64,000 nt of DNA from Patescibacteria group bacterium (lineage in GTDB: Bacteria > Patescibacteriota > Doudnabacteria > UBA920). The notes under the pieces were generated by a model that worked only from the letters and a program-made list of their open reading frames with translations, was not told the origin of the DNA and searched no databases. This document shows positions 1 to 64,000 of this stretch, one piece after another. Numbering within the stretch: position 1 is the first letter of the stretch; each line of letters begins with the position of its first letter. Made by a program: the position numbers and the translations under genes. The stretch lies in the NCBI GenBank assembly GCA_013387205.1, contig WARV01000008.1:128136-192135 (forward strand). The letters are read 5' to 3'.

Positions 1-691
1 CGCCAGCTTGAACCAAAAATATTTCGAAGAGTTCAAAATATTTGAAATCGGCAGGCAGTATTTAAGCTTTGAAAACGAACCCACGCTTTTAACTGCAGTC
101 ACTTACGGCAAAAACTATGCAATAGAATTGCTGGCAGGCAAGCTCAAGGCATCTGTTTTGGAATATTTCAGGCAACTGGGAATCCAAAATATCGTTTTTC
201 AGCAGACAGATAAGCCTTGGATGGAAATCAAATCCGGCGGACAGACTGTCGGGCTTATTGGAATGGTCCAGGAAGCTATAATTAAAAACTTTGACATAGA
301 TGAAGAAGTAGCTTTCGTTAAATTGGAGCTGGAAAAAATTTACAAGCTTAAAAGCGACGTTCTGTTTAAGCCATACAGCAAGTTCCCGAAAATTTCCAGG
401 GACGTTTCAATCATTATAGAAAAGTCGGTTACATGGGCGCGAATTGAAGAGTTGATAAAGCCCATTTCGCCACTAATTACTTCAATAACCTTATTTGAAG
501 CGCCGTTTTTAGCAACGGAAAAATCCAGCAAAAAATACCACGAAGAACTTTCTAAAAAAGGGCTAAAAAACCTAGGGATTCGCTTAGAATTCCAAAGCTT
601 AGAGCGCACCCTAAAAGAGGAAGAAGTCACTGGAATTTTGGGTCAAATTGTGCTAAAATTACAGCAGGAGATAAAGGCTGAAGTCCGCTAG
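1..691 (+). CDS. pheT: phenylalanine--tRNA ligase beta subunit, C-terminal fragment (5' end lies outside window)
   Basis: C-terminal B3/4 + FDX-ACB-like region (FDIDEEVAFVKLELEKI ... ITLFEAPFLATE ... LKLQQEIKAEVR); ORF open to window edge. Confidence 0.6.
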   Translation, partial: ASLNQKYFEEFKIFEIGRQYLSFENEPTLLTAVTYGKNYAIELLAGKLKASVLEYFRQLGIQNIVFQQTDKPWMEIKSGGQTVGLIGMVQEAIIKNFDIDEEVAFVKLELEKIYKLKSDVLFKPYSKFPKISRDVSIIIEKSVTWARIEELIKPISPLITSITLFEAPFLATEKSSKKYHEELSKKGLKNLGIRLEFQSLERTLKEEEVTGILGQIVLKLQQEIKAEVR

Positions 692-807
692 AATATAGCA
701 AAATTTAACCCTTATTAATGCAATATCCTAAGGAGAATCTCTACAGGATATTTTCTTTGAGATTTTACTCTTAAATACTTATTAATTTTAAGATTTTAGA
801 TTAATAA

Positions 808-2880
<2,073 letters not shown>

Positions 2881-2883
2881 TTT

Positions 2884-2911
2884 GATAGTCACCATCGCGA
2901 TGGTGACTATC
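2884..2911. terminator. perfect 13-bp-stem palindrome downstream of gyrB (possible terminator/structural hairpin, no T-run)
   Basis: gatagtcaccatcgcgatggtgactatc immediately after gyrB stop. Confidence 0.3.
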
Positions 2912-2936
2912 TCAATACTTGGATATTAAAATTAAA

Positions 2937-3182
2937 ATGAAAAAAATCAATTTTAATGCTATTGTGCAAGTATGCTTAACTGTTTTTACTGTTCTCGGAT
3001 TCGCATTAACCGCTTTTAAACTTCCACAATACGGGCTTATCGCCGCCATGGTTTCCCAAGCATTTTGGCTTTATAGTTCCTATAAAGCATGGCGCGAAGC
3101 TAACCAGATTGGCATTTTTATCACAACCATCTTCATTGTCATCACGATAATTTGGGGATTGGTTAATTACTGGGTATTATAA
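2937..3182 (+). CDS. small hypothetical membrane protein (2-3 predicted TM helices)
   Basis: ORF with ATG at 2937 (track start 2919 is TTG); hydrophobic segments; no recognisable family. Confidence 0.3.
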   Translation: MKKINFNAIVQVCLTVFTVLGFALTAFKLPQYGLIAAMVSQAFWLYSSYKAWREANQIGIFITTIFIVITIIWGLVNYWVL

Positions 3183-3185
3183 TAG

Positions 3186-3214
3186 TTGACACAAAAATAA
3201 ATCTAGATTAATAT
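3186..3214 (+). promoter_or_regulatory. sigma70-like promoter (TTGACA-17-TAATAT) for greA transcript
   Basis: ttgaca + 17 nt + taatat upstream of greA. Confidence 0.4.
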
Positions 3215-3237
3215 ATACGCTAGCTTATAAATAACTT

Positions 3238-3362
3238 GTCATTGCGAGGAGCGCATCCGATCGAGACAATCTGATCACCGGGCGTCATCCTGAGTGCAGC
3301 CGAAGGATCTCAATAAAAATAAGAGATTCTTCGCCCTCAGATGCATTCGGGCTCAGAATGAC
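3238..3362. repeat. GTCATTGCGAG-family modular palindromic repeat, copy 1 (modules A + B + inverted B), inside greA 5' UTR
   Basis: gtcattgcgagg...caatc ; gtcatcctgagtgcagccgaaggatctc ; loop ; gagattcttcg...ctcagaatgac. Confidence 0.7.
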
Positions 3363-3398
3363 GCCGTTGGCTGACACACTCGCCAAAATGCAATCATA

Positions 3399-3860
3399 AT
3401 GTCCAAAAAATATTTACTGACCCAGGAGGGTCTGGAAAAACTGAACCAAGAATTAAAAACCTTGATTAATGAAAAGCGCAAGGAAGTCATTGAGCGCATC
3501 CGCGAGGCGGCTGCCCATGGTGACTTGTCCGAAAACGCAGATTACGCGCAGGCCAGGGAAGAACAGAGTTTTATAGAAGGCAGGATCATGGAAATTGAAG
3601 ATATCATAAAGAACGCGGAAATCATTTCCACTTCCACGCACCATTCCAGCGTGACCATTGGTTCAACCGTTGCGGTTAAGGCCGGCGGCCAAGACAGAAA
3701 GTATACCATTGTCGGCAGCAACGAAGCCAACCCGAAAGAAGGCAAAATTTCCAATGAATCAGTTGTCGGCAGGTCATTACTCGGCCGTAAAATCGGCGAA
3801 AAGTTCAAAGTCGCAACCCCGGCAGGTGAAATTGATTACGAAATAGTTTCGATTGAATAA
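3399..3860 (+). CDS. greA: transcription elongation factor GreA
   Basis: N-terminal coiled coil (LTQEGLEKLNQELKTL...GDLSENADYAQAREEQSFIEGRI) and C-terminal FKBP-like domain; 153 aa. Confidence 0.9.
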   Translation: MSKKYLLTQEGLEKLNQELKTLINEKRKEVIERIREAAAHGDLSENADYAQAREEQSFIEGRIMEIEDIIKNAEIISTSTHHSSVTIGSTVAVKAGGQDRKYTIVGSNEANPKEGKISNESVVGRSLLGRKIGEKFKVATPAGEIDYEIVSIE

Positions 3861-3875
3861 GCTTTGATAATACTA

Positions 3876-3909
3876 AACAGCTCATTTGGCTAAATGAGCT
3901 GTTTTTGTT
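3876..3909 (+). terminator. rho-independent terminator after greA
   Basis: aacagctcatttggctaaatgagctgtt + tttgtt. Confidence 0.6.
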
Positions 3910-3927
3910 ATACTTTAAGCATAAAAA

Positions 3928-4023
3928 TAATCCGAATTATCCGAATATTATCCAAATGACCCGAATAGGGAAGAACTCATTTGGGGCATTCGGATGCTGA
4001 TTCGGGGCATTAGGATTACATAA
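3928..4023. repeat. ~95-bp palindromic ATCCGAAT/ATTCGGAT element, copy A, ending exactly at lysS start codon
   Basis: aatccgaattatccgaat...caaatgacccgaa...catttgg.gcattcggatgctgattcggggcattaggattacataa; near-identical copy upstream of tsf. Confidence 0.6.
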
Positions 4024-5490
4024 ATGTCAGAAAGACTAGAAGACATCATCAAACACAGGAAATTAAAACTTGAAAATATAAAGCAGCTTGGTATGGACCC
4101 GTATCCGTCCAGCACTTCCCGCACGCATTCAAATAAAGAAGTAATTGAAGACTTCGACAAGCTCAGCCAACAATCCGAACCAGTGACTTTAGTCGGCCGC
4201 ATCCGCAGCCTAAGAACCATGGGCAAACTGGCTTTTGCGCACATTGAAGACGGCACAGCCAAGATTCAAGTCTTGTTTAAATCCGACAATATAGGCGATG
4301 ACCAGTTTAATTTCTTGCTGGAAAATATTGATATTGGAGATTTTATTGAAGCGACCGGCAGCTTATTCATCACCAAAACCAATGAAAAAACTTTGCAGGC
4401 TAAAAACTATAAACTATTAGCTAAAAGCCTGTTGCCGCTTCCAAGCGAACACTACGGTTTAAACGATGAAGAAACCAGGCTTAGAAAGCGCTACCTGGAT
4501 ATACTGCTTAACCCCGAAGTCAAAGATTTATTCGTAAAATCTGCCAAATTTTGGGGCTCAATGAGGGAATTTTTGGTTAAAAAGGGCTTTTTAGAGCTAG
4601 AAATGCCTGTTTTAGAGCCGATTCCGGGCGGAGCCGAGGCAGAACCGTTTATAACCCATCACAATGCCCTAGACCGCGATTTTTACCTTAGGATAAGCCT
4701 TGAATTACCCTTAAAAAAGATGCTTGTTGCCGGATTTGAAAAGGTTTTTGAAATTGGCCGAATTTTCCGCAATGAAGGAATCGATACCGAACATTTGCAA
4801 GATTACACCCAAATGGAATTTTACTGGGCATACGGCGACTTTGAAAAACTCATGCAATTTTTGCAAGACATGTACCAATATATCATCAAAGAAACTTTCG
4901 GCACGCTGCAAATACAAAGCCGCGGAATGACATGCGACTGGAGCGGACAATGGGAAAGAGTGAGCTATATTGATTTATTCAAAAAGCAAACTGGCATAGA
5001 TTTATCTGACGCTAGTAATGACGACTTACGAAAGTATCTCGATAAGAACCACATTAAATACGATCCTGGTTTCCATCGCGGCAAGTTGATTGATACGATT
5101 TTCAAAACAGTCAGGTCTTCCATTCCTTTGGACAAACCCGTGTTCTTAATTGACCAGCCGGTGGAACTGGAACCTTTGGCAAAAAAAGATCCCAAGAACC
5201 CCAAAATAGTCCAGCGCTTACAGATTATCGCTTATGGAACAGAACTCGGCAAAGGTTTTGGCGAGCTTAACGACCCAGTTGACCAGCGTGCCAGATTTGA
5301 GGAGCAGATGCAGAGAAGGGAAGCAGGGGACAAAGAAGCGCAGATGATTGACAACGATTATTTGGAAGCCATGGAATACGGCATGCCGCCGGCAGCCGGT
5401 TTTGGCGTTTCTCAAAGGCTATTTGCGTTCTTGGCCGACAAGCCTATCCGCGAAACCGTCATCTTCCCGCCAATGAAAAGTGAAAAATAA
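4024..5490 (+). CDS. lysS: lysine--tRNA ligase (class II)
   Basis: OB anticodon-binding N-domain, class II motifs (FRNEGIDTEHLQDYTQMEFYWAY, GELNDPVDQRARFEEQ), 488 aa. Confidence 0.95.
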   Translation: MSERLEDIIKHRKLKLENIKQLGMDPYPSSTSRTHSNKEVIEDFDKLSQQSEPVTLVGRIRSLRTMGKLAFAHIEDGTAKIQVLFKSDNIGDDQFNFLLENIDIGDFIEATGSLFITKTNEKTLQAKNYKLLAKSLLPLPSEHYGLNDEETRLRKRYLDILLNPEVKDLFVKSAKFWGSMREFLVKKGFLELEMPVLEPIPGGAEAEPFITHHNALDRDFYLRISLELPLKKMLVAGFEKVFEIGRIFRNEGIDTEHLQDYTQMEFYWAYGDFEKLMQFLQDMYQYIIKETFGTLQIQSRGMTCDWSGQWERVSYIDLFKKQTGIDLSDASNDDLRKYLDKNHIKYDPGFHRGKLIDTIFKTVRSSIPLDKPVFLIDQPVELEPLAKKDPKNPKIVQRLQIIAYGTELGKGFGELNDPVDQRARFEEQMQRREAGDKEAQMIDNDYLEAMEYGMPPAAGFGVSQRLFAFLADKPIRETVIFPPMKSEK

Positions 5491-5494
5491 ATAC

Positions 5495-5548
5495 CAAAAA
5501 CTTATAGGTCCAATATGACTTATAAGTCCTATCAGTCCTATTTGACTT
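5495..5548. repeat. CTTATAAGTCCTATAGG / TCCTATCAGTC repeat cluster (locus 1 of 3)
   Basis: aaaaacttataggtccaatatgacttataagtcctatcagtcctatttgacttatg; related copies at 33993 and 40705. Confidence 0.4.
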
Positions 5549-6136
5549 ATGAAATTACTCCTCGGCACTAGCAATGAAGGCAAAATCAGGCATTATAAAA
5601 AATTCCTATCAAATGCAAATCTGGAATTGGTTACGTTAAAAGATGTTGGCATAACAGATGAGCCGGAAGAAACAGGAATGACGCTTGAGGAAAATGCAAC
5701 ACTTAAAGCAAAATTCTATTATGAAAAATCAGGATTACCAACTCTTGCCGACGATGCTGGTTTTGAAATCCCGGCTTTAAATAACTTTCCCGGTGTGCAA
5801 TCTAGAAGAATAGATGGAATTACCAGAACCGATAAAGAAATTTTGGATATAATAATTGACCGGATGAAGGATTTAAAAAGCCAAGACAGGGCAGCGAGAA
5901 TGAAAGTCGCTCTGGCACTAGCTTTAGATAAAGATGATATTAAAATTGCGACAGGTGAAATTACCGGAATAGTCCCCGAAAAACCTTACGAAAAACTGGA
6001 AGACTATTTTCCCTACCGCTCGCTCCTGTTTATTCCGCAGTTAAACAAGTGGTTTTACGACTTAACCGAAGACGAAGAAAATATGCTTGGATATAGGAAG
6101 GCGGCTGCAGAAAAAATCAAACAATATTTATTATAA
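5549..6136 (+). CDS. rdgB: non-canonical purine NTP pyrophosphatase (RdgB/HAM1 family)
   Basis: MKLLLGTSNEGKIRHYKKFL ... TLEENATLKAKFYYEKSGLPTLADDAGFEIPALNNFPGVQSRR typical of Maf/Ham1 ITPase. Confidence 0.8.
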   Translation: MKLLLGTSNEGKIRHYKKFLSNANLELVTLKDVGITDEPEETGMTLEENATLKAKFYYEKSGLPTLADDAGFEIPALNNFPGVQSRRIDGITRTDKEILDIIIDRMKDLKSQDRAARMKVALALALDKDDIKIATGEITGIVPEKPYEKLEDYFPYRSLLFIPQLNKWFYDLTEDEENMLGYRKAAAEKIKQYLL

Positions 6137-6140
6137 GTTT

Positions 6141-6572
6141 ATGGATAAACAAACCCCCGTGGTCCTGGCGGTGATCCGAAATACTAAAAACCAAGTTTTG
6201 ATAGCAAAACGTAAGGACGAAGATACAATAGGTGCACATGATATGTGGGAATTAGTCGGCGGAAAAATAGAGTTTGGCGAGACGCCGGAACAAGCATTAA
6301 TCAGGGAAGTTAAAGAAGAAACCGGACTTGATGTAAAAATTACCAGGTTGATACCAATTGTAAAATCCCAAGTATGGGAAAAGAAAAACGGGGACAAAAC
6401 ACAAGTCATTCTTATTTCTTACGAATGTTTGGCAGAAGATGCCTCCCAACTCAAACAGAATTTAATTGACGAGGTCCAGGAAGCAAAATTTATTAACATC
6501 AGCGAACTCGATGACTACAATTTTCTCCCGCTCGATAAAGAATTGATATTAAGTTTAAATCTTAAATCGTAA
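6141..6572 (+). CDS. NUDIX hydrolase (MutT-like)
   Basis: Nudix box GGKIEFGETPEQALIREVKEETGLDV; start moved to in-frame ATG 6141 to avoid overlap with rdgB. Confidence 0.75.
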   Translation: MDKQTPVVLAVIRNTKNQVLIAKRKDEDTIGAHDMWELVGGKIEFGETPEQALIREVKEETGLDVKITRLIPIVKSQVWEKKNGDKTQVILISYECLAEDASQLKQNLIDEVQEAKFINISELDDYNFLPLDKELILSLNLKS

Positions 6573-6589
6573 ATCTAAAATCTACAAAT

Positions 6590-7936
6590 ATGCTCGACAT
6601 TAAATTCATCCGCGACAATCAGGAAGCGGTAAAAAAAGCCATCACTGATAAAAATATTGATCTGGATTTGGACCATTTGCTCGACGTTGACCAGCGTCGC
6701 AGGAGCCTTTTGACCGAACTGGAATCTCTGCAAGCAACAAAAAACCAGGTTTCAAAAGAAATCCCAAAACTTTCTCCTGAAGACAAGAAGGTCAAGCTTT
6801 TGGAAATGAAGGAAGTCGACGCCAAATCGGATGAATTAAAAACCCAACTCAAGGAAGTCTTGAAAGAATACGAAGACTTAATGGCAATTACCCCGAACAT
6901 CCCAAGCCCGGAAACTCCGATTGGAAAAAATGACGAAGGAAACGTGCCGTGGAGCTACTGGAGCCCTCAACTCGGGCAGGTTGACCCTAAAGACACGGAC
7001 AAAATCGCGCAAATCCCGACCAAGTTTGATTTTGAACCCAAAGACCACATTACTTTAGGCAAAGAACTGGATCTTATAGATACTGAAGCTGGCGTAAAAA
7101 CTTCCGGTTTTAGGGGGTATTACTTAAAGAACGAGGCCGTACTTTTGCACTACGCGCTTATTTGGCACGCTATTAAAAAAATGCAGGAGAAAAGTTTTAA
7201 TCTTTTCACCACTCCTGTTTTAGTCCGCGACTTTGCCCTTTTTGGCAGCGGCCATTTTCCGTTCGGAAAAGATGAGATTTACCAAATCGGAAATCCCGGC
7301 AAGCTTAGTGACAATGATACCAGGGAAAACCAATACTTGGCAGGAACTTCCGAGCCAAGCCTTTTAGCTTACCATGCGGATAAAATTTTGGATGAAAAAG
7401 ATTTGCCGATAAAAATGTGCGGGATAAGCCCATGCTTCAGGAGTGAAGTGGGCAGTTATGGCAAAGACACCAAAGGCATTTATCGCATACATGAATTCAT
7501 GAAAGTCGAGCAGGTGGTTATTTGCAAAGCTGACATTTTGGAAAGCGACAAGTGGCTGGAATCGATGAGAGAAATCGCGCAGGAAATGCTCATGGACTTA
7601 AAATTGCCGCATAGGGTTTTGAACATCTGCACTGGTGATATGGGCGCCGGGAAATATAAAATGTATGACATTGAAACCTGGATGCCAGCCAGGAAAAATT
7701 ATGGCGAAACCCACAGTGATTCCAATTTGACCGACTGGCAGGCCAGAAGGCTGAACATCCGCTACCGCGACCATGAAGGAAAAACCAAATACGCGTACAC
7801 CTTGAATAATACTGTTATAGCCAGCCCACGCATTTTAATCGCTATTTTAGAAAATTACCAGCAAAAAGACGGGAGCATAGTAATTCCGGAAGTTCTAAGG
7901 CCGCTGGTAGGCAAGGATGTGATAAAGAAACAATAA
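6590..7936 (+). CDS. serS: serine--tRNA ligase
   Basis: N-terminal coiled-coil arm (MLDIKFIRDNQEAVKKAI...), class II core (FRSEVGSYGKDTKGIYRIHEFMKVEQVV, YTLNNTVIASPRILIAILENYQ). Confidence 0.95.
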   Translation: MLDIKFIRDNQEAVKKAITDKNIDLDLDHLLDVDQRRRSLLTELESLQATKNQVSKEIPKLSPEDKKVKLLEMKEVDAKSDELKTQLKEVLKEYEDLMAITPNIPSPETPIGKNDEGNVPWSYWSPQLGQVDPKDTDKIAQIPTKFDFEPKDHITLGKELDLIDTEAGVKTSGFRGYYLKNEAVLLHYALIWHAIKKMQEKSFNLFTTPVLVRDFALFGSGHFPFGKDEIYQIGNPGKLSDNDTRENQYLAGTSEPSLLAYHADKILDEKDLPIKMCGISPCFRSEVGSYGKDTKGIYRIHEFMKVEQVVICKADILESDKWLESMREIAQEMLMDLKLPHRVLNICTGDMGAGKYKMYDIETWMPARKNYGETHSDSNLTDWQARRLNIRYRDHEGKTKYAYTLNNTVIASPRILIAILENYQQKDGSIVIPEVLRPLVGKDVIKKQ

Positions 7937-8057
7937 TATGATACTAATAATGCCAATATTATCCTAAGAACAATCTTTCAAGAGGATTAGTATTATTTGT
8001 ACCATTCGTATGCTTTCGTATATTGGTATCACAATAAAGTAATTTGTCTAGATTTAC

Positions 8058-9005
8058 ATGTTACCTCAAAATAAAAAGTCCCGCTTCCAAAACCAAACTT
8101 TCAAAAAACAGCTGGAAAACGCCAGGGGGTATAAACGAAACGCCAGGAAAATTCCGGAAAAGAAATTTGACGCTATACTGGACAAGTTTGGCTTAAGCTC
8201 TATTTGGACGAAATCTGCGCTTGTTATAATAATTTTAGCTTTGGGATATATAATTTATATCCCGAATTTTTTAAAAATCAAGCAAATTGAAATAACTGGT
8301 ATTAGAAGCGACAACAAGGGAACAATTGAAAATACCACCCGTGATTTTTTAAAAAGCAAGCCGTATTGGCCACAAACGAACTTGTTGCTGTTGTCTAAAC
8401 AAGGCCTTAGCAAATATATCCTGAAAAAGAATACTGAGGTGCTTAAAGTAGAAAGTATCAACAAAAAGTTTCCGAATTCACTCGAAATCCAGATATCTTC
8501 AAGAATGCCGAGATTTGTCCTGCAATCTCCAGATGGAAGTTTTATTATATTCAACGACGGAAAGCTTTACAAAAAACTTGATGCGTCCGCAACGCCGGAA
8601 TCAAATTTAATTTTAATCAAGATAGCCGGAGGTATTGAACCTGGCACAGGCACTTTTACCATGCCGCAAGAAACCATCTCCTCAATTAATTTAATCCAGA
8701 AAGATTTGCCGGATATCACAAAGTTGGCTATTGAATATTATAAAGTAGAATCGATTAAGGATCCGGATTTGATAGTGCAACTGAAAAGCGGTTATAAGAT
8801 TAAATTCGACACCAAGCTGGATACCGCCGATGTATTAAAAAAAACAAGGCTGCTTTTATCGGAAATCCCTGACACTGACCAGGCAAAACTCGAATATTTG
8901 GACATGAGAATTAACGACAGGGGATACGTTTGTATTAAAAATGCCCCATGCGCGAAAGAAACCGTAATAAACAATGCTTCTACAACAATTGAAAGTATTA
9001 AATAG
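8058..9005 (+). CDS. FtsQ/DivIB-like cell-division protein (single TM + POTRA-like domain)
   Basis: basic N-terminus, one TM helix (ALVIIILALGYIIYI), POTRA-like segment IKQIEITGIRSDNK...LKVESINKKFPNSLEIQISSRMP. Confidence 0.5.
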   Translation: MLPQNKKSRFQNQTFKKQLENARGYKRNARKIPEKKFDAILDKFGLSSIWTKSALVIIILALGYIIYIPNFLKIKQIEITGIRSDNKGTIENTTRDFLKSKPYWPQTNLLLLSKQGLSKYILKKNTEVLKVESINKKFPNSLEIQISSRMPRFVLQSPDGSFIIFNDGKLYKKLDASATPESNLILIKIAGGIEPGTGTFTMPQETISSINLIQKDLPDITKLAIEYYKVESIKDPDLIVQLKSGYKIKFDTKLDTADVLKKTRLLLSEIPDTDQAKLEYLDMRINDRGYVCIKNAPCAKETVINNASTTIESIK

Positions 9006-9140
9006 ATTCACTAATATAATTAACCAATCTACGAATCCATACTAATAATAACTAATGACAACTAATTCATACTAAGATAGCATTGGTTGTCATTAGTAAT
9101 ATTCGTTACATTAGTTGATTGGTTAATATTATTCGTTATT

Positions 9141-9821
9141 ATGACTAAAACTTTTATCATTTCTTTAGGCGGCTCGTTAATTAATCCGGGAGAAGTAAAT
9201 ACCGGATTTCTAAAACAATTTAAAAAGCTTGTCGCTGACCGGGTAAAAAAAGGCGATAGGTTTATTATAATTTCAGGCGGCGGCAAGCTGTGCCGCGACT
9301 ATAATGACGCTTTGTCTAAAATCACCAAACCATCTACAGATGACTTAGACTGGATGGGAATCAACATTACCTGGACTAACGCGAAACTTATCCAGTTAAT
9401 GTTCGGCAAACTAGCCAATAAAGAGATTACAAAAAATCCGGAAGTAAAATTCGATTTCAAAGAAAAAATCCTGGTTGGCGGTGGCTGGAAGCCCGGAAGA
9501 AGTTCCGACGGCGCTGCGGTTAAATATGCGACTACGTACGGCGCAGGCACAGTCATTAATTTAAGCAATATAGATTACGCTTATACTAAAGATCCAAAAA
9601 AATATCATGATGCCCAGCCGATTAAAAAAACTACCTGGAAAGAATTCAGGAAGATTGTAGGAAATAAGTGGACACCTGGAATAAATACGCCATTCGACCC
9701 AACTGCTGCAAAATACGCGCAAGAAAATAATCTTAAAGTAATAATCGCCAACGGCAATAATTTAAAAAACCTTGATAGAATTTTAAGCAACAAAGAATTT
9801 ATCGGTACTGAAATCATCTAG
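9141..9821 (+). CDS. pyrH: amino-acid kinase family protein, probable archaeal-type UMP kinase
   Basis: IISLGGSLI N-terminus, IIISGGGKLCRDY, VGGGWKPGRSSDGAAVKYA, DYAYTKDPKKYHDAQP, EFIGTEI pattern of archaeal PyrH; start at ATG 9141 (track start 9087 extends into an upstream inverted repeat). Confidence 0.55.
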   Translation: MTKTFIISLGGSLINPGEVNTGFLKQFKKLVADRVKKGDRFIIISGGGKLCRDYNDALSKITKPSTDDLDWMGINITWTNAKLIQLMFGKLANKEITKNPEVKFDFKEKILVGGGWKPGRSSDGAAVKYATTYGAGTVINLSNIDYAYTKDPKKYHDAQPIKKTTWKEFRKIVGNKWTPGINTPFDPTAAKYAQENNLKVIIANGNNLKNLDRILSNKEFIGTEII

Positions 9822-9843
9822 TTATGTAAATAATACTTGCAAA

Positions 9844-9878
9844 GGGCATCCTTGATCTGATCAAGGATGCCCTTTTTT
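9844..9878. terminator. hairpin terminator (AAAGGGCAYCC family, copy 1) with T6
   Basis: gggcatccttgatctgatcaaggatgccc + tttttt. Confidence 0.7.
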
Positions 9879-9892
9879 GATACCCCACGAAT

Positions 9893-9915
9893 ACCTCAAC
9901 CGATGGTTGAGCCAT
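9893..9915. repeat. GGCTCAACC-N4-GGTTGAGCC hairpin family, degenerate copy 1
   Basis: cctcaaccgatggttgagcc. Confidence 0.5.
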
Positions 9916-9928
9916 TCAATTCCGCATA

Positions 9929-10042
9929 CCCCGTATATCAACATTCGATTCTGTTATTTTACCCAGCTTTGATAACAACCAAGTCTTGTTGTAATATCAG
10001 CATATTGATATTGCTAACCATATCGAATGTTGTATTACGGGG
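9929..10042. mobile_element. MITE-like element, copy 1 (~114 bp, ~21-bp terminal inverted repeats CCCCGTATATCAACATTCGAT)
   Basis: near-identical second copy at 48989..49101; TIR ccccgtatatcaacattcgat / atcgaatgttgtattacgggg; no coding capacity. Confidence 0.7.
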
Positions 10043-10076
10043 CTTAAATAAGCCAATTATATTTTCTACAAAAAAC

Positions 10077-11651
10077 CTAATTCACCTTATACTCCGTAAC
10101 CACAATCCAGGTGCCGACCCAGGGGCGGACATCTTCGTAACCTTTCTCATCAACCTGCACCCAATTTTTCGGCGTCTCTGGCTTATTGGATCCAAATCCA
10201 TTGGTCCACAAAAGCCAAACGGTGTCGCCGGGCTTGGTGGAGGCTTTAAAATCCGGCACCAAATCTTCATTAGTTAAAATCGCCGAACCGGCTATATGGG
10301 AAATATTCTTCACATCTGCCACACCGCCCGTGAAAAGCTGAGGCCTGACAGGAGTCTTGTTATAATATTTATAATTGAAAAATTCAAAAGAAGTCCCGAC
10401 GTATAATTTTTGCCCCGGCTCGACATTGGCCTGCAGATATTTTGCCGCACCAGCCATGCCAGGCCGAGTTTGTATTTTAAGCTGGCTCCAATAATAAGAA
10501 AAGGTGAACAGATTAAGTACGATATAAATTATAAACAAGCCGGCAGCAAATAACTTATTCTTTAATTGCGACATCCATACTGCTAAGGCAATTGAATAGT
10601 ATATGCTGGCAAACAGAAAATATCTATCCATGTAGACCGATGACGAGCTGCCTTTTAATTTGGCCAATAAGGCAAATAAAACCGCTCCGCCAAATGGGGC
10701 AATTATTGCCAAAACCACAAGCCATTTGTGGAAGAAATCGGTTTTTCTGACGAATTTATATATAAAGTAAATTGAAAACAGGAAAATTACTGCAAGCCAA
10801 AATTGCGTGGATGTTTTGGCTGTATCGCGGCCAAGGCCTAAAAGCATATCCCACAAAGTCGCGGGAATGCTCCAGCGGTTGATTGGCGGAATCCAGTACC
10901 CGGCTCCCACTTGGCGGTATTGGAACAAAAAAGTCTTAAGCCAAGGAAGGAAAGACAATCCAATAACCAGGTAAGATGCGATTATGTAAATATATTTTCT
11001 AAAATCCCACTTGTGATGGGAAAACAAGTAAACTAATCCATAAAAACCTAACGCTGCCGCGGTAAAGAACAAATAATAATGCGTGTAAATTATTACTATC
11101 ATGGACAAAGTGAATCCAAAATAGTTTAAAAGCATATTGCGCTTTAAATTGATATCCTGAGGCAGGTTGGGTATTTTTAAAGCCCGGGTCTCATGCAGCT
11201 GCTTTTGCTGGTTCAAAGCTTTAACTAAGAAATACCCGGCAAGCAAGGCAAAAAACGCGCCCATGGTATACATTCTTGCTTCGGTTACATATTTTAGCTG
11301 GAACGGATTAAGGGCGATAAAAACCGCGGCCCAAATCGCAGCTCTCTCGTTTTTAAATGCTTCTTTGACAAATGCATAGCCGGCCCAAATAGAAGCTACG
11401 CCAAAAAATATAGACATGCCGCGCAGGGACAGCAGGGAATCGCCGAAAATATAATGCCAGAACCTCAAAAATACGTAATACATCGGCGGGTGGACATCCA
11501 GCCCAATGCGGTACACCATCTCGCTCCAGCTGTACCTGATAAGCAATGCCGAAAACGCCTCGTCATGCCAGAGGGAAATTAAAGTATTGTTGTAAAACCT
11601 CAAAACCGTCCCTAAAATTAGGATCAAAATTAAAGGAAGGTGTTTTTTCAT
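10077..11651 (-). CDS. membrane glycosyltransferase, PMT/ArnT (GT39/GT83-like) family
   Basis: multi-TM protein with N-terminal LRFYNNTLISLWHDEAFSALL... motif typical of dolichyl-phosphate-mannose-protein mannosyltransferase-like proteins; 524 aa. Confidence 0.75.
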   Translation of the reverse strand: MKKHLPLILILILGTVLRFYNNTLISLWHDEAFSALLIRYSWSEMVYRIGLDVHPPMYYVFLRFWHYIFGDSLLSLRGMSIFFGVASIWAGYAFVKEAFKNERAAIWAAVFIALNPFQLKYVTEARMYTMGAFFALLAGYFLVKALNQQKQLHETRALKIPNLPQDINLKRNMLLNYFGFTLSMIVIIYTHYYLFFTAAALGFYGLVYLFSHHKWDFRKYIYIIASYLVIGLSFLPWLKTFLFQYRQVGAGYWIPPINRWSIPATLWDMLLGLGRDTAKTSTQFWLAVIFLFSIYFIYKFVRKTDFFHKWLVVLAIIAPFGGAVLFALLAKLKGSSSSVYMDRYFLFASIYYSIALAVWMSQLKNKLFAAGLFIIYIVLNLFTFSYYWSQLKIQTRPGMAGAAKYLQANVEPGQKLYVGTSFEFFNYKYYNKTPVRPQLFTGGVADVKNISHIAGSAILTNEDLVPDFKASTKPGDTVWLLWTNGFGSNKPETPKNWVQVDEKGYEDVRPWVGTWIVVTEYKVN

Positions 11652-11720
11652 ACGACACAGATCTTATCGCGGATCTGCTGCGCGGGTATTAATGCTGCTA
11701 AATTTGAGTTAATTGAAAAA

Positions 11721-12824
11721 CTACTTAATAAATACAAGGCTTCCTATTGGGACATAATCACCACTTAATGTAAAATCAAGATTGTTATGTTTGGTTACGG
11801 CAACAGACGATTCTTTTGCAGACGTTTTATCTTTAAAACGCAAAATTGTCCAAACTGCTCCGCTAGTCGCGACCTGTTGTTCTTCGACAATTTTTAAATT
11901 AGTATCTTGTCTAACATCTTTAAGTGCGTCAATACCATTATCTTTACCTACTTCAAGAGAGTAGTTCGCATTTGTCGGACCGTCATTATTTACACCGAAA
12001 TCTAAACGTAAAACCCCAGGGCATTGTTCGCTGTTGTTGCAAATTTGGATAGGATCACAATAATCCAAATTACCACACTCGTTAACTGAATATTTAAACT
12101 CAAAACCATACTCCTCATTTCTATAAGTTTTCCATGTGCTTGTGTCGACTTGCGGTTGGGTAAATTTGAAGGTGGAAAGGATTTCTTTATAAACTTGTTG
12201 CTGCTCGTCAAATATTTTTTGGCCGCAATCAGCTTCACATGCTGGTGATATAATCATGTCGTACACTGAATTATTATTTTCAAATAAAATTCCATTATAC
12301 CCACCCACGTCGCTAAATATATATTCAAGAGCTGGCAGACCTGCAAGCTGAGAATCTGAAATTGTATCAGCACCTTCTATATTTTGGTTTGCCCATTGTC
12401 TTAATGATAAGCGTTGGGGATTTGGGCGCACTTCAATAATAATATCATAGCCGTCCATTGCTACATTAACTCCAGGCTGAGCATTATCCGGTAACAAGCC
12501 GCCAGAACGTAAAAGCTCGAGTTTAGTGTTCTCTAAAATTACAACCATCGAACTCTCTTTATTAAAGTAATGAAATTTTAAATCCTTGGGTTCCTTTAAA
12601 TATAAGTACTTTGGGTAATGAAATTCAAATCCATACTCGTCATTTTTATAAGTCTTCCAATCCTTTAAATCCTCTTTGGCAGTTGTGGTAGAGGATTGGG
12701 TTTTGGTTTTATGATGGATGGAAATCGGACTGTAATCGGCAAAAGGCAAATTGGCATAGTAAATTATGCCGGCGGCAATTGCCGCCACTACAATTATCAA
12801 TATTATCCAATATTTGTGCTTCAT
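11721..12824 (-). CDS. hypothetical membrane-anchored extracellular protein with internal tandem duplication
   Basis: N-terminal TM anchor; motif WKTY(K/R)NEEYGFEF(H/K)Y occurs twice. Confidence 0.5.
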   Translation of the reverse strand: MKHKYWIILIIVVAAIAAGIIYYANLPFADYSPISIHHKTKTQSSTTTAKEDLKDWKTYKNDEYGFEFHYPKYLYLKEPKDLKFHYFNKESSMVVILENTKLELLRSGGLLPDNAQPGVNVAMDGYDIIIEVRPNPQRLSLRQWANQNIEGADTISDSQLAGLPALEYIFSDVGGYNGILFENNNSVYDMIISPACEADCGQKIFDEQQQVYKEILSTFKFTQPQVDTSTWKTYRNEEYGFEFKYSVNECGNLDYCDPIQICNNSEQCPGVLRLDFGVNNDGPTNANYSLEVGKDNGIDALKDVRQDTNLKIVEEQQVATSGAVWTILRFKDKTSAKESSVAVTKHNNLDFTLSGDYVPIGSLVFIK

Positions 12825-12848
12825 GGGATTAAACTGAACTCATCCTAT

Positions 12849-12962
12849 CCTTCTCTTTAGCAAAGAGAAGGAACCAACTAAGTAAGATTAGTAAATAATT
12901 ATCAGCTAACCTTTCTTAGCATGTTCTCCCTCTTTTCTAAAGAGGGAGACAGAGGGAGTTCT
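12849..12962. repeat. structured direct repeat unit 1 (two hairpins CCTYCTCTTT-N3-AAAGAGRAGG plus CTTAGCATGTTC core) flanking DUF559 gene
   Basis: ccttctctttagcaaagagaaggaaccaactaa...cttagcatgttctccctcttttctaaagagggagacagagggagttc; second unit at 13348..13459. Confidence 0.6.
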
Positions 12963-12984
12963 GAATTAGTTATGTTTTTAATTG

Positions 12985-13335
12985 TTAGATTGTTTTAACG
13001 ATTTCTTCGTATACACCCTCAATATTATTCAAGACATCATTATTCCAAAAACGGATGACATAGACACCTATGCTATTTAAGTATTCAGTTCTTTCCTTAT
13101 CATAAAGCTTATCAACTTCCAGATTATGCTGTCCGCCATCGATCTCTATACATAACTTTATTGAAGGGCAATAAAAATCGAGGATATACCTTCCAACCCC
13201 GTATTGCCTAAAAAACTTTAAACCCTTTATTTTCCTGTTTCTTACAATTCCCCAAATTTTCCTTTCCGCATCTGTAAGTCTTTTACGTAATGTTTTTCGT
13301 ATTTCTTTTGTTTGGGACTTGTTATAGATTCTCAT
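12985..13335 (-). CDS. DUF559 endonuclease-domain protein (Vsr/restriction-endonuclease-like fold)
   Basis: LTDAERKIWGIVRNRKIKGLKFFRQY...YILDFYCPSIKLCIEIDGGQH...VIRFWNNDV typical of DUF559; 116 aa. Confidence 0.75.
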   Translation of the reverse strand: MRIYNKSQTKEIRKTLRKRLTDAERKIWGIVRNRKIKGLKFFRQYGVGRYILDFYCPSIKLCIEIDGGQHNLEVDKLYDKERTEYLNSIGVYVIRFWNNDVLNNIEGVYEEIVKTI

Positions 13336-13347
13336 GGAAATTCTTAA

Positions 13348-13459
13348 CTCCTCCTGTCCTCCTCTTTTTTAAAGAGGAGGAACCAACTAAAACGCTAAAA
13401 TGATAATCATCACCACATCGTCTTAGCATGTTCCCTCTCTTTACCAAAGAGAAGGGCAG
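13348..13459. repeat. structured direct repeat unit 2 (same architecture as 12849..12962, with compensatory stem substitutions)
   Basis: cctcctcttttttaaagaggaggaaccaactaaaacg...cttagcatgttccctctctttaccaaagagaagggcagggtgagttcc. Confidence 0.6.
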
Positions 13460-13470
13460 GGTGAGTTCCG

Positions 13471-15144
13471 TTATTCAATTTTATACACCGCCATTGTGGC
13501 TTGGTTGAATTTATTGCGGTATTCGAGAAATAAACGAGCTTGCGGATGGTATTGCTTGAATTTCTTGATGTCAAAAATGCTGGATTGGGTAAAGATAACT
13601 TTATCGCCAAGCTTTAAATTGGAGAGCTTCCAGGAATCTTCCGGGTCAACTTGGTTGTATGGCACATTGCAAGGATCACTGAAATCACCATGCCAGTTGC
13701 TGGTTAAATAATCGGTTGTTTGCACCGAGAATTTATCGAGCACGAGATAAGTATGTTCCTTATCGCAATTTTGGACAAGATATTTACTGGTTCTGGTTAA
13801 GTCTGACCTGAAGTAATAAAAATTTTCCGGAGAATTTGCCGCATAAACAAAATACAAAAAGTAAGTCTGCAAAATTAATGCCAAGACAAAAGCCGCAGCT
13901 GCAAATTTAAACGCGTTCAGCACTAGCCTGGATCTTCTTGAATCATCCATGTGGTATTTGGTATAGACTCCGTGGTGCGCTTTTAGCACAATGCGGCAAA
14001 ATTCATAAATCGCCCATGCGGTTATTATAAACACGACAGGGATTGTGCCGATGGACCTAAGCCCATGGGGAATTCCTTCTGCCGTAGTGATAACAGGAAG
14101 CAACATACCCCAAAACCATCCGGTTAATAGGAAATACGGCCAAAAATGCTTCCTTTTGTTCGGCGCAAAAAAATACCAAATGCCGAAAATAGTGACAATT
14201 ACCAAGCCGATACCGAAAAACGGGCTGATGATTTGCGACAGGAAGGGGAATCCGGAAATGTTATGCCGCCAATTCAAATCGCCTTTAGTAAAGTAGGCAA
14301 GCATGCTTTCCTTTAAAACCTGCCCGACTGTACCGATTAAATTGCCATGGTTAAGCTCCGGGTTAAATACGCTAACCTGTCCGCTACGGCCGACAAATGA
14401 ACCAGGGTGGGTGTAAAAATATTTCGCAATGGGATAAATAAAAACTACAAAACCGATAATAAAACTGATAACAGGTAATTTATAACTAGAAGCAGTTTTC
14501 CAGAATTGTTTTTGCTTGATTTGGGCAAGCAGCGGCCAGGCTATTATCATAAACAAAATAGGAGCCATTATGCGGTAAGCGATGTATGTGTAAAAACCCA
14601 AGGCAAATGACGCGCCGGTAAGCAATGCCAAAATCATGCGATTTCTTAAAGTTTTTGACTGGAAACTGGCAATCAGCAAATACAAAGTCAGGGTGGAAAA
14701 GAGGGGAATAAGATTGGCGCGAAAAGCAGTACGTGACAAAACCACATACCAGGAATTTACAGCCATCAAAAATGAAGCCAAAAGAGCGATGTTAACGGAA
14801 CGGTTTTTGTCTTCGCCATTAAACATGGAAAACAACCTTCTGGTTAAAAAGAAAGTAATTAAAACCGACAAAACTCCTACTAAAGCCGAAACAATATGAT
14901 GTTGCCACGGACCTTTGCCAAAAAGTTCAACGCTGCCCCAAAGCATGTAAAAGAACAAGGCCTCCCTTCCGTTCCCGCGTTCGTAAAACGGCTGTAAGTG
15001 CCCTTGCTGCATTAAGTTAATATCCAATCCGTTGGCGGCTTCATCAGGGAATAGTCCGCCAGGCATAATGTTAATTTGGTAAAATCTAAAAAACACGGCC
15101 AAAAATATTATGCCGATTAAGAACAATTTTTGTTTCTGCGTCAT
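13471..15144 (-). CDS. membrane glycosyltransferase, PMT/ArnT (GT39/GT83-like) family, paralog
   Basis: FYQINIMPGGLFPDEAANGLDINLMQQG... N-terminal motif and ~12 TM segments; 557 aa. Confidence 0.75.
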   Translation of the reverse strand: MTQKQKLFLIGIIFLAVFFRFYQINIMPGGLFPDEAANGLDINLMQQGHLQPFYERGNGREALFFYMLWGSVELFGKGPWQHHIVSALVGVLSVLITFFLTRRLFSMFNGEDKNRSVNIALLASFLMAVNSWYVVLSRTAFRANLIPLFSTLTLYLLIASFQSKTLRNRMILALLTGASFALGFYTYIAYRIMAPILFMIIAWPLLAQIKQKQFWKTASSYKLPVISFIIGFVVFIYPIAKYFYTHPGSFVGRSGQVSVFNPELNHGNLIGTVGQVLKESMLAYFTKGDLNWRHNISGFPFLSQIISPFFGIGLVIVTIFGIWYFFAPNKRKHFWPYFLLTGWFWGMLLPVITTAEGIPHGLRSIGTIPVVFIITAWAIYEFCRIVLKAHHGVYTKYHMDDSRRSRLVLNAFKFAAAAFVLALILQTYFLYFVYAANSPENFYYFRSDLTRTSKYLVQNCDKEHTYLVLDKFSVQTTDYLTSNWHGDFSDPCNVPYNQVDPEDSWKLSNLKLGDKVIFTQSSIFDIKKFKQYHPQARLFLEYRNKFNQATMAVYKIE

Positions 15145-15202
15145 AAAGTAGGGTGTTTAGCGAATCCTTAAAAACGAACGAGCGTTTGAAAACAATCCGC
15201 TA

Positions 15203-15598
15203 TTGTTGTATAATTTAAGCACTATTAATTATTATTTGATGTTAAACGGCTTAAATACCCAAAAAATTTTTCGCGTTTTTGAAAATGTTTGGTTTCTCTG
15301 GATCGTTTGTTTGCTTTTAAACATTATAACATTTTTATTAGTATTTTACAAAATCCACCCTGGGGACAGGATTTTGGCTTTGCGCTATAACATCCTGGTC
15401 GGTGTCGAGTGGTATGACAAAGGCAATAATTTATATTTAATCCCAGGTGCCGGATTGGCAGTTTTATCCGTTAATTTTATTCTTTTTAAAGCATTAAACA
15501 AAAGTGGCAGGTTTCTATCTCTCTTGGCTTTACTGGTAACTTTCGTCGTGGAATCCGCGCTGCTGTTAAGCATTTTAATGCTGGCCAGGGTGAACTGA
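15203..15598 (+). CDS. small hypothetical membrane protein
   Basis: ORF with 3-4 hydrophobic helices; no family signal. Confidence 0.35.
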   Translation: MLYNLSTINYYLMLNGLNTQKIFRVFENVWFLWIVCLLLNIITFLLVFYKIHPGDRILALRYNILVGVEWYDKGNNLYLIPGAGLAVLSVNFILFKALNKSGRFLSLLALLVTFVVESALLLSILMLARVN

Positions 15599-15605
15599 CA
15601 AAACA

Positions 15606-15665
15606 ATTCACAATTGACGATTAGCAATTCACTGCTATTACTCCTGTTAATCGTCAATTGTGAAT
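15606..15665. promoter_or_regulatory. perfect 19-bp inverted repeat (AATTCACAATTGACGATT) with 20-bp spacer between two membrane-protein genes
   Basis: caattcacaattgacgatt ... aatcgtcaattgtgaattg. Confidence 0.4.
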
Positions 15666-15687
15666 TGTTAATTGTTATTTTTAAAAT

Positions 15688-17358
15688 ATGTTCCGCAAAC
15701 GTACAACCAGCGAAAGATTATGGGAGATGTTGCCAGGATTGCAGTTCTGGCTGGTTTTTATTGGAGCCATTACACTCTCTTACCGCCAGCCGGTATGGGC
15801 AGCCGTTTTTATTATCTGCTTTGACCTTTATTGGGTTTTAAAAGCCGTTAATGTCGCAGCTCACTTAATTGCCAGCTACAGGAAGTTCACTTTTTTCGTC
15901 AAAATCGACTGGCTCGACATGGTCAAAAAGCTGTCTGATTTTAAATCGTACGGCGAATTTTTAAGCGGTGAAAAGCTTCAAGCTAAAAAGAAGCTGGAAA
16001 TAAACTTTTTTAAGGAAGAGCTGGAACGGATTAACCGCCTGCAAAATAAAGGCAAGGCAGGAGCCGGCTACCGGGCATTTTACCATCTTATATTAATTCC
16101 TTTCATGGATGAAAGCTTTGAAGTACTCGACTCCACGTTCAGCGCCCTTTCAGCGAGCAACTACGACAAGGAAAATTTAATGGTAATTTTAGCCAGCGAA
16201 GAAAGAGCGGGGATTGCCGCCCAGGAAATTGCTAAAAAAATCCGGGAAAAATTCGAAAAGAATTTCTACAAGTTTTTCATCACAACCCATCCGGACGGAC
16301 TGGAAGGGGAAATTAAAGGCAAAAGCGCTAATGCGAGTTTTGCTGTAGAATCCGTATTGCCGGAATTGCAAAAATTAGGCATAGGGATAGAGCAGGTGTT
16401 AGTTTCCAATTTTGACAGCGACACAATCGTACATCCCCAATACTTTGCCAGGGTCATGTATGAATTTTTGCTGACAGACAATCCGTACCAAAAAAGTTTC
16501 CAGCCAATCGCCATTTACAACAACAACATTTGGGACAGCCCGGCTATAATTAGGGTTGTTTCGGTCTCTAATTCCTTCTGGCAATTTACCGAGAGCTCGC
16601 GCCCCGACCGCCTGCGTACTTTTTCTTCGCACACCATGACGCTAAAAGCCCTGACAGAAGTAGGATTTTGGAAAAAAGACGTCGTCAATGAAGACGGTTA
16701 CATATACTGGCAATGCTATTTGCACTACAAGGGAGACTACCAGGTGGTGCCTTTGTTCATCCCGATTTCTTTGGATACCTGCCTGGCAGACAGCACGTGG
16801 CAAACCATGGTCAACCAGTATAAGCAAAAAAGAAGATGGGCTTACAACGTGGAATATTATCCTCATTTGGTGCCGCAAATTTTAGAAAGCCCGGCTCCGT
16901 TTTGGGACAAATTATACAAGCTCTGGCAATATATTGAAGGGAACTTCAACTGGGCCGCGGCCAGCATTTTAATTTCTTCCTTGGGATGGATGCCGCTGTT
17001 TTTGGGCGGAACGGAATTCAACAACAGCGTTCTGGCCTTCAACCTGCCGTTTGCAACCAAAGCCTTAATGACCATAGCCACATTGTTTTTGATTTTTAGC
17101 GTATATATAAACTTAATTTTGCTCCCGCCGCGGCCGAAAAAATACGGCATCAGCAGGAGCATTATGATGTATCTCCAGTGGTTTTTAGTGCCGCTGTCTT
17201 CGGTAATTTTTGGCAGCCTTCCGGCTATAGAAGCCCAAACTAGGCTAATGCTTGGATACTACCTGGAATTCTGGGTCACGCCCAAAGCCAGGAAAGGGGA
17301 AAACACCGGACTGACCATGAAAGAAATGCAAAGCGTAAAACAAATTTCTAATTCCTAA
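15688..17358 (+). CDS. processive family-2 glycosyltransferase (cellulose/chitin-synthase-like), membrane-bound
   Basis: N- and C-terminal TM helices; GT-A core with DSD (NFDSDTIVHP) and Q(x)xRW motif (QYKQKRRWAYN). Confidence 0.65.
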   Translation: MFRKRTTSERLWEMLPGLQFWLVFIGAITLSYRQPVWAAVFIICFDLYWVLKAVNVAAHLIASYRKFTFFVKIDWLDMVKKLSDFKSYGEFLSGEKLQAKKKLEINFFKEELERINRLQNKGKAGAGYRAFYHLILIPFMDESFEVLDSTFSALSASNYDKENLMVILASEERAGIAAQEIAKKIREKFEKNFYKFFITTHPDGLEGEIKGKSANASFAVESVLPELQKLGIGIEQVLVSNFDSDTIVHPQYFARVMYEFLLTDNPYQKSFQPIAIYNNNIWDSPAIIRVVSVSNSFWQFTESSRPDRLRTFSSHTMTLKALTEVGFWKKDVVNEDGYIYWQCYLHYKGDYQVVPLFIPISLDTCLADSTWQTMVNQYKQKRRWAYNVEYYPHLVPQILESPAPFWDKLYKLWQYIEGNFNWAAASILISSLGWMPLFLGGTEFNNSVLAFNLPFATKALMTIATLFLIFSVYINLILLPPRPKKYGISRSIMMYLQWFLVPLSSVIFGSLPAIEAQTRLMLGYYLEFWVTPKARKGENTGLTMKEMQSVKQISNS

Positions 17359-17476
17359 TTTCTAAGCTCTAAACGATATCTAATTTCCCAATTTCTTAAT
17401 TTCAAATATTTTTTACATTGGTCATTGGGATTTGTTTAGAAATTAGGTCAATTAGTAATTAGGTTAATTTATTATC

Positions 17477-18562
17477 ATGTCCTATTTTCTCTTCTTCACT
17501 CTTTCGGCTATTCTAGCCATAATTTTAACTCCGCTTATAAAGCGCCTGGCAATTAAAGCCAGTATTTTGGACATTCCAAAGTCTGAAAGGAAAATCCACA
17601 AACAACCCATACCGCTCTTAGGCGGCTTGGCCATATACCTTGCGTTTTTAATTTCCACGTTGACATATCTTCAATTCGGAAATGTTGATTTCAATGTTGT
17701 GCCGCAAAAATTTTTCGCAGGACTGATTATTGGCGGACTAATTTTAACCATTGGCGGAATTATAGACGACAAATACGATCTTCCGCCAAAAATTTTATGG
17801 CTTTTCCCGGCTTTGGCTTCGCTAGGAGTTGTTTTTTCAGGAATCGGCATTGGCATAAAATTCATCTCTAATCCTTTTGGCAATCCGGTCAACCTTGATT
17901 TTGCCGTATTGGGAATTCCGTTTTCCGCAATTTTCATTTGGCTTTGGATGATGGGCATGATTTTCACCACTAAGTTTTTAGACGGGCTTGACGGGCTTTG
18001 CTCCGGAATATCTTTAATCGGCGGACTGACTTTATTCTTTTTATCCATTACGCCGAAAATCAACCAACCCATAACCGCCACTTTGGCAATTATTTTTGTC
18101 GGCACCCTGGCCGGGTATCTCATCTTCGCTTTTTATCCTGCATCCATTTTTTTGGGAGAAGGCGGCAGCACCTTTTTGGGCTTCATTTTGGGAACTCTTT
18201 CTGTAATTACTGGCGGGAAAATAGCCACCGCGCTGCTGGTAATGGGTATCCCGATTCTGGACGTTGCCTGGTCAATCACCAGAAGATTATGGTATGGGAT
18301 GAGCCCGTTTAAAGCCGACAAAAGCCATTTGCATCACCGTCTTTTAGATATAGGCTTTACCCAGCCGCAAGCTGTTTTAATCCTTTATGCTATTTCAGCA
18401 GTATTCGGCTTCACCGCGGTCTTCTTGCAAAGTTTTGGCAAACTGGTCGCGCTAATTATTTTATTCGTCTTGATGATATCTTTGGCCTTAAGTTTAGTAA
18501 TAATTTACAAGCGCAAACATCCGCACGTTCCAGAAAATGTTTTAGCAAACAGCAAGGAATGA
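17477..18562 (+). CDS. glycosyltransferase family 4, polyprenyl-phosphate N-acetylhexosamine-1-phosphate transferase (WecA/MraY family)
   Basis: 10-11 TM helices, motifs IDDKYDL, GLDGL, DRRLWYGMSPFKADKSHLHHRLL typical of MraY/WecA. Confidence 0.8.
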   Translation: MSYFLFFTLSAILAIILTPLIKRLAIKASILDIPKSERKIHKQPIPLLGGLAIYLAFLISTLTYLQFGNVDFNVVPQKFFAGLIIGGLILTIGGIIDDKYDLPPKILWLFPALASLGVVFSGIGIGIKFISNPFGNPVNLDFAVLGIPFSAIFIWLWMMGMIFTTKFLDGLDGLCSGISLIGGLTLFFLSITPKINQPITATLAIIFVGTLAGYLIFAFYPASIFLGEGGSTFLGFILGTLSVITGGKIATALLVMGIPILDVAWSITRRLWYGMSPFKADKSHLHHRLLDIGFTQPQAVLILYAISAVFGFTAVFLQSFGKLVALIILFVLMISLALSLVIIYKRKHPHVPENVLANSKE

Positions 18563-18645
18563 TTCTAGAGTTGGTCTCAGAACCTGCTTTTAAGGCGAAA
18601 TGAGATTTTGGGACCAGCTCTAAATTTCAAGAGAGGAGGAATGTA

Positions 18646-19005
18646 ATGACCAATGTTGGCGATGTGGTAAATTTTGGGAGTACTCTCGGATACATGGTTT
18701 TAGAAAGGGTGGATTCTTTGCCTAGGCATTATTTCCGAAGGGTCCCAATCAGCCATTGTAGTAACCACAGATGGTGCCATCATGCTTTTCAGGTCATCAA
18801 GGTCGGGGATAGCTGGACCACCCAGACAGACGGCCTGATCTGCCTGCAATACAGCACCAAGGTCCGGGTTGTAGCAATCGAAGACGAGTTCAATCCGAAC
18901 CCGAAAATCAACCAAGAGATTCTTAATCGGCTCAATCAGATAAAAGGCTTTCTGAACGCAGCCAAGAGAAGAAAAGCCGCTCTTCAGTGTAAAAATTTCA
19001 GATGA
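18646..19005 (+). CDS. hypothetical protein (Cys/His-rich), GC-richer than surroundings
   Basis: strong SD (agaggagga) 8 nt upstream of ATG; local GC ~48%; no family recognised; antisense ORF 18700..19104 considered less likely. Confidence 0.4.
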   Translation: MTNVGDVVNFGSTLGYMVLERVDSLPRHYFRRVPISHCSNHRWCHHAFQVIKVGDSWTTQTDGLICLQYSTKVRVVAIEDEFNPNPKINQEILNRLNQIKGFLNAAKRRKAALQCKNFR

Positions 19006-19087
19006 CAAAGAATCATCGCGTGATTTTACCAAGGACAGCATCCATAAGGCGTTTTGGCAGAGACCAAGGCGCCTTTTTTTATTCTTG

Positions 19088-19116
19088 TTGACGGATTTAG
19101 CCAAATCTGATAAAAT
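19088..19116 (+). promoter_or_regulatory. candidate promoter for rplU (TTGACG-17-TAAAAT)
   Basis: ttgacg gatttagccaaatctga taaaat ~50 nt upstream of rplU. Confidence 0.35.
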
Positions 19117-19167
19117 AAATTAACCTATATATTCTAATAACTAAAACCTAATATCTAATACCTATTT

Positions 19168-19473
19168 ATGACAGCAATAATTGAAACCGGCAGCAAACAA
19201 TATTTAGTCAAAACCGGTGATAAAATCCAGGTTGAAAAACTGGCCGGTGAAGTCGGAAGCGTTGTAAAATTCGACAAAATCCTTTTTACTTCCAATGATA
19301 AAGATTTCACCCTTGGCAAGCCATATGTTGCAGGCGCCAGTGTGGAAGGCAAGGTCTTAAAGCAAGGCAAAGGCAAAAAAGTCCATGTCTTGAAATTCAA
19401 AGCCAAAAGCAAATACCGCCGCAAAATCGGCTCCAGGCAGCAATACACTGAAGTTGAAATCACCAAAGCTTAA
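19168..19473 (+). CDS. rplU: 50S ribosomal protein L21
   Basis: MTAIIETGSKQYLVKTGDKIQVEKL...VLKFKAKSKYRRKIGSRQQYTEVEI; 101 aa. Confidence 0.9.
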   Translation: MTAIIETGSKQYLVKTGDKIQVEKLAGEVGSVVKFDKILFTSNDKDFTLGKPYVAGASVEGKVLKQGKGKKVHVLKFKAKSKYRRKIGSRQQYTEVEITKA

Positions 19474-19520
19474 AACCGCTGATTGAACGCTGATAGCAAC
19501 GCTGATAATACGCTGAATTT

Positions 19521-19552
19521 AAAAAGCCAACCGTACGGTTGGCTTTTTGTTT
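19521..19552 (+). terminator. rho-independent terminator after rplU
   Basis: agccaaccgtacggttggct + ttttgtt. Confidence 0.75.
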
Positions 19553-19652
19553 ATATAAATATCATTCCCGGAAAACGAGCGATCGCTCGAAATCCGGGAA
19601 CTGGTTAGAATCAATAAAACAGGGCGAGGGTTGAGCCATTCATGGACGCTAC

Positions 19653-19687
19653 AAAGGGCATCCTTGGTCAGACCAAGGATGCCCTTT
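19653..19687. terminator. hairpin (AAAGGGCAYCC family, copy 2), likely bidirectional terminator between rplU and recR
   Basis: aaagggcatccttggtcagaccaaggatgcccttt. Confidence 0.5.
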
Positions 19688-19708
19688 GTTTCAATTTAGT
19701 TTGATAAA

Positions 19709-20368
19709 CTAGTATTCTCTTCGCCCTTCAAGCGCTCTCATTAAGGTTATATCGTCTGCGTATTCCAAATCGCCGCCCATGGGCAGGCCGCGGGCAATAC
19801 GGGAAACTTTAATTTCTTGATTTCCTGATTTAGTGATTTCCTGATTAATTCCTCTTATCAACTTAGCTAGGTGCATAGCTGTTGTTTCACCTTCTAAAGA
19901 AGGATTTGTTGCAATTATTATTTCCTTAATTCCTGATTCATGATTCTTGATTCTATCCACTAACTTCTGGATACTTAACTGCTCCGGGCCGATGCCTTCC
20001 AAAGGGTTCAGCACGCCGCCCAAAATATGGAACACGCCGTTATATTCTCCGGTTTTATCCAGCGCCTGCGCGTCCAAAGTTTCTTCCACTACGCAAACCA
20101 CACTATGGTCGCGCTTTGGGTCTTTGTCGATATTGCACGGGTCAGATTCTGACATAAGGCCGCATACCGAGCAAAACACAATTCCTTGCTTTATATTAGC
20201 GATAGCTGACGACAAGTTGGAAATATCGATATTATCTTTTTTCAGCAAATAAAAAGCCAGGCGCTGGGCAGTCTTGGGCCCAATGCCAGGGAGACGGTTA
20301 AGTTCATTAATTAGACGTTGGAGAGAGTGAGGTAATTTTAACATTAATTCAAGATAACAAGATAGCAA
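19709..20368 (-). CDS. recR: recombination protein RecR
   Basis: HhH (LPGIGPKTAQRLAFYLL), C4 zinc finger (CSVCGLMSESDPCNIC-like), Toprim domain. Confidence 0.9.
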   Translation of the reverse strand: MLSCYLELMLKLPHSLQRLINELNRLPGIGPKTAQRLAFYLLKKDNIDISNLSSAIANIKQGIVFCSVCGLMSESDPCNIDKDPKRDHSVVCVVEETLDAQALDKTGEYNGVFHILGGVLNPLEGIGPEQLSIQKLVDRIKNHESGIKEIIIATNPSLEGETTAMHLAKLIRGINQEITKSGNQEIKVSRIARGLPMGGDLEYADDITLMRALEGRREY

Positions 20369-20418
20369 TATAACAATTTAATATGTTATTTTGTTATCTT
20401 GTTTAATTGTTATTTTGA

Positions 20419-21831
20419 TTACGCCGGTTGTTCCGGCGTTAAGGATTGCATCACTGCCTGCGGGGATGTATCAAAAGTCTTGTCCAAATTCCTGAAACTG
20501 GTCTTATCCGCGTCGAAATACAAATCTACCTGCCCGGTCGGGCCGTTTCTATGTTTTTTGATGTGGATTTCCGCAATGTGCGGCCTGCGCGCGTCTTTGC
20601 CTTTATACATGTCTTCGCGGTAAATAAACATGACCACGTCAGCGTCCTGCTCAATAGATCCCGATTCGCGCAAGTCTGCCAGTTGCGGCACTTTGTCCGG
20701 CCTGTTTTCCACGCCGCGGGACAACTGGGACAAGGCTATAACCGGTACGTTCAATTCGCGGGCCAGCAGTTTTAGCGAACGGGAAATTTCGCTGACTTCC
20801 TGCACGCGGTTGTCAGTGCTGCGGCCTTCCATAAGCTGCAAGTAGTCGACTACGATCATGCCGATGTTATGTTCGGCCTGAAGCCTGCGAGCCTTAGTCC
20901 TTACTTCCATAATATTGCTGCCGGCGGCATCATCTATGAATATAGGCGCTTCGGACAACTGCCCCATGGCTTCGCCGATCCGTTCAAAATCTTCGTCGTT
21001 CAAATGTCCGGTGCGGATTTTCCAAAGGTTAACATCGCTCTGCGCGGAAAGCAGCCTGTCTACCAACTGGTCCTTGCTCATTTCCAAAGAGAATATTCCG
21101 ACTGGAACCTTTTGGTTAACTCCAATGTGGCGCATTATGTCCAAAGCCAAGGATGTTTTTCCCATGGACGGCCTGGCTGCCAAAATGACAAGGTCGGATT
21201 TTTGGAATCCGCCAAGCAGCGCGTCCAAATCTATATACCCCGACGGCACGCCGCGCAATTTACCCTTGTCGCGATGCAACTCGTCAATCCTTTCAAACGT
21301 GGAATGCAGCACTGCATTAATCGGCACGAAATTCTGTTTTAACTGCTTTTGGGAAACATGGAAAAGCTTTTGCTCGGACTGGTCCAAAATATCCTCAATT
21401 TCTCCTTCTTCTTCAAAGGCCAGGCCGGTAATTTCGCCGGCAGCATTAATTAAGCGACGCAGGGTGCCTTTTTTCCTTACGATAAAGGCATAATGCGTCA
21501 CGTGCGCTGCGGTGGGAACCGCGTTTACCAGCTGAGTCAGAAAACTGACTCCTCCGGCGGCTTCCAATTTTTTATGTTCTTCCAGCCAGTTGGTGACGGT
21601 CAAAATATCAATTGAAGTGTTTTTTTCATAAAGCGCTACAATGGCCTCGTAGATAATTTGGTTTCTCTTGTCGTAAAAATCATCGGCATTAATCAAATCC
21701 GCAATTTTAATAATCGCATCTTTATCAAGCATAAGGCAGCCGAGAACCGAATTCTCAGCCTCTAAGTTTTGCGGCGGCACCCTTTGGATTATCGAAGTTT
21801 CCGGCATATTATTATTTGTTATTAAGACCAC
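20419..21831 (-). CDS. dnaB: replicative DNA helicase DnaB
   Basis: N-terminal domain PPQNLEAENSVLGCLMLD, Walker A ARPSMGKTSLAL, RecA-like core; 470 aa, no intein. Confidence 0.95.
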   Translation of the reverse strand: MVLITNNNMPETSIIQRVPPQNLEAENSVLGCLMLDKDAIIKIADLINADDFYDKRNQIIYEAIVALYEKNTSIDILTVTNWLEEHKKLEAAGGVSFLTQLVNAVPTAAHVTHYAFIVRKKGTLRRLINAAGEITGLAFEEEGEIEDILDQSEQKLFHVSQKQLKQNFVPINAVLHSTFERIDELHRDKGKLRGVPSGYIDLDALLGGFQKSDLVILAARPSMGKTSLALDIMRHIGVNQKVPVGIFSLEMSKDQLVDRLLSAQSDVNLWKIRTGHLNDEDFERIGEAMGQLSEAPIFIDDAAGSNIMEVRTKARRLQAEHNIGMIVVDYLQLMEGRSTDNRVQEVSEISRSLKLLARELNVPVIALSQLSRGVENRPDKVPQLADLRESGSIEQDADVVMFIYREDMYKGKDARRPHIAEIHIKKHRNGPTGQVDLYFDADKTSFRNLDKTFDTSPQAVMQSLTPEQPA

Positions 21832-21996
21832 TGATACGCAGATAATCGCTGATTACACTAATGTTTCTAATCTGTGTTATCTGTGCCATCAGTGTATCTG
21901 TGGATATATTTATTGTAGTTTTAATCTTAATTTCAGGCAATTCACAGGCAGGGGATACTGTGGATATGTAAATCCGCCAGTCGGCGGAGATGGTTT

Positions 21997-23046
21997 TTAC
22001 GCCAAAATGCTAATATTTTTAAGGATACCATCTAACTGTTCAAGACTATTTACCTGGCTTAATTCTTTGCGAAGTTCAGAGGCATTCGGAAAACCCTTAA
22101 AATACCAAAGCAGGTGTTTTCTAAGTTCAAGCATACCTCTGTCGCCCTTATATCGGTACACAAGGTGCGCCTGGTCCATTATGGTTTGGATTCGTGTCTG
22201 CAAATTTATTTCTGGCTTAAACTTCCCTTCCAAAGCGGATTTGATTTCTGCAAAAATGAACGGGTTGCCGAGAGAGCTTTGTGCGACCATCACACCATCA
22301 GCACCAGTGTGCTGTAAAGCCTGTTTTGCTTTTTCACCGGAATCTATTCCGCCGTTAATCAGCACGGTTACGTCCGTATCTTTGAAAAATTCTTTTACCT
22401 GTTTGCCGATATCCCAATTAGGCTGGCCGTGATGGACTTGCTCGTATGTCCTCATGTGCACTGTGACGTTTTCAAAAGGCGCGCCTTTAATGGCCTGTAA
22501 AAAATCCAAAGCCGTGACATGCTTGTATGAAGCGCGCAGTTTAATAGATGTCGGCAGATTAGCTGCTTCTTTTACTAAAGTAACAATTTTCTTTGCAGCC
22601 TCAGGGTTTAAAAACAAGCAGCTGCCCGCGCCGTTATTTATAACGCTTCTGGCTGGACAGCCGAAGTTAATGTCAAACCCGTCGGGATTAAACCTGTGTT
22701 TCAAGATTTTTGCGGCAATGGAAAAATGTTCCGGTGTCGGGCCGAACAATTGGATAATAAACGGCCGCTCTTCTTCTATAAATTCAGCGAGCCTGCAAGA
22801 CTTATCATCAGCCCATATGGCGTCATCCTGAGCACAGTGAAGCATCTCTTTATCTGATAGCGATAACGGATCTTTTCCGATTAAACTTTTTACCTTATAA
22901 TATAGCGCGTCAGTGGAAATAAATTCGCTGAATGTGATATCCGAGCCCCATTTTCTCGCAACTGAGCGCGCGGCAATATCCGTAACTCCGCTCATGGGAG
23001 CCAAGGCCACAACAGGCTTTTTGATTGTTTTCCAGGAAAAAGGCAT
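21997..23046 (-). CDS. dus: tRNA-dihydrouridine synthase (DusB-like) carrying an in-frame repeat-derived insertion
   Basis: ALAPMSGVTD..., FMN-binding TIM-barrel motifs (QLFGPTPEHF, NFGCPARSV, INGGI); ~24 extra aa (EMLHCAQDD...) relative to E. coli DusB spacing. Confidence 0.85.
   Translation of the reverse strand: MPFSWKTIKKPVVALAPMSGVTDIAARSVARKWGSDITFSEFISTDALYYKVKSLIGKDPLSLSDKEMLHCAQDDAIWADDKSCRLAEFIEEERPFIIQLFGPTPEHFSIAAKILKHRFNPDGFDINFGCPARSVINNGAGSCLFLNPEAAKKIVTLVKEAANLPTSIKLRASYKHVTALDFLQAIKGAPFENVTVHMRTYEQVHHGQPNWDIGKQVKEFFKDTDVTVLINGGIDSGEKAKQALQHTGADGVMVAQSSLGNPFIFAEIKSALEGKFKPEINLQTRIQTIMDQAHLVYRYKGDRGMLELRKHLLWYFKGFPNASELRKELSQVNSLEQLDGILKNISILA
22822..22848. repeat. B-module of GTCATTGCGAG family (GTCATCCTGAGCACAGTGAAGCATCTC) embedded in-frame in dus
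   Basis: 27-nt match to gtcatYctgagtgcaNccgaagRatctc; encodes EMLHCAQDD on the minus strand. Confidence 0.55.
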
Positions 23047-23221
23047 ATCTATTATATTATCTATAAATTATAGTAAAATCAACCCCCAAAAGAAACACGG
23101 GATCCGAAAAAAAATACTGGACCCCGACTCTTCGCCACGCTTCGGCCGGGATAAAAATAACATGTATACGCTCCTTGCCAAAATGGTCATTTTCTGGTAA
23201 AACATAGGTGCGGAGGAACCA

Positions 23222-23719
23222 ATGAACCTGATCATTGCGATCGTTTTTTGTTTGTTTTTTTGCAGCCCTTCCCAAGCCAGGGACGGCAACGAGTTAATGC
23301 AGGTACTGACCTCAAAGCTCGATGAAGTTGAGAAGGCGCTGGCCAGCTACAACAAATGCATGCAAGAGACAAATGCGTGCTACGGCATCCCTTCAATGCG
23401 CAAAAATGTGGAATCTTTCCTAACCGAATCGGTTGCCGGCCTTGCGCTGGAACTCCACAATGGATGGGAGGATTTCAACAAGCTAAACCGCTCACAGATT
23501 TCAACTCTAAGGAAAAGAGAGGCGAACATTGAAAACTACTTAAAGACGCTGAGGAAATACAAGAAACAGCTCGATGGCATGCTGAGAAAACAGCGAAAAA
23601 CACCGCCGCGAAGTTTGCGGCGGTTTTCTTATGCCGAACAGCTTAACTCGTTAAACTTTTTTAATATTTTATTGTCTTTTCTAAAGTCTTTAAACTTCTG
23701 CCAATTCTTCCTAATTTGA
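23222..23719 (+). CDS. hypothetical secreted protein (signal peptide)
   Basis: SD ggaggaacc before ATG; N-terminal signal-like segment MNLIIAIVFCLFFCSPSQA; C-terminal end runs into terminator hairpin. Confidence 0.45.
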   Translation: MNLIIAIVFCLFFCSPSQARDGNELMQVLTSKLDEVEKALASYNKCMQETNACYGIPSMRKNVESFLTESVAGLALELHNGWEDFNKLNRSQISTLRKREANIENYLKTLRKYKKQLDGMLRKQRKTPPRSLRRFSYAEQLNSLNFFNILLSFLKSLNFCQFFLI

Positions 23720-23760
23720 CGGCCGTCAAATTAGGAAGAATTGGCAGAATATTCTTTTTC
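23697..23760 (+). terminator. 26-bp perfect-stem terminator
   Basis: tctgccaattcttcctaatttgacgg/ccgtcaaattaggaagaattggcaga + atattcttttt. Confidence 0.7.
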
Positions 23761-23854
23761 AGATCTTAGTTAGCATGGTTCATTTTCCGAGAATTGATAT
23801 TGACCGAAAAAATATCTTAATTTATACTGAATTAGTTTTTATGGAGGAATTATC

Positions 23855-24187
23855 ATGATTTCAAAAGAACTGGAGGGGAATTTAATGCCGATTTGCGGTG
23901 GAATTGTAGTCCCGATTTCCGACCATCTCGAAGACAGGCTGCACGAGGCATGCTGGAAATGCCTCAAGCAAAGCAGCGGCAACAACCTTTTACCCCTGGT
24001 AGAATTCTGCAAGGACAACACGAAGCCCTTAAACCCGCAGAGCAGAAAACATCTGATTCAGGAATTAAAAAGAGTTGGATGGCTTAACAGGAAAGGTTTT
24101 CTGTCAAAAATCTCCAGCGATGAAACCTTGCCGCCGCCGTGGAAGAGGCTACCAGACGCTTTTTTTGAAGTCCTTTCGACCTTTTAA
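23855..24187 (+). CDS. hypothetical protein
   Basis: SD tggaggaa before ATG 23855; 110 aa; no family recognised. Confidence 0.45.
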   Translation: MISKELEGNLMPICGGIVVPISDHLEDRLHEACWKCLKQSSGNNLLPLVEFCKDNTKPLNPQSRKHLIQELKRVGWLNRKGFLSKISSDETLPPPWKRLPDAFFEVLSTF

Positions 24188-24199
24188 GGTTCAATAAAA

Positions 24200-24231
24200 C
24201 CCCCAGGGAACGTTCCCTGGGGGTTTGTCTT
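24200..24231. terminator. bidirectional terminator between hypothetical gene and cysS
   Basis: cccccagggaacgttccctggggg + tttgtctt. Confidence 0.7.
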
Positions 24232-25621
24232 ATATATTTATTTTCTTTTTCACCTTCTGCCCTTCGGCCGTATCCATCACCTCGTATCCCAACTCTTCAA
24301 TCCGCTTCCTTAATTCGTCGGATTTGGCAAAATCTTTAGCATCCCTGGCCTGCTGCCTTTGTCCTAGCAAAGCCGATGCTTCTTCTGTGGGAGATGTTTC
24401 TTTAGGAGGATTATCCAAGTTAAACCCTAAAACTTTATCAAATTTTAATATTGAAGCAATTTTAATTTCCTTTGCTATTTTATTGTCATCAACAAGCTTC
24501 CAGACAACTGCCAAAGCTTGGGGAATGTTTAAATCATCATTAATTGCCTCTAAAAATTCTTTTTCGTATTCAGCTGCGCCTTCTTTGCCAGGTTTTACAT
24601 CCCTGATAAAATCAAATAATTTTTCCGAAGTATTATGCGCAAAAAGCATGCCCTCCCAAGTAAAATTTAATTGCGAACGGTAATGCGCGGTCAGGCAGAG
24701 ATAACGATAATCAAGAGGGGAGAACCCTTTGTCTTTTACATCATTCAAAGTAATGAAGGTTCCCGCGCTTTTTGCCATTTTGTTGTCATTAATCTGCAAA
24801 AACCTGCCGTGCATCCATAAATTAGCCAGAGGCACCCCAAAAGCGGCTTCGCTTTGCGCCATTTCATTGGGATGATGGGTGCCAATATGGTCTTCGCCTC
24901 CGGTGTGAATATCGAATGGCTGTCCTAATTCCTGCCTGGAAATTGCGGAGCATTCAATGTGCCACCCTGGGAAACCTTCACCCCATGGCGACGGCCAGTG
25001 TAAAATATGATTTTTATAACGGCCTGCCAAAAAGAACCATAAAGCAAAATCGGCCGGATTCTTTTTCTTTAAATCCACTACAACATCCCCGCGCGCGCCA
25101 GTTTGTTTATCCGACAATTTTTGCCCGGATAATTTTCCGTAATCCGGTAATTTGGAAGTATCAAAGTAAATCGCAGATTCATCACGGTAAGTATAGCCTT
25201 TTTGTTCTAAAATCTTGATAATTTCTATTTGGGAAGGAATAGCTTCTGTTGCCCGAACAACTTTACCAGGCATCTCGATATTTAAATCTTTTAAATCCGA
25301 GAAAAATCTCTGCTCATAGAATTTTGCAATTTCCAGAGGGGATTTGCCTTCGCGCCTGGCGCCAACGTCTATTTTATCTTCACCTTCGTCGCCATCGCCG
25401 ACCAAATGGCCGACATCTGTCACGTTCATGACATGCTTTACCTGATAGCCGTTGTATTCCAAAACGCGGCGCAGTAAATCTTCAAAAATATAGGTGCGCA
25501 AATTCCCGATATGGGCAAAATTATAAACCGTGGGGCCGCAAGTGTAGAGCCGGACTTGAGTTTTATCAATCGGCTTAAAATCCTCAAGTTGTCTTGATAA
25601 CGTATTATAAAATTTAATCAT
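24230..25621 (-). CDS. cysS: cysteine--tRNA ligase
   Basis: HIGN (NFAHIGNLRTY), KMAKS-like (NDNKMAKSAG), zinc-binding Cys, DALR C-domain; 463 aa. Confidence 0.95.
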   Translation of the reverse strand: MIKFYNTLSRQLEDFKPIDKTQVRLYTCGPTVYNFAHIGNLRTYIFEDLLRRVLEYNGYQVKHVMNVTDVGHLVGDGDEGEDKIDVGARREGKSPLEIAKFYEQRFFSDLKDLNIEMPGKVVRATEAIPSQIEIIKILEQKGYTYRDESAIYFDTSKLPDYGKLSGQKLSDKQTGARGDVVVDLKKKNPADFALWFFLAGRYKNHILHWPSPWGEGFPGWHIECSAISRQELGQPFDIHTGGEDHIGTHHPNEMAQSEAAFGVPLANLWMHGRFLQINDNKMAKSAGTFITLNDVKDKGFSPLDYRYLCLTAHYRSQLNFTWEGMLFAHNTSEKLFDFIRDVKPGKEGAAEYEKEFLEAINDDLNIPQALAVVWKLVDDNKIAKEIKIASILKFDKVLGFNLDNPPKETSPTEEASALLGQRQQARDAKDFAKSDELRKRIEELGYEVMDTAEGQKVKKKINI

Positions 25622-25650
25622 ATAATCATTTTATCAGATGGCACAAAAAA

Positions 25651-25674
25651 AGTCATTCGGATATCCGAATGACT
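25651..25674. repeat. perfect palindrome AGTCATTCGGAT|ATCCGAATGACT (ATTCGGAT family) between kefB-like 3' end and cysS start
   Basis: agtcattcggatatccgaatgact. Confidence 0.4.
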
Positions 25675-25680
25675 AAAAAC

Positions 25681-27399
25681 TTAACCTACTTTATGGCCCA
25701 AAACATGCAAATGGCGCTCTTTGAGTTTTTTAAGGCCCTTGTAACCCTGGCCGTCTTCCAAAATCTTCGCCAGATGCAGCCCGCCCATGAAGTGCGGGGA
25801 GATGACGTAATCTATATTCTGCTCATACAAATATTTAATTTCCGCTTCATCCTGGGCAATAAAAATAAGTTTAGGCCGGGATCTTTTAAGTCCGGTTTTC
25901 CTTTTAACAGTGTCGAGCAAAGACAAGTTGTCGTTCAAGTCGGGAACGGTGGAGATAATTAGCTTGGCATAGGGCAGATTAATCTGTTCTTGGATATACG
26001 GGTCAGTAATGTCCCCGCAAACTGCCAGAGTGCCGTTTTCCACAAGCAACTCAACGATTTCCGGATTAAAATCCACGACCACAAAAGTTTTTTTCTGTTT
26101 GCTTAAAGAATCTATTAAGTGCTTGCCCATCCGATGCGCGCCGACTAATATAACATGATCCTTAAGCTCAACCGTGTGCAGATTTTTTTCCGCTGAGCCT
26201 TTGAAGAAATCAAAATATTTTAAAAAGAACTTTAATTTTTCGTAAATATTCTGGGCATACAAAATCATGTATGAAGAAATGGTGATTGTTAAAATGCCGA
26301 TTAAAGTAACCAGGCCTACTTCTGTCTGGCTTAAAATGCCAATCTTCTGTCCAAGCGCGACTAAAATTAGGCTAAACTCGGAAATTTGCGCCACTGTCAC
26401 GCCTGCCAAAAAACCCGTCCTGGGCTTGTAGCCCTGCAGCGCCAAAAGCAGCAATACAATTAATGGGTTGCCGATAAGCACGAACAAAGAAAGGACAATT
26501 GCCGGCCAGGTCATGCTGGCCATATCTTTAAAGACTAACTGCGAACCTAAGACAATGAAAAACAGGATAATGAAAAAGTCGCGTAAAGATTTTATCCTGG
26601 CGCTTATTTCGTAATGCATGGCGCTACGGGCCAAGGCAATGCCTGCCAAAAACCCTCCTATCTCCAGGCTAAAACCAATAAACGGCTGGGAGACAAAAGC
26701 CGCAAGCCCCAAAGCCCAAGAAAGAGCAAAAACCAAAAGCAGCTCGTCATTTTTGCCAATGTAGCCCATAATTTTTGGGAAAAATTTTGTAGACACCCAG
26801 AAAACCAAAAGGGCTAAAATAAGGCCGCGGACAATTGTTAAAATAATATTTTGCCAAGCCGGTAAGCTGGAATACAAACTGAAAGTTTGCCCGGAAGTGC
26901 TGGATAGGGAAATCAGCATTAAAATTGCAATAAAATCCTGGATTAAAAATATCCCAACCACGATTTTCCCGTAAAGGCTCTGCATGTCTTTCTTTTCTGT
27001 GAGCAGCTTAACCACGATTATGGTGGAAGAAAAAGTCAAAGCAGGAGCGATAAACAAAGAAACAGCATTGGAAAAACCTAAAAGCTTCAAAATAAAAAAT
27101 CCGATTGATGTAGTAATCACCACCTGGCCAAGTCCGGTAATTAGCGCGGTTTTCCCGAGGCGCTTGATTTGGGAAATATCCAATTCCAAACCAACCATAA
27201 ACAACAGCAGAGTTATTCCAATTTGCGCTAAAGCGTCAAAGACTTCGGACTGGCGAAGCTGGTAATACCCAAGCGGACCAATAACAAGGCCGGTAATGAT
27301 GTAAGCAATAATGCTGGGCTGCTTGAAAAAACTGACAACGACAGCTATAAGCCCTGCCAGGATCAATAAAATTGTCAATTCAAAAAATATATTGTTCAC
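25681..27399 (-). CDS. monovalent cation:proton antiporter (CPA2/Kef-type) with C-terminal TrkA-N (RCK) domain
   Basis: 12-13 TM Na_H_Exchanger-like domain, then Rossmann-like HVILVGAHRMGKHLIDSL...VVVDFNPE. Confidence 0.8.
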   Translation of the reverse strand: MNNIFFELTILLILAGLIAVVVSFFKQPSIIAYIITGLVIGPLGYYQLRQSEVFDALAQIGITLLLFMVGLELDISQIKRLGKTALITGLGQVVITTSIGFFILKLLGFSNAVSLFIAPALTFSSTIIVVKLLTEKKDMQSLYGKIVVGIFLIQDFIAILMLISLSSTSGQTFSLYSSLPAWQNIILTIVRGLILALLVFWVSTKFFPKIMGYIGKNDELLLVFALSWALGLAAFVSQPFIGFSLEIGGFLAGIALARSAMHYEISARIKSLRDFFIILFFIVLGSQLVFKDMASMTWPAIVLSLFVLIGNPLIVLLLLALQGYKPRTGFLAGVTVAQISEFSLILVALGQKIGILSQTEVGLVTLIGILTITISSYMILYAQNIYEKLKFFLKYFDFFKGSAEKNLHTVELKDHVILVGAHRMGKHLIDSLSKQKKTFVVVDFNPEIVELLVENGTLAVCGDITDPYIQEQINLPYAKLIISTVPDLNDNLSLLDTVKRKTGLKRSRPKLIFIAQDEAEIKYLYEQNIDYVISPHFMGGLHLAKILEDGQGYKGLKKLKERHLHVLGHKVG

Positions 27400-27490
27400 T
27401 TTGTTTCAGTTCCGTTTTTGATTTATGTTATTATAACATGCTTTGTTGCAAAAAACAAAAAAATAAGTTAAAATATAGGAAATTAGTATT

Positions 27491-27605
27491 GTCATTGCGA
27501 GAAGCCCGCAGGGCGACGTGGCAATCTAATCCTAAATCGAGATCCTTCGGATGCACTCAGGATGACGCCTGTGGCGCCAGATCAGATGCATTCGCCCGCA
27601 ATGAC
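27491..27605. repeat. GTCATTGCGAG-family repeat, copy 2 (A + inverted B + inverted A-end), immediately upstream of adk start
   Basis: gtcattgcgagaagc...ggcaatc ; gagatccttcggatgcactcaggatgac ; ...cgcccgcaatgac. Confidence 0.7.
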
Positions 27606-27615
27606 ATCAAAAATT

Positions 27616-28188
27616 ATGAACCTAAATACCATCTTCTTCATTGGCCCGCAAGGAAGCGGCAAAGGCACTCAGGCTAAAATACTGGCAAAAAGGCTGGATT
27701 TTTTTTATTGGGAAATGGGCGGTATTTTCCGCGGAATGGCCAATGAAACATCCGAATTTGCCAAAAAAGTTACTAGCATGATTAACCAGGGAATTTTGCT
27801 TCCGGATGATATTTTATTGGAGGTAGTAAAATCCAAATTGAACGAAATGCGGGCTGACAAAGGAGTGATTTTTGACGGCATTCCCAGAAGAATCGGCCAG
27901 GCGGAGTTTTTACTCCAGGCCCTAAAAGACCAGGGCAGAACCGTCTTTACCACCCTGTTTATCGATATTCCCAAAGAAGAAACTTTGTCCAGGCTGCTTA
28001 AACGGGCAGAAATAGAAAAGCGGGCTGATGACACCAAGGAAAAAATTGAATTTCGATTGGAGCAATATTATAAAGATACTGTGCCGGTATTAGATTTCCT
28101 GAAAGCCAACTCAGAATTTTTTACGATTGACGGCACACCGGCAATTGATGAAGTTACAAAAAAAATTGACAAAACATTAGGATTATAG
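27616..28188 (+). CDS. adk: adenylate kinase (short-LID type)
   Basis: P-loop FFIGPQGSGKGTQA, NMP-binding, IFDGIPRRIGQAEFL; start set to ATG 27616 (track start 27562 lies in the repeat). Confidence 0.9.
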   Translation: MNLNTIFFIGPQGSGKGTQAKILAKRLDFFYWEMGGIFRGMANETSEFAKKVTSMINQGILLPDDILLEVVKSKLNEMRADKGVIFDGIPRRIGQAEFLLQALKDQGRTVFTTLFIDIPKEETLSRLLKRAEIEKRADDTKEKIEFRLEQYYKDTVPVLDFLKANSEFFTIDGTPAIDEVTKKIDKTLGL

Positions 28189-28191
28189 CCA

Positions 28192-28803
28192 ATGAAAAAA
28201 GATCAACCTTTAAACATAATACTTCTTGGTGACCCAGCTGCGGGCAAAGCAACGCACGCGGTTTATCTTTGCAAAAAATATAACATGTTCGATTTAGACA
28301 TGGGCAAAGAATTGCGCCAAATGAAAGCACGCGATAAGAAATTCGCGGACAAAATCAAGCACACTGAGGGTAAAGGCAATTTAACGCAAACAAACATTGT
28401 CAGGGATATCTTAAAACAAAAAATCTTTAGTATACCTAAAAGCAAAGGTATTTTATTTGACGGTACACCCAAAATGATCGGCGAGGCAAAGATGGTTGCC
28501 AAATGGCTAAAACAAGAAGGGAGAGCAAAGCCTTTGGTCATTTATATGTCAATTCCTATGAAAGAAACCGTCAGAAGAATGACTGATAGAAAAGAAGATT
28601 TTGCCGGAAAATTTGGCAAACGCGACGACGACAACAGCGCGGCATTAGAGCGCAGAGTCAAATACTATCGGACAAATATCACAGAAGTAGTTAAATATTT
28701 CGGCTCAATTTACAAATTCAAAAAAATCTCCAGCAACGCCCCAGTACCAAAAGTAAGGAAGGTATTGGTTGGGATGATTGATGAGTATAAAAAGACATTA
28801 TAA
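28192..28803 (+). CDS. adenylate-kinase-family NMP kinase paralog
   Basis: P-loop ILLGDPAAGKATHA, ILFDGTPKMIGEAKMV; 4 nt after adk stop; divergent from canonical Adk. Confidence 0.65.
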   Translation: MKKDQPLNIILLGDPAAGKATHAVYLCKKYNMFDLDMGKELRQMKARDKKFADKIKHTEGKGNLTQTNIVRDILKQKIFSIPKSKGILFDGTPKMIGEAKMVAKWLKQEGRAKPLVIYMSIPMKETVRRMTDRKEDFAGKFGKRDDDNSAALERRVKYYRTNITEVVKYFGSIYKFKKISSNAPVPKVRKVLVGMIDEYKKTL

Positions 28804-28805
28804 CT

Positions 28806-28888
28806 CGATCCGAATACAACGAATTAATCCGAATCTACGAATACACTACAAATACAGTATTCGTGGTTCATTCGGATAATTCGGATGT
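28806..28888. repeat. degenerate ATCCGAAT/ATTCGGAT repeat cluster
   Basis: cgatccgaatacaacgaattaatccgaatctacgaat...attcgtggttcattcggataattcggatg. Confidence 0.4.
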
Positions 28889-28934
28889 CCCAAAGGGACC
28901 CCTTCGGGGTATTCGTAGATTAGGATCGCTATTT

Positions 28935-29696
28935 ATGAACAAAGGCCTTATTAAAACCCAAGAAGAGATTGGTAAAATTGCCGAGGGCGGAAAAATCCTC
29001 GGCGAAATTTTGACGCGTACGGCAAATAAGGCAAAGGCTGGTGTGTCCACAGAAGAGCTTGATGAATACGTGGACAGCGAAATTGTTAAAGCAGGCGGAA
29101 CTCCAAGCTTTAAAGGCTACGGTTCGAAAAAAAATCCATTTCCTGCGGCTTTGTGCGCTTCGGTGAATTCCGTGGTTGTCCATGGTATTCCAAGCAAAGA
29201 CGTTATACTGAAAAATGGAGATATTTTAAGCCTTGATGTCGGAATGGAATACAAAGGATTTTACACGGATACTGCGGTTACAATTTCAATCGGCACGGTT
29301 AGCGAAGAAGCAAAAAAAATTACTGATGTCACAAAAAGATGCTTAAATAACGCTATTAGGATAGCAAGACCGGGCAATACCATTGGAGATATTAGCAATG
29401 CAATTCAAAAAACAGCGGAAGCGGAAGGTTTCAACGTGGTGCGCGACTTAGTTGGCCATGGGGTAGGATACGGAGTTCACGAAGACCCTGCCATACCATG
29501 CTATGGCAAAGCAGGATCTGGGATGAAACTAAAAGAAGGGATGGTACTAGCCATTGAGCCCATGGTCGTGGCAGGCGAATATTTTTTGGAATACCTACCG
29601 GACGGCTGGACCATTGCCACCAAAGACGGAAAACTTTCAGCCCACTTCGAGCACACCATAGCAATAACGAAATTTGGAAACAAAATACTGACTTAA
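28935..29696 (+). CDS. map: methionine aminopeptidase, type I
   Basis: pita-bread fold metal ligands (D...D...HGVGYGVHE...E...E); start at ATG 28935. Confidence 0.9.
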   Translation: MNKGLIKTQEEIGKIAEGGKILGEILTRTANKAKAGVSTEELDEYVDSEIVKAGGTPSFKGYGSKKNPFPAALCASVNSVVVHGIPSKDVILKNGDILSLDVGMEYKGFYTDTAVTISIGTVSEEAKKITDVTKRCLNNAIRIARPGNTIGDISNAIQKTAEAEGFNVVRDLVGHGVGYGVHEDPAIPCYGKAGSGMKLKEGMVLAIEPMVVAGEYFLEYLPDGWTIATKDGKLSAHFEHTIAITKFGNKILT

Positions 29697-29700
29697 AAAA

Positions 29701-29729
29701 CATCCCCGTAATTACGGGGATGTTTTTTG
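29701..29729 (+). terminator. rho-independent terminator after map
   Basis: catccccgtaattacggggatg + tttttt. Confidence 0.75.
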
Positions 29730-29740
29730 ACAACAAGACG

Positions 29741-29769
29741 AATGGCTCAACCGTGGCTTGAGCCATTTA
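29741..29769. repeat. GGCTCAACC-family hairpin, copy
   Basis: gaatggctcaaccgtggcttgagccattt. Confidence 0.6.
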
Positions 29770-29805
29770 AATACCTGATTTTATTGGTTATTTTAACATG
29801 TAGAA

Positions 29806-29824
29806 GGGCGGATACTATCCGCCC
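29806..29824. repeat. GGGCGGATACTATCCGCCC hairpin (second identical copy at 56196)
   Basis: gggcggatactatccgccc. Confidence 0.5.
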
Positions 29825-29852
29825 CTACAAACTACCCACTATAAACTAGCTG

Positions 29853-31658
29853 CTATTTTTTCTTCTCAATTTCACTCTCCAATTTTTCCACCAACTTCTT
29901 TACTGCCATCACGCCCAAATCTTTCCCTTCCCGGGTGCGCAGTGATAATTTCTTGGACTTAACTTCCTTTTCGCCCAAAATAATCTGGTAAGGGATTTTT
30001 TGCATGGTGGCTTCGCGGATTTTTTTGCCCACAGATTCATCCCTGTCATCAAGTTCAACTCTTAAGTTCGGCAATTCTTCTTTTAGCTTTTTGATCAAGT
30101 CTTTCGCGTATTTGTTCTGCTTCTTGGAAATCGGCAAAACCGCAACCTGGACAGGGGACAGCCATAAAGGAAATGCCCCGGAAAAATGTTCGATAAGAAT
30201 TCCAATAAACCTTTCCAGCGAGCCATAAATCACGCGATGGATGACAACCGGGGTTTTCCTTGCCCCGTCTTTATCGATATATTCCAAACCAAACCTTCTT
30301 GGCTGTTGGAAGTCTAATTGGATTGTACCCATTTGCCACTGCCGGCCTAAGGCATCTTTCATTAAAATGTCGATTTTGGGTCCGTAAAAAGCGCCGTCTC
30401 CTTCTTCAATGAAATAATCCCTGCCGCTTTTTTGCAAAATGCGCTTAAGTGCGGCTTCGGCGCGATTCCAAGTTTCCACATCGCCGATAAAGCTATCCGG
30501 CCTGGTGCCAAGTCGATAGCGGTAATCCAGCTTGAATATGCCGTAGAATTTTTTCGTGATTTTAAATATTTCTTCGTATTCCGATTCAATCTGGTCTTCA
30601 GTCACGTAATTATGGGAGTCATCCTGCCTGAAACTCCTGACGCGGAGCAAACCGTTTAGCGTGCCTGCAAGTTCGTATCTGTGAAGGATATCAGTGTCAG
30701 ATAACCTTAAAGGCAGGTCGCGGTAACTGCGCATTTTAGACCCGAACACCAGCATGGCATTAGGGCAGTTCATGGCCTTAACGCCGTAAACCTCGTTTTC
30801 TCCCATATCACAAATGAACATGTTTTCCTTGTAATGATCCCAATGCCCGGAAGTCTCCCACAATTCTTTTTTGTTGATGAGCGGAGAGGAAATCTCGTGG
30901 TATCCGCGCTCTGCATGCTCCTTACGCCAAAATTCAATAAGTTCGTTTAATACCACCATGCCTTTTGGCAGCCAATACGGCATACCGGGAGAAGTTGGAT
31001 GGAACATGAACAAATCAAGCTGCGGCCCGAGTTTCTTATGGTCGCGCTTTTCCACTTCCTTCAAAAATTCCAAATACTTTTCCAATTCTTGCTTGGTTTC
31101 AAAAGCCAAGCCGTAAATTCTCTGCATCTGCGGATTTTTCTGGTCGCCGCGCCAGTATGCACCCGAGACTTTGTCGAGTTTAAATGCATCGGAGCGGATT
31201 TCCGAGCTATTTTTCACATGCGGTCCTTTGCATAAGTCTACGAACTTACCGCTTCTGTAAATTGATATTGTCGTAGAATTGGGGTCTATATCTGTTGTTA
31301 CTGTTTCGTCCTTAGCTGCCAGTTCTTTTGCGCTAGTCGTGCCATGCTGTTTTAAATTATTTATGAGTTCGACTTTAAAATCCTGGTGCATGTCGGAAAA
31401 CATTTTTATAGCCTGTTCGTTATCAAGCTCCGTCCTGGTGAAATCCATTTTTTCATTGACTAATGCCCTCATCCTTTTTTCAAGTTTAGATAAATCTTCC
31501 GGAGTCAGGGGGCGGGGGAGAAGAAAATCGTAATAGAATCCGTTTTCAATAACCGGGCCGACGCCGAGCTTTGCTTTGGGAAACATCTCCAAAACTGCTG
31601 ATGCTAAGATGTGGGCTAGTGAATGGCGGAGATTATATAAGTGATCCTGTTTGTTCAT
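29853..31658 (-). CDS. thrS: threonine--tRNA ligase (short form without N-terminal TGS domain)
   Basis: second additional domain HxxxH (RHSLAHILASAV), class II core motifs (FRYE-like HRYELAG..., GAFYGPKID), anticodon-binding domain; 601 aa. Confidence 0.95.
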   Translation of the reverse strand: MNKQDHLYNLRHSLAHILASAVLEMFPKAKLGVGPVIENGFYYDFLLPRPLTPEDLSKLEKRMRALVNEKMDFTRTELDNEQAIKMFSDMHQDFKVELINNLKQHGTTSAKELAAKDETVTTDIDPNSTTISIYRSGKFVDLCKGPHVKNSSEIRSDAFKLDKVSGAYWRGDQKNPQMQRIYGLAFETKQELEKYLEFLKEVEKRDHKKLGPQLDLFMFHPTSPGMPYWLPKGMVVLNELIEFWRKEHAERGYHEISSPLINKKELWETSGHWDHYKENMFICDMGENEVYGVKAMNCPNAMLVFGSKMRSYRDLPLRLSDTDILHRYELAGTLNGLLRVRSFRQDDSHNYVTEDQIESEYEEIFKITKKFYGIFKLDYRYRLGTRPDSFIGDVETWNRAEAALKRILQKSGRDYFIEEGDGAFYGPKIDILMKDALGRQWQMGTIQLDFQQPRRFGLEYIDKDGARKTPVVIHRVIYGSLERFIGILIEHFSGAFPLWLSPVQVAVLPISKKQNKYAKDLIKKLKEELPNLRVELDDRDESVGKKIREATMQKIPYQIILGEKEVKSKKLSLRTREGKDLGVMAVKKLVEKLESEIEKKK

Positions 31659-31666
31659 AAATTTTT

Positions 31667-32137
31667 CTACTAAATACTAATATTTACTAATAATACTAAA
31701 CTTAATTTTGTAAATTAATTATCCTTTTATATTTGACTCCTGTTTTTGTAAAATTAGCCAAAATACCTAATTTAATTTTTGCAGTTTTAATATAGTCGTT
31801 AACTTGCTTTATGTTTTTTAACCCAAAATTTTCATTTTTCTTAATCTCTAGTATTATCTTTGCGTCATTAATATCTATCAAAAAGTCAATATAGTATATT
31901 CCGATATATTTGCCTAAATAATATAGTTTTATCGGATATTGCTCAATAAAATTGATACCTGCAAATTTTAATGCCAATGAAACCGCTTTTTGGTAATGCC
32001 TTTCCAGTAATTCTCCACCCAATTCCTTAAAAACTTGATATAAAATCCCAATTATTTTATAGCACTCGTCTTTATAAATAAGATCTTTACGGTGCATTTA
32101 TTTTTAGTACTTTTAGTAAATTTTAGTATTTAGTAGT
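31667..32137. mobile_element. ~471-bp unit: GxxExxY-family gene bounded by 33-bp imperfect terminal inverted repeats
   Basis: left ctactaaatactaatatttactaataatact (31667..31700) vs reverse complement of right agtacttttagtaaattttagtatttagtag (32106..32136), ~30/33 match; extremely AT-rich. Confidence 0.55.
31702..32097 (-). CDS. GxxExxY-family protein (PD-(D/E)XK nuclease-like fold)
   Basis: ECYKIIGILYQVFKELGGELLERHYQKA N-terminal signature resembling TIGR04256 GxxExxY; 131 aa. Confidence 0.6.
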   Translation of the reverse strand: MHRKDLIYKDECYKIIGILYQVFKELGGELLERHYQKAVSLALKFAGINFIEQYPIKLYYLGKYIGIYYIDFLIDINDAKIILEIKKNENFGLKNIKQVNDYIKTAKIKLGILANFTKTGVKYKRIINLQN

Positions 32138-32262
32138 AAACAAAAATACAAAACCCCAGAATTCAACCGCCGATGAAATCAGCGACTAAATTCTGGGGTC
32201 CTGGCGAACATTTCGCTTGTTAAAGCAAAAAATTCGAAGCCAAGACGTTTCCGTCCCAGACT

Positions 32263-32554
32263 CCCCGCCCTTCAGATTGCATTCAAAGACTAAACTTTAA
32301 TCTCTTTCTCAGCTGGCTCCATGAACTACCGTATTGTTTCAGCTTTCTTTCCCGAATCTTTGCGTCTCGGGATTCAGCAAATGCCTCGTAATACACTAAT
32401 CGATAGGGAGCATATGCTTTGGTAGATTGGACTTTGAATGCATTATGTTCAGAAAATCTTTGTTTAAGATCGGTTGATTCACCGATATACGTATAGTCTT
32501 CTTTTAGACTTTTGATTACGTAAACATAATGCATATGCAATCTGAAGAGCGGGG
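32263..32554. mobile_element. ~290-bp unit: GIY-YIG gene bounded by 17-bp terminal inverted repeats CCCCGCYCTTCAGATTG / CAATCTGAAGRGCGGGG
   Basis: ccccgcccttcagattg at 32263..32279 and caatctgaagagcgggg at 32538..32554 (16/17 complementary). Confidence 0.5.
32283..32534 (-). CDS. GIY-YIG nuclease-domain protein
   Basis: YVYVIKS...YIGESTDLKQRFSEHN GIY-YIG motif; ~84 aa; start taken at ATG 32534 (track uses TTG 32540). Confidence 0.75.
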   Translation of the reverse strand: MHYVYVIKSLKEDYTYIGESTDLKQRFSEHNAFKVQSTKAYAPYRLVYYEAFAESRDAKIRERKLKQYGSSWSQLRKRLKFSL

Positions 32555-32738
32555 CTTTTTATCCGGTATTCCTCTAGAAAATACCAGACTATTTCTTTAT
32601 TTGTTTCAAACTCCCCGGTTGGTAGCCGGATCAAAGCTTGAAGAACTGAAATTATTATAACACAATTTTAAGATAGTTCAATATCAGTTTTCCACAATAG
32701 ATTTTTGGCTTAAATAAGCCAATAATAACCATATACTA

Positions 32739-32767
32739 TTGACATAATTGCCTAAATAGCCTATAAT
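32739..32767 (+). promoter_or_regulatory. consensus sigma70 promoter TTGACA-17-TATAAT
   Basis: ttgaca taattgcctaaatagcc tataat; shares 13-mer ttgacataattgc with 49150. Confidence 0.6.
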
Positions 32768-32802
32768 TACGCCACGTATTATATTCCATAGGAGGAAACA
32801 AA

Positions 32803-32892
32803 ATGCGACTCTTCAACGGACCGCCCACGCAGTCCAACTTCACTCACAATTACTTTTCCTTGGCTTCCACGTCCGAGTCCGCGAAAAACTGA
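32803..32892 (+). CDS. 29-codon ORF with strong SD at 5' end of GC-rich transcript (MRLFNGPPTQSNFTHNYFSLASTSESAKN)
   Basis: aggagga 7 nt upstream of ATG 32803; TGA stop 32890..32892. Confidence 0.3.
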   Translation: MRLFNGPPTQSNFTHNYFSLASTSESAKN

Positions 32893-33410
32893 CCGCCGGC
32901 GCCGGCCGCGAACCAGTTGAGCAGTGATCGAAAGGAGAAAGATGGACAACTGGCATCCTACCGGTTTTACCTAGACACTGCTGCAGTCGGCAGTGTCAAC
33001 CAAGAACCCTCTTGCCGGGCAATTTCCTGCCCGCCGGCCCGCCCGCGAAAATTTCACGGCTGCGCGGCTACAAGCCTGGCAATACAAACGGGGCGACGGC
33101 CTGAGACCTTATGGTCAATACTTTGGCCGCCTGCCAATACATCGTTCCATCGTTGATGTTGTTGTTACGCCAGCGAGCGGCGACAGGACATGCGATTAGA
33201 CCAGAAAGTTTTGGCTCGGTACCGCACCTGCGCGCGCCATCATCCCCATGGGGATGATGGCATTGGGCTGGCGTTGGGCAGCGCGGGAGATATCCCTAAC
33301 ATTGCTGCCCAGAGTGGTACCCGCTATCTAGCGGGGATGTGTAGTACGCGGGGCCGCACCCCCGCGAAAGACGCCGGCCGGCGCATAAAACCCGCGCCGG
33401 CCCCAACAAA

Positions 33411-33449
33411 AGCCCCTAGGACCTAAAAATCCTGGGGGCTATTTATTTT
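33411..33449 (+). terminator. rho-independent terminator ending the GC-rich unit
   Basis: agcccctaggacctaaaaatcctgggggct (11-bp stem incl. one G-U) + atttatttt. Confidence 0.6.
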
Positions 33450-33552
33450 GTCATTGCGAGCGACTGAAAGGAGCGCGGCAATCTGTACATCAAGAGATTG
33501 CTTCCACCTTCGCTAAAGCTACGGCGGACAAGTCGGATGCACTCGTGATGAC
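33450..33552. repeat. GTCATTGCGAG-family repeat, copy 3
   Basis: gtcattgcgagcgactgaaaggagcgcggcaatc ... gagattgcttc...tcggatgcactcgtgatgac. Confidence 0.65.
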
Positions 33553-33584
33553 GGACCAAAATCTACTTATCCACATTTAAATTT

Positions 33585-33613
33585 TGCTTATCTTTGACAA
33601 AATACAACAATTA
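33585..33613 (+). promoter_or_regulatory. sigma70-like promoter TTGACA-17-TAATAT
   Basis: ttgaca aaatacaacaattatct taatat. Confidence 0.5.
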
Positions 33614-33686
33614 TCTTAATATACGGGTGCTATTGTTTTTATACTGTCCTGATATTTTCGAAAATTTTGTCCCCTAAGGAGGGGGA

Positions 33687-33794
33687 ATGAATACATTTTG
33701 GTCGGTTTTTTTGCTTTTCGCTGTTTTTTTGATCTTACGGCACATGCTAACCCATGGCCGCAGAGGTCGCAAATGGTCAGGAATGATCACCTAA
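33687..33794 (+). CDS. 35-aa hydrophobic peptide with basic C-terminus (type I toxin-like small membrane protein)
   Basis: SD aaggaggggg then ATG; MNTFWSVFLLFAVFLILRHMLTHGRRGRKWSGMIT; one TM helix; too short for ORF track. Confidence 0.4.
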   Translation: MNTFWSVFLLFAVFLILRHMLTHGRRGRKWSGMIT

Positions 33795-33931
33795 AAACAG
33801 CAACAAGTTCCGGTTGTCATACCGGATGTATCACACGGCGTACCAATGCACTTAAACGGCAAGCCTGATATTAACGGCAAATGACCAACATACCAAAATC
33901 AGAGTCGATATCCTCACAAGGTGAACGAAAA

Positions 33932-33962
33932 AGCCGCCTCAGAGTAGCGAGGCGGCTTTCTA
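33932..33962 (+). terminator. terminator downstream of small peptide gene
   Basis: agccgcctcagagtagcgaggcggct + ttctaatt. Confidence 0.6.
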
Positions 33963-33969
33963 ATTGGCT

Positions 33970-34040
33970 GAATGGCTCATCCGATGGTTGAGGTATTCAG
34001 CCTATCAGTCTGATACGACTTATGTGTCCTATAGGACTTA
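33970..34040. repeat. GGCTCAACC-family hairpin (degenerate) followed by TCCTATCAGTC/ATAGGAC repeat cluster (locus 2)
   Basis: gaatggctcatccgatggttgaggtattc ; cctatcagtctgatacgacttatgtgtcctataggacttat. Confidence 0.45.
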
Positions 34041-34115
34041 TTGGACAGATATGGAATAGGCGGTCAGATGACCGCCTATAAATCTTACATCTTATATCTT
34101 ACCTCTTATATCTCC

Positions 34116-37100
34116 TTATCCCACATCAACCATTGTTATCTCGTTCACTTCCCTCAAAGAAGACATTAGCTCTTCTGACATCCTGACTTTTGTCTGGGTC
34201 TTAATGTTTTTCGCGTTCGGCCCTGAGCCGAGCGAAATAAAAACTTGCGCATTGCCGGGATGCTTTTGTAAAATTTCTTTTATCTGGTTCAGTAATTCTT
34301 TGCTGCCCAAGCCCGTCATATGCAAAACCACGCGCTTGTTTTTTTCCATTTCAGACAAAGCCATTATATACAATTCATCATTCGGCAGCTCCCTTAATTC
34401 GTCAGCTATTAATTTAAATTCTTCGTCTTTATCGGACAGCCTTCCGCTGACTTGGACGATTTTGTCATTAGCTAAAAACGGCAAGGCTTTTTCCATCACT
34501 TTAGGAAAAACCAAGACTTCAATGTTTCCGCCTATGTCTTCCAATGTGAAAAACGCCATCGGGTCATTCTTCTTGGTTAGCGTGCGCTTAAGCCGGGAGA
34601 TAATCCCTCCCATGGTTTTGTATGTACCTAAGTCCTGCTGCGTAAGCTGCTTGACCGATGTAAAGCTTTTTAAAACCTGCTTGTAGCTGTCTAAAGGATG
34701 GGCTGATACATACATTCCCAAATGTTCTTTTTCCCATATCAGTTTTTCATCTTTGGTTGCGGGTACCGCGTCTTTCAATCTCAATTTTCCAATTTGCAAT
34801 GATTTCCCGAACAAAGAACTCTGCCCGGTGTTTTCCGCTTTAAAATGCTCGCGCATGAAATCCAAAACCTCTTCGGTGTTGGCCAAAAGCTGACCGCGCT
34901 CGCCAAAAGCATCCAACGCTCCAGCCTTGGCCAAAGCTTCCCAGGACTTCTTGTTCAAATTTTTGGTGTGCGCGCGAAGCAAAAAGTCTTCCAAATTTTT
35001 AAACGGCCCGCTTTCTTTTCTTTGTTCAATCGCTTTTAAAATAACATCGGAACCAAGATTTTTTATGGCGTTCAGGCCAAAGCGGATAGTTTTGTCGTCA
35101 ACCACGGTAAAATCGCCAAGCGACTCATTAATGTCCGGCGGCAAAACCGCAATACCCATATTCTCGCATTCTTCCACGGCAGCGTAAATTTTGTCTTCAT
35201 CGCCGCTTTCCGCGGTCATCAAAGCCGCCATGAACTCTACAGGATAATTCGCCTTCATGTAAGCGGTCTGGTAAGATACTACGGAATAAGACGCAGAGTG
35301 CGATTTGTTAAAACCATATGCGGCAAAAGGTTCAATCCAGGTCCAAACTTGGGTAGATTTTTCAAACGACCAACCAGCGGTTTTCTGGCAGCCTTCGATA
35401 AATTTGATTTTCTGTTTGGCCATTTCTTCAGGGATTTTCTTGCCAACCGCTTTGCGGAACTTATCCACTTCCTGCCAGGTATATCCGGCCAAATCGTGCG
35501 CAATAGATAAAAGATCATCCTGGTAAACCAAAACCCCGTATGTCCTGTGCAAGATTTTTTCCAAAGCCGGATCTAAATATTTTACCAACGAAGGATTGTG
35601 CTTGCGTGCGATATAATCGGGAATGAATTGCATTGGTCCCGGGCGATACAAAGCTATCATGGCCATGATATCAAAAATATTTGACGGCTTAAGTTCCTTT
35701 AAATACCTGGTCATGCCAGACGAGCCCATTTGGAACACGCCGAAAGTCAGGCCTTCGGACAAGAGCTTGAAAGTTTTCGGGTCAGGGTGGGGGAGATTGT
35801 AAATGTCTATTTTTACATTATGCCTGGCTTGGGCGATTTTTACCGCGGCTTCCAAAATGGACAAGTTGCGGATACCGAGCAAGTCCATTTTAATCACGCC
35901 AACGGCTTTGTTGTTGGCATTGACATCGAGCGCGTACATGTCGTATTGCGTGATAATGCGCTCGCCGTCCGGTTCTTTTTGAAGCGCCATGTAATCGGTC
36001 AACGGAGTCGGAGTAATGACAATTCCGGCAGCGTGGACCGATGCGTGCCTGGCGCAGCCTTCCAGCTTTTTCGCGATTTCCAAAATGCGGTTGGTCTCCG
36101 GGTCGCGCTTGTAAATTTCGTTCAGCTCCTGGTTCATTTCCAAAGCTTTGTCCAAAGTCATGTGAAAACCCTGCTTGCCAATGGGAATCATTTTCGCGAT
36201 CTGGTCGCACTTGGAATAAGGCACGCCCAAAGCGCGGCCCACGTCGCGCACCGCGGCCCTGGCCATCATAGTCCCGAACGTGATGATCTGCGCAACTTTT
36301 TCCTTGCCGTACCTTTCGGTGATGTAAAGAATCGCCTCGTCGCGGCGGTTGTCAGCAATATCCAGGTCGATATCGGGCGGGGTGGGACGGTGCATGGTTA
36401 AAAACCTCTCGAACGGCAATTCGTATTCCAAAGGATCGACATTGGTAATACCCAAAACGTGCCCGACCAGGCTTCCGGCCGCACTGCCCCTGGTATTGGT
36501 AATCGCGCCTATTTTATGCGCGCCTTCCACAATATCCGCCACCATCAAAAAATAAGTATCAAAGCCTTTTTTGCAGATAATTTCCAGCTCGTAATCCAAT
36601 CGTTTTTGGATGTCTTCCGGCAGCACCCCTTCTTGTCCGTATTTTTCTACGGCTTTTTCCTGGGCTGTTTTCTTCAAAAATTCTTCCGAAGTGTAGCCTT
36701 TGGGGATTTCCACCCTTGGAAAATATCGTTGGTCGATTTTAATTTCCAAATTGCACAAATCGGAAATTTCCTGAGTGGCTGACAAAGCTTCCGGCAAATC
36801 GTAAAATAGCTCCTGCATTTTTTCCGCGGATTTCAACGAAAGATCATACGCGCGCATGTCCAACCGTTCAGTATCGGAAACCGTCCTGCCTGTGCCAATA
36901 CAAACCATCACGTCCTGCGCTTCGCTGTCTTCGGGATAAATATAATGGCAGTCAGCCGTAGCTACTGTCTTTAGTCCGTGCTTTTTGGCCGTGCTGGCTA
37001 ATTTTTCCACCAAAGATTCTTCCGCCTGGTCCTTGTTTCTGGCGTTCCTCTGCAGTTCAATGAAAAACCTTTCGGCCCCAAATATATTTAAATATTTTTC

Positions 37101-37574
37101 CAAAACTTTTTCCGATTCCTTGGTAGATTTGGACATTAAGCTTCTGGCCAATTCGCCGCGCATGCATCCGGAAAGGGCAATTAAGCCTTCATTGTGTTTG
37201 GATAATAATTTAAGGTCGATTCTCGGCTTGTAATAAAACCCCCTAAGGTGTGCTTGCGTGGTCAGCTCGATTAAATTCCTGTAGCCTTCTTCGTTTTTTG
37301 CCAAAAGCGTCAGATGGAAATAATCGGCATCTATCCTGCCTTCCTTGTCATCCATGGAACGGGGAGCAATGTAAGCTTCCAAGCCGATAATCGGCTTAAC
37401 CCCGGTATCTTTGCATTTAGTGAAAAATTCGATTGTCCCGTACATTACCCCATGGTCAGTCAATGCCAAAGCAGGCTGCCCAAGTTCCTTGACCCTTTCT
37501 ACAAGCGGGTCAATTTTGGACAAACCGTCTAAAAGCGAATAATGGCTATGGCAATGGAGGTGGGAAAAATCCAT
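34116..37574 (-). CDS. dnaE: DNA polymerase III alpha subunit
   Basis: N-terminal PHP domain (MDFSHLHCHSHYSLLDG), polymerase core, OB fold; 1152 aa. Confidence 0.95.
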   Translation of the reverse strand: MDFSHLHCHSHYSLLDGLSKIDPLVERVKELGQPALALTDHGVMYGTIEFFTKCKDTGVKPIIGLEAYIAPRSMDDKEGRIDADYFHLTLLAKNEEGYRNLIELTTQAHLRGFYYKPRIDLKLLSKHNEGLIALSGCMRGELARSLMSKSTKESEKVLEKYLNIFGAERFFIELQRNARNKDQAEESLVEKLASTAKKHGLKTVATADCHYIYPEDSEAQDVMVCIGTGRTVSDTERLDMRAYDLSLKSAEKMQELFYDLPEALSATQEISDLCNLEIKIDQRYFPRVEIPKGYTSEEFLKKTAQEKAVEKYGQEGVLPEDIQKRLDYELEIICKKGFDTYFLMVADIVEGAHKIGAITNTRGSAAGSLVGHVLGITNVDPLEYELPFERFLTMHRPTPPDIDLDIADNRRDEAILYITERYGKEKVAQIITFGTMMARAAVRDVGRALGVPYSKCDQIAKMIPIGKQGFHMTLDKALEMNQELNEIYKRDPETNRILEIAKKLEGCARHASVHAAGIVITPTPLTDYMALQKEPDGERIITQYDMYALDVNANNKAVGVIKMDLLGIRNLSILEAAVKIAQARHNVKIDIYNLPHPDPKTFKLLSEGLTFGVFQMGSSGMTRYLKELKPSNIFDIMAMIALYRPGPMQFIPDYIARKHNPSLVKYLDPALEKILHRTYGVLVYQDDLLSIAHDLAGYTWQEVDKFRKAVGKKIPEEMAKQKIKFIEGCQKTAGWSFEKSTQVWTWIEPFAAYGFNKSHSASYSVVSYQTAYMKANYPVEFMAALMTAESGDEDKIYAAVEECENMGIAVLPPDINESLGDFTVVDDKTIRFGLNAIKNLGSDVILKAIEQRKESGPFKNLEDFLLRAHTKNLNKKSWEALAKAGALDAFGERGQLLANTEEVLDFMREHFKAENTGQSSLFGKSLQIGKLRLKDAVPATKDEKLIWEKEHLGMYVSAHPLDSYKQVLKSFTSVKQLTQQDLGTYKTMGGIISRLKRTLTKKNDPMAFFTLEDIGGNIEVLVFPKVMEKALPFLANDKIVQVSGRLSDKDEEFKLIADELRELPNDELYIMALSEMEKNKRVVLHMTGLGSKELLNQIKEILQKHPGNAQVFISLGSGPNAKNIKTQTKVRMSEELMSSLREVNEITMVDVG

Positions 37575-37733
37575 GATATTGATTTTACTGCTTTAAGGAT
37601 AACAAAAAAAACAAGAATTTGCTATAATTTAGATAAATAATAATTTATAATTTTCAATTCTCAATTTTCAGTGAATGTTCCAATGTTTCAATTCTTAAAT
37701 TGTCTCATTGATAAATTTATTGAAAATTGAAAA

Positions 37734-38630
37734 TTGTCACTTGAAAATTTCAATAACGTGCCTTACATAAAAGAAAAATTGGAACTGAAAGCGCAAGAAG
37801 CAGAGCTTTCGGCAGAAAAAGCCATAAACAGTTTTCCTCCAGCGCTAAAGTGGTTTTTTGTGGTTACGATTATTTCCTTAATTCCCGGCTACTACATTGC
37901 CAAATCCGTTTCAAAGGCAATCTGGGACAGAAAACTTAAACAATACCAAATTACTGCCAAGCCGAGCTTTACGGACGCCAAACCTATAACCATAAAAAAA
38001 ATTGACTTGGCTAAAATTTCCGATGGCTCTTTTTCCGCTGCCGCGACAATTGTCAATGAAAATCTGGAACTGTCCGCTGACCAGGTTCCTTACAAATTCA
38101 AGTTTTTCAATGATAAAAAAGAGCTGATCCAGGCTGTCGAGGATAAATTTTATATTCTTCCCAACCAGCAAAAATATATTGTAGTGCCGAAAATTTCAGC
38201 TTCAGAAACAATAGCTTCTGCAGAACTGGAGTTGCCTAAAGATATTCCCTGGATAAAAAGAATGCAAACACCAAAAGTTTCCCTGCTGGCTACAAACCCA
38301 AATTCCTACAATCAGTTCGATCCTTTATCTTTTGCGGTGGAAGGCAATTTTTTAAACACCAGTCCTTACCAGATAAAACAAGTCAGGCTGACGTTTTTAG
38401 TTTACGGCCCGGATAATAAATTCATTGCAGCAAACCAGAGGGATGAATTTACTGTTATTCCAAACGAAAGAAGAGCTTACAAACAGCTCTGGCCAAATGT
38501 ATTTGGGCCAGATGCTGCAAGAATAATAGTCCTTGCTGAAACCGATACCTTGGACAGAGGCAACCTAACCGCTCCCAAAGGAGCGCCCGGCCCGGAATCC
38601 GACCTTGGCAGGCCAGAAAACCAATATTAA
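37734..38630 (+). CDS. hypothetical membrane-anchored protein
   Basis: single TM (WFFVVTIISLIPGYYIA) then ~230-aa extracytoplasmic domain; no family recognised; start uncertain. Confidence 0.45.
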   Translation: MSLENFNNVPYIKEKLELKAQEAELSAEKAINSFPPALKWFFVVTIISLIPGYYIAKSVSKAIWDRKLKQYQITAKPSFTDAKPITIKKIDLAKISDGSFSAAATIVNENLELSADQVPYKFKFFNDKKELIQAVEDKFYILPNQQKYIVVPKISASETIASAELELPKDIPWIKRMQTPKVSLLATNPNSYNQFDPLSFAVEGNFLNTSPYQIKQVRLTFLVYGPDNKFIAANQRDEFTVIPNERRAYKQLWPNVFGPDAARIIVLAETDTLDRGNLTAPKGAPGPESDLGRPENQY

Positions 38631-38721
38631 TTACCTGTCCACGAATTCACTAATTATCACGAATATCACTAATATAGATTTCGTGTAATTAGTGTTTATT
38701 CGTGAATTTAGTGGATAAATA

Positions 38722-39822
38722 ATGCTTCACTTTCTCAACAAATTCAAATACTCTGACATACCTTTGCAAATTAGCGTCCTGCTGCTGACGGTTTCCGGCT
38801 TGGCTATGCTCTACAGCATTTCATTAAGCAATGAAAACTTGGGGGCGTTTTGGAAGCAACTGGTTTTTTTAGGGATTGGGCTTGTCGGGTTTTTCTTTTT
38901 TTCTTTTTTCGATTACCAGACTTTGGCAAAAACCAACCGGGTTTTATACATTATATTTTTGGTCTTTTTAACTTATTTGCTGGTTTTTGGAGGCATTGTC
39001 AGGGGAGGCAGGCGCTGGATAGATTTCGGTTTTTTTGGCTTTCAGCCCGCAGAGTTCGTAAAGATTGTAGTGATTTTAGGGTTAGCCAGGCTGCTTTATT
39101 TAAGGCGCGGGCAGATAAATTCCTGGTCCGTGTTAATTTGGTCTTTTGCTTACGCGCTTGTCCCTACAATTTTAGTCGTTTTGGAACCTGACTTAGGGTC
39201 GTCTTTAATTATCTTAAGCATTTGGGCCGGAATCTTGCTGGTCAGCCCCATAAAGAAAAAATTCCTGGCAATTTTATTTTTGGCGTTTGTCTCCACGTGC
39301 GGCATCACCTGGAAATTTTTCCTGAAAGATTTCCAAAGGGACAGGGTTTTGGTATTTATAAATCCGGAGCTTGACCCCAGGGGTCGGGGATACAACGTCA
39401 AGCAGGCGACCATTGCAGTTGGCGGCGGACAATTAACCGGCAGGGGTTTAGGCAAAGGCGTCCAAAGCCAGCACAAATTTTTGCCCGAGCGGCAGACAGA
39501 CTTTATTTTCGCTGCCAGCAGCGAGGAACTAGGGTTCTTGGGATGTTCGGCCGTGCTGTCCTTATTCCTGTTTTTGTTTATCCGCCTTATTCTTATAGCC
39601 AAAAGGGCAAAAGACGACCTTGGCATGTATATTTCCTGCGGCGTGTTTTTTTTGCTTTTTTCGCACGTCTTGATAAACGTGGGAATGAACATCGGGCTGC
39701 TGCCGGTTACAGGCATACCATTGCCATTTTTTAGCGCCGGGGGAAGCTCGATGATTGTCACTTTTATCGGCTTAGGTATAGTGCAAAATATTGCAGTTCA
39801 ATCGAAAATATTGAGGTTTTAA
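38722..39822 (+). CDS. ftsW: SEDS-family cell-wall polymerase (FtsW/RodA)
   Basis: 10 TM helices, GRGLGKGVQSQHKFLPERQTDFIFA and PLPFFSAGGSSMI motifs. Confidence 0.85.
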   Translation: MLHFLNKFKYSDIPLQISVLLLTVSGLAMLYSISLSNENLGAFWKQLVFLGIGLVGFFFFSFFDYQTLAKTNRVLYIIFLVFLTYLLVFGGIVRGGRRWIDFGFFGFQPAEFVKIVVILGLARLLYLRRGQINSWSVLIWSFAYALVPTILVVLEPDLGSSLIILSIWAGILLVSPIKKKFLAILFLAFVSTCGITWKFFLKDFQRDRVLVFINPELDPRGRGYNVKQATIAVGGGQLTGRGLGKGVQSQHKFLPERQTDFIFAASSEELGFLGCSAVLSLFLFLFIRLILIAKRAKDDLGMYISCGVFFLLFSHVLINVGMNIGLLPVTGIPLPFFSAGGSSMIVTFIGLGIVQNIAVQSKILRF

Positions 39823-39916
39823 CCGTCGAATGTTATAATAAAGGTTACTCGGCTACGTCGCTAATAAATAAGCTGATAATTGAAAAATTGCAATTCTGAT
39901 TATTAATGCGGAAAGG

Positions 39917-40300
39917 ATGGCTATCATGAAAAAATACGATTTCAAAAAAGTTATGGAATGGCTGGGATACATTTTAAAATGCCCGATTTGCGGATACAAA
40001 TACAACATGGACCAAACCCAGGTCATAGACAGCGAACAGGATGACGTGTTCGGCGAAGCGAAAATTTTAATCCATTCCGACTGCAACAAGTGCAAAAGTT
40101 CAGTGATGTTCAATATTGAAATACGCGGCCCGGAAGTGTTCAGCGTCGGCATGGTAACGGATTTGACCGGCAAGGACAGCTCCAAGTTCAAGAACCGCAA
40201 CCCGATATCCGCTAACGAAATTATTGATTTGCACAAAGGCCTAAAAAAGTTTAAGGGAGATTTTGTCAAAGCTCTGACTATAACGAAAAATAAACAGTAA
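39917..40300 (+). CDS. hypothetical zinc-ribbon protein (CxxC...CxxC)
   Basis: CPICGYKYN...CNKCKS; 127 aa. Confidence 0.45.
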   Translation: MAIMKKYDFKKVMEWLGYILKCPICGYKYNMDQTQVIDSEQDDVFGEAKILIHSDCNKCKSSVMFNIEIRGPEVFSVGMVTDLTGKDSSKFKNRNPISANEIIDLHKGLKKFKGDFVKALTITKNKQ

Positions 40301-40306
40301 AAAACT

Positions 40307-40335
40307 GACCCGCGAAAGCTCGCGGGTCTTTTTGT
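40307..40335 (+). terminator. rho-independent terminator
   Basis: gacccgcgaaagctcgcgggtc + tttttg. Confidence 0.75.
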
Positions 40336-40353
40336 TTGGAGGTTTACCACCGG

Positions 40354-40656
40354 TCAAACCTCGATATTGAATTTGCTCTTAAGGATCCTGCGGGCCTTGG
40401 CAGGAATAATGTTTGCATTCTCATGCAGAACCTGAAGTTCGCCGGTTGCTGACCTTTTGACCGAAACCCTATGGATCAGCCTCGGTTTGCCGGTTGCCAC
40501 AACCTTCCGGAGTTTCTTTATCTCCGCTTCCCTTGAGCTGCGCTGAATCTCTTCCCAAGCCGTCTTTCGGAGAGTCGCCCTAACCGAAACAGACCCGGGC
40601 AGCGATTTCAAATATTGTTTCTTGATCAGAACTTGCACCTCCTTTAAGGTTTTCAT
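40354..40656 (-). CDS. hypothetical basic protein (~100 aa)
   Basis: start at MKTLKEV (ATG 40656); the longer track ORF to 40770 reads through a repeat cluster. Confidence 0.4.
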   Translation of the reverse strand: MKTLKEVQVLIKKQYLKSLPGSVSVRATLRKTAWEEIQRSSREAEIKKLRKVVATGKPRLIHRVSVKRSATGELQVLHENANIIPAKARRILKSKFNIEV

Positions 40657-40704
40657 GATAAATTTAGCATAAAAATAACGACAAGCAAAGTGGTGAAGGT
40701 ATCC

Positions 40705-40788
40705 ATTTGTCTTATAAGTCCTATAGGACCTATAGGTCGTATAAGACTGATAGGATAGCGAATGGCTCAACCCACGGTTGAGGTGTTC
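40705..40788. repeat. ATAGGAC/CTTATAAG repeat cluster (locus 3) plus GGCTCAACC-family hairpin
   Basis: cttataagtcctataggacctataggtcgtataagactgataggat ; gaatggctcaacccacggttgaggtgttc. Confidence 0.45.
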
Positions 40789-40931
40789 AGATGCCTATAA
40801 ACATTGGCTTTTCTAATTTACCCATCATCTTGCCAAAAATTGCTGAATCTGTTATAATCTACGCATTGACATTTTAAGACCGTGTGAGTAGGCAAATTTT
40901 GCTCATGGGCATGGTCGAGAGAAAGAATAAT

Positions 40932-41603
40932 ATGGATAAAATCCAGCTTAATGGCGAAAAAAGGGAAGTTAAGAGCAATCTTAACAAATTAAGAAAGAGC
41001 GGCAAGATTCCTGCTGTACTTTACGGCCACAAAGTTTTAAGCACCCCCCTGACGATTGATTTGGGTGTCTTTGAAAAAGTCCTGAGGAAAGCGGGGGAGA
41101 GCACAATTATAGATTTAGTTACAGATGACGGCAAAACCCATCCGGTAATTATTCATGACGTACAAAACCACTTTTTAACTAACCGACCCGTTCACGTTGA
41201 TTTCTACGAAGTCAGCATGACTGAAAAACTCAAAGCAGCCGTTACCTTGGAATTCACCGGCGAAGCCAAAGCAGTCAAAGAGCTTGGCGGTGTCTTGGTC
41301 AGGATTCTTAACGGCGTTGAAGTGGAATGTTTGCCGGCCGATTTACCGCACTCATTCGTAGTGGATATTTCCAAGCTTGCGACTTTCCATGATTCCATCA
41401 CTGTTGCCGACTTAGCTGTTTCGAGCAAAGTCAAAATCTTAACGCCGGCAGAAGAAGTTATCGCCAAAGTGCAGCCTCCCCGCGATATGGAAGCTGAACT
41501 TGCCACACCGGTCGTTGAAGACATATCAGCCGTTGAAGGCGCCGCTGAAACCAAGCCTGAAGAGGCAGGAGCAGCAGAAAAAACAGAAGAAGCCAACAAA
41601 TAA
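40932..41603 (+). CDS. rplY: 50S ribosomal protein L25 / general stress protein Ctc
   Basis: MDKIQLNGEKREVKSNLNKLRKSGKIPAVLYGH... L25 N-domain plus Ctc C-terminal extension with acidic tail. Confidence 0.8.
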   Translation: MDKIQLNGEKREVKSNLNKLRKSGKIPAVLYGHKVLSTPLTIDLGVFEKVLRKAGESTIIDLVTDDGKTHPVIIHDVQNHFLTNRPVHVDFYEVSMTEKLKAAVTLEFTGEAKAVKELGGVLVRILNGVEVECLPADLPHSFVVDISKLATFHDSITVADLAVSSKVKILTPAEEVIAKVQPPRDMEAELATPVVEDISAVEGAAETKPEEAGAAEKTEEANK

Positions 41604-41653
41604 TTTCACTTCCCCCGTCCTGAGCTTGTCGAATGGACGGGGGATTATCATTT

Positions 41654-42559
41654 ATGAAAAGAGGGGAAAAACTCGACAATAAAACATTGCTGATAATAAT
41701 CGGCGCGGTTTTGGCATTTGTTTTGCTGATTCCTGTTATCAACCTGATGTCCGGCAAAAAAGGCGGATCTCTTTTGCGCATGCCCGGCATTTTTACGCAA
41801 ACCATAACGCCCGGTCCGCCCAAAGACAGCCTGGCCGAAGTGCCTTCCGCATATACAAATAACGTGGTGTTGCGTATTCCGATTTTAATGTACCACCATG
41901 TCGGCCCGCTGCCTGGAAAGCCCGACGCTTTGCGAAAAGACTTAACCGTATCTTCGGAAGATTTTGAAATGCAGCTAGCGTGGCTTAAGGCGCAAGGGTA
42001 CGAATCTATCACCCTTTCAGATTTGCAATTGTTTTTCCAAAAAAAATTCAGCATGCCAAGCAAGCCGGTAATTTTCACGTTCGATGACGGATATGACGAT
42101 GTTTTCGCTTATGCACAGCCGCTTTTGAAAAAATACGGGTTTAAGGGAAGCTACGCGATTATTACCCAATTTCCAGGAATTACAATGGGCACGAATACTT
42201 ACGCATCCTGGCACCAAATTAAAGGCGCGGTTAAAGACGGCGCGGAAATTGTTTCGCACACGCAGGACCATTTTGACGGAACCGATAAAAAATACAGCGA
42301 TTCTTTTATCTTGCAAAATTATACGGATTCGATTAAAGATATAAAAAACAACCTCGGTAATAACACGACTGTTTTGATTTACCCGTACGGACATTACAAC
42401 GCCCATTTGATTGACTTAGCAAAAAAGGCAGGTTTCGAAATGGGAGTAACTACAAATTTCGGCAAAAGCGTAGGATTGAACAACCTGATGGAAGTTCCAA
42501 GAGTTAGAGTACACGGCCACGAAACCATGGAAACGTTCCAAAAACTTATAAATGAGTAA
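41654..42559 (+). CDS. polysaccharide deacetylase family protein (NodB homology domain), membrane-anchored
   Basis: N-terminal TM, NodB motifs ILMYHHV, TFDDGYDDV, PYGHYN; alternative start 41633. Confidence 0.75.
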   Translation: MKRGEKLDNKTLLIIIGAVLAFVLLIPVINLMSGKKGGSLLRMPGIFTQTITPGPPKDSLAEVPSAYTNNVVLRIPILMYHHVGPLPGKPDALRKDLTVSSEDFEMQLAWLKAQGYESITLSDLQLFFQKKFSMPSKPVIFTFDDGYDDVFAYAQPLLKKYGFKGSYAIITQFPGITMGTNTYASWHQIKGAVKDGAEIVSHTQDHFDGTDKKYSDSFILQNYTDSIKDIKNNLGNNTTVLIYPYGHYNAHLIDLAKKAGFEMGVTTNFGKSVGLNNLMEVPRVRVHGHETMETFQKLINE

Positions 42560-42640
42560 ATTTTGAAACCCTCTTCTCCTTGCCAGGAGAAGAGTTGGAG
42601 ATGAGGTCGAAACACGGCAACAGACCCAGATATATTTCAC

Positions 42641-42716
42641 AAAGGGCACCCTTTATCAGATAAAGGGTGCCCTTTGTTGTGTCTGGTGAACGGCTCAACC
42701 CACGGTTGAGCCGTTC
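42641..42716. repeat. AAAGGGCAYCC-family hairpin (copy 3) followed by GGCTCAACC-family hairpin
   Basis: aaagggcaccctttatcagataaagggtgcccttt ; gaacggctcaacccacggttgagccgttc. Confidence 0.5.
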
Positions 42717-42774
42717 ATTTACCCGATTTTGTTGATAATTTGTTTGTGTTATAATGCTCGAACAGGAGGCCTTA

Positions 42775-43035
42775 ATGGCAGAGGTAAGGTTTCTTACCGA
42801 CGATCGCGATTACCCGACAAGAAATGAGTTAGTCATTCAAGCCGGCGGGAACGGTGATTGGTACATATCTGTCGTAGACGAAGGAACAAAGGCTGTGACC
42901 GGAGTGAAAATTTGCACCTCTGGAGGAGCATCAATGTCCGTTCCAGGGCTTACTGTAGCCATAGCCAGAGCATTTCAGGCTATTAAAGATGCTGCGGAAG
43001 CCGGGATCGAAGGAGCCACGCATGTTCCTGACTGA
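42775..43035 (+). CDS. hypothetical small protein, GC-richer (~52%)
   Basis: SD caggagg before ATG 42775; 86 aa; no family recognised. Confidence 0.4.
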   Translation: MAEVRFLTDDRDYPTRNELVIQAGGNGDWYISVVDEGTKAVTGVKICTSGGASMSVPGLTVAIARAFQAIKDAAEAGIEGATHVPD

Positions 43036-43072
43036 AGAAGCAACAAAAATAGCGCCGGGAAGTATTCCGGCG

Positions 43073-43996
43073 CTATATCTTTATTTCCGCATATCTCCAC
43101 TTGCCCGCGAAATCTTTGTGGAAATTTATTACTGCATTTGGCAGATTTTTTTTAATTAGATGATTTAATTCCTGCTTTTGTCTTGGATCGAATTCCAAAT
43201 AAACTAATTTTGGCTTGTTTTTTCTCTGCGCGATTTGCTCCAAAAGTTTTCTGATTAACACCAGCCCATTTTCTTTTGCAAAAATGGAATTTTTCGGCTC
43301 AAATTTTAAATTTGCTTTAAGTTTTTTATAATCACTAACTGGAACGTAGGGGAGATTGGCGATTATAATATCAAAATCTCCTTTAACATTTTTCAGTAAA
43401 TCGCTTTTTATGAATTGAATACCACTCACGCCAATTCTCCCATACGCTGGAGTATGGGAGTTTTTGGCTAAAATATTTTTAGCGTTCTCTTTTGCAACCT
43501 TCAAAGCTTTTTCTGATATATCTGATGCAACAATCCGCAATTCGTAATCCGCAATCCGAAATTCTTTCGCCAACGAAACCGCAATGCATCCGCTTCCTGT
43601 CCCAATGTCCAAAATTTTTACAATGTCATTGCGAGGAGCCAGGGCTTTATCTGGCGACGAAGCAATCTTTTCTTGGCTTGGTTTAGATTGCTTCGCTCGG
43701 ATGCACTCGCTCGCAATGACAAGGTCCACCACCATCTCCGTCTCCGGCCTGGGGATTAAAACATCCTTATTCACCTTAAACCTTAAGCCCCTAAAATCCT
43801 TGTATCCCAAAATATACGCAATCGGTTCGCCTTTAAGGCGGCGTTTAATGAATTTTGTTAAATTGTTATATTGTTTTTTTGTTAAATTGTAATCTGGATG
43901 CAAAAAAACAAACTCCTTGGGCTTTTTCAAAACATGCGCCAGCAGGAGTTCAATTTCTATTTTATGGTATTTTTTTAAAGCCACGCTGATTGTCAT
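43073..43996 (-). CDS. prmC: release-factor glutamine methyltransferase (PrmC/HemK) with in-frame repeat-element insertion
   Basis: PRPETEMVV, DIGTGSGCIAVSLA, NLPY(V) motif (ANLPYVPVSD); ~30 extra residues between PETE and DIGTG. Confidence 0.85.
   Translation of the reverse strand: MTISVALKKYHKIEIELLLAHVLKKPKEFVFLHPDYNLTKKQYNNLTKFIKRRLKGEPIAYILGYKDFRGLRFKVNKDVLIPRPETEMVVDLVIASECIRAKQSKPSQEKIASSPDKALAPRNDIVKILDIGTGSGCIAVSLAKEFRIADYELRIVASDISEKALKVAKENAKNILAKNSHTPAYGRIGVSGIQFIKSDLLKNVKGDFDIIIANLPYVPVSDYKKLKANLKFEPKNSIFAKENGLVLIRKLLEQIAQRKNKPKLVYLEFDPRQKQELNHLIKKNLPNAVINFHKDFAGKWRYAEIKI
43625..43720. repeat. GTCATTGCGAG-family repeat, copy 4, with perfect terminal inverted repeats GTCATTGCGAG/CTCGCAATGAC, inserted in-frame in prmC
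   Basis: gtcattgcgaggagccagggctttatctggcgacgaagcaatc...tcggatgcactcgctcgcaatgac; 96 bp = 32 codons (residues ~92-123 of PrmC). Confidence 0.65.
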
Positions 43997-44376
43997 TCTA
44001 AACTTGGGTTATGCGCTTGTTCACGTAAAAACTTTATTCTCGACTTTAGTTCTTTGCTGATATTTTTTCCCTTTATTTCATTTGCCAAATTAATTCCATA
44101 CAATTCCCAAAACCATCTGTAAAAGATTTCTAAATAAGGAGTAGTGTGGCCCCATCTTCCAACTTCAGATGTTTTTTCAAAATTTGCCTGGTTTTCTTTG
44201 AAATACTCCTGGACTATCTCTTTTAAGCGGGCGGATTCTATAACCGAAAGGTTTTCAATGTCAAAATCACTGGCAATCCGCTCTTTTAACGATTCTAAAA
44301 GATAAGGAAAGCTTTTGGCTTTTTCCTTGGCCTGTTCTATAAGCTGGTCAGTTGTTAGATACTCCGGATTTTCCAT
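43993..44376 (-). CDS. hypothetical protein between prfA and prmC
   Basis: ORF in prfA-prmC operon; start taken at ATG 44376 (7 nt after prfA stop). Confidence 0.4.
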   Translation of the reverse strand: MENPEYLTTDQLIEQAKEKAKSFPYLLESLKERIASDFDIENLSVIESARLKEIVQEYFKENQANFEKTSEVGRWGHTTPYLEIFYRWFWELYGINLANEIKGKNISKELKSRIKFLREQAHNPSLE

Positions 44377-44383
44377 ATTTTTG

Positions 44384-45454
44384 TCATTGTTTGATCGCTT
44401 CTTTTTTGGCTTCAAGGTCGGCTTTTTGGAGGGCGGTGATGATGGGGGAGAGTTCGCCTTCCATGATTATGTTTATCTGGTTGAAATTCTGGTTTATGCG
44501 ATGGTCGGTAACGCGGTCCTGCGGGAAGTTGTAAGTGCGGATTTTTTCAGACCTGTCGCCCGTGCCGATTTGCGATTTGGTCAAATCGCGGATTTTTTTG
44601 TTCTCAATTTCTTCAAAATGGGCAGCCACGCGCGCACGGATGACTTCCATGGCTTTTTCCTTGTTCTGGGTAAAGCTGCGCTCGTCCTGGCACTGCGCGG
44701 TAATACCGGTAGGTATATGGACAATACGCACAGCGCTATATGTAGTATTTACGCTCTGCCCGCCATGCCCGGAAGACGTGGTGGCTTCTATTTTCAAGTC
44801 GTTCGGGTTTATTGAAAAATCTTTTTCTTCCAAAATCGGCAGCACAGCCACTGTGATTGTGGAAGTATGCACGCGTCCGCTTTTTTCAGTTTCTGGCACG
44901 CGCTGGACGCGATGCACGCCGGATTCATATTTGAATTTGCCGTAAGGCCCGCTGCCTGCCCCAGCTTTCCCCTTAACTTCACAAATTATTTCCTTAAACC
45001 CGCCGGCTTCCGAGCGGGAATTGGATACAACGTAAACTTTCCACTTGTTTTCTTCGGCAAACTTGGTATAAGCACGGTACATTTCCGCGGCAAACAAAGT
45101 TGATTCGTCCCCGCCGGCCCCGGCGCGGATTTCTAAAATGGCATCTTTGTCGTCATTAGGATCCTTAGGCAGCAAAGCATCCTCGATTTCTGATTTTAGA
45201 TTTATAATCTCAGACTCAAGGCGCTTAATCTCATCCAATGCCATGGATTTTATTTCCGGATCAGCGTCGTCTAAAAGCTTCTCGTTTTCCTGTAATTCCT
45301 TGATTTTAGATTCCAGATTCTTAATCCTATCCACGGTCGGCGCCAGTTCCGACTGCCTTTTGCCGAGCTTGGCCATATCAAAACCGTTGCCATTGCTCAT
45401 CTGCTCGGTAAGCTGGTTGTATTCGTCTAAGATTTTTTGAAATCCTTGTTCCAT
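44384..45454 (-). CDS. prfA: peptide chain release factor 1
   Basis: GGQ motif (SSGHGGQSVNTT), RF1-type PxT tripeptide present as PET (HRVQRVPETE); 356 aa. Confidence 0.9.
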   Translation of the reverse strand: MEQGFQKILDEYNQLTEQMSNGNGFDMAKLGKRQSELAPTVDRIKNLESKIKELQENEKLLDDADPEIKSMALDEIKRLESEIINLKSEIEDALLPKDPNDDKDAILEIRAGAGGDESTLFAAEMYRAYTKFAEENKWKVYVVSNSRSEAGGFKEIICEVKGKAGAGSGPYGKFKYESGVHRVQRVPETEKSGRVHTSTITVAVLPILEEKDFSINPNDLKIEATTSSGHGGQSVNTTYSAVRIVHIPTGITAQCQDERSFTQNKEKAMEVIRARVAAHFEEIENKKIRDLTKSQIGTGDRSEKIRTYNFPQDRVTDHRINQNFNQINIIMEGELSPIITALQKADLEAKKEAIKQ

Positions 45455-45625
45455 ATTTTAATTGACAAAATTTAAAAAATTTAAATAATTGACATAATTA
45501 TTACTGCAGAATATTTTTGTTCATTTTTGTCATTTATGTCAATTTTGTCATTTCCCGTATTTTACCACACTCCCAACACAAAAGCATCCCCAAAAAGAGG
45601 ATGCTGATGTTTGATGATAAAACGT

Positions 45626-45886
45626 CTACTTAGTCGCTCTTGCTTTTCTCGGCTTCTTTGGAGTGGCTTTAGCCTTAAGCTGGGCAGCCAAAGCAGTGCG
45701 CTTCTTGAATTTATCAACGGTACCGGTGGTGTCAATTAACTTCTGCTTGCCGGTATAAAACGGATGGCACTGGCTGCAGATTTCAGTGTGCAATTCCTGC
45801 ATGCTGGAACCGGTAGTAAACTTGCTGCCGCAAGCGCAAGAAACCTTAGCGTCGTTATAATATTTTGGGTGGATATTGTTCTTCAT
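45626..45886 (-). CDS. rpmE: 50S ribosomal protein L31
   Basis: [10 protein letters not shown]...CxC...[13 protein letters not shown] zinc-ribbon L31 plus basic C-terminal tail. Confidence 0.9.
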
Positions 45887-45904
45887 ATAATAGTAATCCT
45901 AATC

Positions 45905-45985
45905 TGCGAATGGCATCCGAATCAGCGAATGACTATGAATATAATATTCGGGTCATTCGGATATGATTCGGGTCATTCGGATCGG
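45905..45985. repeat. ATTCGGAT/ATCCGAAT repeat cluster
   Basis: gcgaatggcatccgaatcagcgaatgac...attcgggtcattcggatatgattcgggtcattcggat. Confidence 0.45.
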
Positions 45986-46084
45986 TTAAATTGGTTAACT
46001 TATCAGAATTATCTCATATATTATAATCTCTCTTGCCAAAATAGTCAAGGCCTGGTATAATTACAGCAATATTAATCTAACATG

Positions 46085-46205
46085 CTTTGGATGCTTTTCT
46101 GTCCCGGTTTTCCGCCCTGTTGTGGCGGATCGGGATTCCCAAGGCAGAAGTGGCCCGCCTTCGTTCCGATAAAATCGGAACTACGGTGTGGCGAAGAAAG
46201 GGTAA
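46085..46205 (+). promoter_or_regulatory. GC-rich structured 5' leader of rpsB (possible S2 autoregulatory element)
   Basis: ccgccctgttgtggcggatcgggattcccaaggcagaagtggcccgcc...; GC-rich in AT-rich genome directly upstream of rpsB. Confidence 0.3.
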
Positions 46206-46208
46206 ATA

Positions 46209-46937
46209 ATGAAAGAGATAACTCTCTTGGACCTGCTTAAAAGCGGCGCTCACTTTGGACACACCACCTCAAAATGGAACCCCAAAATGAAGCCGTATAT
46301 TTTTACGGTCCGCAACAACATCCATATTTTGGATTTGGAAAAGACTAAAAAGGCCTTGCTTAACGCCGCCAAGTTCGCCCAGGACATAACTTCCAAGGGC
46401 GGTACGGTTTTATTCATTGGCACCAAAAGGCAGTCAAAGGAAATAATCAAGAAAGCAGCCCAGTCCTGCAGCATGCCTTATGTTAATGTCCGCTGGCTGG
46501 GAGGAACTTTTACCAACCACAGGACTATCCAAAGGACCATCCATAAGCTGGAACGCCTGGAAAATTTAAAAGCTACCGGCGAACTGGAAAGCCATTACAC
46601 CAAAAAGGAAAGATTGCTCATTGAGCGTGAAATTGAAAAGATGAAAAAATTGTTCGAAGGCATACAGAACATGAAGCGCTTGCCTGAAGCGATTTTTGTC
46701 ACCGACGTCAAACATGACGACATTGCAGTAAAAGAAGCGCAAAAGAGCAGGGTCAAAGTCATCGGCTTGGCTGATACTAACAGCAACCCGGACGGATTAG
46801 ACTATGCCATTCCTTGCAACGACGACGCGACTAAAGCTATTGAACTTATGTGCACTGTAATTTCCGAAGCCATTAACGAAGGCAGAAAAACCCAGGCAGT
46901 CGTTAAAGAGAGCCTGGTCAAAGAAAATCAAAAATAA
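46209..46937 (+). CDS. rpsB: 30S ribosomal protein S2
   Basis: LLKSGAHFGHTTSKWNPKMKPYIF...; 242 aa. Confidence 0.95.
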   Translation: MKEITLLDLLKSGAHFGHTTSKWNPKMKPYIFTVRNNIHILDLEKTKKALLNAAKFAQDITSKGGTVLFIGTKRQSKEIIKKAAQSCSMPYVNVRWLGGTFTNHRTIQRTIHKLERLENLKATGELESHYTKKERLLIEREIEKMKKLFEGIQNMKRLPEAIFVTDVKHDDIAVKEAQKSRVKVIGLADTNSNPDGLDYAIPCNDDATKAIELMCTVISEAINEGRKTQAVVKESLVKENQK

Positions 46938-46942
46938 GTAAC

Positions 46943-47034
46943 ATAATCCGAATTATCCGAATTCTATACAAATGACCCGAAAAGGGAATTATTTGGAGCA
47001 TTCGGATACTAATTCGGGGCATTAGGATTATAAA
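46943..47034. repeat. ~95-bp palindromic ATCCGAAT/ATTCGGAT element, copy B, ending exactly at tsf start codon
   Basis: ataatccgaattatccgaattctatacaaatgacccgaaaagggaattatttggagcattcggatactaattcggggcattaggattataaa. Confidence 0.6.
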
Positions 47035-47616
47035 ATGGACAATTCATTACTAAAAGAACTCCGCGAAATGACCGGTGCAGGCATGATGGAAATTAAGGAA
47101 GCCTTGGCCGAGACCAACAACGACAAAGAAAAAACCATTGAGCTCTTAAGGAAAAAGGGCGCGCTTAAGCTCGGCAAAAAAGCCGACCGCGTAGCAAAAG
47201 AGGGGATAATTGAAACCTACATACACCCGGGCGGACGCATGGGCGTTTTGCTTGAACTTAACTGCGAAACCGATTTCGTCGCCAGGACAGACGCGTTTAA
47301 ATCTTTGGCTAAGGAAGTCTGCTTGCATGTTGCAGCAGCCAACCCATTGTACGTTTCCGTAAATGACGTGCCTGCCGAAGTCATCGAAAAAGAAAAGGAA
47401 ATTTACAAGGAACAAATGAAAGGCAAGCCCGAAGACGTCATTGCCAAAATTATGGAAGGCAAACTTGCCAAATACTTCGAAGAAGTTTGCCTGCTTGAGC
47501 AGCCGTATGTAAAAAATCCGGATATTAAAATAAAGGATTTAATCGGCGAAGCTGTCGCGAAAATCGGGGAAAACGTGCAAATCCGCCGCTTTACCCGCTA
47601 TGTATTAGGAAGCTAA
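47035..47616 (+). CDS. tsf: elongation factor Ts (short form)
   Basis: UBA-like N-terminus LKELREMTGAGMMEIKEALAETNND, dimerisation domain; 193 aa. Confidence 0.9.
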   Translation: MDNSLLKELREMTGAGMMEIKEALAETNNDKEKTIELLRKKGALKLGKKADRVAKEGIIETYIHPGGRMGVLLELNCETDFVARTDAFKSLAKEVCLHVAAANPLYVSVNDVPAEVIEKEKEIYKEQMKGKPEDVIAKIMEGKLAKYFEEVCLLEQPYVKNPDIKIKDLIGEAVAKIGENVQIRRFTRYVLGS

Positions 47617-47660
47617 ACAAAAATAACATCTAACATTTGACATGTGACATTTAACTAACA

Positions 47661-47689
47661 GTCAAAGGTCAATTGTCAAAGGTCAAAGG
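47661..47689 (+). promoter_or_regulatory. three GTCAAAGG direct repeats upstream of TPR gene
   Basis: gtcaaaggtcaattgtcaaaggtcaaagg. Confidence 0.25.
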
Positions 47690-47698
47690 TATCCAAAA

Positions 47699-48559
47699 TT
47701 GAGTTACCAGATGCTGCCAAATATAATTTTTATATTTGCACTTGCGGGAATTATTTTGATAATTCTCAGGCGTTTGCCTGAGGCAGTGCAGATACAAGAC
47801 CACGAAGGCCAGCAGGAGCCGGTAGATAAAAGACTGATGGGCAAAGGATTGCCCGCGCAGGCTTTTTCCAAAGCCAAAGTCTGGTCCAGGCTCTGGTCAA
47901 CAAAAATCTGGAATTTTATTTTGGAAGCCAAGGACTTAAAGCCAAACCCGGTAACCGGGTACAGGATTAAAAAGATATTCGGCCATATCCATAAAGCTTC
48001 GCCGGACGTACAAAAACCGGCTGATATTGCTCCGGCAACAGCTGTTGCCGCAGCCGTTCCAGCCCAGCCCAAAGATGAAAATTTTTATCTGGAACTCATA
48101 AAAAAAGAACCGAAAAATTTGGCGAACTACGACGCTTTGGGAAAATTCTACGTTGAAAAGGAAAATTTCGCCGACGCCAAAGACATTTACCTGTACTTAA
48201 CCAGCCACGAGCCGACTAAGGCTGACCATCACGGCAGGCTGGCATTCTGTTATTACAAGATGGGAATGTTCGACAAGGCAGCCGAACACTACAAGACTTC
48301 CATAGACATGGATTCCACCCAGCCCAACCGTTATTATAATTGGGCGCTGTGTTTGGAGGCCAAGGGGGATTTTATTGGCGCAATAAAAGCTTACCAGCAG
48401 GCAATTGCCTTAGAGCACAAAAACTGCAAATTCCATATTGGATTAAGCAATGCTTTTGCCAAAACGGGGGATAAAGAAAAAGCGAAACAGGCCTTATTGG
48501 AAGCGCAAAAAATTGACCCCTTTAATGAGATAGTAAAATCAAAGCTGAAACATTTTTAG
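47699..48559 (+). CDS. TPR-repeat protein with N-terminal TM anchor
   Basis: N-terminal TM; TPR-like repeats (YYKMGMFDKAAEHYKTSIDMD, ALCLEAKGDFIGAIKAYQQAIALE). Confidence 0.6.
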   Translation: MSYQMLPNIIFIFALAGIILIILRRLPEAVQIQDHEGQQEPVDKRLMGKGLPAQAFSKAKVWSRLWSTKIWNFILEAKDLKPNPVTGYRIKKIFGHIHKASPDVQKPADIAPATAVAAAVPAQPKDENFYLELIKKEPKNLANYDALGKFYVEKENFADAKDIYLYLTSHEPTKADHHGRLAFCYYKMGMFDKAAEHYKTSIDMDSTQPNRYYNWALCLEAKGDFIGAIKAYQQAIALEHKNCKFHIGLSNAFAKTGDKEKAKQALLEAQKIDPFNEIVKSKLKHF

Positions 48560-48567
48560 ATGTTGAT

Positions 48568-48654
48568 GTCATTGCGAGGAAACAAGGGCTTTGGCTTGTT
48601 TCCGAAGCAATCTATATATCACTGGCGTCATTCTGAGTGCATCCGAAGAATCTC
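48568..48654. repeat. GTCATTGCGAG-family repeat, copy 5 (A + B modules)
   Basis: gtcattgcgaggaaacaagggctttggcttgtttccgaagcaatc ... gtcattctgagtgcatccgaagaatctc. Confidence 0.7.
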
Positions 48655-48740
48655 GTTAAAGTTTAAAACCTCTAGCGCAAAATCGCTTATTGTGATAAAA
48701 TATCTAGGAAATTAGTTTAATAAAAAATCTCTTTCTTTGT

Positions 48741-48816
48741 GCCGTTGTAGCTCAGTTGGTAGAGCAACTCCATGGTAAGGAGTAGGTCATCGGTTCAATT
48801 CCGATCAACGGCTCCA
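48741..48816 (+). tRNA. tRNA-Thr (anticodon GGU)
   Basis: cloverleaf: GCCGTTG acceptor, anticodon loop ATGGTAA, T-arm ATCGGTTCAATTCCGAT, encoded CCA. Confidence 0.85.
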
Positions 48817-48947
48817 CTTCTTCGCCAAGGCTACGAAGTGCAAGCATAATATTGCACATTCGTACATTGTCGGAGAAATGGTAAACAAACATGCGAAGAA
48901 GTGCCCTACGAAGCTTTATGCGAAGTAGGGCTGTTTTATTATCATTT

Positions 48948-48978
48948 TAATGGCTCAACCGTAGGTTGAGCCATTTAT
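48948..48978. repeat. GGCTCAACC-family hairpin
   Basis: ttaatggctcaaccgtaggttgagccattta. Confidence 0.6.
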
Positions 48979-48988
48979 TTTTGCTTTA

Positions 48989-49101
48989 CCCCGTATATCA
49001 ACATTCGATTCAGTTTATTTACCAAGTATTGATAACAAATAAGCTTTGATTATTATTAACATATTGATTTTACTAATCATATCAAATGTTGTATTACGGG
49101 G
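48989..49101. mobile_element. MITE-like element, copy 2 (same family as 9929..10042)
   Basis: ccccgtatatcaacattcgattcagtttattt...atcaaatgttgtattacgggg, ~80% identical to copy 1 incl. both TIRs. Confidence 0.7.
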
Positions 49102-49149
49102 CTTATTTAAGGCTTTTTTCTAAATATTCGCATACTTATGCCAAATTCT

Positions 49150-49178
49150 TGACATAATTGCTGTTTTATGATAAAGTT
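49150..49178 (+). promoter_or_regulatory. candidate promoter (TTGACA-17-TAAAGT) sharing 13-mer TTGACATAATTGC with 32739 promoter
   Basis: cttgacataattgctgttttatgataaagt upstream of SD aggagga + ATG 49201. Confidence 0.4.
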
Positions 49179-49200
49179 TAAAGTTACATCAGGAGGATAA

Positions 49201-49599
49201 ATGTCAGAAGAAAAGAAAGTTTACTATTACGACGAAGATGGCTTTGCGGCCACCTTCACTCTTGAGGAAGGAACTGTTACCAGGTTCTTCCCGCAAGACA
49301 AACGTCGATATGGCTTCATCAGTATGGACAACGGCCAGGAAGTATTCTTCCACACCATCAAAGCTAAATCCATGGGACCGTTTGAAACCCATCAAGAAGG
49401 ATGGATTCCTCGGTTCTTGGATCTTTTTGGCGAAAAGCCGATTGACGACCCCAAACCCGGCGACAGGCTCGTGTTCCTGACCCGCCAAGAAACAAAGGGT
49501 TTAGCCGCATGGGCATGGTCAACCCTCGAGAGGTACGAAGAAGCGGTTCGCGCTTGTACAGAAATTAAATCACTATCAACCTTTGCGCCATCAGCCTAA
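49201..49599 (+). CDS. hypothetical protein (GC-richer cassette, gene 1)
   Basis: SD aggagga; 132 aa; no family recognised. Confidence 0.45.
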   Translation: MSEEKKVYYYDEDGFAATFTLEEGTVTRFFPQDKRRYGFISMDNGQEVFFHTIKAKSMGPFETHQEGWIPRFLDLFGEKPIDDPKPGDRLVFLTRQETKGLAAWAWSTLERYEEAVRACTEIKSLSTFAPSA

Positions 49600-49777
49600 C
49601 AAATCGTAATCTTTTTCCGGCAGGCAACCCCAATTGCCTGCCCCCCCCTTCTAAGTTCATGATTTCAAATCACGGATTTGGAAGGGGAAACCCGGCCATA
49701 TTAAGAATACACAGCTCGAACATCACCTTAGTACACCGATCAGTATCAATACTGGAGTGAGAAAGAAGGAGGACGAT

Positions 49778-50056
49778 ATGAGTTTTTTGAATTGGGTTTT
49801 GATTATTTTAGGGTTAGCTTTGATGAGGTGGGGGTATTTCCGCCATACCATCATGCAATGGCCGGTGGATTTCGCAATCTTATTTCTTGGGGCAATCTGC
49901 GTTATCGGAGGTTTCATCAAAACAAAGAAGTTATCACCTGAGGAACAAGAAAGCATCCGAGCCATGGACAGGGCAATGAATGGTTTGCCTAAAATTATAC
50001 CAGGCTATCCACCCGACAAACCAGCAGAAAAGGAGGAATTTCAGAAATGGCAGTAA
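49778..50056 (+). CDS. hypothetical small membrane protein (cassette gene 2)
   Basis: SD gaaggagg before ATG 49778; two TM helices. Confidence 0.45.
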   Translation: MSFLNWVLIILGLALMRWGYFRHTIMQWPVDFAILFLGAICVIGGFIKTKKLSPEEQESIRAMDRAMNGLPKIIPGYPPDKPAEKEEFQKWQ

Positions 50057-50391
50057 CATCAACCAGCCCTGTTTTGCGGGCTGATGATACCACAGAACAG
50101 AAACTACTGAGGGTTAACAGGACGCATTTGGAGGTTTTTGGGGAAGCGTGTACTCTTAAGGAAATTTTCGACCTGGATGACCGTTGGACAAGGCTCACCG
50201 GCACCCAAAGACGAAGAATCCTGCATGAGGTTACCAGGAACTATGCGGTGGCTATCAATCAGGAGCCAATACCGCTCTTGGAACAGCACATTCTCCAAAA
50301 AGGGGATTGGGGAAGGTTTCCACTCTCAATACCGCAAGCATGGGAACTTGTCCAGATTCTCCGCGAGGAAGACCAAAGCAAATATCTGTGA
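50047..50391 (+). CDS. hypothetical protein (cassette gene 3, translationally coupled to gene 2)
   Basis: overlaps upstream stop by 10 nt; 114 aa. Confidence 0.45.
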   Translation: MAVTSTSPVLRADDTTEQKLLRVNRTHLEVFGEACTLKEIFDLDDRWTRLTGTQRRRILHEVTRNYAVAINQEPIPLLEQHILQKGDWGRFPLSIPQAWELVQILREEDQSKYL

Positions 50392-50408
50392 TGCCACGCA
50401 AATCAAGG

Positions 50409-50449
50409 AGCGCGAATCGTATAAATACGATTCGCGCGCTTTTCTTTTT
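50409..50449 (+). terminator. strong rho-independent terminator after cassette
   Basis: agcgcgaatcgtataaatacgattcgcgct + tttctttttg. Confidence 0.75.
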
Positions 50450-50461
50450 GAAAATGATAAA

Positions 50462-50494
50462 TTAAATGGCTCAACCGTACGGTTGAGCCATTTA
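50462..50494. repeat. GGCTCAACC-family hairpin
   Basis: taaatggctcaaccgtacggttgagccattta. Confidence 0.6.
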
Positions 50495-50495
50495 A

Positions 50496-50514
50496 TGGTG
50501 GGCAGGGAGGGATT
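50496..50514. repeat. 19-bp direct duplicate of tRNA-Tyr 3' end (att-like)
   Basis: tggtgggcagggagggatt identical to 50701..50719. Confidence 0.5.
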
Positions 50515-50700
50515 TTCGTCCTCGCTCGATTGCAATCTCGCTCGTTGTCCTGGGTTGCGACTAGTCCTGCGTCACTCGGACTAGTCGAACGTTCGGCTTC
50601 ATTCAGCTTTGCAAAGCCGAATTTGCCTCACTTCAACCCGTTCGAATCCCTCTTTCCAATACAAAATAACCAACTACCATAAAGGCAATTGGTTATTTTG

Positions 50701-50786
50701 TGGTGGGCAGGGAGGGATTCGAACCCCCGAAGGCATAAGCCAGCTGATTTACAGTCAGCCGCGTTTGACCACTTCGCTACCTACCC
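50701..50786 (-). tRNA. tRNA-Tyr (anticodon GUA), class II with long variable arm
   Basis: GGGTAGG acceptor, anticodon loop CTGTAAA, variable arm TGGCTTATGCCTTCG, T-arm GGGGGTTCGAATCCCTC, CCA encoded. Confidence 0.85.
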
Positions 50787-50895
50787 AAAATTTATTTTTA
50801 ACTTTAATAGTATAGCAAATTTATCATTTTTTTCAAGACCCAACTAGTTTGACCTAAAAATAGCATTATGGTAACATCTTTGGGAAGGAGGATCT

Positions 50896-51363
50896 ATGAA
50901 AGGAGCAGTAGAAAGGAAAAGAGTTATCATCTACAGCGATGGAATCGCTTTTTGTCCTCATTGCAGCAGACGGCAGAATTTCGCTTTACAAATCGAAACG
51001 GAAACTTGTCTTTTCTGCAATAAGCCTGTAGAAATTTTAACTCCAGAGCAAGCAAGAGAAGCAGGTCGCCTCGCAGAAATCCAGGCCAGGATACCGACCG
51101 CGCAGGAAAAAGCAACCATTCCTGATGCCGTCTTGCGCGACGGCCGAATTTACTGCCCGTATCCGGAATGCGGCAGATTCCAATTTCCGACCCTTTCGGG
51201 AAAGGAGACATGTGCAAACAATAGATGCAACAGGATTTTCATTATTCCGGACACGCGGTCGTTTAAGAAAATCTTAGACAATAACGCAAAAAGGGCTTTG
51301 CGTGAAATCACAGACGTACGGGAATCTTTCCGGAGAACCAATGATTTTCTCATGTGGCGCTAG
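50896..51363 (+). CDS. hypothetical protein with two CxxC...CxxC zinc-ribbon-like motifs
   Basis: SD gggaaggagga; CPHCSRRQN...CLFCNK and CPYPECGRF...CANNRC. Confidence 0.45.
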   Translation: MKGAVERKRVIIYSDGIAFCPHCSRRQNFALQIETETCLFCNKPVEILTPEQAREAGRLAEIQARIPTAQEKATIPDAVLRDGRIYCPYPECGRFQFPTLSGKETCANNRCNRIFIIPDTRSFKKILDNNAKRALREITDVRESFRRTNDFLMWR

Positions 51364-51374
51364 CCACGCAACAA

Positions 51375-51416
51375 CACCGCCCTGGACAAAAATGCTCCAG
51401 GGCGGTGTTCTCATTT
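51375..51416 (+). terminator. rho-independent terminator
   Basis: caccgccctggacaaaaatgctccagggcggtg + ttctcattt. Confidence 0.6.
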
Positions 51417-51467
51417 AAAATTCAAAATTTGAAACTCAAAATTCCAATTCCCAAAATGGGGAATTAA

Positions 51468-52721
51468 TCACGTTCCTTCCTGCCAGGAAGATAGATATTT
51501 TTTCTGCTCAGGGGTTAATATGTCTATTTTTGCACCCATAGATTGCAGTTTCAGTTTGGCAACTTTAACATCAATTTCTTCCGGGACATTAAGGACGCCG
51601 GGTGATAACTTTTTATAATTTTTTGCGATAAAAGCAGCGGTCAGCGCCTGGTCGGCAAAGGACATATCCATGACAGAAGAAGGATGGCCTTCGGCAGCTG
51701 CTAAATTTACAAGACGGCCTTCGCTTAAAAGATAAATCCTTCTGCCGCTAGGCAAAACATATTCTTCCACATTTTCATTGAATGATTTTCTTGCCTTTGC
51801 CATTTTTTTCAAATCATCAACGTTTATCTCAACGTTAAAATGTCCGGTATTGCACAATATGGCACGATCTTTCATTAAAGCCATGTGCTTTTTGGTGATT
51901 ACATCCTTGTCGCCGGTTGCGGTAATGAATACATCGCCAAGTTTTGCCGCTTCCTGCATGGTGGCAACGTAAAATCCGTCCATAACCGCCTTAAGCGCCC
52001 TGACCGGATCTACTTCCGTAACTATAACGTGCGCACCCAAACCGCGCGCCCTTAAAGCCGCGCCACTGCCGCAATACCCATATCCTGCCACGGCAACTTT
52101 TTTGCCCGCCAGCAAAATATTTGTGGCGCGCAAAATCGCGTCTATGGTGCTTTGACCGGTGCCGTAATAATTGTCGAACATGTGCTTGGTCGGCGTGTCA
52201 TTTACCGCTACGACTGGGTATTTTAATGCGCCATCTTTGGCCATGGCCTTAAGCCTAATTACCCCGGTCGTTGTTTCTTCCTGCCCGCCCCAAACTGTTT
52301 TTAAAACTTCCCGCCTTTCGTTATGAATTAAAGAAATCAAATCCGCCCCATCGTCAATGGTAATGTTCGGTTTTATGTCCAAAGCTTTGTTCAGGCATTC
52401 GTAATATTCCTTATTTGATACGCCTTTTATGGCAAAAACATCCATACCTTCTTTTGCCAGCGCCGCCGCCACATCGTCCTGGGTGGAAAGGGGGTTGGAC
52501 CCGCACAAGGACACCCTGGCTCCGCCGGCCTGCAAAACTTTCATAAGCACCGCTGTCTCTTTGGTCACATGCAGACAAGCGGCAATATTCACGTTTTCAA
52601 ACGGCTGGGCCTTTTTAAATTCTTCTTTGATAATTTTTAAGACGGGCATTTCATTTTCCGCCCATTGGATCCGCAAGCTGCCCTGCGCTGCTAATTTTAT
52701 GTCTTTAACTTTATACGACAT
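51468..52721 (-). CDS. ahcY: adenosylhomocysteinase
   Basis: NAD-binding [18 protein letters not shown], substrate-binding motifs; 417 aa. Confidence 0.95.
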
Positions 52722-53014
52722 GGTGTGGTAGCGATTAATGTTTTGGTCAAATCTCTAAGTTAAGTATACCAAAAATAACGGTCGGTGAAAACTTGCACGC
52801 AAAGATTACATTTTAAGTTTTGCGCTTTGCTTACGTCAGCATATAAGCTAATTATTATTTCATTCCTATGATACGAAACAAAACGCATGCAGCGGCCTGA
52901 TGCAAATTATTTTGCATCACAAGAAGTTGGTGCAAAAAAATTTTCACCATGTTGTTGTCTAGGCTAGAGGAATAAATATTTAAGATCCATCATCCGTGAA
53001 AGGGGGTGAATATT

Positions 53015-53107
53015 ATGGCAATGTCAAAGGGACGCAAAAAGACCAAGAGCCGCAGCTCTAAAAGCAAGAGAGGTTCCATGGGAGCCAGGCGCTCAAGCCG
53101 CAGGTAA
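53015..53107 (+). CDS. 30-aa highly basic small protein (MAMSKGRKKTKSRSSKSKRGSMGARRSSRR)
   Basis: SD gaaagggggtg before ATG; followed by terminator; too short for ORF track. Confidence 0.4.
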   Translation: MAMSKGRKKTKSRSSKSKRGSMGARRSSRR

Positions 53108-53113
53108 AATTTA

Positions 53114-53143
53114 CCCCGCCTCTCGCGAGAGGCGGGGTTTCTT
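53114..53143 (+). terminator. rho-independent terminator
   Basis: ccccgcctctcgcgagaggcgggg + tttctt. Confidence 0.7.
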
Positions 53144-53305
53144 ATAATTGAATAGCAACCTTACCCCGGCAACTTGCATTCTTAGTTGGCTGGAGCGGTT
53201 GAGTTATTCATTATCAGAAGGCATCACAAAAGACATCCTTTATTTAGATAAAGGATGTCTTTTATTTATTCCTAGATTCTAGATTCTTTCTTCTAGATTC
53301 TTGTC

Positions 53306-53722
53306 TTACTTTTTCACCTCACTCATTTTTAATAAGTTATAAACCTGCAAGGTTTCCTTAACCTTTTTTACAACCCCCTCCAAGGACCAGTGGCTTTTGA
53401 CCAAATATTCTATAACCCCGGTTTTCGCGCCAAGTATCTCGGTAATTTTTTCCACTTCGCTCAGGTTGGAAATGATTATCACCGGAATGTGGGCAATTTT
53501 TTTATCCGCCCTCATTTTTTTTATCATGGTTACGCCGTCAACCAGGGGCATGACTATGTCCAATAAAATTAAATCCGGCTTGGTTTTTGCCGCGGCCTGC
53601 AATCCCTTGTGGCCGTCGGTTGCTTTGGCTACTTTAAAACCTTCGCGCTTGAATTTGTCGCAAAGGATGTTTAACAGATAAAGCTCGTCTTCAACAATAA
53701 GTATTTTGTTTGATTTTGTCAT
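53306..53722 (-). CDS. stand-alone response-regulator receiver domain protein (CheY-like)
   Basis: ILIVEDE...D...LLDIVMPLVDG...K; 138 aa; paralog of 61370..61753. Confidence 0.85.
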   Translation of the reverse strand: MTKSNKILIVEDELYLLNILCDKFKREGFKVAKATDGHKGLQAAAKTKPDLILLDIVMPLVDGVTMIKKMRADKKIAHIPVIIISNLSEVEKITEILGAKTGVIEYLVKSHWSLEGVVKKVKETLQVYNLLKMSEVKK

Positions 53723-53731
53723 GAGGTTTAC

Positions 53732-53896
53732 GCAGAAGTAGTTGCAAAACTTGCTTTTAAGGCGAAATTCCAGAATTTCGAGCGAAAACTTTAAAGAAAA
53801 ACAATGGCGTAGCCTTAAGGCTACGGTGAGTTTTGATGAAAAGTTTGCAGCCGAAATTCTGGAATTGCAGACAAAATGAAGTTTTGCAACTGCTTC
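53732..53896. mobile_element. MITE-like ~165-bp element: ~65-bp imperfect inverted arms around central palindrome CGTAGCCTTAAGGCTACG
   Basis: arm1 gaagtagttgcaaaacttgcttttaaggcgaaattccagaatttcg... vs arm2 reverse complement gaagcagttgcaaaacttcattttgtctgcaattccagaatttcg... (~75% id); shares 17-mer tgcttttaaggcgaaat with 18585. Confidence 0.4.
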
Positions 53897-54115
53897 ATTA
53901 ATAATGTTCTTAAAAAATCTGACGATGGTACAAAAAATAACTTACTTAGAACTCTAATAAATTTAAACTGCATTGCTATTCGCCATTACCTAATCGCTAT
54001 TCGCTAATTTTATATTAAATCTTTTGATGAATTGCTGCAAATGGATGAAGGTGGAGGGGGCTGGCAAAATTCTGGCATTTATGGTAAAATATTTTAGTGA
54101 TTTTATAAAGTGTTT

Positions 54116-54191
54116 GCCGGCTTAGCTCATCCGGTAGAGCAACGGTTTTGTAAACCGTAGGTGGTCGGTTCGAGTCCGACAGCCGGCTCCA
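54116..54191 (+). tRNA. tRNA-Thr (anticodon UGU)
   Basis: GCCGGCT acceptor, anticodon loop TTTGTAA, T-arm GTCGGTTCGAGTCCGAC, CCA encoded. Confidence 0.85.
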
Positions 54192-54339
54192 TATGTAAGT
54201 TTTGCAATCCTAGCGCAGCTTAGGCTGTTTTAGGTGAGCGGCTACTGCATCATTTAGGATCAGTGTGATGCATCTTGGTTATTCTGACGCCCAGAATACC
54301 ATCAATCTAAAATTTTAAATCTTAAATCTAAAATTAATT

Positions 54340-54495
54340 ATGTCCCAAGACCATCTCATAACTTTAGAATGCACAGTTTGCCATAACTTGAATTACCAGA
54401 CCAAAAAGAACAAGAAGAACACTGCCAAAAGGCTGGAATTGATGAAGTATTGCAAATTCGACAAAAAGAAAACCCTGCACAAAGAAACCAAGTAA
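54340..54495 (+). CDS. rpmG: 50S ribosomal protein L33 (zinc-ribbon type)
   Basis: [51 protein letters not shown]; missed by ORF track (<60 aa). Confidence 0.8.
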
Positions 54496-54498
54496 ATT

Positions 54499-54521
54499 AA
54501 GGCCGCCCTTAGGGCGGCCTT
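54499..54521 (+). terminator. terminator hairpin after rpmG (no strong T-run)
   Basis: aaggccgcccttagggcggcctt. Confidence 0.5.
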
Positions 54522-54576
54522 AATTTACAAACTATTCAGTATAGTATATACTATTTATGTAAGCACGTACGTTCGT

Positions 54577-55239
54577 ATGAAATTAAATTTAAAAACAAGA
54601 GCTATTGAACTTCGTAAGCAAGGTTTTAGTCATGGGGATATACGAAAAAAATTAGGAATATCAAAAAGCACCAGTTCATTGTGGACAAAAGACATTACCT
54701 TACCTTTGGAAGCGCAAAATATATTAGCAATCAAAACCGAGGCGGCGAGAAAGAAAGGAAGAGAATCACGTTCTACCAGAATAAAGCTCAAATATGATTT
54801 AATTAAAAAGTCGGTAATAGAAGATTTAAAGAGTATAAAACTAAGTAAATCATTGGCCAAGTTACTATGCTCAATGCTGTATTGGGGAGAAGGAAGTAAG
54901 TCCTCAGGGCGAGTAGTTTTTACTAACTCAGACCCTGAAATGGTGAATGCATTCATGAGATTATTCAGGTATGCATTTGTAATTAATGAAGACAAGATAA
55001 CCGCAACCCTACATTTACACCCTTACCATAATGAAAGAACTCAAAAAATATATTGGTCTGATAAAATCAATATACCTACGGAAAAAATACATATTTTTCA
55101 CAAAACGTCATACGGAAATGTAATTAGGAATAACTATCAAGGTTGTATAGCGATTAACTATGGAAGTATGGAAATATTAAATGAATTGATGTATTATTAT
55201 ACAGCAGGCACAGAAATACTATTTGGGGGGTTCGTATAG
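54577..55239 (+). CDS. HTH-domain protein with degenerate LAGLIDADG-like motif (putative homing-endonuclease-like), inserted between rpmG and tRNA-Trp
   Basis: N-terminal HTH (LRKQGFSHGDIRKKLGISKSTSSLW); LLCSMLYWGEGSKSS resembles LAGLIDADG core; last 15 nt overlap tRNA-Trp 5' end. Confidence 0.4.
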   Translation: MKLNLKTRAIELRKQGFSHGDIRKKLGISKSTSSLWTKDITLPLEAQNILAIKTEAARKKGRESRSTRIKLKYDLIKKSVIEDLKSIKLSKSLAKLLCSMLYWGEGSKSSGRVVFTNSDPEMVNAFMRLFRYAFVINEDKITATLHLHPYHNERTQKIYWSDKINIPTEKIHIFHKTSYGNVIRNNYQGCIAINYGSMEILNELMYYYTAGTEILFGGFV

Positions 55240-55298
55240 TGGTAATACAGCGGACTCCAAATCCGCTTACGTGGGTTCGATTCCTACACCCCCTGCCA
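55225..55298 (+). tRNA. tRNA-Trp (anticodon CCA)
   Basis: GGGGGGT/ACCCCCT acceptor, anticodon loop CTCCAAA, T-arm GTGGGTTCGATTCCTAC, CCA encoded. Confidence 0.8.
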
Positions 55299-55300
55299 AA

Positions 55301-55330
55301 AAACATCCTCAGTTACGAGGATGTTTTTTG
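55301..55330 (+). terminator. terminator after tRNA-Trp
   Basis: aacatcctcagttacgaggatgtt + ttttg. Confidence 0.7.
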
Positions 55331-55406
55331 TTTAAGTTTATATTCGTAATTGCGTCTTAAAAAACAGCAATTGGAAAATTAGTAACTTTGGAAAGGAGAA
55401 ATAAAC

Positions 55407-55805
55407 ATGAAATACATAATGTCAATTTTCATGGCCCTAGCCATGCTGTTTAGCGCAGTGCCAGTTTTCGCCGCTCCATTTAAAGCCGACAATAACCCAC
55501 AAATAGTTGCCAATTATGCCACTGGCGACCACGGTATCCCCGGCGAACCAGCCACCCACACAGGAGCCGATGTGGTTATGCAGGCAGGAAACAGCGGTAA
55601 TTTCCAGCAGTGGTTTTACGGTTTTGCCGATGAAAATAGCGGGATCATGGAAGGCGACCATAGCGTGTGGAAACTTTCTAAAGACGGAACCTGCCCGAGC
55701 AATACTTTTGCCATGACAGTGGGCCCAAATAACTTTTGGGGAGATTACTTAGTTCAAGGGGCTACGTACTGCATCCGCACAAATGATTTTCATCAAACAA
55801 AATAA
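55407..55805 (+). CDS. hypothetical secreted protein (signal peptide)
   Basis: SD ggaaaggag; MKYIMSIFMALAMLFSAVPVFA signal; 132 aa. Confidence 0.5.
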   Translation: MKYIMSIFMALAMLFSAVPVFAAPFKADNNPQIVANYATGDHGIPGEPATHTGADVVMQAGNSGNFQQWFYGFADENSGIMEGDHSVWKLSKDGTCPSNTFAMTVGPNNFWGDYLVQGATYCIRTNDFHQTK

Positions 55806-55821
55806 CAATTTCATTTTGCCA

Positions 55822-55852
55822 AACGCCCCGGACATCCGGGGCGTTATTTCTT
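55822..55852 (+). terminator. rho-independent terminator
   Basis: acgccccggacatccggggcgt + tatttctt. Confidence 0.75.
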
Positions 55853-55899
55853 GAATTATTCACGCATATCTGCTAAGATTTAAATTTGAAACATATTTT

Positions 55900-56154
55900 A
55901 TGAAAATCACCAACGAACCAATTCAAGAAAACTCGCCCGTAAAATTCAAGATCTTCGGTTTCCCGGAAGAAACCGCGGTCAGGTCTTCCATTGAAAGATT
56001 TTATGCTTTAAAGCGCGACGCCTTTAAAAGCTTTGAGATTTATAACGAATTCAATGAGCAGATTTTTACAGGGACCGTTGACGACTACGGCAAAATCACT
56101 GTCTTAACTCCAATCAACCGTTCGGGAAAGCCGTACCAGGAAGCAAACGATTAG
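55900..56154 (+). CDS. hypothetical protein
   Basis: 84-aa ORF, no family recognised. Confidence 0.35.
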   Translation: MKITNEPIQENSPVKFKIFGFPEETAVRSSIERFYALKRDAFKSFEIYNEFNEQIFTGTVDDYGKITVLTPINRSGKPYQEAND

Positions 56155-56195
56155 TATAAATTTATAGTTGGTAGTTTATAGTTTGTAGGCGTAGG

Positions 56196-56279
56196 GGCGG
56201 ATACTATCCGCCCTTTTGATTTTACCCTATAAATCTAATCTGACGAACGCCTCAACCGTCGGTTGAGGCGTTCATTCGT
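56196..56279. repeat. GGGCGGATACTATCCGCCC hairpin (copy 2) and GGCTCAACC-family hairpin with compensatory changes
   Basis: gggcggatactatccgccc ; gacgaacgcctcaaccgtcggttgaggcgttcattcgtc. Confidence 0.55.
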
Positions 56280-56306
56280 CCTATACAGGGAAAGGAGGTG
56301 AGGACG

Positions 56307-56591
56307 ATGATTATTGTCAGGGAAGTGTTTATTGCAAAGCCAGGCCAGGCATCAAAACTGGCCAAGCTTTTAAAAGAAGTAATGGGGCAGAGCCCTAAAT
56401 ATAAAACAACAATCATGACTGACTTAACAGGCAGGTTCAATAAGGTGGTTACGGAAACCGAACTGGAAAACCTGTCCGCTGTGGAAACCCGCTATAAAGA
56501 ATACGCGCAAAACGCGGATATGCGGGACAAAATGAAAGGCTATATTGATATGTATTTAACCGGTAAAAGGGAAATATACCAAGTTGTTTAA
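56307..56591 (+). CDS. hypothetical protein
   Basis: SD aggaggtgagg before ATG 56307; 94 aa. Confidence 0.45.
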   Translation: MIIVREVFIAKPGQASKLAKLLKEVMGQSPKYKTTIMTDLTGRFNKVVTETELENLSAVETRYKEYAQNADMRDKMKGYIDMYLTGKREIYQVV

Positions 56592-56602
56592 AATACGCAT
56601 TT

Positions 56603-56650
56603 AGTCCCAAATTTCCACATTTGTGGAAATTTGGGACTATTTTGTTTTTG
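56603..56650. terminator. bidirectional terminator (17-bp perfect stem)
   Basis: agtcccaaatttccacatttgtggaaatttgggact + attttgtttttg. Confidence 0.75.
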
Positions 56651-56672
56651 TTCTAAAATGATATTTAATTGA

Positions 56673-58430
56673 TTACCGGTTGCGGTTTTTAACCGTCCTT
56701 GTTTGTAAAAAATTCTTTAACTCATTGGCGCTAAGCGGCTTGCTTATGCTGTAACCCTGCATTTCATGGCAGCCCAGGCTGGAAAGCAGGTCCATTTGCG
56801 TTTTTGTATCAACGCCTTCGGCTATTACTTTCAGCTTCAAATTCTCGGCAATGGAAATTATGGCTTTGATTATATTTTTATCCCGCTTGCCTGCCAAGCT
56901 TTGCTGCACGAAACTTTTGTCTATTTTCAATTTCTGGATAGGAAATTGCTTTAAGTAATTCAGTGAAGAAAACCCCATCCCGAAATCGTCCATGATAATG
57001 GAAATTCCGCGATCCCGCAAATTCAACAGCGCTTCTTTAACCTGCTTTGAATTTTCCATGGCTGAACTTTCGGTTATTTCCAACTCAAAATATTTCGGGT
57101 CAATGTTTTCCTCCGCCAAAATGGAAATAATATCTCCTGCGATATCATCATTAATGAATTGCCGAGCGGAAACATTGACGGCCAAATTCAAAAACATTCC
57201 CTGCCGGTGCAGCGTCCGCAAAAACGCGCAGGATTTTTTCAATGCCTTCCTCCCCAGCGGCACAATTAGCCCGACATCTTCCGCAATAGGCACGAAGTCT
57301 TCGGGTAAAAGTATGCCTAACCGAGGATGTCTCCAGCGTAAAAGCGCTTCAATAGAAACAAAATTCCCGGTTTTAGCGTTAATAATAGGCTGGAAGAAAA
57401 CCTCAAATTCATCCCTCAAAAGCGCGCTCTTAATGTCATTTTGCAAATTTCTGCGGCTTAAAGCGCCAGCGCTCATGTTTTGGCCGAATAATTCATAGCG
57501 GTTACGGCCCATTTCTTTGGCCCCGTAAAGCGCCATATCCGCGCTTTTCAGCAAAGTACGGATATCCTTGCCGTCATTCGGAAAAACCGCAATCCCTGCG
57601 CTGGCTGTAACACGGAAAACGTTATCGTCAATTTTAATTACCGGATCTAAAGCAGCGAAATAATCTTTCACGGATTGGACCATGTCAAAAGCGGAACCAA
57701 TACCATCTTTCAGTACGATAAATTCGTCGCCGCCCCATCTGGCTAAAAATTCATTCTCGTGTTCCTGCCTCAAAAGCCTGCTGCCGACTTCTTTTAAAAC
57801 AACATCGCCAACCTGGTGGCCTAAAGTATCATTAATATCCTTTAGCCGGTCTATGTCAATGAAACAAATGGCAATTTTCTTCCCTGACCTTTTTGCTTTC
57901 CGGAATACTTTATAAAAATGGTCGTCAAAATGCTTACGATTAGGAAGGTTTGTCAAAGGATCATGGAAAGCCTGGTGATGCATCTGCTCTTCGGCCTGCT
58001 TGCGTCTGGTAATTTCTATCGCCACAATGCCGACGCCTAAAAGTTTTTTATTTTTACCGTAGACCGGATAATAACTTTTCAGCCAATGCCTTTTGGTGCT
58101 TGGCGCTGCCCGGGTCTTCCCGGTCATTTCAAAATCCAAAACCGGCTTGCCGGTCTTTATAACCTGGTCGACAATCTGACTGGAAACACTGGCGATATCC
58201 AGAAGCAGCTTGTCAGCAGGTTTTCCGATAATTTCACCTGCGGGCATGCCATAAATTTCCGCCATCACCCCGTTTACTTTTAAAAACCTGCGCTTTACAT
58301 CAATTAATGCAAAACCAATGGACGCTTTTGAAAGGAGAGTATTTAAGATTTCAGCTTCTTTTTGGCTCAAAAACAGTACGTTTTTCGCGCCGGTTTTACT
58401 GCTTTTTGCCTTTAAACGGTTAGTCGTCAT
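56673..58430 (-). CDS. PAS-domain c-di-GMP signalling protein with GGDEF and EAL domains
   Basis: GGDEF (RWGGDEFIVL), EAL (FQPIINAKTGNFVSIEALLRW), N-terminal PAS-like sensor region. Confidence 0.85.
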   Translation of the reverse strand: MTTNRLKAKSSKTGAKNVLFLSQKEAEILNTLLSKASIGFALIDVKRRFLKVNGVMAEIYGMPAGEIIGKPADKLLLDIASVSSQIVDQVIKTGKPVLDFEMTGKTRAAPSTKRHWLKSYYPVYGKNKKLLGVGIVAIEITRRKQAEEQMHHQAFHDPLTNLPNRKHFDDHFYKVFRKAKRSGKKIAICFIDIDRLKDINDTLGHQVGDVVLKEVGSRLLRQEHENEFLARWGGDEFIVLKDGIGSAFDMVQSVKDYFAALDPVIKIDDNVFRVTASAGIAVFPNDGKDIRTLLKSADMALYGAKEMGRNRYELFGQNMSAGALSRRNLQNDIKSALLRDEFEVFFQPIINAKTGNFVSIEALLRWRHPRLGILLPEDFVPIAEDVGLIVPLGRKALKKSCAFLRTLHRQGMFLNLAVNVSARQFINDDIAGDIISILAEENIDPKYFELEITESSAMENSKQVKEALLNLRDRGISIIMDDFGMGFSSLNYLKQFPIQKLKIDKSFVQQSLAGKRDKNIIKAIISIAENLKLKVIAEGVDTKTQMDLLSSLGCHEMQGYSISKPLSANELKNFLQTRTVKNRNR

Positions 58431-58703
58431 AAATTAGAATTAATACAAAAAGTTCAATCAGTGATAAATTCCTGCTTATTTATAATGACTTTATTCTTGC
58501 CATTTTCTTAATTTTTATGTTATTATTAAGTTTTTTTACGTTAAAACTCCTCATTTTTAAAAGATTATTCATATTTTAATGCTTAAAATTGCTATAATTT
58601 TCTTATAGGCGTTGTTTGTGTGACGAAACTGTGGGATAATAGAATTAGCACGGTATTTCGGGGGCTTGAAGTAAACACATACCGTAAAAAAGGAGGACAA
58701 CTT

Positions 58704-58787
58704 ATGAGGCGCCCAGATCCGTTGTTTTTGGATCTCGTCTCTCCATTCATCCTAACCAATAAACTATTTGGAGGTTTTTGTGGGTAA
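58704..58787 (+). CDS. 27-codon upstream ORF with strong SD (possible leader peptide)
   Basis: aaaaaggaggacaactt ATG; MRRPDPLFLDLVSPFILTNKLFGGFCG. Confidence 0.2.
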   Translation: MRRPDPLFLDLVSPFILTNKLFGGFCG

Positions 58788-58794
58788 CCCCAAA

Positions 58795-59550
58795 ATGGTT
58801 CTCAATTTGCAACTTGGTTTGGATATTGCTCAAATACTCCGCAGCAACATCAACCCATCGGAAAGGAAACACTGGGACAAAAAGATCAGAGAGGGGATAA
58901 TCCCCACCGAAGCCACTGGCCAAAAGATCGACCCGGACGCCCATCAACATGAAGTGCAGCGTCGGACAACGTTTGAGGTTCGCAAGGTAACAGAGGTTTT
59001 GGCTTTTTGCCAAGATCTGCAGCACAAGTTGGTCCACTACATTGGGATTGGGACTGCGGATGCGTTGCCCGGGGTTTTGAATGCCGTAAACAAGAGGGGA
59101 GCAGACCTGATTGCGTATGACATTAGCAGAGTTGGCTACGAAAACGGCCAAAAAGTAATAAACAGCATAGACAGTTTTTGCACCAATCTCTGCTATCAGG
59201 CAGATATCGAGTTTGTCTGCGATCCAAAGTTTATCGACCCTGACTGCTCCGCGCTTTTGATTGTACCCAGGGTTCTGGACGTATTGGACAACGTATCGGG
59301 AGATAAGCACAAAATGGAGAGAACGGCCAAGCGGCTAGGTCGCCTGCTCGAATTTTTGCAAGGAGTTCTGCTGATTCACCCATGTCCGGAAGGAAACGAG
59401 CATGCTGTTTTCCGCGATACCACTCTCTATTCGCTCGAACAAGTTCTCGACTACATGGAACAGGGGCTTGGCAGTAAACTGCGCCTCAGCCGGCTTGGAA
59501 CCGTTGAGTTCTACCGGCACATCTACACTGCGGCGTTCATACGAAAGTAA
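58795..59550 (+). CDS. hypothetical protein, GC-richer (~48%)
   Basis: 251-aa ORF (alt. GTG 58779 / TTG 58768 starts); no family recognised; antisense ORF 58747..59310 judged spurious. Confidence 0.4.
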   Translation: MVLNLQLGLDIAQILRSNINPSERKHWDKKIREGIIPTEATGQKIDPDAHQHEVQRRTTFEVRKVTEVLAFCQDLQHKLVHYIGIGTADALPGVLNAVNKRGADLIAYDISRVGYENGQKVINSIDSFCTNLCYQADIEFVCDPKFIDPDCSALLIVPRVLDVLDNVSGDKHKMERTAKRLGRLLEFLQGVLLIHPCPEGNEHAVFRDTTLYSLEQVLDYMEQGLGSKLRLSRLGTVEFYRHIYTAAFIRK

Positions 59551-59615
59551 ACAGCGCCGAAGTCCTGCAAGGGAGGTTGTGAACCACACTTCCTCCCTCA
59601 TCTTTAAATAATTTT

Positions 59616-61292
59616 ATGGATATAACCAAAAAAATTGGCTTGCTAAACCAAGCAACGCTGGAATCTCTCAAAGACCTTGATAATAACGACGTGATTGAGA
59701 AATTCAATATAATGGCCTTAAAAATTTTAGAGGCTGATTTTGGTTTTACTTTCTGGAAAGAGGAAGGAAATAAATCTTATAAACTGGCCTACAAAAGCCC
59801 TAACACCCCTTACGAACCGCGCCTTCCCAGGAAAAAAGGCTATAATTTCAAAGTGGAAAAAACAAACAAGCCTTACATGGGAAACGTGAAAAAAGAAAAG
59901 CTTCCCGAATACGATTTAACGCCATACATGAAAAGCATCATGATAATTCCTATCTTTTATAAAAGAAGGTACGGGAATTTTGTTTTATGCTATAAAAAAA
60001 AGCATGTTTTCACCAACCAAGAAAAAAGCCTAGCGATTTCCGTCGGAAACGCAGCAGCCCAGGCCATTACCATAAATAGGCTGTTTAAAAACCAAAAAAA
60101 ATTCAATACCAAGCTGGAAAACCTGGTCCAAGATAGGACAGCCGAACTTATAAAAGACAAAGCTAAAGACAAGGCTTTATTGGCGAGCATTGGCGAGGGG
60201 ATAATTGCCACTGATACCGAAGCAAAAATATTTTTGGTCAATTCCCATGCTGAAGAAATTTTCGGCAAAAGCAAAAAGGAGCTGGTTGGCCAGTCGCTTT
60301 TGGACGTACAGCCTTTATTTGAAGAAAACGGGAAAGAAGTCGAGCGGGAAAACCGTCCTACATATAAGTTATTGAAAAGCGGCCTTAAAGCCAAGATTAA
60401 AGTGAAGAATTATTACGTCGTAAGAAAAGACGGGACAAGAATCCCTGTGTCCATTACGGTTTCTCCCATTAAGCATAATGGCAGGCTGGAAGGAGCCATT
60501 GAGGTTATCCATGACATCGTCAAAGAAAAAGAAATGGATAAAGCCAAAAGCGAACTAATTTCCCTGGCAAGCCACCAATTACGCACCCCGCTTTCCGCCA
60601 TCAACTGGTACGCGGAAGTGCTGTTAAAAGAAGAATTGGGGAAACTTAACCCTGAGCAAAAAAGGTATTTGGGGGAAATCAGCAATGCCAACAAGAAAAT
60701 GATTGAACTGGTTTACGACTTTTTGAACGTTTCCAGGATAGAGCTCGGCACTTTCCAGGTTAAATTCAGCGAGTTGGACATAAAAGAAACGGCCGAAGGA
60801 GTAATTAAGGAAGTCATGCCTTTAATCTTGTACAAAAAGATTAAACTGACGGAAAAATACAGGCCGGGCCTTGAAAAATTAATGGCAGACAAAAAAATCT
60901 TAAGGATTATTTTGCAAAACCTGTTGTCCAATGCCGCAAAATATACCCCGAATAAGGGAAAAGTTTCCATGGAAATTTCCTTGAAGCAAAGAGCGAAAAA
61001 TAAAAGCTCTCTTTATATAGAAGTTCGCGACAATGGTTACGGCATCCCCAAAGAGCACCAACAAAAAATATTCACCAAGCTTTTCAGGGCGGACAATGTG
61101 GCCAAGATGGATACGGAAGGCAGCGGACTGGGGCTATATCTGGTCAAATCTTTGGTTGATTTTTGCCAGGGTGAGGTGTGGTTCAAGTCATCGCAAAATA
61201 AAGGGACTACTTTTTTTGTTGACCTGCCTTTCGGCGTCTGGGGAAAACCGGCAAAGGACTTCAAGCCCCAGCAGGAAACCGTTAAAATTTAA
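59616..61292 (+). CDS. sensor histidine kinase with PAS domain
   Basis: HisKA H-box (SHQLRTPLSAINWY), HATPase_c N/G boxes (NLLSNAAKYT, GSGLGLYLVKSL), PAS-like segment. Confidence 0.85.
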   Translation: MDITKKIGLLNQATLESLKDLDNNDVIEKFNIMALKILEADFGFTFWKEEGNKSYKLAYKSPNTPYEPRLPRKKGYNFKVEKTNKPYMGNVKKEKLPEYDLTPYMKSIMIIPIFYKRRYGNFVLCYKKKHVFTNQEKSLAISVGNAAAQAITINRLFKNQKKFNTKLENLVQDRTAELIKDKAKDKALLASIGEGIIATDTEAKIFLVNSHAEEIFGKSKKELVGQSLLDVQPLFEENGKEVERENRPTYKLLKSGLKAKIKVKNYYVVRKDGTRIPVSITVSPIKHNGRLEGAIEVIHDIVKEKEMDKAKSELISLASHQLRTPLSAINWYAEVLLKEELGKLNPEQKRYLGEISNANKKMIELVYDFLNVSRIELGTFQVKFSELDIKETAEGVIKEVMPLILYKKIKLTEKYRPGLEKLMADKKILRIILQNLLSNAAKYTPNKGKVSMEISLKQRAKNKSSLYIEVRDNGYGIPKEHQQKIFTKLFRADNVAKMDTEGSGLGLYLVKSLVDFCQGEVWFKSSQNKGTTFFVDLPFGVWGKPAKDFKPQQETVKI

Positions 61293-61369
61293 ACAAGAAC
61301 CTATACGAAAAATTCTTTTAAATTATTTTTCGCAAAGGTTATAAATAATTATTTTTAAATTAATTTTCC

Positions 61370-61753
61370 ATGAAAGATTCCCAAAAAAAAATCCTTATCG
61401 TGGAAGATGAAAAAACCCTGCTCCTGGTCCTGTCGGAAAAATTCAAAAGGGAGGGGTTTAAAGTCTTCGAGGCAGGAGATGGCGAAGAGGGGCTGGCCAG
61501 CGCCAAAAAAAACAAGCCCCATTTGATAATTTTGGATATTGTCATGCCCAGCATGGACGGACTGACAATGCTAAAAAAGCTTCGGGAAGACAAATGGGGC
61601 AACAGCGTGCCGGTTTTAATCCTAAGCAACCTCAGCGACCCGCAGCAGATTAACGAAGCCACGGGAAGAGGAGCGGTTGAGTATCTGGTAAAAAGCAACT
61701 GGGGACTGGACGACGTCGTGGAAAAAGCAGAACAGACGTTAAATAAAAAATAA
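61370..61753 (+). CDS. stand-alone response-regulator receiver domain protein (CheY-like), paralog of 53306..53722
   Basis: ILIVEDE...D...ILDIVMPSMDG...K; 127 aa. Confidence 0.85.
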   Translation: MKDSQKKILIVEDEKTLLLVLSEKFKREGFKVFEAGDGEEGLASAKKNKPHLIILDIVMPSMDGLTMLKKLREDKWGNSVPVLILSNLSDPQQINEATGRGAVEYLVKSNWGLDDVVEKAEQTLNKK

Positions 61754-61777
61754 TTCACTAATTCCAAAATACAAACT

Positions 61778-61807
61778 GAATCCGCGAAAAATATTTTTCG
61801 CGGATTC
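61778..61807 (+). terminator. rho-independent terminator
   Basis: gaatccgcgaaaaatatttttcgcggattc. Confidence 0.6.
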
Positions 61808-61836
61808 TCACGTAACTGCGTTTTCACTGAACAATT

Positions 61837-63345
61837 ATGAACAAACCACTGCTTCTTGTTATCCTTGACGGCTGGGGCTACCGCGAAGAAATAAAAAACA
61901 ATGCCATTGCCCAGGCTAATATCCCGTATTTTAAATCGCTGTGGGAAAACTATCCCCACAGCCTTTTAAGAGCATCTGGTTCCGCAGTCGGCTTGCCAGA
62001 CGGGCAAATGGGCAATAGCGAAGTCGGACATACTATTATAGGCGCCGGAAAAATCATTTACACTGACCTTGCAAGGATAAACAAAGCCATAGAAGAAAAC
62101 CAGTTCGAAAACAATGAAGCGTTCAAGAAACTTTTTGACCATGTCAAAAAGCACAACTCGACGCTTCATGTAAAAGGACTGGCCAGCGACGGGGGAGTAC
62201 ACAGCCATTTAGACCACTTGTACGCGTTTATAAAAGCCGCTGAAAAAGCCGGGATAAGCAAAATCGCCATACATGCCTTCACTGACGGGCGTGACACGCC
62301 TCCGCAAAGCTCCCACCAATACCTGGTTGAGCTTGAAAAAATTTTGGAAGAAGCGGGAATAGGGCAAATCGCCACGGTTACGGGCAGGTTTTATGCCATG
62401 GACCGCGATAATAACTGGCATCGCACTGACAAAGCCGAACAAGCTATATTCAAAGCCCAAGGGAAAACTTTTGGGAGCGAAAAACCGTCTGTAGTGGTCA
62501 AAAAATTATACGAAGAAGGCTTGACCGACGAATTACTGGAACCGATTGTCTTTTTGGACGAAACCGGCAACAGCTGGGTAATCTCAAAAAACGACGGGGT
62601 ATTTTTCTTTAATTTCCGGCCCGACCGCGCCAAACAGATTTCTAAAAAAATTCTGGAAAAGAAAGATGAACTGAACCTGTGTTTTGCCACCTTAACCCAG
62701 TACGATAAAGATTTTGATTGTTTAGTTGCTTTTCCGCCTATTCCCGCTACCGCCACGCTAGCCGGCGAGCTGGACAAAGCCGGACTCAAGCAAGCCCATG
62801 TTGCGGAAACGGAAAAATTCGCCCACGTCACTTATTTTTTTAATGGCGGCAAAAAGGACGAACACTTAAACGAAAAACATATATTAATCAACAGCCGGAA
62901 AGACATTGAGACGCACGACCAATCGCCGAAAATGATGGCCAAAGAAGTGGCTGACGAGACAATAAAGGCAATCGCCCAAGGCTGCGACTTTATCCTGGTT
63001 AACTTTGCCAACGCGGACATGGTTGGCCACACCGCCAATTCCGCTGCGATAATTGAAGCGGTGGAAGAAGTGGATGTACAACTCAAAAGGATTACGGAGT
63101 TTCTGCAAGAAAAAGGAGGCACCGCGATAGTAACCGCAGACCACGGCAATGCCGAAGTTAATATAGATAAAAACGGATTGCCGCACACTGCCCATACCAC
63201 CAATCCAGTCCCGTTTATCATAACAAAAAAAGGGCTTAAGCTTAATGACGGAAGCCTGGCGGATATCGCCCCGACCATCATGGATTTATTGCAATTGGAT
63301 AAGCCTTTGGGTATGACCGGGAACAGCTTGATTAAACACTCTTAG
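61837..63345 (+). CDS. gpmI: 2,3-bisphosphoglycerate-independent phosphoglycerate mutase
   Basis: LVILDGWGYRE, Ser-phosphorylation site region SGSAVGLPDGQMGNSEVGH, Mn-binding motifs; 502 aa. Confidence 0.95.
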   Translation: MNKPLLLVILDGWGYREEIKNNAIAQANIPYFKSLWENYPHSLLRASGSAVGLPDGQMGNSEVGHTIIGAGKIIYTDLARINKAIEENQFENNEAFKKLFDHVKKHNSTLHVKGLASDGGVHSHLDHLYAFIKAAEKAGISKIAIHAFTDGRDTPPQSSHQYLVELEKILEEAGIGQIATVTGRFYAMDRDNNWHRTDKAEQAIFKAQGKTFGSEKPSVVVKKLYEEGLTDELLEPIVFLDETGNSWVISKNDGVFFFNFRPDRAKQISKKILEKKDELNLCFATLTQYDKDFDCLVAFPPIPATATLAGELDKAGLKQAHVAETEKFAHVTYFFNGGKKDEHLNEKHILINSRKDIETHDQSPKMMAKEVADETIKAIAQGCDFILVNFANADMVGHTANSAAIIEAVEEVDVQLKRITEFLQEKGGTAIVTADHGNAEVNIDKNGLPHTAHTTNPVPFIITKKGLKLNDGSLADIAPTIMDLLQLDKPLGMTGNSLIKHS

Positions 63346-63371
63346 TAAAATATTCCGTCATATTAAATATT

Positions 63372-64000
63372 ATGGACCAAGAACTTAAAGACCAAAAAGA
63401 CACAGAAGAAGAAGCCGCAAAAAGCGACAAAAAAAGTTTTGTGGCAAGATTGATATTGGCAGTCCTGGTTCTATTGATTATTGGCGGGACAGTATATTTG
63501 ATATACAACAGGAAACCAGCTAACAACACTTCCAACGAAACGGCAGACAGCATAAGGAACGCGTTCCAAACTCCTCCCGGCAACCAAAATTCCAATCCCT
63601 CAGGAGCCGCGACGTTTACCCCTCCAAATCCTACCGTGGCTACGCCAACCCCTCCGCAAATTTCACAACCAACGAACCCGCAACCAAGCACGCGCCAAAA
63701 CACCGCCCAGCCGAGAGGTTCAAGCCCGTCTTCAGGAATAGCACAAAGCAAGCCCAAACCAAGCACAAGCGTTCCAAGAACAACTACTCCGGCTGTTCCC
63801 GTGGTATACAGCGACCAAACCCGCAATTTCCAATTGAGGCTGCCTGCTAACTGGGCAATCGGCAGCAACCCAAACCCGGATGTCATTACGGTCTTTAACC
63901 GCCAAACCGGACAAATGATAGGATATGTAGAAATTTATAACAACAGCGGCGAGACGCTCGGTAGCTTGTCAGAAATTTTCCAGGGCAGCCCATCCGTAAC
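63372..64000 (+). CDS. hypothetical membrane-anchored Pro/Thr/Gln-rich extracellular protein (3' end beyond window)
   Basis: ATG 63372; TM LILAVLVLLIIGGTVYLIY; low-complexity linker then folded domain; open to window edge; antisense track ORF 63332..63886 judged shadow. Confidence 0.5.
   Translation, partial: MDQELKDQKDTEEEAAKSDKKSFVARLILAVLVLLIIGGTVYLIYNRKPANNTSNETADSIRNAFQTPPGNQNSNPSGAATFTPPNPTVATPTPPQISQPTNPQPSTRQNTAQPRGSSPSSGIAQSKPKPSTSVPRTTTPAVPVVYSDQTRNFQLRLPANWAIGSNPNPDVITVFNRQTGQMIGYVEIYNNSGETLGSLSEIFQGSPSV

Follow-up and report, generated by a model that had tools for sequence, protein, structure and literature searches.

How did a palindrome of 96 bp come to lie in frame within prmC, is it read as part of the enzyme, and what has kept its ends intact? 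The sequence-only reading of the window (the whole 64-kb stretch of DNA that was analyzed) had proposed that this segment belongs to a repeat family, that it adds residues to the methyltransferase and that it mirrors the palindromic elements of Rickettsia. With a probability that we put at roughly 0.8, we conclude that the element is a non-autonomous dimer of (C/T)GTC-tagged repeats that is translated in the PrmC linker, is tolerated there, and has its ends kept as DNA.

Results

The gene that hosts the element is a bona fide prmC, as judged by its score, domain and motifs. Its open reading frame (43073-43996, minus strand) is intact, encodes a release-factor N5-glutamine methyltransferase of 307 aa that scores 243.8 bits against TIGR03534 RF_mod_PrmC (cut-off 199.1), and stands in the conserved synteny prfA-orf-prmC-deacetylase. 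PF17827, the PrmC_N domain, is found in PrmC homologs, the GxGxG and N-L-P-Y motifs are invariant across the clade (motif IV, N-L-P-Y, in 39 members) and DIGTGSG is present. The AF2 model of the product has a pLDDT of 81.8 and its top PDB match is 2b3t_A (TM 0.78/0.86), on which the confidently modeled catalytic core superposes.

The element occupies positions 43625-43720 on the minus strand, as read in prmC, and its 96 nt run from 43625 GTCATTGCGAG to CTCGCAATGAC 43720. The perfect terminal inverted repeats described in the sequence-only reading are there: a repeat search found 12-nt arms at 43624-43635 and 43710-43721 that are 100% complementary (11-12 nt, depending on how the ends are drawn), and the internal modules that this reading had listed lie at 43662-43666 (caatc) and 43697-43708 (tcggatgcactc). 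The predicted RNA fold of the element is very stable (-41.4 kcal/mol; shuffles, -20.0 +/- 3.2; z = -6.7), folding as DNA gives z = -6.5 against shuffles, and its GC content is 52% as opposed to 36% in the remainder of prmC. We take the 96 bp to be repeat DNA rather than native prmC sequence, made up of two inverted stem-loop units, each of which comprises a GTC tag, a 5-bp stem (ATTGC/GCAAT), a purine internal loop (GAG/GAA), a variable inner hairpin and a tail C. Unit 1, on the 5' side of the mRNA (43686-43720, minus strand), reads GTC-ATTGC-GAG-CGAGTGCATCCGAG-CGA-AGCAAT-C, with the tag TGTC and complementary 5-mers, and its loop carries a GAGTGCATCCGA module that recurs in the units at 27541-27566 and 48627-48652. 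The plus strand, opposite, holds unit 2 (43625-43667), which reads GTC-ATTGC-GAG-inner hairpin-CGA-AGCAAT-C; it is laid out like the unit at 48568-48612, except that the inner stems of the two differ, and the GGGCTTT loop is similar. In unit 2, fold predictions place the variable inner hairpin (CCAG-GGCTTTAT-CTGG) at 43639-43654, and the same hairpin occurs in the orthologous prmC copies of loci L081 and L084. Between the two units, an inner perfect pair of 11 nt (43658-43668 and 43685-43695, CGAAGCAATCT/AGATTGCTTCG) forms, according to the folds, a central stem with a 16-nt A/T-rich loop (43658-43695). A scan for terminators and promoters did not flag the element, which has no terminator look on either strand, and Rfam gave no match to it at the gathering threshold and only sub-threshold miRNA-like hairpins at the E-value threshold.

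A second palindrome, unrelated to the first, also lies in frame in prmC (CTCCCATAC-GCTGGA-GTATGGGAG, 43437-43460, encoding ..NSHTPAYG..), in a segment of low pLDDT in the AF2 model (residues 180-190). Covarying perfect hairpins are found at this site in L081, L084, L085 and L087, and there is no equivalent in L082 and L086.

What does the 96-bp element mean for the protein? It starts 5 codons past PRPETE and ends 5 codons ahead of DIGTGSG, and these codon positions place it, as had been proposed, between the PETE helix and the DIGTGSG motif. Its length is a multiple of three, it is free of stops in the frame used by prmC (four of its six frames are open) and it is read there as 32 aa, VIASECIRAKQSKPSQEKIASSPDKALAPRND, residues 93-124 (V93-D124). 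From the reading frame we infer that the ribosome translates the element as part of PrmC, in which case the expected junction peptides would include MVVDLVIASECIR and NDIVK. Some mitochondria bypass stable GC-rich hairpins in coding sequence, and that precedent, rather than any direct support, is what could be brought forward for a segment that is absent from the protein, whether through splicing or translational bypass, because prmC is a pseudogene or because the segment is an assembly artefact. We consider all of these extremely improbable: the frame is kept without stops in every orthologous copy, across independent samples and assemblers, the host ORF is complete and retains the invariant motifs, no signal of an intron or a ribozyme is present, and a linker without the element would be too short.

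The last point bears on how the element relates to the native gene. The linker from PETE to D-x-G-T-G, which has 18 aa in E. coli (2b3t), 19 in T. maritima (1sg9) and 20 in 4dzr, reaches 42 aa in the present gene, close to the earlier estimate of about 45 versus about 18, and the HMMER alignment to HemK breaks exactly at the element. The accompanying claim of some 32 extra residues stood only in part, for 32 aa are indeed encoded but on balance the linker is longer by about 20 residues rather than by a clean +32: removal of the element leaves a linker of 10 aa, as opposed to at least 16 in every element-free ortholog. That only 10 aa would be left on excision leads to the conclusion that a stretch of the native helix has given way to the element, and an insertion into a complete gene therefore misfits the present state. 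In the AF2 model residues 84-103 are helical, 108-122 are coil (pLDDT below 50) and 126-131 form a strand; the first ~11 element codons (V93-Q103) extend the native helix, and the remaining ~21 probably form a hydrophilic, disordered loop. The dimer fills the linker that leads from the post-PRPETE helix to beta-1, the DIGTGSG strand of the methyltransferase domain, and general class-I methyltransferase geometry would put its loop at the surface, on the Rossmann face away from the SAM and release-factor sites. Its effect on the enzyme is likely to be neutral.

Is the element one of a family? With at most one mismatch allowed, the end sequence GTCATTGCGAG has 7 matches in the window where 0.75 would be expected, and none of 100 shuffles reached 7. 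Three intergenic copies are composed of several units: one at 48568-48652 (plus strand, upstream of tRNA-Thr) has an ATTGC unit with inner hairpin followed by an ATTCT unit, one at 27491-27605 is a composite of GTCATTGCGAG...CCCGCAATGAC around an ATCCT unit, and one at 3238-3362 is a composite of an ATTGC-type end and ATCCT/ATTCT units. A further copy (GTCATTGCGAG ... CTCGTGATGAC) lies in an ORF-poor region at 33450-33552. In addition, a terminal fragment of a sister subfamily (GTCATCCTGAG.., 22819-22848, minus strand) lies in frame, encoding ..EMLHCAQDD.., in the Dus-like ORF 21997-23046, where about 44 residues compare with about 15 in T. maritima Dus 1vhn. The other copies in the window share only modules of 11-31 nt with the prmC element and have no full-length similarity to it, and so across the 64 kb covered there is no sign of recent within-genome transposition. 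The proposal of a dispersed palindromic family was borne out, with the correction that this family is a mosaic of stem-loop units rather than one uniform 96-bp element.

These units are widespread. Complementary stems were present in 252 of 272 matches to the unit pattern, in six covarying variants (ATTGC, ATCCT, ATTCT, ATTCC, ATCCC and ATGCC) whose stems all open and close with AT; 12-34 nt separate the two halves of a stem, the variable inner hairpin has 2-7 bp, and the tails read ..GCAATCCAG in high-GC copies and ..GCAATCT(T/A) in window copies. An exact 26-mer, GTCATTGCGAGCGNAGCGAAGCAATC, is found in more than 120 IMG/VR contigs with GC contents of 0.34-0.72, in megaplasmids of Novosphingobium, Methylosinus and Methylobacterium, always intergenic and unannotated, and in Chloroflexi loci. 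Viral loci held 82 distinct inverted dimers of 64-169 nt, in which GTC was preceded by C in 53 cases and by T in 25, and GAC was followed by G in 61 and by A in 17; the ends of the prmC copy are TGTC...GACA. The lengths of these dimers modulo 3 (32:31:19) indicate that the family at large is without a 3n bias. A test for dimers inside long ORFs was set aside for the viral contigs because high-GC DNA yields spurious long ORFs, making the test unreliable. A protein search with a 56-aa concatenate of the element peptide found no match, and a literature search by element sequence strings gave primer coincidences only. An exhaustive HMMER search with the element peptide returned one eukaryote-like tandem-repeat protein, which we judged spurious.

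Could the element be a classical MITE, that is, a deletion derivative of an IS with a DDE transposase, mobilized in trans via its terminal inverted repeats? It is small and multicopy and its inverted repeats of 11-12 nt are perfect, but each "TIR" belongs to a self-folding unit with covarying stems, which is a REP-like anatomy, and we regard this origin as very improbable. No target-site duplication was found at the prmC copy, nor in the 82 distinct dimers, where observed and permuted values were equal for k = 2-6. No transposase is encoded in the 64-kb window, none is flanked by units in any fetched locus, and about 2.7 Mb of fetched loci held neither a transposase nor a full-length element with the same ends. 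A single Y1-transposase gene was seen (L084, 14342-14701); the repeat on its flanks is a different one, and tblastn found no match to its product in the window.

Orthologous DNA was available for 12 loci, retrieved by exact protein match; in genome contigs, the prmC-related loci among the matches listed encoded PrmC of at most 41% identity and included no Doudnabacteria. A search of metagenome contigs with the junction pattern gave 18 matches, four of them in prmC. The same linker codon is occupied by the same repeat family in 10 prmC genes, and all ten copies are in frame and free of stops, including 4/4 from the DNA pattern, which is blind to ORFs. In other syntenic orthologs the linker holds sister variants, arrays of heptamers, or unrelated palindromes rich in GC, of which there are at least four. 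The PETE-to-GxGxG linker is therefore a hot spot for several unrelated repeats. In 58 of 112 PrmC homologs the linker has at most 26 aa, and the nearest sampled relative of the window, L086 (grouped with it at 99.5% bootstrap on RF1+FtsW+DnaE), has no element and a linker of 22 aa. An element-free allele of the kind that the sequence-only reading had looked to in related genomes thus exists, and because its linker is so short the objection that element-free orthologs carry an equally long segment fails.

Does the shared codon reflect a single ancient insertion in a Doudnabacteria-like ancestor, followed by vertical descent and then by divergence, losses and replacements? Codon, orientation and frame are common to the ten orthologs, and one inner hairpin is found in the prmC copies of the window, of L081 and of L084 but is absent from the paralogous copies in the window. 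While such a history deserves serious consideration, we think it unlikely. Carriers of the element were never monophyletic (0/200 bootstraps), the sister L086 is without the element, and L228, the sister of L084, has an unrelated palindrome in its linker. Moreover, PrmC identities do not follow insert type (L081-L226 70%, L082-L228 71%), GTCAT-type inserts start at five different offsets (5, 8, 9, 15 and 17), and the ends of the element are undecayed although synonymous sites are saturated.

The state of the ends is itself informative. The orthologs are only 50-65% identical as proteins, yet the element ends are conserved as DNA: the first Val codon of the element is GTC in 9 of 10 copies, versus a GTC usage of 11% elsewhere in these genes, and when the window is compared with L081, identical codons are used at 19 of the 21 positions in the element that encode the same amino acid, versus 56% outside it. 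These codon comparisons indicate that the ends are maintained at the nucleotide level, not as peptide, and selection on the peptide would not account for such conservation. Might the hairpin then be a selected nucleic-acid element with the peptide as a by-product, be it an mRNA structure that tunes translation or decay of prfA-orf-prmC, a pause for the ribosome between the PrmC domains or a DNA site for a host protein? Conservation of the ends as nucleotides across diverged orthologs would fit, as would the stability of the fold and the strong palindromes in many orthologous linkers despite their differing families (-44 to -85 kcal/mol vs. -8 in element-free L086). We nevertheless find this improbable, given that the 58 homologs with short linkers include the sister genome, that the two element-free linkers read as DNA (L086 and L230, the latter a heptamer array) are without a comparable hairpin, and that the insert offsets vary as described. 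Elsewhere the same units are mostly intergenic, and neither a match to an Rfam family nor a terminator-like structure on either strand speaks for a selected hairpin.

Discussion

The prmC element is a real and well-supported further case of a known phenomenon. Under our preferred reading, in which a repeat dimer is translated and tolerated, it may have inserted into the site or displaced something that had occupied it before. A copy would persist because its length is a multiple of three and it is open in the frame used, and because the linker tolerates almost any sequence. Since some of the native linker is gone, the element would now supply structure that PrmC needs. Its ends would be kept by the process through which the family propagates, whether re-copying, gene conversion or recognition by a putative enzyme. 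Is the linker even an actively targeted landing pad, where lineages that are not sisters gained the element on separate occasions, or by element-for-element copying, at one and the same codon? We think this doubtful. If it were true, a putative enzyme would have to integrate the element site-specifically or convert the site from a template, and it would supply the mobility function that is missing from CGTC-type REPs, which are without a known transposase and are found in three or more bacterial phyla as well as in viral contigs.

Rickettsia is the best-known host of palindromic repeats that lie in frame in housekeeping genes, and the present case extends them to the candidate phyla radiation; in the literature searched we found no paper that links Patescibacteria/CPR with REP, REPIN or RAYT. 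The locus amounts to a natural experiment in which one short enzyme linker holds, in syntenic orthologs, at least six kinds of repeat DNA or none. It illustrates how selfish or slippage-prone DNA may turn into protein sequence, with the protein then depending on the repeat, and it makes testable the question of how a unit is conserved across phyla without a known transposase. It is also a warning for annotation, as variation in protein length in Patescibacteria can derive from repeats.

How does the element compare with known systems? RPE-1 and its relatives, of which Ogata and co-workers reportedly gave an account in 2000, are said to be palindromes of ~100 bp that lie in frame in housekeeping genes, and the palindromic elements of Rickettsia are reportedly translated, hydrophilic and at permissive surface positions, with the same gene hit in related species. 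The prmC element is likewise a palindrome of ~100 bp, in frame and stop-free in a housekeeping ORF. It differs in that its host, Patescibacteria-like as judged by the best matches of its proteins, belongs to another phylum, with no demonstrated sequence match to RPE-1, in that it replaced part of the native linker, and in that this linker holds several unrelated repeat families across orthologs.

Like intragenic bacterial MITEs (the enterobacterial RU, PMC2759123, and those of Coxiella, PMC5896051), the element is a small, TIR-bounded repeat that adds peptide within an ORF, but here there is no target-site duplication or parent IS and the ends are self-folding units. With REPINs and their RAYTs (Bertels and Rainey, 2011; PMC3116915) it shares two inverted REP units with a spacer, a long hairpin and the absence of target duplication, but the tag of REPINs is GTAG as opposed to (C/T)GTC, and the window has no RAYT.

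The closest described class is that of the CGTC-tagged REPs (Di Nocera, De Gregorio and Rocco, 2013; PMC3733652), a likeness drawn from their description rather than from the four published consensus sequences of their families. This class includes RPE-4 and RPE-6 of Rickettsia and dRS3 of Neisseria, occurs in several phyla, mainly in Alphaproteobacteria, has no dedicated transposase, and is found inside ORFs too, where its members encode 20-30 aa (PMC3733652). The analogy with Rickettsia drawn in the sequence-only reading is apt: RPE-4 and RPE-6 formally belong to a class known inside genes (PMC3733652). Patescibacteria are not among the hosts named in that paper (PMC3733652), and the strings ATTGCGAG, CGTCATTGC and GCAATGAC were not found in its text or supplements. 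The published stem is uninterrupted, of 8-9 bp with a 4-5-nt loop (PMC3733652), whereas in the unit found here a Watson-Crick stem of 5 bp is followed by a GAG/GAA internal loop and then by an inner hairpin that varies, and the tail in the AT-rich genome of the window reads CT(T/A) versus a 3-nt unpaired CCA consensus. What the two have in common is the unpaired terminal tag (CGTC, often TGTC, with CCTC also allowed in the class, and here C or T at -1 in 78 of 82 dimers), a stem that opens with A-T and T-A pairs, as in all six stem variants here, a short tail past the stem, and units that occur mostly as inverted dimers, as in the prmC copy.

The element and its host gene

The palindromic element at 43625-43720 lies in minus-strand prmC and reads GTCATTGCGAG...CTCGCAATGAC, its ends being 12-nt arms of perfect complementarity and its interior holding a second perfect pair of 11 nt (43658-68 / 43685-95). 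The 96 nt fold into a Y, two inner hairpins on a closing stem, at -41.4 kcal/mol as RNA (z = -6.7; z = -6.5 for DNA), and their GC content is 52% versus 36% in the remainder of prmC. Stop codons are absent from four of the six reading frames, and the prmC frame yields the peptide VIASECIRAKQSKPSQEKIASSPDKALAPRND, residues 93-124; the sequence-only reading was correct in describing a stop-free, in-frame palindrome. Its host, the release-factor glutamine methyltransferase gene (307 aa; 43073..43996, minus strand), reached 243.8 bits against TIGR03534 in a profile search (cut-off 199.1) and has prfA (44384..45454) and a small ORF upstream of it; the top PrmC homologues carry the names Candidatus Doudnabacteria or Patescibacteria. 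Between prmC and the convergent ORF 42754..43035, a GC-rich hairpin flanked on either side by T-runs (43049-43076) is a candidate for an ordinary bidirectional terminator.

The linker from the PETE helix to the D-x-G-T-G motif comprises 42 aa in this PrmC, whereas the solved structures 2b3t (E. coli), 1sg9 (T. maritima) and 4dzr have 18, 19 and 20 respectively; this bears out the extra length claimed relative to the E. coli enzyme. When HMMER aligns the protein to HemK/PrmC chains of solved structure, the breakpoint coincides exactly with the element. Linker length in 112 close homologues ranges from 16 to 71 aa (median 26; 26 aa or fewer in 58). Removal of the 32 element codons produces the junction MVVDL|IVKIL and a linker of 10 aa, shorter than in every element-free orthologue. 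Thus, while the ~32 residues that had been regarded as added are indeed element-derived, the element has replaced native linker sequence rather than merely lengthening it.

An AlphaFold2 model built from a 39-sequence alignment (pLDDT 81.8) superposes on E. coli PrmC from its RF1 complex (2b3t_A) with TM 0.78/0.86. It predicts a single helix (84-103) spanning the first 11 element codons, followed by coil, with pLDDT <50 at 108-122, and a strand at 126-131; because helix and coil run through the element in this way, the model suggests that it now supplies the C-terminal half of the native helix plus ~20 disordered residues. From general class-I methyltransferase geometry, we infer that the loop preceding beta-1 would point away from the SAM site.

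Catalytic motif IV (residues 214-217) is N-L-P-Y, invariant in 39/39 clade members of our PrmC alignment (A1), the E. coli and T. maritima motif being the canonical N-P-P-Y. Directly after it (A1 columns ~320-345) is a third length-variable site with two alternatives, VP..SDYKKLK or GWSEWKNNSSA, and longer inserts in some orthologues (the homologues P0002, P0023 and P0055 are listed). A second in-frame perfect palindrome at 43437-43460, CTCCCATAC-GCTGGA-GTATGGGAG, lies between ENAK and IQFIKSD, encodes ..NSHTPAYG.. and scores on the plus strand as a terminator-like site. At the equivalent position, related loci L081, L084, L085 and L087 have covarying perfect hairpins, that of L084 (AAAAACTCCAATACT-AGCG-AGTATTGGAGTTTTT) resembling a bidirectional terminator; no hairpin is present there in L082 and L086, and the palindrome of L083, CCCTCTCCCTC, is unrelated.

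A modular repeat family

The prmC element consists of two inverted ATTGC units, 43686-43720 (minus) and 43625-43667 (plus). Its 11-mer, allowing one mismatch at most, occurs seven times in the window versus 0.75 expected, a count that no shuffle reached. Four further copies (3238-3362, 27491-27605, 33450-33552 and 48568-48652) resemble the prmC copy only in modules of 11-31 nt; the proposed membership of a dispersed family therefore stands for the units, but the family is modular and REP-type, not a uniform element. A unit opens with GTC, followed by a 5-nt half-stem starting AT and by GAG; after a variable segment come (C/G)(G/A)A, the complementary half-stem, which ends in AT, and a final C. 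In all sequence fetched, 252 of 272 pattern matches have complementary half-stems, and six covarying variants are seen (ATTGC, ATCCT, ATTCT, ATTCC, ATCCC and ATGCC). The variable segment often contains a small hairpin whose stem differs from copy to copy.

In the composite copies 3238-3362 and 27491-27605, units of the ATTGC and ATCCT/ATTCT subfamilies are nested or abut one another, which suggests that units insert beside or into each other. Within minus-strand ORF 21997..23046, a sister-subfamily terminal fragment (GTCATCCTGAG.., 22819-22848) reads in frame as ..EMLHCAQDD..; the product is tRNA-dihydrouridine-synthase-like, with a stretch of ~44 residues that corresponds to ~15 in T. maritima Dus (1vhn), and the fragment is possibly a second repeat-derived coding segment of the window.

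The repeat family also occurs outside this genome. An exact 26-mer, GTCATTGCGAGCGNAGCGAAGCAATC, is present in more than 120 IMG/VR contigs of GC 0.34-0.72, mostly as inverted dimers of 64-169 nt, as well as in Chloroflexi loci and in Novosphingobium, Methylosinus and Methylobacterium megaplasmids, where it coincides with no annotated feature. Across these contigs and replicons the unit's inner hairpin changes by compensatory substitutions, its outer stem and GAG/GAA loop being constant. To our knowledge, no known protein or function accounts for such conservation. Among 82 distinct dimers, 78 have C or T directly before GTC and 78 have G or A directly after GAC, and no target-site duplication was found around them; the element matched no Rfam family.

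The prmC linker as a hot spot

All fetched orthologues share the syntenic block rpsB-tsf...rpmE-prfA-(orf)-prmC-deacetylase-L25...ftsW...dnaE, and in ten prmC genes a family unit or dimer starts exactly 15 nt past the PETE codons, in identical orientation and frame: the element in the window, L081, L082, L083, L084, L085, L211 and L213, a single unit in L218, and a sister ATTCT/ATCCT variant in L087. In other PrmC homologues, GTCAT-type inserts occur at offsets of 8, 9, 15 and 17; that of P0090/L229 is a clean insertion, since a complete native-type helix precedes it. Unrelated GC-rich palindromic composites occupy the same linker in L226 (-84 kcal/mol), L227 (-44) and L228 (-85), the element-free L086 linker folding at -8 kcal/mol. 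Element-free linkers are built of short tandem DNA repeats, such as a heptamer array in L230 (10275-10306, AATTAGG AATTATG ...) and a 14-nt direct repeat in L086 (~10277-10315). We conclude that the linker site is a hot spot for several repeat families.

Period-7 arrays also occur elsewhere in L230, at 8447-8478, 8555-8583 (prfA), 10478-10500 (prmC) and 17942-18025 (dnaE), and many linkers at the protein level (KSEKLKVKS, IMNHELRIMNH, VTSDGLRVTGNT) back-translate to heptamer arrays, which look like a general trait of coding sequences in these genomes. Small GIY-YIG ORFs (~90-100 aa) appear at varying places around the syntenic block in several related genomes (L226 989-1255; L227 20360-20650; L229 5565-5843; L230 20058-20354).

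A close relative without the insertion, sought as a check on the original claim, was found in L086. In a neighbour-joining tree of eight genomes (RF1+FtsW+DnaE, 1865 columns, 200 bootstraps) it pairs with the window genome at 99.5%, L082 joins this pair at 93.5%, and L084 pairs with L228, bearer of an unrelated palindrome, at 85.5%; the element-bearing genomes were monophyletic in 0/200 bootstraps. PrmC identities do not track insert type, yet a specific inner hairpin is common to the window, L081 and L084 prmC copies and absent from the window's own paralogous copies. Taken together, and for a distance tree of eight genomes, this points either to repeated arrival or copying at the same codon or to an old element that was often lost or replaced.

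Maintenance and probable translation

What is being maintained at this site, peptide or nucleic acid? Nearly all copies have the ends GTC ATT GCG ... CGC AAT GAC, although in the rest of these prmC genes Val is GTC in 11%, Ala GCG in 28% and Arg CGC in 21%. When the window is compared with L081, 19 of the 21 codons for the same amino acid are identical within the element versus 56% outside, and the codons directly flanking it differ. Such unusual codons and such codon identity argue that the ends are kept as DNA or RNA and not as peptide. Maintenance of this kind is in keeping with ongoing copying or conversion by the process that propagates the family, and the rival explanation, that the hairpin itself is functional, draws its main support from it too.

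The orthologous prmC copies, including four matches from an ORF-blind DNA pattern, are all 3n long and stop-free, whereas dimers at large have no 3n bias (32:31:19). Given this frame, the open reading and a linker otherwise too short, we conclude that the element should be translated.

Comparison with known repeat classes

The Rickettsia-like in-frame insertion proposed by the sequence-only reading is supported, with three corrections: replacement, a modular REP-type family, and a multi-family hot spot. It is of interest as a case from a new phylum, for the hot spot it occupies, and because conservation of the unit across phyla is unexplained.

Two classes were rejected: MITEs, as there is neither a target-site duplication nor, in the fetched loci, a parent IS, and REPIN/RAYT systems, as there is neither a GTAG tag nor a RAYT in the window. 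In the related genome of L084, a small Y1_Tnp (IS200/RAYT-like) gene (14342-14701) is flanked by another GC-rich palindromic repeat ending ..CCCCTACA, GTAG-type on the opposite strand, into which the protein C-terminus (..VGAGLARPLK) appears to extend; the arrangement resembles a REPtron-like unit of a different family.

The CGTC-tagged REPs defined by Di Nocera et al. (2013; PMC3733652) have a CGTC or TGTC tag, stems starting AT and a short tail, occur predominantly as inverted dimers and lack a dedicated transposase. Chiefly alphaproteobacterial, yet present in several phyla, they include Rickettsia RPE-4 and RPE-6 and Neisseria dRS3, and intragenic copies encoding 20-30 aa are documented. 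Our family agrees with them in tag, AT start and dimers, and no transposase was found for it in our limited sample; it differs in its unit, a 5-bp stem with a purine internal loop and inner hairpin in place of an 8-9-bp stem and 4-5-nt loop, and its unit strings were not found in the text or supplements of that paper. On these matches and this mismatch, judged by description and not by consensus sequences, it works like the CGTC-type REPs and is probably a variant of them, rather than an established member of one of the four published families.
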